Assembly: GCF_009914755.1 (NCBI RefSeq) | Contig: NC_060934.1 | Source: the human T2T-CHM13v2.0 reference genome, Homo sapiens | DNA: 64,000 bases | Strand: one strand, 5' to 3' | Shown here: positions 1 to 64,000 of the stretch, piece by piece | How positions within the stretch are numbered: the stretch's first letter is position 1 | Layout: each line of letters begins with the position of its first letter | The notes under the pieces: model-generated | Told to the model about the DNA's origin: nothing | Seen by the model: only the letters and a program-made list of their open reading frames with translations | The model's database searches: none | Translations under genes and position numbers: made by a program

Positions 1-171
1 CAAAAGCTGGTGGTCTGCTATCATATCTAAAACACCTTCCAAACACCTCTTTTAAGTTTGCAATTTCCCATCATTTTCGTTTTGCCTAGAAAGCTAGAAA
101 AATCAAGTTTGTGAAGAGCTGAACATTAAATGCCAATAGATATGACTCTTAATATGGTGAAAAAAAAATTA

Positions 172-435
172 GGCTGGGTGCAGTGGCTCATACCTGTAAT
201 CCCAACACCTTGGAAGGGTGAGGCAGGAGGATCCTTTGAGCCCAGGAGTTCGAGACTAGCCTGGGCAACAACAACAAAAAAATTAGCCATGTGTTGTGGT
301 ATGCACCTGTAGTCCCAGCTACTTGGGAGGCTGAGGCGGGAAGATCCCTTGAGCCCAAGAGATAGAAGCTGCAGTGAGCCAAGATTGTGTCATTGTACTC
401 CAGCCTGGGTGACACAGTGAGACCCTGTCTCAAAA
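172..435 (+). mobile_element. Alu (AluJ-like, internal deletion)
   Basis: Alu consensus match by eye. Confidence 0.85.
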
Positions 436-2677
436 ATATATATGTAATAATAGTAAAAATAAACAAAGAACGTGGCTTTTGGATTGTGACTGTGCTCTCA
501 GGGGCCTTTCCTGAAAGCTTCCAGAGGGCAGTCTTCCAGATGAGCGAGGGTGCTGTCCCTGCAGAGCTGCTCCTGCACCTGTTCATGAGGTGTTGTCTGA
601 AGAGCAGAGGCTTGCCCAAAAACAAGACACACACCACGATGCTCTACAAACACAGATGTGCAAGTTAGCTACTACGACCTCTCAAACAGCAACAGTCAAA
701 CAGTATTTCTGGACTGAAATCAACAGAAGACAGGCAGAGCAAGATGGAAGAATAGAAGTCTCCACCCATCAACCTCCACCCGACCCATGCCCCACAAGAA
801 CAGGAAGTTAATAACTATCTACACAGAAAAAAATACCTTTAGAAGAGCCAAAAATCAGGTAGGCCCTCGTAGTACCTGGTTTTATCTTCATATTGCTGAA
901 AGAAGCACTGAGGAGTCAGAAAAATAGTCCCGAATCACCACACATTTAAACCAGCCCAAGCCTGAGGGGAATCTCTGATTCCAGCAGTGGGAAATTGAGT
1001 TCCCCCAAACCTCGCCACTGTGGGCTACAGTGCTCTGTGTCTTTAAATCAGCTTGAAAGTCCGTCTAGGCCATAAGGACTGCAACACTTAGGTGAGTCCT
1101 AGTGCTGAACTAGGCCCAGAGACAGTGGATTCGGGGGGCACGTGGACTACTGAGACATCAGCCAAGGGAGTGGTGGCATCACCCCTGCCCTAACCCCAGG
1201 CTGCACAGCTCATGGCTCCAAAAGAGACCTCTTCCTTCAGTTTGAAGAGAGGAGAAGAAAAAGTGGGAAGAGCTTCGTCTTGCATCTTGGATACCAGCTC
1301 AGCCACAGAAGGATAGGGCTCAGTCAGAGTTGTGAAGTCCCTTTTCCAGGCCCTACCTCCCAGGTGACATTTCTAGACACACCTTGGGCCAGAAGGGAAC
1401 CTGCTGCCTTGAAGGAAGGACCCAGTCCTGGCAGCATTCATTACCTGCTAGCTGAAGAGCCCTTGGGCCCTGAATAGCCAGCAGTGACACCCAGGACCTT
1501 GGGTGAGCCTCTGAGACTTGCTGGCTTCAGGTACCAGTACGGCCACAGTTGGGTAGAGCACTGGGCAGCCTCCTGGGGTCCCCAACTCTAGGACTTGACT
1601 CTTGAATGGCATTTCTGGACCTGCCCTGGGCCAGAGGGGAGCCTAGTGCCCTGAAATATGGGTTGCAGGCCAGGCAGTACTTACCACGAGCTGACTTAAG
1701 AGCCCTAGGGCCTTAACGGCCTGGCAGTACTTCTCATGGCTTGGGGTGGCGGTGGCTGAAAAGTAAGACTCCTCTGCCTTTGGAAAGGGGAGGGAAGAGT
1801 GGGAAAGACTGCAATTGTGGTTTGAGTACCAGCTCAGTCACAATACAATAGAATACCAGGTAGACTTCTAAGGTTTTCCACTTAAGTACATGATGCCCGG
1901 AGAGCACCTCTGAGTCTGCCCAGAGGCTTGGGGAATCTCGCTGCCCTAAAGGGAAAGCCACAAGCCTGGCTGGCTTTGCCACCTGCTGATAGTAGTGCCC
2001 CAGGGCCCTGAGCGAACACAGGCAGTAACCAGGGCGTGGTTATGGCAGGTCTTAGGCAAAAGCCAGTACTGTGCCGGCTTCAGGTCGGACACAGCACAGT
2101 CAGAGTGGTGGTGGCCACAGGGGTGCTTGTGTCACTCCACCCCCAGCTTTAGGTGGCTGAGAACAGAGAGACTGTTCGTTTGGGAAAGTAAGGGAAGAGA
2201 ACAAGAATCTCTGCCTGGTAATGCAGAGAATTCTCCCAGATCTTGCCCAAGACCATCAAGGCAGCACGTCTATGAGTCTGCAGGAACCACAGCATTACTG
2301 GGCATGGGTGACCCCTAAAGCAGAAACAGCTTAGAATACAACACCCAAGTCCTTTCACATATCTGGAAAACCTTCCCAAGAAGGACAGGTATAAATAAGC
2401 CCAGACAGTGAAGACTACAACGAATATCTAATTCTTCAATGCCCAGACACCAAAGAACATTTACTAGCATCAACACCATCCAGGAAAACATGACCTCACC
2501 AAATAAACTAAATAAGGCACCAGGGACCAATCCTGGAGAAAAAGAGATATGTGACCTTTCAGACAGAGAATTCAAAATAGTTGTGCTGAGGAAACTCAAA
2601 GAAGAGACAAAGGTCACTATATAATGATAAAGGGCTCACTTCAACAAAAGGATATCACAATTTTAAATATATATTCG

Positions 2678-3033
<356 letters not shown>

Positions 3034-3429
3034 TTAATTATATATATACACCCAACACTGGAGCACCCAGATATAGAAGGCAAATATTAGTGCTAAAGAG
3101 AAAGATAGGCTCCGATACAATAATAGCTGGAGACTTTAACACCCTACTTTCATCACTGGCTAGATCTTCTAGACCAAAAATCAATAAAGAAACATCTTTA
3201 TTGATGAAAGATGCAGATTTAATCTACACTATTGAACAAAGGGATCTAACAGATATTTATAGAACATTTCATCCAAAAGCTACAGAATACACGTTCTTTT
3301 CCTCAGCACATGGATCATCCTCAAGGATAGATCATATGTTAGGTCACAAAGTAAGTCTTAAAACATTCAAAAAAATTGAAATAATATCAAGCATCTTCTG
3401 TAACCACAATGGAATAAAACTGGAAATTA

Positions 3430-3768
<339 letters not shown>

Positions 3769-4157
3769 CAAATACAAGGAAATTAAGCAACATGCTCCTG
3801 AATGACCAGTGGGTCAATGAAGAAATTAAGAAGGAAACTGAAAATTTTCTTGAAACAAATGATAATGAAAACACAACATACCAAAACCTATGGATACAGC
3901 AAAAGCAGTACTAAGAGGAAAGTTTATAGTGTAAGCCTACATCAAAACGGGGAAAAAACTTCAAAAAAACAATCTAATGATGAAACAACTAGAAACACAA
4001 GGGAGAACGAAACCCAAAATTAATAGAAGAAATAATAAAGATCAGAGTAGAAATAAAATGCAATTGAAATGAAAAAGACAATAGAAAAGTTAAACAAAAC
4101 TGACAAACTTTTAGCCAGACTAAGAAAAAGAAAAGATTCAAATAAATAAAATCAGAA

Positions 4158-4436
<279 letters not shown>

Positions 4437-4471
4437 TTAATTGATGCAGAAAAAGTATTTGATAAAATTCA

Positions 4472-4775
<304 letters not shown>

Positions 4776-5558
4776 TATATATATAAATCAAAATAGATTA
4801 AAATCTTAAATCTAAGACCTCAAACTATGAAGCTACTAAAGGAAAACACTGGGAAAAATCTTTAGGACATTGGTCTTGGCAAAAATTTCTTGAGCAAAAC
4901 CCCCCAACAAACAGACAACCAAAGCAAAAATGGACAAATAGGATCACATCAAGTTAAAAAACTTCTGCACAGCAAAGGATAAAATCAACAAAGAGACAAC
5001 CCACTGAATGGGAGAAAATATTTGCAAACTACCCATCTGACAAGGGATTCATAACCAGAATATGTAAGGAGCTCAAACAACTCTATAGGAAAAAAATCTA
5101 ATAAACCAATCAGATATGGGCAAAAGATTTGAACAGACATTTCTCAAAAGAAGACATACAGATGGCAAACGGAATATGAAAAGGTGCTCAACATCACTGA
5201 TCATCAGGGCAATGCAAATCAAAACCACAATGAGATATCATCTCACCTCAGTTAAAATGGTTTATATCCAAAAGACAGGCAATAGCAAATGCTGGTAAGG
5301 ATGTAGAGAAAAGGGAACCCTTGTACACTGTTGGTTGGAATGAAAATTAGTACAACCACCACGGAGAACAGTTTGGAGTTTCCTTAGAAAAGTAAAAATT
5401 GAGCTACCATATGATTCAGCAATCCCACTGCTGGGTATATACCCAAAAGAAAGGACATCAGTCTATCGAAGAGATATCTGCACTCCTATGTTTGTTGCAG
5501 CACTGTTCACAATAGCTAAAATTTGGAAGCAACCTAAGTGTCCATCAACAGATGAATG

Positions 5559-5915
<357 letters not shown>

Positions 5916-6381
5916 TCAGCCATAAAAAAGAATAAGATCCAGCCATTTGCAACAACATGGATAGAACTGGAGATCACTATGTTAAGTGAAATAAGCTAGA
6001 CACAGAAAGACAAACATCACATGTTCTCACTTATTTGTGGGATCTAAAAATCAAAACAATTGAACTCATGTACATAGAGAGTAGAAGGATAGGCTGGGAA
6101 ACGTAGTGGGAAGCTATGGTGGGGCAGGAGATGGAGATGGATAATGGGTACAAAAAAATCAGAAAGAATGAATAAGACCTACTATTTCATATCACAACAG
6201 GGTGACTATAGTCAATAATAACTTAATTGTATATTAAAATAAGGAGTGTAATTGGATTGTTTGTAAGTCAAAGGATAAATGTTTGAGGGGATGGATACCC
6301 CATTCTCCATGATGTGCTTATTTCACATTGCATACCTATATCAAAATATCTACTATCTACACCCACTATGTATAAAAATTT

Positions 6382-6724
6382 GGCTTGGCACAGTGGTGCA
6401 CATCTGTAATCCCAACACTTTGGGAAGTGGAAGCAGGTGGATCACTTGAGGTCAGGAGTTTGAGACCAGTCTGGTTAACATGGTGAAACCCAATCTCTAC
6501 TGAAAATACAAAAATTAGCCAGGTGTGGTGGTGGCGCCTGTAATTCCAGCTACTCCAGAGGCTGAGTGAGGCAAGAAAATCACTTGAACCTGGGAAGCAG
6601 AGGTTGCAGTGAGCTGAGATCACACCACTGCACTCCAGCCTGAGCAACAGAGTGAGACCCTGTCTCAAAAAAAAAAAAAAAAAAAATTAGCCAGGCATGG
6701 TGGCACACACCTATAATCCCAGCT
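6382..6724 (+). mobile_element. Alu followed by a short right-arm Alu fragment
   Basis: Dimer to ~6687, then TTAGCCAGGCATGGTGGC...CCCAGCTA. Confidence 0.85.
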
Positions 6725-7905
6725 AAAATTGCCAACAAAAATAGAAAATAAAATAAATTGTTAAAGAATAAAAGGACATAAGGAACCAAAAACAAACAAA
6801 CAAAAAAACAAAAGAGAAGTAGCTGCATGAAGGAGATGGGTGTTTAGGTTGGCTCGTATTGAAGGGTGATTATTTTGGGTCAAGTGGATTCACCCACATG
6901 ACTAGTATTTATGGAGTGCCTGTTCCTTGTCAGCCACCTTATTAAAACTGAAATGAATTGTAGACCAATACAAAGTTCTTTCCTAAAATAACTTATGCTC
7001 TATAAAACAGTTTCTGAAAAGCATTCCCAAACCATTTGTGGTTTTTGCCATATCCCAGTCCCATCTATACTATTACCTAATATTTTAGTAGATTATCCAA
7101 ATTAACTCTATTTTTCCCAACAAACAAATATATAACAAAATAAAAACCGGCTTATCTGTTAACCACTACGATTACCTGGAATATCATTAACCTATGATAC
7201 TTTGGACATACCAGTCTGGTGAGATCACGTTACTGATCTATATTACCATTAAAGCTCAAATATTAGAGTCCCATGCAGAGCTGATCAGATCGTTAAGCTG
7301 AACCTCTGTTTCAAAGGGCCTTGCAGGCAAAGGAGATGAGAACTACCTATGGAGAGACATTTAGATTCCTACTCATAAGCCTAATGGAGATGACTATACC
7401 CAAAGATGCTGAAGAATACATGTAATTTACTGATGAGCTTGTAACCACTAAGGATAAGATGGATTGATATGGAGCCTTAGATGAGTGGCTAGAGAAGTTG
7501 GTAAAGGGAATAATATATTTAGAATGCTACAGACAAAGAGAAAGCCATACTTTTTAACAAACTGATCTCAATGCTTAATTGCTTTGTTTCTAACAAGCTA
7601 GAGAAAATATTTCCGTCTGCAGTCATTTTGTTATTACTCAAAAAACTGACCTCCTGAAGTAAATAAAGCAATGGCTAAACAACTCTTAGTGGCAGAGAAT
7701 AGACACTAGGGAGACCGTAAACTATTCGCAGGTGCAGAATTCCTTCTCAGACCTCAAAAGTTGTAGTAATAGAAAGGAGGCATTGGCCAAGGTCAGGCTA
7801 AGTTTGAGTTATGTACTAAAAGTTCTATTAAGGACAGCCAAAGACTGGCCTCTGTTACAGTCTGTCTTTGGTGGTGGGAACAACCAAATAAATCAGTCAG
7901 ACACC

Positions 7906-8200
<295 letters not shown>

Positions 8201-8269
8201 TCAGTCAGATATCTAGTTATCCTAAGGCACGTAAAGCATGCTTATGAGTGACTAGAAGGCAAGTAGAAA

Positions 8270-9085
8270 CAAGGATTTCAGATAACAGAATCAAAGTAGA
8301 CAAGCTGGAAAAAGAAGCAGTGAAGCGATATAATTTAATAGGAATAAATCTAAGGCTGGTATCTAGTCAGAAAAATTGGCAGCACACAGCCAAAGTGTAG
8401 TATTGGGTCAAAAAAAGAAAGAAAGAAAAAAATTGGCAAAAAATTGGTAAGTCAAAGTGTAAAGAAGATGTAGTTAAGCAGCACATCAAGCAAGGCTTTA
8501 ACTCAAAGAATCAGGAATATGAAGAGGCTGACAACAGAACAAACCTAATCTAAGGATCTGTTGCAGGTCATAAGAAGGAAAACAATGAACTTGAGGTCAT
8601 GGGTGTGAAGGGCAGAAGAGATGTGTAGAGTTGCCATACTATATCAGAGGAAAGAGATAATGACATGAGCACCTCTGTGCTTAAGAGAAATCTAGCAAAC
8701 AGAGGTCAATCCAGAGAATACTGGCTCCAGTGGTGATTTCAGAGAACCCAGAAGATAGAGTAGGTGAGAAGTAGTATGGGGGCTACTTGAATGGAAAACA
8801 TTAGCTCTGAGGTTGGGTTCCTCTTCTGGCTTCAAAGGAGAGGCTCTCATAATCACATTGTTGGGGTAAACTACTGGACACAGGGACTTGAGTGAGTACC
8901 TTCTGTCTCTCTCCAGACTACCCAGAGATTTAGGCCAAATGCTACAAGGGGCCATTGCATTGTCAGGCTTTATCAACAGAGGCAAAATATTTAGACCACT
9001 GAAAGGAATAGCCAGCTGTACTCTGGGTAAGAAACCTCAACTCTGGCTTTCCATTTTGAGCACCTCACTTTAGAAGGACATGACA
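8270..9085 (+). mobile_element. Degenerate L3/CR1 LINE fragments
   Basis: Patches resembling CR1 ORF2 3' part (GACAAGCTGGAA...AATTTAATAGGAATAAAT; TTTTGAGCACCTCACTTTAGAAGGACATGAC). Confidence 0.4.
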
Positions 9086-9644
9086 TTGTCAGAAGGACCT
9101 GACTCACTTGGAGATCCTACACTATGCTGGCTGAAAGGAGGCCATGATTCACAATAGAGACATCTATAATATGGCCATAGACATCCACAGCATTTCCAGG
9201 ATCAGAAGTAGAAACTCCACCAACTAGAGGCTGTCCCGTGGTCACTGTTTAATGTGAGCTCAATATACCGTGTGTTTCAGAAATACTCTGATACCTCTTA
9301 GGAATGAATTATATTCATTAAAGAGGTATACCTCAGTAATGAGGAATTTAGTTTCTTTGAACTTTTCTTTTTTAACTCACTAGGTTACTTCGAGAAATCA
9401 GACCATACAAAGTAGTTATCAATGATAAAGAGAAGTGAGAAATCAACTGATAACATAAGCAAGCTGTTGATACAACATTTTCAATTGTTAAAGGCAACAC
9501 AACAGAGCTAAGTCTAGACACAAGATAACCAGAGCTCACTGCCATGATAGATAATGTCCCCCATATTGGGTAATCAATGTATTAGTTAAGAAGGTTGCAA
9601 ATATATGACTCAATCAAGAGAAGAGAATTTCTTTACTTTTTAAT

Positions 9645-9943
9645 TTTTAATTTTACTTTTGAGACAGGGTCACTCGCTCTGTCACCCAGGTTGGAGTGCA
9701 GTGGCATGATCTTGGCTCACTGCAACCTCCATCTCCTGGATTCAAGTGATTCTCGTGCATCAGCCGCCTGAGTAGCTGGAATTACAGGCATGTGCCACCA
9801 TGCCTGGCTAATTTTTGTATTTTTAGTAGAGATGGGGTTTCACCATGTTGGCCAGGCTGTTCTTGAACTCCTGGCCTCAAGTGATCTGCCCGCTTTGGCC
9901 TCCCAAAGTGCTAGGATTACAGGCATGAGCCACCACACCTGGC
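9645..9943 (-). mobile_element. Alu
   Basis: Antisense full dimer. Confidence 0.9.
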
Positions 9944-10235
9944 TAAAGAGCATTTCTAAAATGAGTATTATTTCTGACCGATAGAGGAAAATTTCAACCC
10001 CAGGAAAATTTCAACCCCAGTTCACTGTTTTTTTTAGACACATTCCTGAGGTCTGAGAAAATCTAAGGGAACATAGCACCTCAAATAAGTTTAATAAATT
10101 ACATTTAAACTACAATAGCTTCATTTAAAGAGTACATCTGGGACTCAGTGCTTTAACATGAGCCCTTTTAGAATCAGTTCAAGTCATAATTTGAACTCAC
10201 ACCTGGGTTTTGCCTGTCCTTTAAAAAGTCAGCTC

Positions 10236-10530
10236 GGCCAGGTGCAGTGGCTCACACCTATAATTCCAGCACATTGGGAGGCTGAGGCGCAGAGATCATT
10301 TGAGCTCAGGAGCTCGAGACCAGCCTGGGCAACATGCTGAGACCCCCCCTCTCTATCAAAAACACAAAAAATTGGCCAGGCGTGGTGGTGCACTCCTGTG
10401 GTTCCAGCTACTCGGGAGGCTGAGGTGTGAGAATCACTTGAGTCTGGAAGGCAGGAGTTGCTGTGAGCTAAGACTGCACCACTGCACTCCAAACTGGGTG
10501 ACAGAGTGAGACCTCGTCTCAAAAAAAAAA
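10236..10530 (+). mobile_element. Alu (AluJ-like)
   Basis: TSD AAAAAGTCAGCTC. Confidence 0.9.
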
Positions 10531-10711
10531 GTCAGCTCAGCCAAAATCCTGAAACTATGACTCTTTAGAGTCAAATCAAGCAGAGATCAGTAATAATGTA
10601 TCAAAGTTCTCCTTTTTAAAAAATATACTATGCAATGGCTAGGAAAAGAGCAGCACTAAAAACTTGGTTTTAGAACTATTTAAGGGAAAAATGTTTAAAA
10701 AATTAAGGGTT

Positions 10712-10860
10712 GTCTGGGTATGGTGAGGTGTGCCTGTAATCCCAGCTACTTGGGAGGCTGATGCACTTGAGCCCAGGAGTTCAAGTCTAGCCTGAACAGC
10801 ATCTCCAAAAATAAATAGATAGACAGATAGATAGATAAATAAATAAGTAAATAAATAAAA
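10712..10860 (+). mobile_element. Alu monomer (FLAM-like) with (GATA)n/(AAAT)n tail
   Basis: TSD AAAATTAAGGGTTG. Confidence 0.8.
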
Positions 10861-11186
10861 TTAAGGGTTGAGTATAAATGTCCCTGTTTTCAGATCTGGC
10901 CTTAATGTGAACCTGGGCACCCCATGAAAGGGCCCTGGCTGACTTAGGCCATTTCCTAACATCTGGAGCAACATAGCTTCTTGGAAAGCCCATTTATCTG
11001 GTGTGCTAAAAGGTTTTAAACATAATGTGATCATAATCTTCTTGGCATGTGTCATACAGTACATCTAGCCAGGCCTAAAAACCACCGTAACCTCATTAAT
11101 ATTCCCACTAAATATGGTGTCTTTCTGGTCGCTAAAGCAGGGCCTCCACCAACAGACAATACAAAGAATGTCTAAACATAAATTTT

Positions 11187-11570
<384 letters not shown>

Positions 11571-11642
11571 AGTTTTTCAACTATGAGCTGGAATGCTGTT
11601 GTTTAGAAAGCAGATGACAGATGCCTAGAAAATTAAAGTGGT

Positions 11643-12268
<626 letters not shown>

Positions 12269-13720
12269 AAAATTAAAGTGGCAATGTGAAAACAGCTTTT
12301 CCACACCAACAAATGTCTCAGATATAGCAAACCCACAGTTATTAATTTTAGAAGCAATCTAGGGTAGATTTTTAAAAATCAGAGGGGAAACAGTTGGGAT
12401 TTTATTTTGTTTTTACCTTACAAAGGATGAGACTTACCATTTTTCACATTCTCAAGTGCTAGGGTTATGAAAGATTTTAAAATTACCTTTGTGCCCTTCC
12501 CACAGTTTAAGAACTTACTTATTTTCCCATAGCAGGGCTTCTGTGTCAATGCCTCTGCCATATGTTTATGGAGTGCAAAGAGTTCTATGAGGGCTGCTCT
12601 GTTTAGCCTTAAGATAATGTTTTCATGAAACACAGAGGGGTGGGCTGACAGTATCTGGCACAGTCTGGTTTCCTGCTATGCTGCTTGGAAATGGGGCTGG
12701 AGGTATGGGTATAAATCAGTCCAAAACCAAGTGCTAGTGTCATATAGTGAACAAAGGGCAAGAAAATCGTTAAAAATGTGAAATGAGTAACTATCATGGT
12801 ATCACCCCCTCAGGGTATAGAGATGCAGAGCACCCTGGCTATAACACAACCTCACGGGCCTCTGTTTCCCCTAGCCTATGAGGGGTTTCAACAAGTAGGA
12901 ATAAGCACTCACCAAAAGACTGCTAACTTACTTCTAACACCTGACTTCTAGAGTTGAATCTGAATGTTCTACTGAGATAAGTATTTAGAAAAAAGGCAAT
13001 GGACTTTTTTCCAATTCTTTATCTCATAAACAACCTCTACACTCAACTATGAGCAGGAAAGATGAATATTTAAATCACTGTAAAGAGTTTTCATATTAAA
13101 AATGATCACAAGTCCAAGGGAGGAGACATGAAAGAACAGAGGAGGACAGGAGAGTCAGAAGTCAGGACGTGGAAGGAGAGCATGGACAAAAGGTTCTATT
13201 CCATTCAAAGATCTTTACCTTCCTTTAGATAACCCAAACTCCCTTTAAAAAACTATTTCTAGTCAAGGGCTCTGGGACTCCCAGTACTTCAAAATAAGCC
13301 CAGGTAGGATTAGTTCAGATGATACTTGAACTCACTTCTGAGTGTTGTTTCCTCTAGGGTCAAGTCAAACATAGCTATAGACACAGCTAGGAAGCTTTCA
13401 AGCCAGGTCAGGCAGGGACCACTAAGAGCAGCAAGATAAAGGCTGGGTTGTATGAATCCCAACTAAGGATAGGAGTAGAAATAGTCTGAGAACAGGTCAT
13501 CTCATCCTTACTTCTTTTGCTATTGAGTCATTGTATATATTCCTGCTGTGGTCAGGAACAAAGTACAGTATTATCAGCATTTCTGTTAGTATGGTTCCTA
13601 ATGGAAATATGGGTCATATTAGTCTTCGTGTAGGCTAAAAATATACACCCTTTGGTAGTCTAGTAAATGCCCAACATGTGTCAACTAAACAGAGAGAGAA
13701 AAAAAGATTAAATATATTAA

Positions 13721-14138
<418 letters not shown>

Positions 14139-14547
14139 TAAATAAAAAGTATTAGAAAGTCCAAAATTGGCAAACTAAAAGTCGCTCTGGTTCCCAACAT
14201 GAAGCTAAAATAGAGTCACGGGAACACTTTGTCAATGGTATACTGATTTCAACAACGATTTTTCCTTCTTATATGGAGACATTTTAGATATGACAGATAA
14301 TCTCAAATAATCAAAAGATAAAGAATTACAAATACTAAAGGGAATATCAACCACAATGTCAATGCCCCACTACTACATGGACATGCAGTTGCTATTTCCT
14401 TGCCCTGTCCGAAACCCTCTGTAGATATAAAATACATGGTAGATGGGACACATTTGGAAAAAAAGGGACTAAGAGAAAGGGAAAAACAATCAACTGCTTA
14501 TTAAGCTTCTGCATTTGAGCATGAAAGAAGGAAAGAAGCTGCAAACA

Positions 14548-14828
14548 CAGTGTTTTTCTCAACTGGGTTCTCTAAAACATTATTTCCAAGAAATGACACA
14601 TTTTTCCATGATCGAAACAAATTTGTGAAAAACTGCATATTGCCTCCTTCTTGGGTCTTCACAATGAAGATTAGTATATGAAAGATTATAATATGTCATA
14701 GAATAAACCAGCCTTTCTTTAAACAAGCATTTCCAAACTCATTTGACTCAGCAAAATTTTTTAAATAAAATAGATAATAAAATCCCAGGAGACTCATGTT
14801 TTATGGAGCATACTTTAAGAAACACAGA
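14548..14828. mobile_element. hAT-Charlie (Charlie4-like) DNA transposon remnant
   Basis: CAGTGTTTTTCTC...AAGAAACAC termini; internal GCATTTCCAAACTCATTTGAC; resembles 42128-42700. Confidence 0.45.
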
Positions 14829-14918
14829 GGAACTAATTGTAGGGACTTTTTCCCTAGAATATGGGTAGAGAAGACCTGCCTGCTGAGATCTCTTCCTCTG
14901 TTTAAAAAATTCAGATAT

Positions 14919-15346
<428 letters not shown>

Positions 15347-15490
15347 TTATCACCTGAAATTCCAATTAGATTGTTTTTAATAAGCATCTTCCAGAAGAGT
15401 TCAAATATTAGTCATCCATGGTTTGACATAATGTGTTATCAGTGCTATCGTATATTGACAGAGTGCTTTACAGTTTTCAAAAACACTTTC

Positions 15491-15494
<4 letters not shown>

Positions 15495-15526
<32 letters not shown>
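15495..15526. repeat. (CA)n microsatellite
   Basis: Direct observation. Confidence 0.95.
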
Positions 15527-15528
<2 letters not shown>

Positions 15529-15867
15529 CCTTCAAGCTATATAATAAGTGATACAGTCAAGACTAAAACCCCAGATTGGCTGATTCTAGTCTAGTATCCT
15601 TTCTACTAGTAAAAATATTTCTATGGGATGTATTGGGAAACTATAACCAATGTCTACTGCATGATGCATTTAAAGTTGTAAAGATCTGATTTACAAATTT
15701 CTAGCGGACAACATGACCAAGCTGAGCTAGACAATGGTTGTGTTGGGGGGCAGCAGGAGTTGCCCCAGATTTTTATAAACAAATTTTTCATATCTATCAA
15801 GTCATATGTTTTTGCTAGGCTAAGGGATATTCAACTGATTCTACACTTTAAAAATTTTCTCATGACT

Positions 15868-16223
<356 letters not shown>

Positions 16224-17456
16224 TTACCCATTTTCAATGATCTCATTTTCATACTACAAAAATCTTTCATATGTAAATGACCTAGATTTCCATTACATTT
16301 AAAAAACTGGATTTAGCAAAGCTTTTACATCTTAAGAGTTCATTTGGCATCACTTCTAAAAATACCACTAGAACAGAAAGAATGTGTACAGGTGCCATCT
16401 TTGGCTCTTATTGTGTTTAAATACTTTAAACTCAGTTTTTTATAGAAACACCATTCAAAGGAATATAAGCAAAATTTAATCCTAACCTGTATTTCATTTC
16501 AGGTTCAAAATCTTTTCAGTATCGAAAAGATACTGGTAAAAATACCACTTTCAAGACTGAAATGAAAAAAGCCTTCGATCCTTTAAATGAAAAAACATAC
16601 CCAGTTGTCTACATCTATAAAAGGAACTTAAGTCTTTACATGCATGTCTTGACTAACATCCAACCAGAATGTTGACAGATTGGCACCTATGTTAACCTTT
16701 TTTAAAGTATCAACTTCAACTATTTCATTTTCCTTATATCAAGGATACTTAATGGAACTGAATAAATACTTTAAAAGGAAAAAAAAAAGAGCCAACAATT
16801 AGCCTTTGGACGTATGATTAGGCCATAGCACAATTTAAATAGGCCAGGCTCAGCAATAATACAAATCAACATCTGCCTGTTCAGCCTAGTAACTTCCCAG
16901 AGCATTTCTTCAACTGTCATGGTTTATCTGCGCAATAAAGTGTGAGGTAGTTAGGCTGGTGTTCTTATTACCTCAGGATAATGAAATCAAGCCTCTAAAG
17001 GTTAAGCAGTTTGTCCAAGATCATACCACGATTGGAAAAAGCTAGGAATAGACCCAGATCTCTGAATTCCTAAGCCAGTACTTTTGTTTGTTTGTTTGTT
17101 TTGTTTTGTTCAACTACAGCAATGGTTCTCTAGGAGGTGGGGACAGAGTTGAGTATGGGATGTATCCCCCACTTACATACTAATGATCATGCCTGTGACT
17201 GCCCCACTCTATTAGAGTTCTAGGGAGCCTCTGTTACGCACGAGTGTAACATACACCTCAAGTATGCGGAGGCAGAAGAAATGCTGAGAATTATGTGCTG
17301 AGTATCATACAACATTGACATTGTCAACACAGGGACAAATTACCAATCAGCCAATAACTAGTAAACATGAGCCATAAGGTAAGCCTTTATTTATTTATTT
17401 CAAGATGCTAATGACTTTTTTCCTTAGAAGTAAAAACTAAGGCATGAATCTCTGTC

Positions 17457-18173
<717 letters not shown>

Positions 18174-18514
18174 GGATGAGCAGCAAGGCTCAGGAAGGGC
18201 GTCCAAAAAAGACAGCTCTGCCCTCAGTTGTCAAGGATCTTGAGAAAGTTTCCAAACCTCTCTTAGATTCTCCTGTGTGCAAAACAAAGAGGGTTGGACC
18301 AGGTCATGCCTAAAGTTAAGTCCAACTTGGGTGTATTATAAGTGCCAAAAAACACTTTTGATATTCTGAACAGCGAAATCTAAATTTCTTTAGAGTGTCC
18401 TTAACTAAGTAGAAAAAGAAAGCTGTGCAAAGTGCTCTCTGGTGGACAGTTGGATATGTGAAAGAATGGTTTAAAAGGTCTTCCCATCTGAGCCACCTCT
18501 CTTTTTAACTATTT

Positions 18515-19320
<806 letters not shown>

Positions 19321-19879
19321 CTAGATGTCTAGTATCCAGGCTTCCATGGCTGCTTCCAGTCCTTACCCTCCTATATATCCTCTACTTGATTCTGCACATT
19401 AGTGAGTGCCTGCTGTGTGCCAAGCACTTCCATTCAGACTCCTGAGCAAAAGTGACAGAATTAAGATCATAGCAGCTCTGTGAGGAACTCCTAGTAGAAG
19501 AAGCCTCTTCCACTTCTCTTAGTCCTCCCGTGGCTGGACATGCCACAGCAAAACGTTGCTGATGTGTAGATTTATCAACTTACTCCAACAAGAGGGACTC
19601 TAATCACAGTAATAGCAGGGTTCAGAAGTTTCCCCCAAGAGCCTGGGCTACTTTGTTCCTGTAACTTTGAAGAGCACAGGTTAAATAAGTAGGATCCTCT
19701 CTATATTATGAGCTGAATAATTACAGAGAATAAAGTGTATCCCCTACCACCATTCCGCTATTGTTATTATGCAGTTGATCTTATTGCAGACTTAAAGGCT
19801 GTACATTAAAACACCTCTATGTTTCTTAAGACATGAAATACGGGATGATTAAAAAAATACCTCTGTGTTCTAAAACAGA

Positions 19880-19995
19880 TAGTGATGGCTACACAGTTAT
19901 GTAAATATACGAAAAAACATGTAATTGTACACTTTAACTGGGTGAATTGTATGCTATGTGAATAGCATAAAACAGCTCAATAAAGCTGTTACAAA
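19880..19995 (+). mobile_element. L1ME-type 3' end fragment
   Basis: GTACACTTTAA...GGGTGAATTGTATG...CTCAATAAAGCTGTT. Confidence 0.6.
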
Positions 19996-20819
19996 CAACA
20001 ACAAAAACACCTCTTCCTTAAAGACCATGAGATTATGGATGAGTGAAATGACAGCAGAGATAAAAGTACCAAATCTACAGGATAACAAAGATAAATTAAA
20101 TAATATAAATGTTGCCTACTGACATATTTTCTATTCACAAGCAAGCCAAAAAGTCTCTAAGATGGTGAGAAGAAATCAAATCTATAAAGCTTGTATTTCT
20201 CCCATGAAACACTCCATATAAAAGCTTCGCCAAAGATCAACAACAACAATAATAAACATATAAACTCTCAAAAGAGATATCTTTTTTGGAAAAAGTTGGT
20301 TGGATATAAAAGAGGTAAAGGAGATATACCAGTTAATTTCTTCTTCATGTACCTTCCACACTGTACACAAGAAAGTTGCAACCTGAGGGGACACACCTCA
20401 TATGGCCCTACTGCTTTCATTGTTCCAACACTTAATGAATTGTCTCACTTGATGGTCAGGCATTGCTGCTCTGCAGGTGGCCCACTCCCACTCTCCTTAA
20501 GGGATAAGGGCTGCAAACAGGAAGTAAGTGACCCTTAAATGCCATCTCTAGTTTTAAAAATTCACTGCATCTATATTTATAATGATGCAGACAGCAAAGG
20601 AGATGCTTTGAGTAAAAAGGTAATAAAGGTTGATGCTACTTAAAATAGTCAAGGTATTGGTTTAAAGCCAACTCTGGGCTCCCATCAGAAGGAAGGAGAT
20701 GAATGCTATGACCAAAGACTGAAGTTCTCTATAGAGTCCACAGCACTCAATAGTACTGTATTTTCCTGAGGAGATATAAGACTTAGCCACTACATAATCA
20801 TCACATAATAATCCATGAT

Positions 20820-21129
20820 TTATTATTATTATTTTTTTGAGACAAGGTCTTGTTCTGTTGCCCAGGCTGGAGTACAGTGGCATGATCAAAGCTCATTGTA
20901 GCTTTGACCTCTTGGGCTCAAGCAATCCTCCCTCCTCAGCCTCTCCCTATAGCTGGAATCACACAGGCATGTGCCACCATACTTGGCTAATTTAAAAAAA
21001 CTCTGTGTGTGTAGAGATGGGGTCTCCGTATGTTGCCCAGGTTGGTCTCGAACTTCTGGGCTCAAGTGCTCCTCCCACTTTGGCCTCCCAAAATGCTTGG
21101 ATTATACACATGAGCCACTGTGCCTGGCC
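20820..21129 (-). mobile_element. Alu (AluJ-like)
   Basis: Antisense dimer. Confidence 0.85.
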
Positions 21130-21174
21130 TACTCATGTTTGTTGATATGGGAAAGTAAATAAAGGTTTCAAAGT

Positions 21175-21340
21175 AGAAGAAGGAAGAAGAAGGAGGAAGG
21201 AAGAAAAAGAAGGAGAAAGAGGAGGAGGAGGGGAGAAAGAGGAGGAGGAGGAAAGAAAGAGAGAGAAGAAAGGAGGAGGAGGAAAGGGGGAAGGGAAAGG
21301 AAGGAAGAGGAAGGAAGGAAGAAGGGAGGGAGGAAGGAAA
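21175..21340. repeat. Uninterrupted homopurine (GA-rich) tract, 166 nt
   Basis: No C or T on the + strand across this interval. Confidence 0.95.
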
Positions 21341-21871
21341 TGACTGTGGCACCTTGGAATCTGTAATAGCAAGGAAAAGGGACTGTTTACACAGGTGGAC
21401 ATGTGCTCCTGACTTTTAGCACTGCAAGTTTCAGAACCTTTCTATGAGATATGAGACTACTACTAAAAACTTGGAGAGGTTATTCAGGAAACAAGGTTTG
21501 CCTAGTGATAGAAATTCTCTGTAGACAATCATGGATGATCATTTTTTCTGAAAAAGAAAAAGGGCATTACCTAAGGAAATACAAAAGTGCTTATATGAAA
21601 TGGGAGCTCTCTGGAAAGCTTAAATGTAAGCTTTAGGAGAAAGATGAATAAAAATAAAACCATGAATGAACCTAAAAATGTACCTATGAAAGGTGTAGTT
21701 AACAGAAGCTCAAAATGCCAGAGGCAATAAAATAAAGTACTACTGGCTATATTCTAAGCAAGAAGAAAACGAAGGGGACAGAGTAACAGTTCTGGGGAAG
21801 GGAATGTAATGTTCACAGATGAACAGTGAAAAAGAGCCCAACTCAAGATGGAAGTTGGCTTGCGTCTCTCA

Positions 21872-22260
<389 letters not shown>

Positions 22261-24244
22261 ATCTCCATATTGGTCAGGGCAAACGAAGAAGATGGAGCTG
22301 GTCCCTGAGGGGAAAAAGGGAGAGTAGGGACTTTGCCACTTTCAATGACTTCCAGTATTCCCACTCAGATGACTCTCACCCCAGGGCACTGAAGAAACTG
22401 TTGGGTCCTTTTCCAATATCACATGGAAGTAGCATTCTTGTGCCCACTGCAACAGTCCCACCATACACATACACAGTGTACATACTGCTTTCTTGAATAA
22501 TCTCTCTTCCAGGCTTCTCACCAATCTCATGGGATGCCCAAGGCTATTACTATTGCCTTCACTGTACACCGAAGCTCAGAATTTAAGTGACCCGCCCAAG
22601 GTCATATAACCCCAAGGAGAACAAGACCAGATCTAGACCCAGGCCATCTGACTCGGGACCAGTGCTGTTTTCACTAACCAGTGTACCTTTTTGCTACTTC
22701 TTCAACAGAGCAACTTTTAAAACTCAAGCTATATAATATTAACAAAAATAAATATTAAGTACATTTGTAGCAAGATGAATACTTGCTGGTTAAATACCTT
22801 TCGACCTGCCTTAAGAGAAGTAAAATTTCATTTAATCTTCAGACCATCCCCAGGAAGGAGTTACAGATGAGGACCTGAGGCTTCTGGCCTTAAGTAACTT
22901 GCTTGGACTTGACAGTGACTGATTGAAGCAGCAAAGGTTTAAATGTATTGGAATCTGTTCTTGCTCCAAATTCCCTACTCTTTCCACTACAACTGGCTGC
23001 TACCTTAAATGTTTACCAAGGACTACTCTGAGATATAAACAGTATATGGTTAACCCAATTATAGCAAGCAGAAAAGTCAATGGCTTTCCTGAGCCCTGAG
23101 AAGTCTGATGTTCCAAACACATTTTCATAGCATGTTCTACAATCATGCTAACAAAAGCAAAGCCATTTCTCTCCTTTTTAACTTAGTTCTAATCTTGTGG
23201 GAAGAAATACTGAGGACCTGAGCCTCGCAGTAGCTGTGAGAATAGCGGTAGGCAACAAAACAAATATATCTGAATTTATTATGATTCTTACAGGGGCTCA
23301 ATGACTACTATAAATCCCTGGGGCAAGCATATCTCCCTCTACTAAGAAATAGGCCAGGAGGTCCGTAGAATGGAGGCAAAGGGAAGGTAGAAACATGGAG
23401 AAATGGAGGCCTCCTCCAGGTTTTATTATTTCCAGGACCTACTTCCTGTACAGTCACTAGTTCTGGCTTTAGAGGAGAAAAAAGAAAGCTACTTCCATAT
23501 AAATAAGAACCCAAAGCTCTTCAGGTTAAGTTCATTGCCTAGGTTCGCCAGTGATGGTTGCGATAGAGGTCTCGATGTAATGGAATCTGGTATATGACTC
23601 GCAAATGTACAGGCACAAGCACGTCTACCAGCAACAGCAGCAGAAGTTAAAAGAACCCTCCAAGTAGCACCATGTGTTAATTCAACAAAGGTTTATCAAG
23701 CATCAATGACTAAATCGAGCAATGGGTAAATACTGGAGATCAGGCAGAGAATGAGACAGCATGCCCATCTTTGTGGAGCTTACAGTCTTGTGGGGGTTTA
23801 CAGTTACAAAAGGGCATGCTCAGATTGCTATGGATACTTAAAAATGCATGGAGTTCAGTTTGGTACCCATGCTCAGATTGCTATGGGTACTTAAAAACCA
23901 GGAATGGAGTTGAATCTTTATTACACTTTTGAATCTCCATGAATTTAAAGAATGTTTCAAAATTCTAAATTATTTTATTCATTTTAATTAAAAAGCAAAC
24001 CACTACCACTTACTCTTAAGAAGCTCAGTGAAGTAGCAAATAGAATATTTATTCTAAGCCCTGGCTCTTGTAGTTTTTGATCGGATACATGTCTTAACAA
24101 AATATAATCCTGAATATGAAAAATCCATCACCAGTTAAAATTTTTACCTAAGAAACTTGCCTGCTACACAAAATTAGTCAAAGTTGACTGTAGAGGATAT
24201 TTAGTGAAACTTCATATAGAACAGATTTACTACTTTATTAATTA

Positions 24245-24672
<428 letters not shown>

Positions 24673-25010
24673 TTATTAATACAGGGTCCAGATTGGCTCT
24701 TACTGCCTTCCATACCCCTAAGATTGCAAACAGTGGCAAAGCTGGGATTCAAGGAATTTAAACTCATGCCAATCTGCAAAACTATTAAGTACACCAACTG
24801 CCTAAAACTCTACTTCATGCCCCCTCTTTACATCAGAGGTAGCACTCTTAATGTCTCTAGAGGGCAGGCAGGTAACACCAATGAACAGTGTGGCAGGTAA
24901 GGCATGTGCATATATGGTGGAAGCAGGAGAAACAGAATGAGTTGAAGAGGAGACTGAAGGGAAAAGCAGCTATTTGACTCCAATGATTGCCACAATGTAT
25001 GATCTTGCAA

Positions 25011-25313
25011 TTTTCTTTTTTTTTTTTTAGACGGAGCCTCGCTCTGTCGCCCAGGCTGGAGTGCAGTAGCACGATCTCGGCTCACTCCAAGCTCCACCTC
25101 CCAGGTTCACGCCATTCTCCTGCCTCAGCCTCCTGAGTAGCTGGGACTACAGGTGTCTGCCACTACTCCCAGCTAATTTTTTTTGTGTTTTTAGTAGAGA
25201 CGGGGTTTCACCGTGTTAGCCAGGATGGTTTGGTCTCGATCTCCTGATTCATGATCCACCCGCCTCGGCCTCCCAGAGTGCTGGGATTACAGGTGTGAGC
25301 CACCGCGCCCGGT
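25011..25313 (-). mobile_element. AluY-like
   Basis: Antisense; TSD GCAATTTTC. Confidence 0.9.
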
Positions 25314-25735
25314 CATTTGGCAATTTTCAAACCAGAAGTTCAACATCTCATACATACTCCTGAATGTTTAAATGTTAATCTAAGTTTCTTTGTTGTTTAA
25401 GAGCACTGTGTAGGTCAAGCAGGTCACTAGCTCTCCACCTCTGCTAACATACTGTCAGTGTCATCTTCTGAACAGCACTAGTTTGGTATGCTAAATTTTG
25501 CAGGATTATTTTCATAAGTGTAACATCACTCTGGGGATGGGTGAGGCAGAAGATTCCTTAATGCCTTAAATATCAACAGTGCTCTCTTTTTCAGGCAGCC
25601 TAGATGAATTCATGGACTAATGCCATGCAAGGTAGAGCTGGTCACTTATGATCATAAGGTGCCTTTCTTCCCAGGAAACTACAGAACAAACTTCTTTTCT
25701 CTCCCATAGCAGTTTCACCCTAAGTAGGTGCTTAC

Positions 25736-25917
25736 CCGTTTGTCAATGTCATTGTGCTGAAGCTGCACAAAACGAGCGCTGATGGCTGCAATGTAACTCT
25801 GCTGATTGGAGAATGCCACGCGGCCAGCACCTTTGGGGTACTTCAGCTCTGGGTCCGTATCAATGCCAGCATAGCAGACACCACCGTACAAACGGTCCAT
25901 GATCATTGCCAGTTCAA
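25736..25917 (-). CDS. CPEB3: CPEB3 coding exon, 182 nt: (V)ELAMIMDRLYGGVCYAGIDTDPELKYPKGAGRVAFSNQQSYIAAISARFVQLQHNDIDKR, RRM2
   Basis: TTTTTTTTTTGCAG acceptor; GTAAGC donor (25735-25730); phase 1 in (G|TT = Val), phase 0 out; within ORF 25715..25939. Confidence 0.95.
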
Positions 25918-26673
25918 CTGCAAAAAAAAAACAAAACATGGATGTGTATAAATATCTGGGAGGTACTCTTGCCCAGGAGAAGGAAGAATTATTTAGAGAT
26001 CATGCAATGTAATTAAGAAAAGGAAAACCCATGTTAAGTATCATGAAGAATGTCCACACCAGTCTTACAACTCAAGTAGGGAAGGTCCTCACTGGGTGTT
26101 TTGAAATAAAATGGAAAAAAAATTAGGAATTTACAACATACACACAAGAATTTATATAATCAGAACTTTAGCAGTAGTATAGAAGAAATGAACTACCAGT
26201 AATCCTGTTCTAATTTCTAATTGCTTAGTCCAATGGAATGCACCCTGGGTAGGCAAGGCATTTCATGCTGCCCTAACAAGTTAATAAGAAACAGTCCTAC
26301 TTACTAACCTCTAAGACTAAAAGCAATTACTAGTGTCACACTACTATATTAGGACTAAGCTATAGAAAGGATTAACTAACTGCTTGTTTTAACTAGAGAC
26401 AATTTGTTTATAGCCTTAAAGTAAATCTCCACAATTTAAAAAAATAAAGATTTTAGAGTATATTCTAACCCAACTGTGAACTCTCCATACTAACCTTTCC
26501 CATTGAATTCTAAATAATACTAGTAATGATAATAGCCACAATAAACATTTACTGAGCACTTACAACCTACCACAGAGCACTAAGGTGCCACACAAATAGT
26601 AAAAACATACCCATGTTGTACCTTGCTACAGATCCAGAGGTCTGGCCTGTACTCCTTGTCACATTTCTTCTAA

Positions 26674-27016
<343 letters not shown>

Positions 27017-28313
27017 TTACAAAACAATAAAGGTACCATTAGAAAAACATGTAGCACTTACCTGCATACCAGATTGTCTGAAGGTAATTGTTTACTTGAT
27101 AGTGGACAGCACCTTCTCCAGGTATGACCATTCCTTTTAGGCTACTCACATAATATAAGTCCAAAAGACTCAGCACTACCCCTGGGAAGTGACCCAAGAA
27201 CCTGTTTCAACACCTATATATAGTATTTGGAAAGGAGAAGACAGGGAAGACAGACAATGACCTGGGCCACAGCCAATGTGCAAAGATCATCACATAGTAG
27301 ATCTCCACAGGAATCAGTATCTGGGGAGATGGAGAGCAGCACAACTCTTCTCTTCTAGGAGAAGAGTTCTGCAGAATGTACAAAGGGTGAAGGGCTGAAT
27401 AGTATAAGAACTCCACTAGATGTCTATGAACAAAAGGAAAGCCAAGCATTACTGGTTTCTGTACTATGAAACTGCTGAGGAAGTAAGAAAAACTGTGTTG
27501 CTACATCAGAGAGGCTATGTTTACACTTCTCCAAAAGTTCTTTACATACCAGATTGCCTATTGGTGACTGTTTTCTAAGTGCCTATTTTTAACAGGAAGG
27601 ACAACCTACAACCAACTAGTAATTTTCAGAAGGTGAGAAAATAAGCTAGTAATAAGTAAGCCTAAGAGTAAGTGCTATTAAAGACAGAGCAGCAAAAAGT
27701 TATCTCAATTATACCACTATGGTCAGAATTACTAAGCCATATCAGCCAAGGGAGAATTGTCCGTTAAAGCCAAGTTGATGCTGACTGCAGTCTTGGGGCA
27801 GGATCCAGGAATCACATTCATTCAAACAATGTAACAGGAATTGTGTGCATAACCCTAAATATTAGAGGTCCTTATACTTCATCCCAACAACCTCTGATGG
27901 TTTGAGAATCTCCTCATACGGCTAATGTTACTGCAGTAACAGAGATCAAGAAACTGAAGGCAAAATTAATTGTTAATTGCAGTCATTAATGAATTTCCCT
28001 TATTGGTTGAATGGGTTTAATGAAATAAGTAACCTCAGGACCCTGTAAATTAAATACTAATTTTCAAAAGACAAGGCTTCCTCTGTAGTGAAATAAGAGA
28101 GGGAACAATCTCTAAGCCTGGTGAATGGCCAGGAAAAGAATGCTGGCAAGGAATTGAATGGCACTTGTCTTCCACGATAGGAAGGACTCAATAAAGTGCC
28201 TGATTTAGAAAGAAGGCACATGAGTGGTAAGCTTGAAACTCCAGCTAAGCAGGAGAGTTACTGTAACCACAGATTTTTCTACACCACAGTGGTCTCCAAA
28301 AAATCTTCAGGAT

Positions 28314-28597
28314 CGCCGGGCACGGTGGCTCACGGCTATAATCCCAGCACTTTGGGAGGCCAAGGTGGGCGGATCTTGAGGTCAGGAGATGGAGACCATC
28401 CTGGCTAACACGGTGAAACCCCGTCTCTACTAAAATACAAAAAATTAGCCGGGCGTGGTGGCAGACGCCGGGAGGCTGAGGGAAGAGAATGGCATGAACC
28501 TGGGAGCTGGACCTTGCAGTGAGCCGAGATCACGCCACTGCACTCCAGCACAGGCGAAAGAGCAAGACTCTGTCTCAAAAAAAAAAAAAAAAAAAAA
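28314..28597 (+). mobile_element. AluY-like with small internal deletion
   Basis: TSD AAAAAATCTTCAGGATC. Confidence 0.9.
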
Positions 28598-28887
28598 TCT
28601 TCAGGATCTCCTGATGCCAGAGAAGCACAAACATTCCATTACTTTGTGAATCTATCTGCTTGAAATCATCTGCACATTCCAAGGATTAGATCGTGACTGA
28701 TGTTGCTGGCAGTTAAGTACTTTTGATAGGAAACAGAAACCCTCATCTGCTTATGCTCTTATGACAACCAATTATAAATAAATAATTTCCATTTATGAAC
28801 TTATATGTAGTTGCTTTTTTGGCCACCAAAAAGTCTGCAGACATTTGAGTTGATTAGGTCTCACTTAAGTGAAGGGCAATTTGTTGA

Positions 28888-29290
<403 letters not shown>

Positions 29291-29895
29291 TCATCTGTAT
29301 TTTAACTACAGAAAGTCTAATACTATGACCACCCTTGAAGGGAAGTAAACAATAGTCAAACAACTGCTGTTCATATTTGGTCTTTTGCTCAACCAGTGAG
29401 TCTTCATTCAGCATACTTTATTAAGCATACTTAAATGAACTCATTTAAGTACTAAACAGAATTTCTAGTCCTCATTTGAAACCATCCTCTGCAGAGGGCA
29501 GAGACAAAGTAGCTCCCAGGAGGATGTTCTTAACATTTAACCTGAGGAAAATGAGGGTAGCAGAGCAGGGCATAGAGGCGAAGGAATCCAGAGTTCACAC
29601 AGAGGTGAAAATAGGTATATAGTTCACGAGGAAGTCGAGACTTTCCAAACTACTTTTTATTTTCTTTCCCATCCAGACAGTGCTCATTGGTCTGTCTGGT
29701 CATGGTGGGAAGATGGCGGTCTAATAGCTATGGTTCAAGGGTATACCATACTTTGGACAAGATGCTCTGTGATCCTAAGACAACTTAAGTTGTCTCATGA
29801 ACAACTTCCATGGTAGCAGCAACACAATGAGTCTAATCCACATGCTGGCTCTTGTGATGAGCGTCACTGTGCCACAGACTGGAGGGGCAAACTAG

Positions 29896-30321
<426 letters not shown>

Positions 30322-32638
30322 TGCTCCCAATTCTTTACAAAGATGTGAAAGGGTCTTTAGTTCACCAGAGAGGAAACCCATGATGACTCCTTCTTCATGG
30401 GTTCACCTTAGGGCCCTATTTATATCATTTAATTATAATACATTTCAAAGCCAGCTAAGGCAACATGTGAGTCTGAGATACTGGAGAGCCAAACGAGATA
30501 GAGTAGAAATGAGGATTCCAGAGGAAAATAACACATTCGTCTCTACAGATTCTAAACTGCGAATCTATAATCCATATTTCTTCTCTTTGGAAATAAGGAC
30601 AAAACAGATAGGCAAGAGGCATAGGGCACCTTAAGATATCAAAGAGGTCTTGACTTCTGAAAGAAAGGAAGATTAAACTTGAGGAGGACTTTCTAGGTTT
30701 ACCACAATTGTCAAGTTGGTTCAAGGGCAATTCACACACTTCAAGTGGAAGAAATGTGCTCATAAGCTTCTGCTCTGCATCAGATATGTTGGGAAGTTAA
30801 GAATATTTTCAAATAGATGGTATGAACAATGAATTAAATCAGACAGAGTACACTGGTACCAAGTAGACTGTTACTACTGTTACTGAGACAACATCTCAGA
30901 TCTCAGCTTAATAAAGTATCTTTCTTTCGACCTGAGAAAGACCAGTTACTCTATCTGAACTCTGCTTCATCATCTCGAAAGCGCAGTCTACCACTTACAA
31001 TCTCACAGGGTCATTGTGAGAATTAAACATCCATGAGAGCTCTGGGCACACTGCTGAGGACAGAGTGGTATTCAAATGTTTAGTTTTGTCCAGGGTTCTT
31101 GCCCCTCTCCCACCCTGTGAATCTCTGCTTAACATTTAAGTTGGCCTGGTTTTATGCTCTATAAGTATCAATTCATTGCAGTGTTATTTTGGTTTTATGC
31201 TAATATCACACAGCCTGCCACTGATATGGCAAAGTTTGACATCAGCTTTGGATGAGGGTTTGCTTTTGGTGCAGAGGGAGGACACAAACACATACTAACA
31301 TTAGGAAAACCCTTATCCCTAAAGGTAATACAGTTAATCAAGTCAGTATGCCAAATCTGGAGTTTATCCGGGACAACCCATACTGAACTTAGGACATGGT
31401 GAAAAAGCTTCTACTGTTGAAAAACTTGATACAGGATGGTTTCTGCCTGCAACCATATCATAAAACAACAATAAAGGATAGGGTTATAATATACTCCTGT
31501 TTCCTAAGTCACAAATCAGGACATGGTTTCTAATACATGTGAACTATCAAATGTTTATATAAAATGTCTGAAATAAATGATCTTAGAAAAATTCAGGATA
31601 TATGTTCTCTAGATATATGCCACATATCTCTGAATATTTACTTCACAAATTTTTACCTCCCACAGAAAAACCATCCTCACAACAGTCAGGGCAGGTGGGG
31701 AAGGCAGAGAAAGAAATTTCAGGATTCACCACAGAATATTGGTAGGGGAAAAAAAGAAAGGAAGGAATTATCACAGCAATTGTTAGGAAAGATAGAACCA
31801 AAAGATGAACGAGAAAACAGTAGGTTGTGGGGATTCAGATGAGCACTCTCTCAAGATTGATCTGTTTGCAGGGCCTAAGGAAGTCATGAAGTCAAGAACA
31901 GTTTATATGCTTCTAATGAGAAAGACTGAAAGTTTTTCCAGCCTGATCAAGGTTGGGAATGAATGGATCCAAAAGCTTGGTCACTGGGGCAGTCCTCCCA
32001 TCAGATGCCAAAACCAAGAAATTTGGGATCAGAGGAATACTCATGTTAATCAACTGGGGAAGAGTACAGAGACCACATACCTCACTCTCTACTTTTTCCT
32101 GGTGATATCATAACCCCCAAGTCTGGCACTTATTTTCTGTCAGAGTGAAGAGATATGCATTCTGGAGAGGTCCTAATGCCACAGAGATATGCAACAGGGC
32201 TATTTCTGTATGGAGATTCACATTACGTGAATGAAGCAGAGTGGCAACGTGTTGTACTTCCAGGTGGCAGCAGGAGGAGAATCAAACTGCCCATTATTAC
32301 CCTGTACTGACTCTAAAGAATATGCGAGCTTTAGCCACATGGTGGCACGGTGAGTCTACTTACAGGCTTTCCTAATATGAGGGCAGGGTGAGGTGGGGAG
32401 TAGAAAGAAAACAAGATCTGATAAACACCAGGAGACTTCAGGCAAACCATCGTTGGCTTGCTATTGTCACCGATGGGAATGATGAAAGGAAGAGACAGTA
32501 ATAATGTGTATTATTTGACATAGAAAAACCCACAATCAGGCAATGAGTAAGCTCATCTAAATTTTCCACTGATATTTTCCCATTTTCAGCTTTGCTTTTC
32601 TTTTCCTTTCTAGGACTGTGATTTTTTTCCAACCTAAT

Positions 32639-32856
32639 TTTTTTTTTTTTTTTTTTGAGATAAGGTCTTACTGTCACCCAGGCTGGAGTGCACTGATGCA
32701 ATCTCAGCTCACTGCAGCCCCGAGCTCCCTGGGCTCAAGTGGTTCTCCTGCCTCAGCCCCCCAAGTAGCTGGAACTACAGGAGTGTGCCATCATGCCTGG
32801 CTAATTTTTGTATTTATTGTAGAGACAGGGTTTCACCATGTTGCCCAGGCTGGTCC
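32639..32856 (-). mobile_element. Truncated Alu
   Basis: Antisense; ends at CAGGCTGGTC. Confidence 0.85.
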
Positions 32857-33915
32857 AACCTGAGTTTTTAAAAGGAAGGTTTATCAAAGAACCAGAAACT
32901 CAGGACAATACTGCTTAAAATAGGTTGCCTTTTTTCTTTAAGAGGTGTTTGTATATTTCTGTTTAAAGGGATAAGGCCTGTATTCAGAATAACTATCAGT
33001 GATATTGGTCCTTGTCTTACAATGAGGAAATATCAAAGATTAAAAAAAAAAAACTCACAAGATCCAAAGGAATAACACTTCAGTGATAACATTTTAGTCA
33101 CTGTGACATATTAAGGGATACTTTTTGGCCCTGAATAAGGTAAAAATCCACCTGGACATCTAAAATCACACCTGTTGAGTAGGGACACCCATATCTAGTC
33201 CAGGATCAGTCTACATAAAATGCTTAAAATAGTTTTAGACTTTCCAAAATTCCATAACTAGAATATCCCTTGGAAATAATAAAAAATGCTCTAAAGCATT
33301 TCAAAACCAAATTTGAAAATCATGTTAAAGAATATAATCTGGTCTCCAGTTAATTCTGAGTTCACATTCTATAAACACATTTGTTTTCTTCTGAAATCTT
33401 TTGACTGTCTGTAAATGATTACCTCTTTAACATGATAGTGGGATATTCAGTTTTGCATGACACATATTTTCTCAGTGCCAGTAATACAGTAGATGCTCAA
33501 TAAATGTTTATCATTCAAGTGAACTGTACTGTATTCAACTTCAGCTTGTCTAGCAAAGTCACAATGAATTCCTTTAAAAAACGTCTTCTATTCCAAGGTA
33601 TACATCAGTTCCCAAAGCTCAGTGTGTTTCAAAGAAACCCAATCCCTAGGATTATAGATAAAAGTTGCAGATGTTAACTTTTTGTCTTGATAACATGGCC
33701 CTCTAAACTAGAAGTCTTGGGATGAATGGTAAAATTCTAAGACAATAATATAGATTACTTTGCCACCTAGAAACTAGCTATGCTTAAGGGAAGTGTTGGC
33801 ATGGGAGGAACCCTATCAATAATTCAAGTGATTTTAGATTACTATCCACATAACTATAAAAACAAAACATTTTAAAACAAAAAATTTTAGCTTAGTTGAA
33901 AAAAAAGAGAACTTC

Positions 33916-34237
<322 letters not shown>

Positions 34238-34663
34238 CTAGTCAGGGAACACAAAATCCCATTTCTTACTAGACAACTAAATATAATTCTTGTTTAATCC
34301 TAGAATTTGTGGCATCTTGCAGATACCAAATGTTAAAGAATATAATTTCATGCCCAGGGGTTCACTTCTTGCAGTGTTGGTGTGATCATACAGCAACCTT
34401 TTGGAAAAGGTATCTTCACAGGATTTACAGAAGAAAAATGATACATAGGCCCTTACCTATCCTTCCAAATCATTAAAACAGGAAGAATAAAGAGTGAATA
34501 ATACAAATTGAAGTTTAATGTATAAACTTGTATGTCTGTGACTTAGATAGACATAAGAAGTTACAGCCAATTCTGTTATTTTTATAACTATAGGGCTTTT
34601 TCAGAATATTTTTTCAGATTCCTATCTAGGAAAAAAAGGAAAGGGGCTAGAACATAAAAACTA

Positions 34664-34975
<312 letters not shown>

Positions 34976-36239
34976 CTAATTTGTGCTTGCAGTTAGTTGC
35001 AAAAGGAATAGCTAGAATACTAGCAATGATTGTCCATTTGTAAAATAAGGAAAAGGATTTCTGTCCCTCTCCACTCCTAAATATAACACTAGTTAGAAAA
35101 AGTCAGAAATATTTCACAACACCTCCACCATTTTTTTTAAAGCACAGTTTACAAAGGGCTGCATTTGCCCCCATCTCATAATGCTTTTCACGTTTGAATT
35201 AGCCCTTCTTAGACTTTATTCTCCGACTGCAGATAAAAGGGGAGCATCTCTGCTGTTTTGCTTTCTATCTTTCATTTGACAGTTTTCCATTCGAATGAAG
35301 AAAATAAGACCCAATCAGAACAAATATGTTTAAAAGTTCTTCAAAATGAAATTATGAGTGTCTTTATATAGGTCTAAAGTTATCTTTTAGGTGTAGGCTG
35401 GAGTTGGGATTTGGATGAGTATGTTACAAATGTTGAGGAACTTTCAGAATTAAGTTTTGAAAGTAATACAGCTAAATAACGTTAGGTTACATTTTATAAT
35501 TCCATTTCACAACATGATTTTAATGATCTCTGCTTTTTGTTTTAATTTTAGGTAGAACTAAGTCTATGTGCATATAAATAACACAAAAGAAATGTACTTT
35601 CACAGTGGCAACAGTAACTTTTTTTGTCTTACTTTAAAAAAATAAACTTAATATTCTAAGTGCTTCAAAAACTTAGATCTTAGAAATGATTTTGTTATAC
35701 TCCACTGGCATTAATAGTGGTTATTAGGAGGCTGATGTACAGCTGATTGGATTTGTCTTTGGATTTAAATATGTATTGAAGCCATCAGTTCAACAACACT
35801 TCAAACTCTCCAGTCAATTATGATTCTGCTCAAATCCAGCAGCACAATTATTTCATCACTGGAAAGGAACTTAAAAAAAAAAACCAACAGGGAAGCTTTA
35901 AAAAAGATTTCTGTCATACATAACAATGCTGACTGGCATAAGAATGCACATTGCCAAATGTGTTATTATTTTTTATATAAGCAATTAAATAGGAAAGCAC
36001 TAAATAGAATTCATTTTGTCAACATAACTGTTTAATGAAATTCACTTTTGCACCATAACAAAATAGAGCATTTTGGGAGAAAACCTTTAATCCTGAAAAA
36101 GCTCAGTGAAAATGATGACAGCCTTCTTTTTGGAGACTATGTATAGCTGACTGGAAACCTAGAAAATATTTAAGACTAAAGGCATTGGGGATTTTGTTGT
36201 TGTTGGTTTTGTTGTTGTGGTATTACTATTTCCACTCAC

Positions 36240-36354
36240 CAGCTCGAAGGGGTCGTGGAACTCCCCCAACAAAGATAGTTTTTCTGGGGTCCAAAGGCTG
36301 AGAACCATCCATTACAAAGTCACTGTCACTTAGGTTCCATGGTCGAATTTGCAC
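36240..36354 (-). CDS. CPEB3: CPEB3 coding exon, 115 nt: VQIRPWNLSDSDFVMDGSQPLDPRKTIFVGGVPRPLRA(V), RRM1 end, linker and RRM2 RNP2
   Basis: Translated by hand (absent from the ORF track); TTTTTTTTCAG acceptor; GTGAGT donor (36239-36234); phase 0 in, phase 1 out, matching both neighbours. Confidence 0.95.
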
Positions 36355-36861
36355 CTGAAAAAAAGTCGTTTACTTGGTCCTTACTTCATTTCCATCAACC
36401 CCAAATGAGAATAAGATGACTAAAGACAAACCCACTGATTTGTGCATTTCACAATGAACATGACCCAAACAAAATCCAGTTAATTAGTTAACGTAATCTG
36501 CATTAAGTACCTTTCAATAGAACTCTTGGGGAATCTACTTACAGGTACTGTACTCAGCACTCTAGACATATGACATATACCATGAAACCATCAGAAACCA
36601 CCTCTGCCTGTGGTTTTTTTATTTTAAGGCAGGCTTTTAGAGACAGAGTCTGCATTTTGAATCAGATTCATCTTAACACATGATAGAGACTGTTTACAAC
36701 GTGTCACAGTACACCACTTTGTTTTAAGAGTTCATCTAAAGTACATCAGGAGTATTTTCTAAAAATTCTCCATGTCTGACTTTTTAATTCTCATCACCCT
36801 CCAAAATTCAAACATATCTTTCAGCAATATGATTTAATACAGACGAACATGCAGCAAGTTA

Positions 36862-37269
<408 letters not shown>

Positions 37270-37916
37270 TCAAAGTTTAAGTAAATTTTTTTAAAAGCAG
37301 AAAAAGAAATCTTTATGGCATATTTCTATTTGGTCATTTTTCTTAACTGGGACTCTGACTTAGTGCCCATAGTTTGTACTATTTTATCACAAGCAAAAAA
37401 TAAGGTATTTCTTTAGAATTTTAACCTTAAAACATGAGCCTTTATGTACATGGTTTTATATACAAAACCTTAAAACATATTATCAAAGAATAGCTTAAAC
37501 AAAACAAAAACACAAAAACATCCTCCCACACCAGAAGGCAAATTTTGCACGGTCTCAAAACCAACCAGTTACGCAGGTAGCCAATATGCTCTGAGAAGCG
37601 GGCTGGGTGCAGAAAGGGAACCTGGTATCTGTCCTCAAGGAACATGCCATTCCCCCTCCCCTCCACCAATGAATGACTAAGATAGAAAACAAAAAAGTTG
37701 ACTTTTCATTTCCTTAGTATTAATGGAATTGTTCATTTCCCCCTTGCTCAGAAATCAATACTTAATGCGAAGAAACATATGTGATAATTTCTTATGTGGC
37801 TTGGCTTATACCCAGGAGTACTTCCACTTGAAAGGTAGCACCTGTGGCAATTATACTTTCAAAACATTTTGAATTAACTTTAAAACTGGAATTGCTCAGT
37901 TAGAAACAGTCTACAC

Positions 37917-38601
<685 letters not shown>

Positions 38602-38730
38602 TAGCCAGGAGACACAAAATCACAAAATCTCCATTTCTTCCCCAGACCCTGAAAACTTGGACCTGTTTACAATATTGTTCACATGTAGACATTCGCTCCA
38701 CCTTTATTGCATGAAAAAAAATGCAGTTCT

Positions 38731-39025
38731 GGCTGGGCGCTGTGGCTCAAGCCTATAATCCCAGCACTTTGGGAGGCCGAGGCAGGCGGATCACGAGGTC
38801 AGGAGATCGAGACCATCCTGGCTAACATGGTGAAACCCCGTTTCTACTAAAAATACGAAAAATTAGCCGGGCGTGGTAGCGGGCGCCTGTGGTCCCAGCT
38901 ACTCAGGAGGCTGAGGCAGGAGAATGGTGTGAACCTGGGAGGCGGAGCTTGCAGTGTGCCAAGATCACGTCACTGCACTCCAGCCTGGGCGGTAGAGCGA
39001 AACTCCCTTTCAAAAAAAAAAAAAA
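38731..39025 (+). mobile_element. AluY-like
   Basis: TSD AAAAAAAATGCAGTTCT. Confidence 0.9.
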
Positions 39026-39217
39026 TGCAGTTCTTTCCATGTAAATTTTGGTCTGTTTGACTAAATTATCATTCCCTTGACATTTACTACAAAGGCAGAT
39101 TCACTAATACCATAAAGCATTACTTTTAAATGCCTTCATGAGGACCTACTGCCTTTTACTAATTTTTTCATTTAATACACAATAATTTCCTGACACTGTG
39201 AGAACAAAGATTCTAAT

Positions 39218-39218
<1 letters not shown>

Positions 39219-39253
<35 letters not shown>
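39219..39253. repeat. (CA)n microsatellite
   Basis: Direct observation. Confidence 0.95.
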
Positions 39254-39256
<3 letters not shown>

Positions 39257-39994
39257 ATGTATCTTTTTCTACACATAATCTCTCTTCTAATCTCATTCCT
39301 AATAAAGCAGTTAAGGCAGCTTCGGGACCTGGTAAGGTAATTCCAATCACTTTATGTTAATTGCGTTTGATCATAGATCACTTTATTTTAAAAATGAAAA
39401 CTATTCTTGTGTAGTATCCAATGGTCTGCTTTCATGTTCAATTAATTGAGACAGGAAATACAGCCTTTTATCAATAGCTGTAGGTTACCACTGCTCAAAA
39501 GAACTCTGCAAAAGATCTCAAACCTTCCTGCTGAGAGCTTTCATTACTGCCTACTGCCTTTTCTGCCCACTCCCCAACCCCCGATCTCACTTCATCACAT
39601 TGCACACAACCCATTCCTTTATTCTTGGCATTGCAGATTAGGTAAAAATATAGGAAGAGGGCTCAAGACACAGTGCTGATTAACCCTATTCACGAAACCT
39701 ACATTTCCCAGCTGCCACCAGAAAACAGTTGCTCAGAGCTGTCACCTCTGCAGAATTAATCAACATAGATGCAGAATTAATCAACATAGAACAATATCAA
39801 CACACTCTATATACTAAGCAAAAAATAATATTGTGGTACTATCTGTATGAAAAGTTGCACTCACACTCTGGTTTCTCTCTTAAATCTAAGCCCATTCTCA
39901 CACAAGGCCTGTTTCTCCAGACCTCAGGTCCTGATATCCATGTTCTATCCTTCTGGACTTACTCTTTGTTTGGATATATTTTCTGGTCCTGATT

Positions 39995-40066
39995 TATATA
40001 TATATATATATATATTTTTTTTTTTCATTGTGTATATATATATTGCGTATATATATAATATATATA
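39995..40066. repeat. (TA)n / poly(T) low-complexity tract
   Basis: Direct observation. Confidence 0.9.
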
Positions 40067-40225
40067 CTTCATTGTAATATCATACTTTATAAGCTAATTC
40101 AAATATTTTGTGGAGAGTATAAATAAAATAACCACTTTTTAATTATCTTTGTTTCTTTAATAATTATTTTTGAGAATAGATGAAATTAGAATTCTGTCCT
40201 AATTCAATAAATTTCCTCTCTATAT

Positions 40226-40830
40226 ACAAAACTGGTCCTCCGTATCTGTGGGTTCTGAGTCTGCAAGGCAGGGTCAGCCAATCTCAAATAGAAAACTTTT
40301 TTTTTTGAGATGGAGTCTTGCTCTGTCGCCCAGGCTGGAGTGCAGTGGCACAATCTCAGTCCACTGAAACCTCCACCTCCCAGGTTCAAGCAATTTTCCT
40401 GCCTCAGCCTCCTGAGTAGCTAGAGTGTGCCACCACACCTGGCTGATTTTTTTTTTTTTTTTTTTTTTAGTAGAGATGGGGTTTCACCACGTTGGCCAGG
40501 CTGGTCTCAAACTTGACCTCAGGTGATCTACCTGCCTCGGCCTCCCAAAGTGCTGGGATTACAGGCGTGAGCCACCATGCCCAGCCTAGAATATATTTTA
40601 AAACAAAAATAACAGTAACAATAATACAAATTTTAAAACTATAGTAGAACGACTATTTATATAGCATTTACATTGTATTAGGTATTATAAGTAATCTAGA
40701 GACAATTCAAAGTATATGGGAGGATGCACATAGGTTACGTCATTTTATGTAAGGGACTTGAGCATCCATGGATTTTGGTATCTGAGGGGGGTCCTAGAAC
40801 CAATCCCTTATGCAAACCTAGGAACAACTG
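40226..40830 (+). mobile_element. Tigger3-like (TcMar) DNA transposon interrupted by an antisense Alu (40276-40586)
   Basis: CCTCCGTATCTGTGGGTTC near the start; GCATTTACATTGTATTAGGTATTATAAGTAATCTAGAG and AAGGGACTTGAGCATCC internally; ends CAACTG-TA. Confidence 0.75.
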
Positions 40831-41033
40831 TATAGGGCTAACTCTGTGACTGTGTGTGAGAAAGAAGGTGTGTGAGTGAAACAATTCTTCCAGTATGTTG
40901 TCAAGTAGGCACTATAGGGGCAGTAAAAGCCTCAGCATCCTGAGGACAAGTATAAGGATGCCACCCAGAAATAGTGAAGATTCCCTGAAATTATCCTGAC
41001 ATGATTCCAGCACTTCTTCCTGGAGCAGCCTGA

Positions 41034-41372
<339 letters not shown>

Positions 41373-41438
41373 TTTAAAAAGGGGCTGCAGTATCCTTTGG
41401 GAAGCACCAGCTTTTGGGCCATGCCATGTCCTTATGGT

Positions 41439-41752
41439 AGGGGTCACACAAACTCAAATGACCATAGGGTCAGACAGGTAGTGCAAATGTCAAGCCACAT
41501 TTGGGTTAGCAGGCAGGCAGTAACACACTGGAGTAAACTACTTCTCAGCTCCAGCAAGTAGTTACCACTTGCCTAAGTATTGTCAGACTTTTTCCATTTT
41601 TCAAGAGTGGCTAGAAATTCAGATTTTTAAGTGAAACTTCAATATTCTAAAATAGGAACTAATTCAAATGTTAAAAGTCACTATACAGGCTAAATAAAAT
41701 TATCTGCGGACCAGATCTATGCCATGGGCCCCACCCAGTCCATGATCTTTGG
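41439..41752. mobile_element. MER102-like hAT-Charlie remnant
   Basis: AAACTCAAATG..., CTAGAAATTCAGATTTTTAAGTGAAA and ATCTGCGGACCAGAT motifs. Confidence 0.5.
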
Positions 41753-42127
41753 CTTGAAGAGTTTAGTTACCACACAGCTTACAGTGATGGAATGTTTTGT
41801 TCCATTAGCACATATGAGAGAAAATACAAAAATCATTTTTCTTTAGTTTCTCTCTAAAGCACGTATTCCTATGGAAGCTCTCCTGAGGACTACTTTTGGC
41901 TGAATTACATATCTTCTAAATTCTTATCTTCTGTTTCATATAACTGCTTATCTCCAAAGGCAAAATCTTTTTAGGAATAAAGACAAAAACCAAACACAGT
42001 GCTGAGTGGTATAAATATAATAATTTATACCATATAGTGACTTTAACATCAGCCTTCAAGAAATCTAAAAGAACTTAACATTAATAATATCAACAGTTAG
42101 TAGTGAAATCACTAATATTCCTTTTCA

Positions 42128-42700
<573 letters not shown>

Positions 42701-42727
42701 AATAATTCTGCCCTACTATACCTTACT

Positions 42728-45299
<2,572 letters not shown>

Positions 45300-45855
45300 A
45301 AGAACAGTTTTTAACACAAACCTCAAGACTTCAAATTTCTCAACATAACCACATATCCCTACAGCTAGAGTTCTCTCAGTTACAATTTAGTATTTAGATA
45401 TTCATCTACCTATACATATCGTCAAGCTCATTTTTAACATCTCACTCTGTATGGTCCCTTCTTTAGGTTACAACACCCATCACATGAACATCCTACTGCA
45501 TAGGATTTCATTTTCATCTGTTCATCTCAAGGCAGTTCCAAATGGCAAACCATTCGGTGTCAACAGTGCAATCAGGTGGCCAGCTCGGGAAACCATCTGA
45601 CCAAAGACCCCCTCAAAGCCGTATGTTCTTTTTCCCAAAAAGGACCTGGTTCAGAGCTCAGCTACTTCCCCCATACTCTGATTTCTTTTTTCCTTTTCCT
45701 CTTTTCAGTACCGTTCAAACTCAAGCTCTTTAGGAAAAAAGTCTCCATTTTTCTCTCCCCAATCCTACAATCCTTTTAGTCTACATAAATTGGAAAAACA
45801 ATACTGCAGAACCATCAGGACTGCTCTCCCCAACAAGAAGCAGCACCCCAGCTCA

Positions 45856-46471
<616 letters not shown>

Positions 46472-48787
46472 TCAACGTAATTTTGACCACATAGCTCCCT
46501 AACAAATAGGTCAGCCAGTTTCAGGAGTTTAGATGCTATCTATTATTCTCAAGTGCTGAAGAGGAAGAGATGCCTTCCCTGCATCTTCTGGGGGTAGTGG
46601 AGAGAAAGGAGTCTTTAGCCTTAGTAAGACTATATCCTGGGTAGCTCTGGGGGCTTCAGTCAGACCTCCGTCAGGCCTCAAGGCAAAAAGCTGTAACTCT
46701 CACATTCAGACTATTCCTCCCATTCCCTAGATACAAGTAGTCTCCAAGTAGAAATAGAAAATCTTCATCAAAATAGCCAGGATTCTTCCTAGACAGGGAG
46801 CCAAAAGTAACCCTAGGAAATTCTTTCACATCCTCCTTGGATGCTCCAAGTCCACCCTCAGGTTTAGGAAACAGTCCAGGTACAAAAAGGAAACTCCTGC
46901 CCCCATCACCAGGCTGCAGAGCCTATTATCTGATGCAAGGAAGCTACAGGCTTTACAACTCCTTTGGGAACTTCAGTTACTGATGAACAATTCGAACAAT
47001 TCGGTATACTGTTTCATAAGGGCACTCAGTGCAGAAATACAGCATGCATAAACTGCCCCATGAAAATGGTTATGTATATCTTTGCACTATATTTGATTTA
47101 ATAAAGCCATTATCAATTAAATATTATGCTCAGAAGACTCAAGTCAACACCTCTCTAAAGGCTTTTCTGACTGCCTCAGAAACATCTGCGTACTCTGCCC
47201 TTTGAGCGCTCTCCCCGTCACAACTACTCCCTCTAATACTTCTATCCAGCTATTTTAACTTTCAGGTTTTCAGAGCATCTGTGGCTCCTTAGGTCATTTA
47301 CTGGTCATATGTCTATTTCCCTCTATTGGACTCTAAGATCCTCTAAGGCTGAAACCATATATTTGTGTGGATCCCAACTGCCCAGCACAGTGCCTAACCA
47401 TTAGTGAGTGCTCTGTGCACGTTTGGTGTGTAAACAAATGTTTTCCTGAGGTGCTGACACTGGTGTCACAAAACATGTCCAGCAGCTGCTCTTCTACAGC
47501 TCCCAGATCACTCTCCTCACTCCACTGAAAGTTACCTTCCAGGGGTAGGAAAATAGGGTATATTTTGGTCACCAGTGGATGCCCAAGGTCTTGGGCTTAA
47601 TGATTGCAAATTTCTGATGCCACTAGGTGAGACCCACTCAATGATCAGAATTATCTAGTGTTCATCATGACTGTTGATGCTGCTTCGTCACTCAGAAAGC
47701 ATAAACATAATAGCTGATTCCCTTTTGAAAGAAAAAGCACTTTTGAGCACTTATATTGCACTACTGTGCTAGGCATTTTACAGTCACACTTAAACAGCAC
47801 CACACCATATGCTCTAAAAATTATCCCTACTTTAGAGCTAAGGAAGCTAAGGATCAGAAGAGTGAAGTCATCTTGGAACTGAACTCCAGGTTTATAAAAC
47901 AGTCTACACGTACTCTTTCTACTACAATCATGTTGTGTGCCTACAAGGCTCCCTGTCCTCCAGGCTACTGGCCACCAGTCACAGCTTCCAGATAGGCTCC
48001 TGAACAAGTCAACATGAATTTTTACTAGTGAGTGACTAACCACTCTTTTTTCTCCACTCTTTATGCCTGTTTGCAATGCATCAAGAAATGACCAATGGAC
48101 ATTTGTTGGACCTACTAACAAAACTAGCAGTTAGCAAAGCTTGAGAAAAATGAGTTAGCAGTGAAACTAGCACTGTATCCAGCTATTTTAACTTTCAGGT
48201 TCACAGTCTCAGGCAATCTTGTACTCCAGCCAGACAACTTTGTCCAATGTCTATATAAATGTGAACTTTCAGCTCCATGGTACTAGGACAAGGATGTTGT
48301 TACTGGCATGCTGATTACTAAAACTCTTGAGAGGAATGTACACATAAAAGTTCAGGTTACCTAAGTTTTTCCTGGGAAGATGCCTATTCTTTGAATGAGC
48401 TTCATGGAATACTAATTCCACAGGAATCTGCACGAGTATCATCCCCAAAGCAGGAATGTAAAATGCTGGATTAAACAATTTTACACAAATGTATATATTG
48501 TAAGACTTCTCAGAACCTTAATATATCAATGTTTCTCAAATGATTTTGGCTAAGGAAACTTTAATTAAAAGACAAAATGGATATACAATGCACAAAGTAA
48601 GTGCTCAAAAAATGACACCTATTACCATTATGAGGAAACCTTTTGTCGAAGATCCTCTCAAGAGATTAGTCTTTGATGGGACAAGTATTCTTCAGAACAC
48701 ACTCTGGAAAACACTGAACATTATCCCTTAAGGGGTGGCGTTGGCTATTTTGTCCACTAGCTACCATTTAGTACAATGGAAATGCAA

Positions 48788-49093
48788 CTTTTTTTTTTTT
48801 TTTTTTTTTGAGATGGAGTCTTATTCTGTCACCCAGGCTGGAGTGCAGTGGCTGGCACGATCTCGGCTCACTGCAAGCCCCACCTCCCAGGTTCACACCA
48901 TTCTCCTGCCTCAGCCTCCTGAGTAGCTGGGACTACAGGCACCTGCCACCACGCCCAGCTAATTTTTTTGTATTTCTAGTAGAGACGGGGTTTCACCGTG
49001 TTAGCCAGGACGGTCTCAATCTCCTGACCTCATAATCCGCCCGCCTTGGCTCCCAAAATGCTGGGATTATAGTCGTGAGGCACCACGCCCGGC
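48788..49093 (-). mobile_element. AluY-like
   Basis: TSD GGAAATGCAAC. Confidence 0.9.
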
Positions 49094-49303
49094 TGGAAAT
49101 GCAACGTTTTTTAGACCTCCCTGAAAAGAAAATACAGCTTCCAAAGATTCAAGCACTAAGAAATTCTGGACCAATTTGCAGATTCAGACACCCAGGGCAA
49201 AAAAAAAATCAAATGTATAATGAATAGGAGATATGTCTCTCACTTTGGAAAAGAAATTCCTTCTTTGAAGAAATTCCTATGATGGAAGGTGTCCGAACCA
49301 TGA

Positions 49304-49473
49304 TTTCTTTTCTTTTCTTTTTTTTAGAGAGACAGGGGTCTCGCTGTTGCCTATGCTGGAGTGCACTGGTGTGATCACAGCTCACTGCAGCCTCGGACTC
49401 CTGACCTCAAGCAATCCTCCTGCCTCAGCCTCCCAAAATGCTGAGATTACAGGCAAGAGCCACCGTGCCCAGC
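49304..49473 (-). mobile_element. Monomer-length Alu (FRAM/FAM or arm-recombined)
   Basis: Antisense; degenerate TSD AACCA(TG/CA)ATTT. Confidence 0.8.
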
Positions 49474-50093
49474 CCCAAACCACAATTTAGACCAAGAATT
49501 CAAGAAACAAATAAATAAATCAAGATCAGAAATGCTAAAGATTTCCGAGGTGGGATATGACACACATGCTGATATGGCTTAGCCGTGAATTCTAAGATGT
49601 GGACATACAAAACCAGATTCGAATGGGCCAAGATAAAATTATAGTTATGTGTTAAGAGGTACTAAGCAAAGAATGAAATACCTGTAGTAAACACATCACA
49701 AATGAAGGACTGAGACAATCAAGGTGTTCTATAACTTAGTCTCTATCTATTTTGCCCAATTTAATTTCTCTCTATTCCCTTTCACATATTTGTGCTCCAT
49801 CTAACCAACCTAAATATTCTCCATTCATGTCACACCATTTCCCATTTTTGTGTTCATGTTTTTGCCTTTCTCTGAAATTTTTATTCCCTATACTTTCACC
49901 CTTCTCTTGGCCAACTCCACATTCTCCTCATCCTTCAAGCCTAATTCAAATGACACTTCATCCAGGAAGTTTTCTTTCATCATTCTAGGTATAGATGAAC
50001 TCTCCAAAGTACATAATCTGTATCTTATTCTTTTGTTTTATCTTTGTTACTTTGGCAAATATTTGGGAACCTTTTATGTGCTAGGTTCTATAG

Positions 50094-50747
<654 letters not shown>

Positions 50748-50914
50748 TGACCACGGCAGGTACTCAAACATGGTCTGAAGGAAGGCACACCATTTTAAAA
50801 AGATGGCTCTAGATAGGGATGGAGATAGCTACGATAATAGGTAACATTCACGATACATGATGTGGTGATCAGGGAAGGATTCATGAAAGAGATGGCATTT
50901 GTAAGGAGTCTTTA

Positions 50915-51466
<552 letters not shown>

Positions 51467-53667
51467 CTACAGATCCCACTCATATACAAACAGGGGGAGG
51501 AGGAAACACCAGAATGACAGACACATGGGACAGAATTAAAAACTGAAGAATTAAATTGGCCTTTATTTCCAGATTCCTTATTCTTACCATTCTTTTCGAT
51601 TTTCATTTTTCAAGTTTTAAGTGGATGACCACATTACCTGAGCAATAACGTAAAGAATGGATCCCCACATAAGCATACTTTAGTTTGGTAATATGGTTTT
51701 TAAATTTATAGCAAAATCACTCTGTTGTATTTCAGGATATAGAGAAATTGTAGTCGTGCTATAAATAAATCATAAGGAGCAGGAAGCAGGAAACTCCTCT
51801 GATAATCCTTTCAAGGTGTTTGCTATCCCACATCTCTGGCCAACATGTTCTAGAACCTTAAATAGCTCCTTCTCCACCTTCTTTTCAAGATTACTCTTTT
51901 TCAGCCCCTATCTCTGCTAGACCTTCTAGGTCCCTTGCTCTATTAGCTTGCTGTCTTGAACCTTCAGGTTCAATCTATTAATATAGTCAAAAAATAGAGT
52001 CACTTTGATGAGAGGGACCACTGTGCACAATGTCTGCCTGCTTCACTGGAACCCTTGCACATGGACACAGCTGTCTTCTGATATGCCTGGGATACCTGAG
52101 CTATGAAACTCCTCTTACTGGAGAAGGAAAAAAAAAATCATAGATCTAGAAGCTCCTCAATACCTCCTCTTGCTCTTGCCAATTTGTCTTCCCATTCTTT
52201 GGAACTGAGGAAGTCAACTAATTAGGCCATAAATACAGTTCCTTCTGCAATCTTTCAGGACCAGACCTATACACAGAATAGTCTGAGTTGAGTAATTTAA
52301 TAAGAAGTAGTCACTGATGAAAAATATCTCCCTAACACAACCTGAAATCCACAAATTTGGAATTCATTTGAGTTAAAAAAAGCAAGTATGATCCTGGACA
52401 AGATGGGTGAAAGGAGACCTCACTATCAGGTTCTGCATTAGAAAAACAATCTGATTAATCTGTTCCAAAGGGAACAGGAGTTTGAGGGGAAACGATGAGA
52501 AAGAAAGATAAAGGGTAGAAAATCTGCAAGGTCATTTTAGAACATGGTGTATTTCCAAGAAGAAATCCAGGGAGGGTCAGAAAAAATGAAACAACAGAAC
52601 AAGGGCACTGGGATCCTGAAAGGTAGAAAATAAAGGCTAGCCAAGCCAAAAGCTGGGAGCAAGGAAGCACCATGGCTCAAAAAAAGTTTGGTGAGTGAGC
52701 ACCAAAGGTTGACTTTGCCTTGAGCTACTGCCAAGGTCCTCATTTACTTCCAAAGGTTCAACACAGTTCTTACTTTTTTTCCCCTCATGGGAGCATGCAC
52801 AATGAGGTGGAATGTACCAGAACCTAGGTAGGGACATATGCATAAATGAGGCAGGGGGTGGTGGTGGGGTGGTAGATGTGGAGCTAAAACCAAGTAAGAG
52901 AAGTTTTCAAAAATAGAGCCAAAAGAGTAGAACCCAAAATAGGATCCAGTTCATTAAAATTGCAGGTGTTTGGGGACTTTTAAGTTTCCTATCCTAAGTT
53001 TTACTAAAACTGTTTATGCTGGAAATTCTGAGTATGCCTGGGTCAAAGAAATGTGTGATTGGCAGTCGCCATTCAGAATTCACCAAGCTACAATAAAACT
53101 GCTGCACTTGAGCTCAGAAAATGAAAACTGTAATAAGGCAGAATTTGCCAAAACACAAACAGTGAAAGCTAGTTTCCCCATAAACATTTCCAAAACAGAT
53201 TAATTCTACTAATTATTTTCAAAAGTCCTTCAATCCAAGGATAATACATGTGTTTCTACTGAAAACACTCAAGAGTAATGGCATTGTCACCACAACACCT
53301 CCATCTGACCCCTACTGCTGCTCACTCCCTGCTCAAGAGACATCCTGTCCAGCTGAAGGCTTGTCCCACAAGGCATATTATTCTCCTTCCCTACAGAGCC
53401 AGTGACACGATTCTTCCAAAGTATATAAACTCTGCGTGTTCATCTCTAGCTTCTTAACCTGCATGGACATAACTATTTCAACATGTACTACTATCCCTCT
53501 GCCTTTTTATGTAGAAAAATTTATTTCTAATCCTCTCCTACAGTGTGTGACCTTAAACCTTCCCAGCTCACTCCAGCTTCTCTCCAACTGGCATGCCAGT
53601 AGCAGAGGCTCTCTGGAGGTTGAGAATTTACCTCTCAGATATCTGATCCTACCAAATTGGGTACAGA

Positions 53668-53962
<295 letters not shown>

Positions 53963-55486
53963 AGGTACAGATTTTTTGTGTGTGTGGAGGGGGACTTGTT
54001 TCTTCTTTGGGTACAGACTTTCCAAACTCATACTACTCCAAAATTTGGCAACAGCCTCCAAATTTGAAAATTACAGTGGCACTTTTATACTGGCTAAAAT
54101 CCTTGCCTCTTTTTCCACATCATTTGCTTACTCTCCAATGAATACTCTCAATATCCCCATTCTTTAGTAGTTCTTTCTTCTGCTTTAAGTGCTGCACTCT
54201 CCCCTTTATAGGTGGCCAAGTCTCAACATCATTTTTTAGCAAACAGTTGTAAACCCTGTTAAAGATGTCATCATCCTTCTCAACAGATATTGCCATATAG
54301 CTGAGTTCTAATCTTGCTCTATTGAATCCTATGTAGGACTGACAACATTAGCCAGTTAAATTTGTACAAGTATCTGACCTCTACCAAATGCTTTCACATT
54401 CATTTTCCTCTTATCTGAGCCTCTCAACAACCCAGGGAAGAATGATTATTCTTCCCATCTTCCAGGTGAGGAAACCACAGTTCAGCAAGGATTAGATGAT
54501 TTATTCAAAGCCAAGCAGATATTTAAATACAAGAGTCAACACTCAAACTTCTATATTCAATCCAACTATTTCCCCATGCACATTTCTGAAAATAAACCTA
54601 GCTGCTAAGTAGGCCCTACATTTCCAGTGCTAGTCATACAAAGGCCGCTGCAGGCCCTGTGGTATATACAGCTCTGGTCTCTTGCCCACTCTGTGTCATA
54701 TTTTTACTCTATTTGCCACATCTAGCACCAAGCCTTGACACACAAACTCACCTCACCCTACCCCTGCCAACTTCCCACAGATCCCTACTTCTGTCACATA
54801 AATGAAGTTCGTTTATTCTGCTCTGAACATGATCTTGCCCCTTCTCCACTGATAGCTCTTCTGCCAGAGGAAGGACACAATCTTCCTCCCTTATCCAGTG
54901 ACTTACTCATTCATACTCTGGCTCAGAAGCCACAAACTCTTAACCACAAACTCTGTATTATGGTTTTAGCTCCACGTTCTCTGCCCTTCTCCTCTCCTGC
55001 TCTGTTGAAACTATCCATTTTAGAGTGTAAGCTCCTGACCCAGAAGGCTCTATTTAACTAGCTGTGGGTACCACCCAGCACAATGCCTTGCATTCAGAGG
55101 CACATAAACATCAACAATTATGACCTTTTTCAAAAATAAATAACTCCGTTCTTGATCTGAAATAATGACGGAAACCAGCTGCCAAAACCGCTAAGAGCAT
55201 TATTTACCTCGATTCAGAATTTCTGAATAGGAATTAGCTTAAAAGAGCTGTAAGTGAAAGACAAGGACATATTTGTTTACACACAGTCCCAAAGGTATAA
55301 AATGAATACTGAGTAATTTGTTGTTAGTTTCCCATCACCAACGAAAGTCCAACTCTACTGCATAGCAAGGCCAAGCTGGGTAAGAGGATCCTAGTTACCA
55401 GCATTTCCATTATCAGAAAGAGGAGGTCAGCTATTCCAATAGCATATGTGCTCTGGAAAAGCAACAGCTGGCCATGTATTACTTAC

Positions 55487-55605
55487 TGGCTTGTCCTTGA
55501 TGGTGGGGCTTGACACACACAGGTAGAGTTTCCCATCTTCTTCTAGGCAGGCATCTATCAAAGCTTGTACTGAGCTTTCCTCTTGGAACAGCAGAAAGGC
55601 ATAGC
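55487..55605 (-). CDS. CPEB3: CPEB3 coding exon, 119 nt: (G)YAFLLFQEESSVQALIDACLEEDGKLYLCVSSPTIKDKP, RRM1 RNP1 region
   Basis: Polypyrimidine tract plus AAG acceptor (55608-55606); GTAAGT donor (55486-55481); starts in phase 1, ends in phase 0; lies within ORF 55427..55690. Confidence 0.95.
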
Positions 55606-55974
55606 CTTGGGGAGAGCAAAAACAAAAGGGTAGAGGAAGAATCAGTACATTAAACTCAAAGTACCAATTACAAATTATCTGTTGTTTCATTTTGGCAAAT
55701 TCTTACTAAAATCTAAGAAATTCAAGTGGGACAAAGGGACTTTGTCCAGGAACTAAGTTAGGTGCTCATTGATATTACCTTGTTTAATTTTTACAATTAC
55801 TCACAGAAGCAAGTTTAGAACACATCTATGGAATTTCCACTAAATACATCTGGTTATCCTTAATGAGGGCAAGTGGACTCACCATTGGCCTTAGCCACAA
55901 CTAACAAGTAGCCAGGAAACAAGCACCACCTGCTTTCCAATTTCTACAAAGCTCTAGGCTGGCCACATGCCACA

Positions 55975-56248
55975 GGGATAAACCTTGAAAATATTATGCT
56001 AAGTGAAAGAAGCCAGACAAAATATGTCCAGAACCAGCAAATCTATCAAGACAAAAAATAGATTAGTGGCTGCCTAGGATGGGGAAGCTGGAGGGAATAG
56101 GCACTGAGTTTCTTTTTGGGATGATAAATTTTCTAAAATTGATTGTGCTGATGATTGCACAACTCTGTAAACATGCTGAAAACCACTGACATGCACATGT
56201 CACATTGGTGAGTTGTATGGTATGTGAATGATATTTTAACAAAGCTTT
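55975..56248 (+). mobile_element. L1MB/ME 3' end fragment
   Basis: AACCTTGAAAATATTATGCTAAGTGAAAGAAGCCAGAC; AGATTAGTGGCTGCCTAGG; TTCTAAAATTGATTGTG. Confidence 0.75.
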
Positions 56249-56517
56249 GTTGACACACAAACACACACACACAAAAAGCTTCAAAAAAGTTTTTAAAAAG
56301 GCCAACAATAAGCTGGTGTGCTTTTGCCTGCTATTTCTGATGATGGTGCTCTGCTTCTCTAAGAGATACCCTCTTGGCAGAGTACAGTAGGTCTAGAAAA
56401 ATGGACATTAGCTGCAGGATTTCCATAGACACAGCCAGTTTTTTTCAGTTTAATTCCATAAGATTTACCGAGTAACTGATACAAGTGGGACATATCCATG
56501 GTTTATGAGAATACTAA

Positions 56518-56856
<339 letters not shown>

Positions 56857-58959
56857 CCAGGTTCCTCTTGTAAAGAAACTTATGAAGTAGATGAAACAAA
56901 CATTTAGACAATTAACTACTCACTACAAAGCTGAGGGAGATAAGTGGGGACAAAATGTGTCACTGAAATCACAAGGAGCAAAGGCCCAACTTGGGAGAAT
57001 CAGCAAAGACTTTAAAGAGAGCAACAGATATTCAAGGGGCCACCTGTGGCACTTGTGGCCACACTGGCATTCATAAATGATGACAGAGCAAAGGCCCGTC
57101 ATGAACTAGTCTAAGCTTTCAACTTCTCTACAACCCTGCTAGCTTTGCTAAATCTCTCAGCTGTCATTCCTCAACTCCCAACTCTGCTACTAACCTCAAA
57201 GGAAACCATCATCAACACAGTTCTTCTCTGGTACATTGCATATCAGAAGAATGTAAATGGCAGAGAAGGATAAGAATCCCCACATACAGAAGATTCTCAC
57301 ACATCAGAGGTGTTTAATTCATAATCAACTGGCTAAGAAGCAAAGCTCTCTGGAGTCCTGGGCAACATGTAATGACAGTGGCAATGGATAATGGCTATTC
57401 GTTTTTAGCCTTTTCTCCAACTCCCCATCTACTATACAGAGCATCCAGGCAAATATAGCAGAAAAAAAGACCAGCCACTCCCTAGCATAGCAGGCAGAAA
57501 CTAACACACAGGAAAAGGCACCAAATTGAATGGGCAGCCATGTAGTTGCAAGAGAGAGACTGCCAAGGTTTTAGGACCAAGAGCTGTTTTCTGGGCTTTG
57601 GTCTCATGCTGCATAGGTCAGAAGATTCTGTTGATGGCTAGTCAGGAAAAATAAAACCTGACTGCAAAACTAGAAAAGACAATACATACATCATTTCTTC
57701 ATATCCTCTTTTGCAAACAGTATTGAACTATCACCAGGTGCCAGGGAATCTTAAAAATTCAGTGTTTTCACTTAATATGAGAACATTAATTCTACTTACT
57801 AAAGATAATATTAGAGATAAGGTGGGTTAAAAAGTCCAAATATCACAAAGAGGAGGTCTCAGCAGGTTCTTTCAAACCTCCTCTCTTACCAAGTTAAATA
57901 CTGGTACAGATATCCACAAAGATCATAAGCATATTGAACACCCTGCAGTCAGAGTACTCCATCTATGTATATATTGTATTATGTACACATCAAAAAGGCC
58001 TGGTGATAGGGAATGCCCAGTGAGTTGGGGCTTTCTCTTATTCCTTGCCTCAAGAAGGCCTCCTGGCTGACTCCATTTTTCCTTCACATCACTGCCCACC
58101 CTCTGCAATCTTCAACATCAAATCCAGTTTTGCATTGACCTTGGGCATCCAAAGAAAAGGCGGTTGTCTCCCTATAGCAGCTGAGCAGCTCCCACAAAAG
58201 CACGCAGATTTTCACTTAGGCCCATCTCACAGCCATAAAATATCTACACTGGCAGTAGATAGAGTAAAAACAACTGGGAGTCACAAGTAAAAGCCTGCTA
58301 CAAATACTATTATCAAGAGAAATATCTATAAACAATTTCTCCTTTCCCAGGAAATGGTCCATAACAGTTTACCAATTTCTTTAGGATGGCTCTTTTACTA
58401 TAAATAATCCTGTGTCAAAACAATTATCTTTACTCTGAGGTCACCAAGCTGCCATTTTCTGTAATGGCAATATTCTCTCAGCACTGTAGATAAGAGACAT
58501 GGCTAAACTCCCCCCAACCCCCCAAAATCTGGGCTGTAGTTCAACAATTTCTTCTAACTCTACTTCCCACTTTAGGCCTTCCAACCAAAACAGAATTCAC
58601 CGGAAACACCCAAAATCACTCTTGAAAACAACTTTATGATATCTTCACCTGCTAAAACACCTTCTGATACTTCAAGGTCAAGCAAACCCAGATGACAACA
58701 GAAATCAGAGGATTTTTTAAAATCAGGAAGAATCTTTCGAACATATTTCCCTTTTGATCTTGAAAAATTTAAAGTCAAAGTAAACAAAGTAGAAAAAGAT
58801 CCCTTCAAGAATAACAAGGTCAATGTGAGGCGGAAATCCAATCAATGATTTACTAAAAGGTAAATTGCACATGGTACTAGGAAGTGTTCTGGACTAGGAG
58901 ACAGAAGGTCTAGATTCGGGTACAAGTCCTAACATTTAGTAGCTATGTGATAATAACAG

Positions 58960-59185
58960 CTAATAGCTAACATTTGTTGAGATTTACTATGCACCAGACA
59001 CTGTTCTAAGTGCCTTGTGGACATTAACTCATTTCATCTTCACACACACCCTATGTGGTAAGCCCTATTTTGAATTCTGCTTTATATTTAAGGAAATTAC
59101 ACAGAGTGATTAAGCGACTTGTTCAAGATCACCCAGTAAGTGGTGGAACCATGAACTTGAATATTAACATTTCTGAATCCTGGCT
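58960..59185 (-). mobile_element. MIR
   Basis: TAATAGCTAACATTTGTTGAG...CACTGTTCTAAGTGC...TTAAGCGACTTGTTCAAGATCAC. Confidence 0.7.
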
Positions 59186-59414
59186 CTCTTCTCTGTCAAA
59201 TGAAGAAACCAAATATTTGTCCCAATTACCTTACAGAGATGTAGGTTGTAAGATAACGTATAAAAAGGTGTTTCATAAACTAGGAAGTCATGTGAGTATT
59301 GATTTTTCTTTTACTGCATTTTCAATTATTTCTGTAATAGATAAAATTAAAGTTGAGTTTTTGCATATGGTCTCATTACAAACATTAGAATTCAAATTAA
59401 TAATATGCACTTTC

Positions 59415-60689
59415 AGCCGGCAGAGCCGCCTGGCAGCTCCTCCTCTTCTCCGCCCCGGCGGCCGCGGGCGCGGGGGACGTCAGCGCTGCCAGTGTGGAAA
59501 GAGCTGCGGGGCGCGGGAGGAGGAAGTAGAGCCCGGGACCGCCGGGCCACCACCGACCGCCTCAGCCATGGACGCGTCCCTGGAGAAGGGAGTCTCGGTC
59601 TCTTGCCCAGGCGGGAGTGCAGTGAGGCGATCTCGGATCCCTGCAACCTCCGCCTCCCGGATTCAAGTGATTCTCCTGCCTCAGCCTCCCGAGCAGCTGT
59701 GACTACAGGCGTGTGACACCACACGCGACTAATTTTTGTATTCCCAGTAGAGATGGGGTTTCACCACGTTGGTCAGGATGGTCTCAAACACCTGACCTTG
59801 TGATCCTTCAGCCTCAGCCTCCCACAGTGCTGGGATTACAGGCGTAAGCCACTGCACCTGGCCGGGACTTAGATTTATATTCCCTGAAGTAATACAGGGC
59901 CTTAGATGGAATGAACGATTTATATTGGTGCTAATTGGGCGGAAAAGAAAAAGCATTGCTGTAATATGAATGTTGATGACTTTATGTTCTGAAAAATAGT
60001 CTGGGTCAAAGTGAAACATTTAATTGTGTTCATTATTCCTGTTTCTTTGAGGAATAGACTATCCTGCGTTAAATTCTACATTGTTAATATAAACTCAAGA
60101 GCTATGTGAGCAGTTGTAAATGATCCCATTTAAACTGATTGTTGCGTAATTTATACTGATTACAGAAACCACAATGTTATTTGATGCTCACCCTCTAAAA
60201 TTTAAAATAATATCTCTCACTTTAAAATGTATGTGAAAAAACAAAAAAAAATTTAGTATGCGATCATCATTTAGTAGAATCACTCAGTGATTTGGATTTG
60301 GTCCAAATATAATTCTGTCCCTTGCTTTTTCTGTTATGTAAACGTGCAGACCTGTGATAACAGAGCCATTTTCTCGTCACGATTTGCTTTTCTTCCACAA
60401 CAGTATCAGTTTTCTTGTATCTGAGATCAGTGATGTCCCAATAAATCAGATGGGTTAATTGAGGAGGCAAAGGAAATTCAAACTTAGGAGAGTAGGAGTA
60501 GGGGCTTTGCCTCTGCCCCCCACTGTATGTCCAAGGCATAAGGAACAAGGCCCTGTAGCAGAGTCTCACAGTGTGTACTTATGTTAATATTCAATAAGGA
60601 AAATGCCACAGGAAGTAATCACTATAATGATGAAGATTTTAAGTTATTAAACACACCTTCCAGTAAAAAAAAAAAATAATAATAATAAT
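59415..60689 (+). pseudogene. Processed retrocopy of a short PDXDC1-family transcript: GC-rich 5'UTR + MDASLEK exon, antisense Alu, unique 3' sequence, poly(A)
   Basis: 16-17 nt TSD (T)AATAATATGCACTTTC at 59399-59414 and 60690-60705; ATTAAA at 60646-60651 followed 13 nt later by A12(TAA)n; ATG GAC GCG TCC CTG GAG AAG at 59568-59588 matches the recalled PDXDC1 N-terminus MDASLEKIADP. Confidence 0.82.
59589..59863 (-). mobile_element. Alu carried inside the retrocopy, lacking its poly(A) end
   Basis: Antisense Alu sequence starts at GGAGTCTC immediately after ...GAGAAG, with no T-tract and no TSD of its own. Confidence 0.9.
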
Positions 60690-61433
60690 AATAATATGCA
60701 CTTTCTATTTTGCATTTGCAAGCATTTGGTGAATAAAGAGAAGTAACCTAGATACTGAAGAAAAGCCCTAATTAAAGTTACTTGAATGACAGGCTGAATA
60801 TTACTGCAAACAAACAATAAAGTGACTGAATATCTGCTTTCATATATGATTAGCCATTTCCCCCACAAGAATGTCAGATGTAGTATTATTTTCTGATTTT
60901 AATATATTTTAAAGTAAAAACCAATTATGCCTATAAACAGAGCTTCTCTATTAGTTTGAAAGGTATTAAAAAAAAAAAACTTGGCCAAAAAATTATCAAC
61001 TTCCTCTGCTCTCTCTTGCCCTCGGACCCAGTAACAGATAATATGATTATAAAACTCTTCCAGTTTCAGAAATGGTAACCTGAGGAGTATGTGGGGGCTT
61101 CAGTGATGTGGCAAGCTATGAGAGGCCCTCAGCTCCAAGCCAGTCTATGAAAGCAGACAGGGCTCTGGAGGGAACAGGAACAGTTCCTAGTCACTGTCAC
61201 CAACACAACCCTGAGTTACAGGTAGAATGGATGGCCGAAAATTCCTTGCTTTCCCACTGATGCCAAACAGGTTGGGGAAGAAGGGTAGAACACTGAGGGA
61301 TTTTTTTCAACAATCCTAAATTGATCAATGCAATTTTCTGGGAGAAAAAGGAACACCAAGGTTTGGGAAGGAACTTAATTAGGATAATTCCATTTCATTG
61401 GCCAGGTGTGTGAAGTGTAAATTTAATTAAAAT

Positions 61434-62040
<607 letters not shown>

Positions 62041-62224
62041 TAGTGATTTTTTTCTTTTAATACCTGAGAACACATTAAGTATAACAACCTCCAAAATGTT
62101 CTTGGCTACCTTTCAAAAACAAAGCTTCCTGATCTCTTAAATACATAATTTTTCATGTTTTTTTTTTAATATTTGATACCTAGTACAAATTATCAACAAC
62201 TCTACTACCACAACTATCAGGTAC

Positions 62225-62440
62225 TAAATGCTCACAATGTTCTAGGCACTTTGCTAATAAATATTTTACATGTTAGCTCATTTTATCCTCACAGTAACTC
62301 TATGAGGTAAATACAGTTGTTATTATTACCATTTTACAGATGAGGAAAATGAAGCTTGGAGAGGTTAAGGGAATTCTCAAATTAAAACCCAGGAATGAAA
62401 TCTGGAATTAAACCAGATCAGTTTCCAGAGCCCATTAATT
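62225..62440 (-). mobile_element. MIR
   Basis: CCATTTTACAGATGAGGAAAATGAAGCT core. Confidence 0.7.
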
Positions 62441-62479
62441 TATACTACCTCATCTAAAAATGGCAAGATAAACTTTTAA

Positions 62480-62884
<405 letters not shown>

Positions 62885-63057
62885 TAGTCCTATAATTTAA
62901 GGCCTATGTAGATATAATTGCTACAAAGCCCACAAAAACTATATTAAAGGATATTCTATAAAACAATGGGCATGAACTCTTCTAATGATATAAAAGACAA
63001 AAAGCCTAGGGAACTGTCTAAATTAAAGGAGATTAAAGAGATGTAACAACTGAATGT

Positions 63058-64000
<943 letters not shown>

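What the first reader, a model, noticed from the sequence alone, without database searches (positions are those of the whole stretch)
59399..60705. Retrotransposed fossil of a short, Alu-exonised, intronically polyadenylated PDXDC1-like transcript
Seen: a 16-17 nt TSD (59399-59414 / 60690-60705) flanks ~1.27 kb made of a GC-rich leader, ATG-MDASLEK, an abrupt join to an antisense Alu lacking its T-tract, ~800 nt of AT-rich unique sequence, ATTAAA and a poly(A) tail. This is the signature of L1-mediated retrotransposition. Recalled: MDASLEK is the PDXDC1 N-terminus, and antisense Alus commonly supply 3' splice sites just after their T-tract. Inference: the template was not full-length mRNA but an isoform splicing exon 1 into an intron-1 Alu and ending at an intronic poly(A) site. 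It would encode a 44-aa peptide (59568-59702, still open here) and must have been expressed in germline or early embryo. PDXDC1 lies in chromosome 16 segmental duplications, so the donor could be a paralog such as PDXDC2P.
Basis: partly seen in the sequence, partly recalled or inferred. Interest (0 to 1): 0.8.

Follow-up and report, generated by a model that had tools for sequence, protein, structure and literature searches.

The report
Retrocopy of a short PDXDC1 transcript
This stretch in a CPEB3 intron is a processed pseudogene copied by LINE-1 from a short, Alu-spliced, early-terminated PDXDC1 transcript on chromosome 16; it is a tidy but ordinary kind of genomic fossil.

Summary
Window 59415-60688 is flanked by an exact 16-17 nt target-site duplication (2 hits in the window, 0 expected). 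It ends in ATTAAA, then 13 nt, then A12(TAA)4.

In the same assembly it matches only two chr16 loci. In both, the two halves lie about 2.08 kb apart.
- The missing piece starts with GT directly after ...GAGAAG (MDASLEK).
- It ends with AG directly after the 21-25 nt T-tract of an antisense Alu.

So a spliced two-exon RNA was copied, ending at an intronic poly(A) site.

Locus A (chr16:14.976 Mb) is PDXDC1:
- A Pyridoxal_deC-like exon lies 41 kb downstream.
- The chr1-derived retrocopy that PMC4122923 places in PDXDC1 intron 1 lies 11 kb past the poly(A) site.

Donor paralog and age are only loosely resolved. The three branches carry 11, 7 and 10 changes, and two Alu sites favour PDXDC1. I could not test whether the isoform is expressed today or whether other primates carry the insertion.

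In passing: the insertion junction supplies the splice acceptor of the predicted lncRNA LOC107984254.

This is a new member of a known kind, of modest interest.

The parts
59398..59414 (+). 5' target-site duplication (17 nt exact; the biological TSD is probably the 16 nt at 59399-59414)
   Evidence: Homology to chr16 stops at 59414/59415.
59415..59588 (+). Copy of PDXDC1-family exon 1: 153-nt 5' UTR plus ATG and 7 codons (MDASLEK). GC 0.75, 21 CpG.
   Evidence: 95% and 97% to the two chr16 loci.
59568..59702 (+). 44-aa ORF plus stop: 7 residues from exon 1 and 37 from the antisense Alu. It has one missense change (W to G) relative to both sources.
59589..59863 (+). Antisense Alu without its T-tract; this is the start of the terminal exon
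   Evidence: minus-strand Metazoa_SRP-like hits at 59584-59729 and 59748-59862; acceptor context.
59864..60664 (+). Unique AT-rich sequence from PDXDC1 intron 1; this is the rest of the terminal exon
   Evidence: 99% to both chr16 loci.
60646..60651 (+). ATTAAA poly(A) signal; its 3' end lies 13-18 nt upstream of the cleavage point
60665..60688 (+). Poly(A) tail remnant, A12 then (TAA)4. The source has only A5 followed by CCTG, so the tail is not templated.
60689..60705 (+). 3' target-site duplication
59292..59416 (+). Intron of the predicted lncRNA LOC107984254. The donor GTGAGT is at 59292. The acceptor AG (59415-59416) is the first two bases of the retrocopy, preceded by the TSD's CACTTTC.
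   Evidence: Hub gene table (exons 56544-59291 and 59417-59940) read against the sequence.

Best explanation
Window 59415-60688 is an L1-mediated processed retrocopy, inserted on the + strand inside an intron of CPEB3 and antisense to it.

The template was a roughly 1.26-kb two-exon polyadenylated RNA from the PDXDC1 locus on chr16.
- Exon 1 ran from a start 153 nt upstream of the ATG to the normal donor after MDASLEK.
- It was spliced GT-AG to a cryptic acceptor just after the T-tract of an antisense Alu in intron 1. A C/T-to-G change had turned the usual GAGAC/GAGAT into GAGAG, creating that AG.
- The resulting 1081-nt terminal exon ended at an intronic ATTAAA site. The downstream U-rich element of that site comes from the T-tract of the next antisense Alu.

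L1 ORF2p then nicked the chr10 target at a TATT/AA-like site on the bottom strand and reverse-transcribed the RNA, giving a 16-nt TSD.

Shown here: the source loci, the precise intron loss, the untemplated tail, the TSD, and the identity of locus A.

Inferred:
- Germline expression of the isoform.
- The donor was the PDXDC1 copy rather than the 16q paralog (about 55%).
- The insertion happened at about the time of the PDXDC1/16q duplication, very roughly 4-12 Myr ago.

The copy is most likely a non-functional pseudogene whose 5' junction happens to act as a splice acceptor for a local lncRNA model.
For: Genome-wide, the two halves hit only the window itself and two chr16 loci, collinear and on the same strand (3 of 3 matches; 3 long matches plus one 41-nt chr5 match).

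BLAST splits the insert into two blocks. 59414-59589 aligns to L008 1500-1675, and 59583-60669 aligns to L008 3745-4831.

Junction: the sources read GAGAAG|GTCCGT (A) or GAGAAG|GTGCGT (B), then T21 (A) or T25 (B) followed by GAGAG|GGAGTCTCGG. The window reads GAGAAG|GGAGTCTCGG. The intron is 2075 nt in A and 2079 nt in B.

Direction of copying: chr16 has the whole Alu with its T-tract, while the window copy has it cut exactly at the AG.

Tail: the sources read CCAGTAAAAACCTG..., and the window reads CCAGT followed by A12(TAA)4 and the TSD.

TSD: 2 hits in the window, 0 expected.

The 5' end falls on an A preceded by C in both sources, which is initiator-like.

Identity of locus A:
- Same-strand Pyridoxal_deC exon hits lie 41 kb downstream in both paralogs (E 0.17 and 0.115 genome-wide).
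- That exon alone scores E 4.2e-5 against Pfam.
- A 1-kb CpG island at chr16:14990472-14991471 is 98% identical to chr1:11469623-11470520 and absent from locus B. This fits the 'retro-KIAA2013 in intron 1 of PDXDC1' of PMC4122923 (passages read).

Acceptor: 0 of 22 other window Alus read GAGAG at that position, and 14 of 22 read GAGAC or GAGAT.
Against: No expression data could be consulted, so the exon 1-Alu isoform is attested only by this fossil.

The literature searches found no report of it. The one human PDXDC1 intronic poly(A) event found in print uses AAUACA rather than ATTAAA (PMC8559711), so it is probably a different site.

The donor is not settled. Raw identity of the exon 1 part is higher to locus B (6 vs 8 differences). 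The three-way tree is star-like, with 11 R-only, 7 A-only and 10 B-only substitutions plus 2 indels.

The names PDXDC2P and KIAA2013, as attached to these coordinates, and the L1 endonuclease consensus are recalled and do not come from any call.
Confidence: 0.95

Rival explanations
1. Same mechanism, but the donor RNA came from the 16q paralog (locus B, chr16:75.87 Mb, presumably PDXDC2P) and not from PDXDC1.
For: The exon 1 part is 97% identical to B and 95% to A (6 vs 8 differences). B has the same acceptor, a longer T-tract (25 vs 21), and a donor with G at the +3 position, GTGCGT, where A has C.
Against: Over all 1255 sites the window copy differs from A at 18 substitutions and from B at 21. 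With 29 window Alus as an outgroup, two sites (59640, 59767) show R and A sharing a derived base while B keeps the Alu-ancestral base. No site groups R with B. That is 2 to 0, which is weak, and 59767 could instead be CpG decay in B.
Confidence: 0.25
2. Same mechanism, but the retrocopy predates the PDXDC1/16q segmental duplication, so the donor was the single ancestral gene.
For: Branch lengths are nearly equal (R 11, A 7, B 10). A-B divergence over 7 kb (98.3% identity) is about the same as R-A and R-B.
Against: The two R+A shared-derived Alu sites would then need reversion or gene conversion in B.
Confidence: 0.2
3. The join at 59588/59589 is not a splice. It would be either an L1 reverse-transcriptase template switch between two RNAs, or a deletion during or after retrotransposition of unspliced pre-mRNA.
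For: Template-switch chimeras are known (recalled). A 1-nt ambiguity (G) exists at the junction.
Against: Both halves come from the same gene, in order and on the same strand. The missing piece starts exactly with GT at the exon 1 donor and ends exactly with AG behind a 21-25 nt pyrimidine tract. A chance breakpoint pair is very unlikely to do that.
Confidence: 0.02
4. A DNA-level (segmental) duplication from chr16 to chr10 with an internal deletion.
For: The region belongs to a chr16 segmental duplication family (two chr16 copies).
Against: Homology begins at a start-site-like position and ends at a cleavage site 13-18 nt past ATTAAA, followed by an untemplated A-tail. A 16-17 nt TSD flanks it, and no promoter or downstream sequence was copied.
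Confidence: 0.01

Closest known systems
[quoted passage not shown] 2006 PNAS). I saw this only as an entry in the reference list of PMC5470649; the paper itself is not held, so its content is recalled.
   Same: An L1-made retrocopy records a non-canonical splice and poly(A) form of its parent gene.
   Different: Here the recorded form is extreme. Only 7 parental codons remain, the second exon is an Alu-initiated terminal exon, and no copy of the canonical mRNA was found (an internal-exon probe hit only the 2 chr16 loci).
Alu exonisation through the antisense Alu 3' splice site just behind the T-tract (Sorek 2002; Lev-Maor 2003; both recalled, not read here)
   Same: Antisense orientation, the T-tract used as polypyrimidine tract, and an AG within the GAGAC(A/G)G region made usable by a point change.
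   Different: Classical Alu exons are internal cassette exons that also use an Alu-borne 5' splice site. Here no downstream donor is used, and the exon runs on for 806 nt to an intronic poly(A) site, making it a terminal exon.
Intronic polyadenylation isoforms of PDXDC1 (PMC8559711, human, passages read; PMC11541570, mouse, passage read)
   Same: Truncated PDXDC1 transcripts ending inside introns are documented.
   Different: The published human event uses an AAUACA signal. The site fossilised here uses ATTAAA in intron 1. It is probably a different event, though figures and supplements were not seen.
Intronic retrocopies carrying the parent's 5' CpG island: retro-KIAA2013 in PDXDC1 intron 1 and PPP1R26P1 in RB1 intron 2 (PMC4122923; abstract and passages read)
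   Same: A retrocopy whose 5' end derives from the CpG-island first exon of the parent sits in an intron of an unrelated host gene.
   Different: The CpG-rich part here is only 174 nt with 21 CpG. Methylation state and any effect on CPEB3 are unknown. CPEB3 does not occur in the paper's main text or in the 4 of 5 supplement files that could be searched.

Membership tests
L1-mediated processed pseudogene / retrocopy | Intron(s) of the parent gene precisely absent at GT-AG boundaries | tested here: met
   2075 nt (A) or 2079 nt (B) intron removed: AAG|GT...AG|GGAGTC.
L1-mediated processed pseudogene / retrocopy | Untemplated 3' poly(A) tail just downstream of a poly(A) signal | tested here: met
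   ATTAAA at 60646-60651, A12(TAA)4 at 60665-60688. The source has A5 then CCTG.
L1-mediated processed pseudogene / retrocopy | Target-site duplication of about 7-20 nt at the exact limits of homology | tested here: met
   16-17 nt exact; 2 hits in the window, 0 expected. Homology ends at the TSD.
L1-mediated processed pseudogene / retrocopy | L1 endonuclease-type target (bottom strand TTTT/AA-like; consensus recalled) | tested here: met
   The pre-insertion top strand reads ...AAATT|AATAATATGC..., giving TATT/AA on the bottom strand, one mismatch from the recalled consensus.
L1-mediated processed pseudogene / retrocopy | Located away from the parent, without the parent's promoter or flanks | tested here: met
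   chr10 versus chr16. Upstream source sequence is not copied.
Alu exonisation (antisense Alu 3' splice site) | Alu antisense to the transcript, with the acceptor AG directly behind its T-tract | tested here: met
   Minus-strand 7SL-like hits. T21/T25 then GAGAG|G in the sources. GAGAG occurs in 0 of 22 other window Alus.
Alu exonisation (antisense Alu 3' splice site) | Exon closed by an Alu-internal 5' splice site (internal cassette exon) | tested here: not met
   The copied exon runs through the whole Alu and 806 nt beyond to a poly(A) site. It is a terminal exon.
Intronic-polyadenylation isoform of PDXDC1 | The source locus is PDXDC1, and the Alu exon and poly(A) site lie in its intron 1 | tested here: met
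   A Pyridoxal_deC exon lies 41 kb downstream on the same strand. A chr1-derived retrocopy CpG island lies 11 kb past the poly(A) site, matching the Fig. 4 legend of PMC4122923, 'Intron 1 of the PDXDC1 gene containing ... retro-KIAA2013'. The gene's coordinates and the position of exon 2 are recalled or unseen.
Intronic-polyadenylation isoform of PDXDC1 | The isoform is observed as RNA (junction reads, 3'-end reads, annotation) | not testable with these tools
   No transcript annotation for chr16 and no expression data are available here. Literature searches found no report.

The most novel reading that the evidence does not exclude
The fossil records a real PDXDC1 micro-isoform that is still produced in germ cells. 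It would have exon 1 joined to an Alu terminal exon, should escape NMD because its stop codon lies in the last exon, and would code for a 44-aa peptide that is mostly Alu-derived. In addition, the chr10 copy has been exapted: the insertion junction itself (TSD pyrimidines plus the retrocopy's first AG) created the splice acceptor of a bona fide lncRNA antisense to CPEB3.
Probability: 0.3. Interest if true: 0.4.

Novelty: new member of a known kind. Interest (0 to 1): 0.3.

Why it matters
It is a clean worked example of a retrocopy acting as a record of a rare transcript. It shows that PDXDC1 exon 1 could be spliced to an intron-1 Alu and terminated at an intronic ATTAAA site in the germ line several million years ago.

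It gives exact coordinates for finding that isoform in long-read and 3'-end data: the junction chr16:14976274^14978350 and cleavage near chr16:14979427-14979431 (CHM13).

It marks a stretch that the RefSeq table for this window lists only as part of a predicted lncRNA and not as a pseudogene.

It also warns that reads from the PDXDC1 short isoform and from the chr10 copy (about 1.4% apart) can be cross-assigned.

None of this changes current understanding of retrotransposition, Alu exonisation or intronic polyadenylation.

Tried and rejected
- A Pfam PF00282 scan of the genome at E <= 0.01 gave 38 matches, none on chr16. Only at E <= 10 did the two chr16 exons appear, and I then confirmed one of them alone.
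- Literature searches:
  - 'PDXDC1' + 'retrocopy' returned 1 paper, about a different retrocopy that lies inside PDXDC1.
  - 'LOC107984254' returned 0 papers.
  - 'MDASLEK' returned 0 papers.
  - 'PDXDC1' + 'intronic polyadenylation' returned 2 papers, both on other sites or species.
  - 'PDXDC1' + 'Alu' + 'exonization' returned 2 papers, neither relevant.
- 'CPEB3' was absent from the 4 searchable supplement files of PMC4122923. File 1 could not be searched and may hold the list of 104 CpG islands.
- Shemesh 2006 (PMC1360558) is not held.
- An Rfam gathering scan of the whole window found 0 families, so no CPEB3 ribozyme or other curated RNA lies in this window.
- Donor assignment from raw identity was rejected as uninformative. 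A three-taxon comparison without an outgroup gives only branch lengths. Only the Alu part could be polarised.

Full report
**Observation.**
- An exact direct repeat TAATAATATGCACTTTC sits at 59398-59414 and 60689-60705. As a 17-mer with up to one mismatch it occurs twice in the 64-kb window, and in none of 100 dinucleotide-preserving shuffles.
- Between the copies lies a 174-nt leader (GC 0.75, 21 CpG) with an ATG at 59568 reading MDASLEK.
- At 59589-59863 lies an Alu in antisense orientation. Two minus-strand Metazoa_SRP-like hits cover it (E 1.1e-8 and 2.2e-5, both below the gathering score, as expected for Alu arms). 30 window hits of 255 nt or more, the self-hit included, match it, leaving 29 other Alu copies.
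- Next come 801 nt of GC 0.35 sequence, ATTAAA at 60646-60651, A12 at 60665-60676 and (TAA)4 at 60677-60688.

**Source.** The window's own assembly can be searched.
- The leader (59415-59588) matches only itself and two places: chr16:14976101-14976274 (+, 95%) and chr16:75875601-75875774 (-, 97%) (3 of 3 matches).
- The unique 3' part (59864-60664) matches itself, chr16:14978625-14979426 (+, 99%), chr16:75872444-75873245 (-, 99%), and a 41-nt chr5 stretch.
- I fetched both chr16 loci: L008 is locus A, and L009 reverse-complemented is locus B.
- BLAST splits the insert into two collinear blocks against each locus: 59414-59589 and 59583-60669.

**Junction.**
- The sources read ...CTGGAGAAG|GTCCGT (A) or ...CTGGAGAAG|GTGCGT (B) at the end of the first block.
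- They read T21 (A) or T25 (B) followed by GAGAG|GGAGTCTCGG at the start of the second block.
- The window reads CTGGAGAAG|GGAGTCTCGG.
- The piece missing from the window is 2075 nt in A and 2079 nt in B, and only the GT...AG placement is canonical.
- chr16 holds the complete Alu with its T-tract, while the window holds it cut exactly behind the AG. So the direction of copying is chr16 to chr10 through a spliced RNA.
- Among 22 other window Alus whose T-tract end could be lined up, 14 read GAGAC or GAGAT at this position and none reads GAGAG. A C/T-to-G change in the chr16 Alu therefore made the acceptor AG.

**3' end.**
- The sources read ...ATTAAACACACCTTCCAGTAAAAACCTGTTATATTATTATTATTTTTGAGACAGG....
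- The window reads ...CCAGT followed by A12(TAA)4 and the TSD.
- The tail is therefore untemplated and begins 13-18 nt past the hexamer.
- The U-rich sequence just downstream in the sources is the T-tract of another antisense Alu.

**5' end.** Homology stops at 59414/59415. The first copied base is an A preceded by C in both sources. That pattern is initiator-like and suggests a full-length 5' end; this is an inference.

**Target site.** The pre-insertion top strand reads AAATT|AATAATATGC. This gives TATT/AA on the bottom strand, close to the L1 endonuclease preference (consensus recalled). A 16-nt biological TSD is therefore more likely than 17 nt.

**Which gene.** The hub table covers only chr10, so I tested the identity of locus A in two ways.
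- Pfam domain test:
  - A genome-wide scan with Pfam PF00282 (Pyridoxal_deC) found nothing on chr16 at E <= 0.01 (0 of 38 matches).
  - At E <= 10 it listed chr16:15017159-15017278 (+, E 0.17) and chr16:75834057-75834176 (-, E 0.115). Each lies about 41 kb downstream of the respective exon 1, on the same strand.
  - That exon, translated alone, hits PF00282 at E 4.2e-5 with 22.9 bits. This is below the 27-bit cut-off, as expected for a 34-residue fragment.
- Retrocopy landmark test:
  - PMC4122923 states that intron 1 of PDXDC1 contains a CpG island belonging to a retrocopy of KIAA2013 from chromosome 1 (passages and the Fig. 4 legend read).
  - A 1-kb CpG island lies at chr16:14990472-14991471, 11 kb beyond the poly(A) site.
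  - It is 98% identical over 898 nt to chr1:11469623-11470520 and is missing from locus B.
- Conclusion: locus A is PDXDC1, and the Alu exon and poly(A) site lie in its intron 1.
- Limits: locus B being PDXDC2P, and chr1:11.47 Mb being KIAA2013, rest on recalled map positions.
- Related check: a probe from the internal decarboxylase exon hits only the two chr16 loci (2 of 2 matches). No retrocopy of the canonical mRNA carrying that exon is present in this assembly.

**Donor and age.**
- A three-way alignment used the window copy and the two in-silico spliced sources (1255 comparable sites). It gives 11 substitutions private to the window copy, 7 private to A, 10 private to B, none three-way, and 2 indels.
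- By segment and including indel columns, R-A / R-B / A-B differences are 8/6/4 in exon 1, 4/8/6 in the Alu and 7/9/8 in the unique part.
- A and B are 98.3% identical over 6.35 kb. The three lineages thus radiate from nearly one point.
- Only the Alu part can be polarised. With 29 window Alus as outgroup, sites 59640 and 59767 show the window copy and A sharing a derived base while B keeps the majority Alu base (28 of 29 and 27 of 29). No site groups the window copy with B, or A with B.
- This 2:0 count leans towards PDXDC1 as donor shortly after the duplication. It is weak, because 59767 could be CpG decay in B.
- The private branch of the window copy is 11/1255 = 0.88% (Poisson 95% range 0.44-1.57%). 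Without the four CpG transitions it is 7/1255 = 0.56% (0.22-1.15%).
- Set against a recalled human-lineage divergence of about 0.6% since the chimpanzee split, this suggests very roughly 4-12 Myr. Whether the insertion is human-specific or shared with African apes cannot be decided here.
- The leader keeps 21 of the sources' 23 CpGs.

**Coding potential.** The 44-aa ORF (7 PDXDC1 residues plus 37 Alu-encoded) is open in the window copy and in both spliced sources. The window copy has one W-to-G change, and B has one P-to-T change. With so few substitutions, openness says nothing about selection. In the parent transcript the stop would lie in the last exon, so the RNA should escape NMD (inference).

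**Rivals.**
- A template-switch chimera or a deletion would not be expected to break exactly at a GT and at an AG behind a 21-25 nt pyrimidine tract in the same gene.
- A DNA duplication would not end in an untemplated tail 13-18 nt past ATTAAA with a TSD.
- The live alternatives concern only the donor: the 16q paralog, or the pre-duplication gene.

**Literature.**
- No paper held in the library mentions this retrocopy or LOC107984254.
- Intronic polyadenylation of PDXDC1 is reported in human cancers with an AAUACA signal (PMC8559711, passages) and in mouse (PMC11541570, one legend). These are probably other sites, but their figures and supplements were not seen.
- The general idea that processed pseudogenes record alternative transcript forms is established. 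I saw Shemesh et al. 2006 only in a reference list, the paper is not held, and its content is recalled.

**Context.**
- The copy lies on the + strand within the CPEB3 gene span (gene on the - strand, per the hub table) and overlaps none of the exons listed for the window, so it is intronic and antisense to its host.
- The predicted lncRNA LOC107984254 has exon 2 starting at 59417.
- Its acceptor AG is 59415-59416, the first two copied bases. It is preceded by the TSD's CACTTTC, and the matching donor GTGAGT is at 59292.
- The model's exon 1 begins at 56544 inside an Alu T-tract, and exon 2 ends at 59940 just before an A-rich run. The ends of the model therefore look soft.

**Verdict.** This is an ordinary mechanism with an unusually informative template: a new member of a known kind, of modest interest.

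Noticed in passing
window 59292-59416, 59417-59940, 56544: The predicted lncRNA LOC107984254 splices from GTGAGT at 59292 to an AG formed by the first two bases of the retrocopy, behind the TSD's pyrimidines. So the insertion junction supplies the acceptor. The model starts inside an Alu T-tract (56544) and ends just before an A-rich run (59941 onward), which may reflect priming or coverage artefacts, or mis-assigned PDXDC1 reads.
   Followed up: partly
L012:1041-2040 (chr16:14990472-14991471): A 1-kb CpG island (GC 0.72, 96 CpG) in PDXDC1 intron 1 is 98% identical to chr1:11469623-11470520 and absent from the 16q paralog. It fits the human-specific retro-KIAA2013 of PMC4122923, so it was inserted after the chr16 duplication.
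   Followed up: partly
L008:1675-1680 vs L009 (reverse complement) 1701-1706: The exon 1 donor differs between the paralogs. It is GTCCGT at the PDXDC1 locus (C at +3, off-consensus) and GTGCGT at the 16q copy. The Alu T-tract in front of the cryptic acceptor is 21 nt versus 25 nt.
   Followed up: no
window 63058-64000: The hub table lists another processed pseudogene (SDHCP2) about 2.4 kb downstream, on the same strand and in the same CPEB3 intron. I did not examine it.
   Followed up: no
window 1-64000: No Rfam family reaches its gathering score anywhere in the window, so the known CPEB3 intronic ribozyme is not in this part of the gene.
   Followed up: yes
window 60677-60688: Between the A12 tail and the 3' TSD lie four TAA units that continue into the TSD's own TAATAATA. 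This is a small microsatellite, probably grown from the tail/TSD boundary.
   Followed up: no
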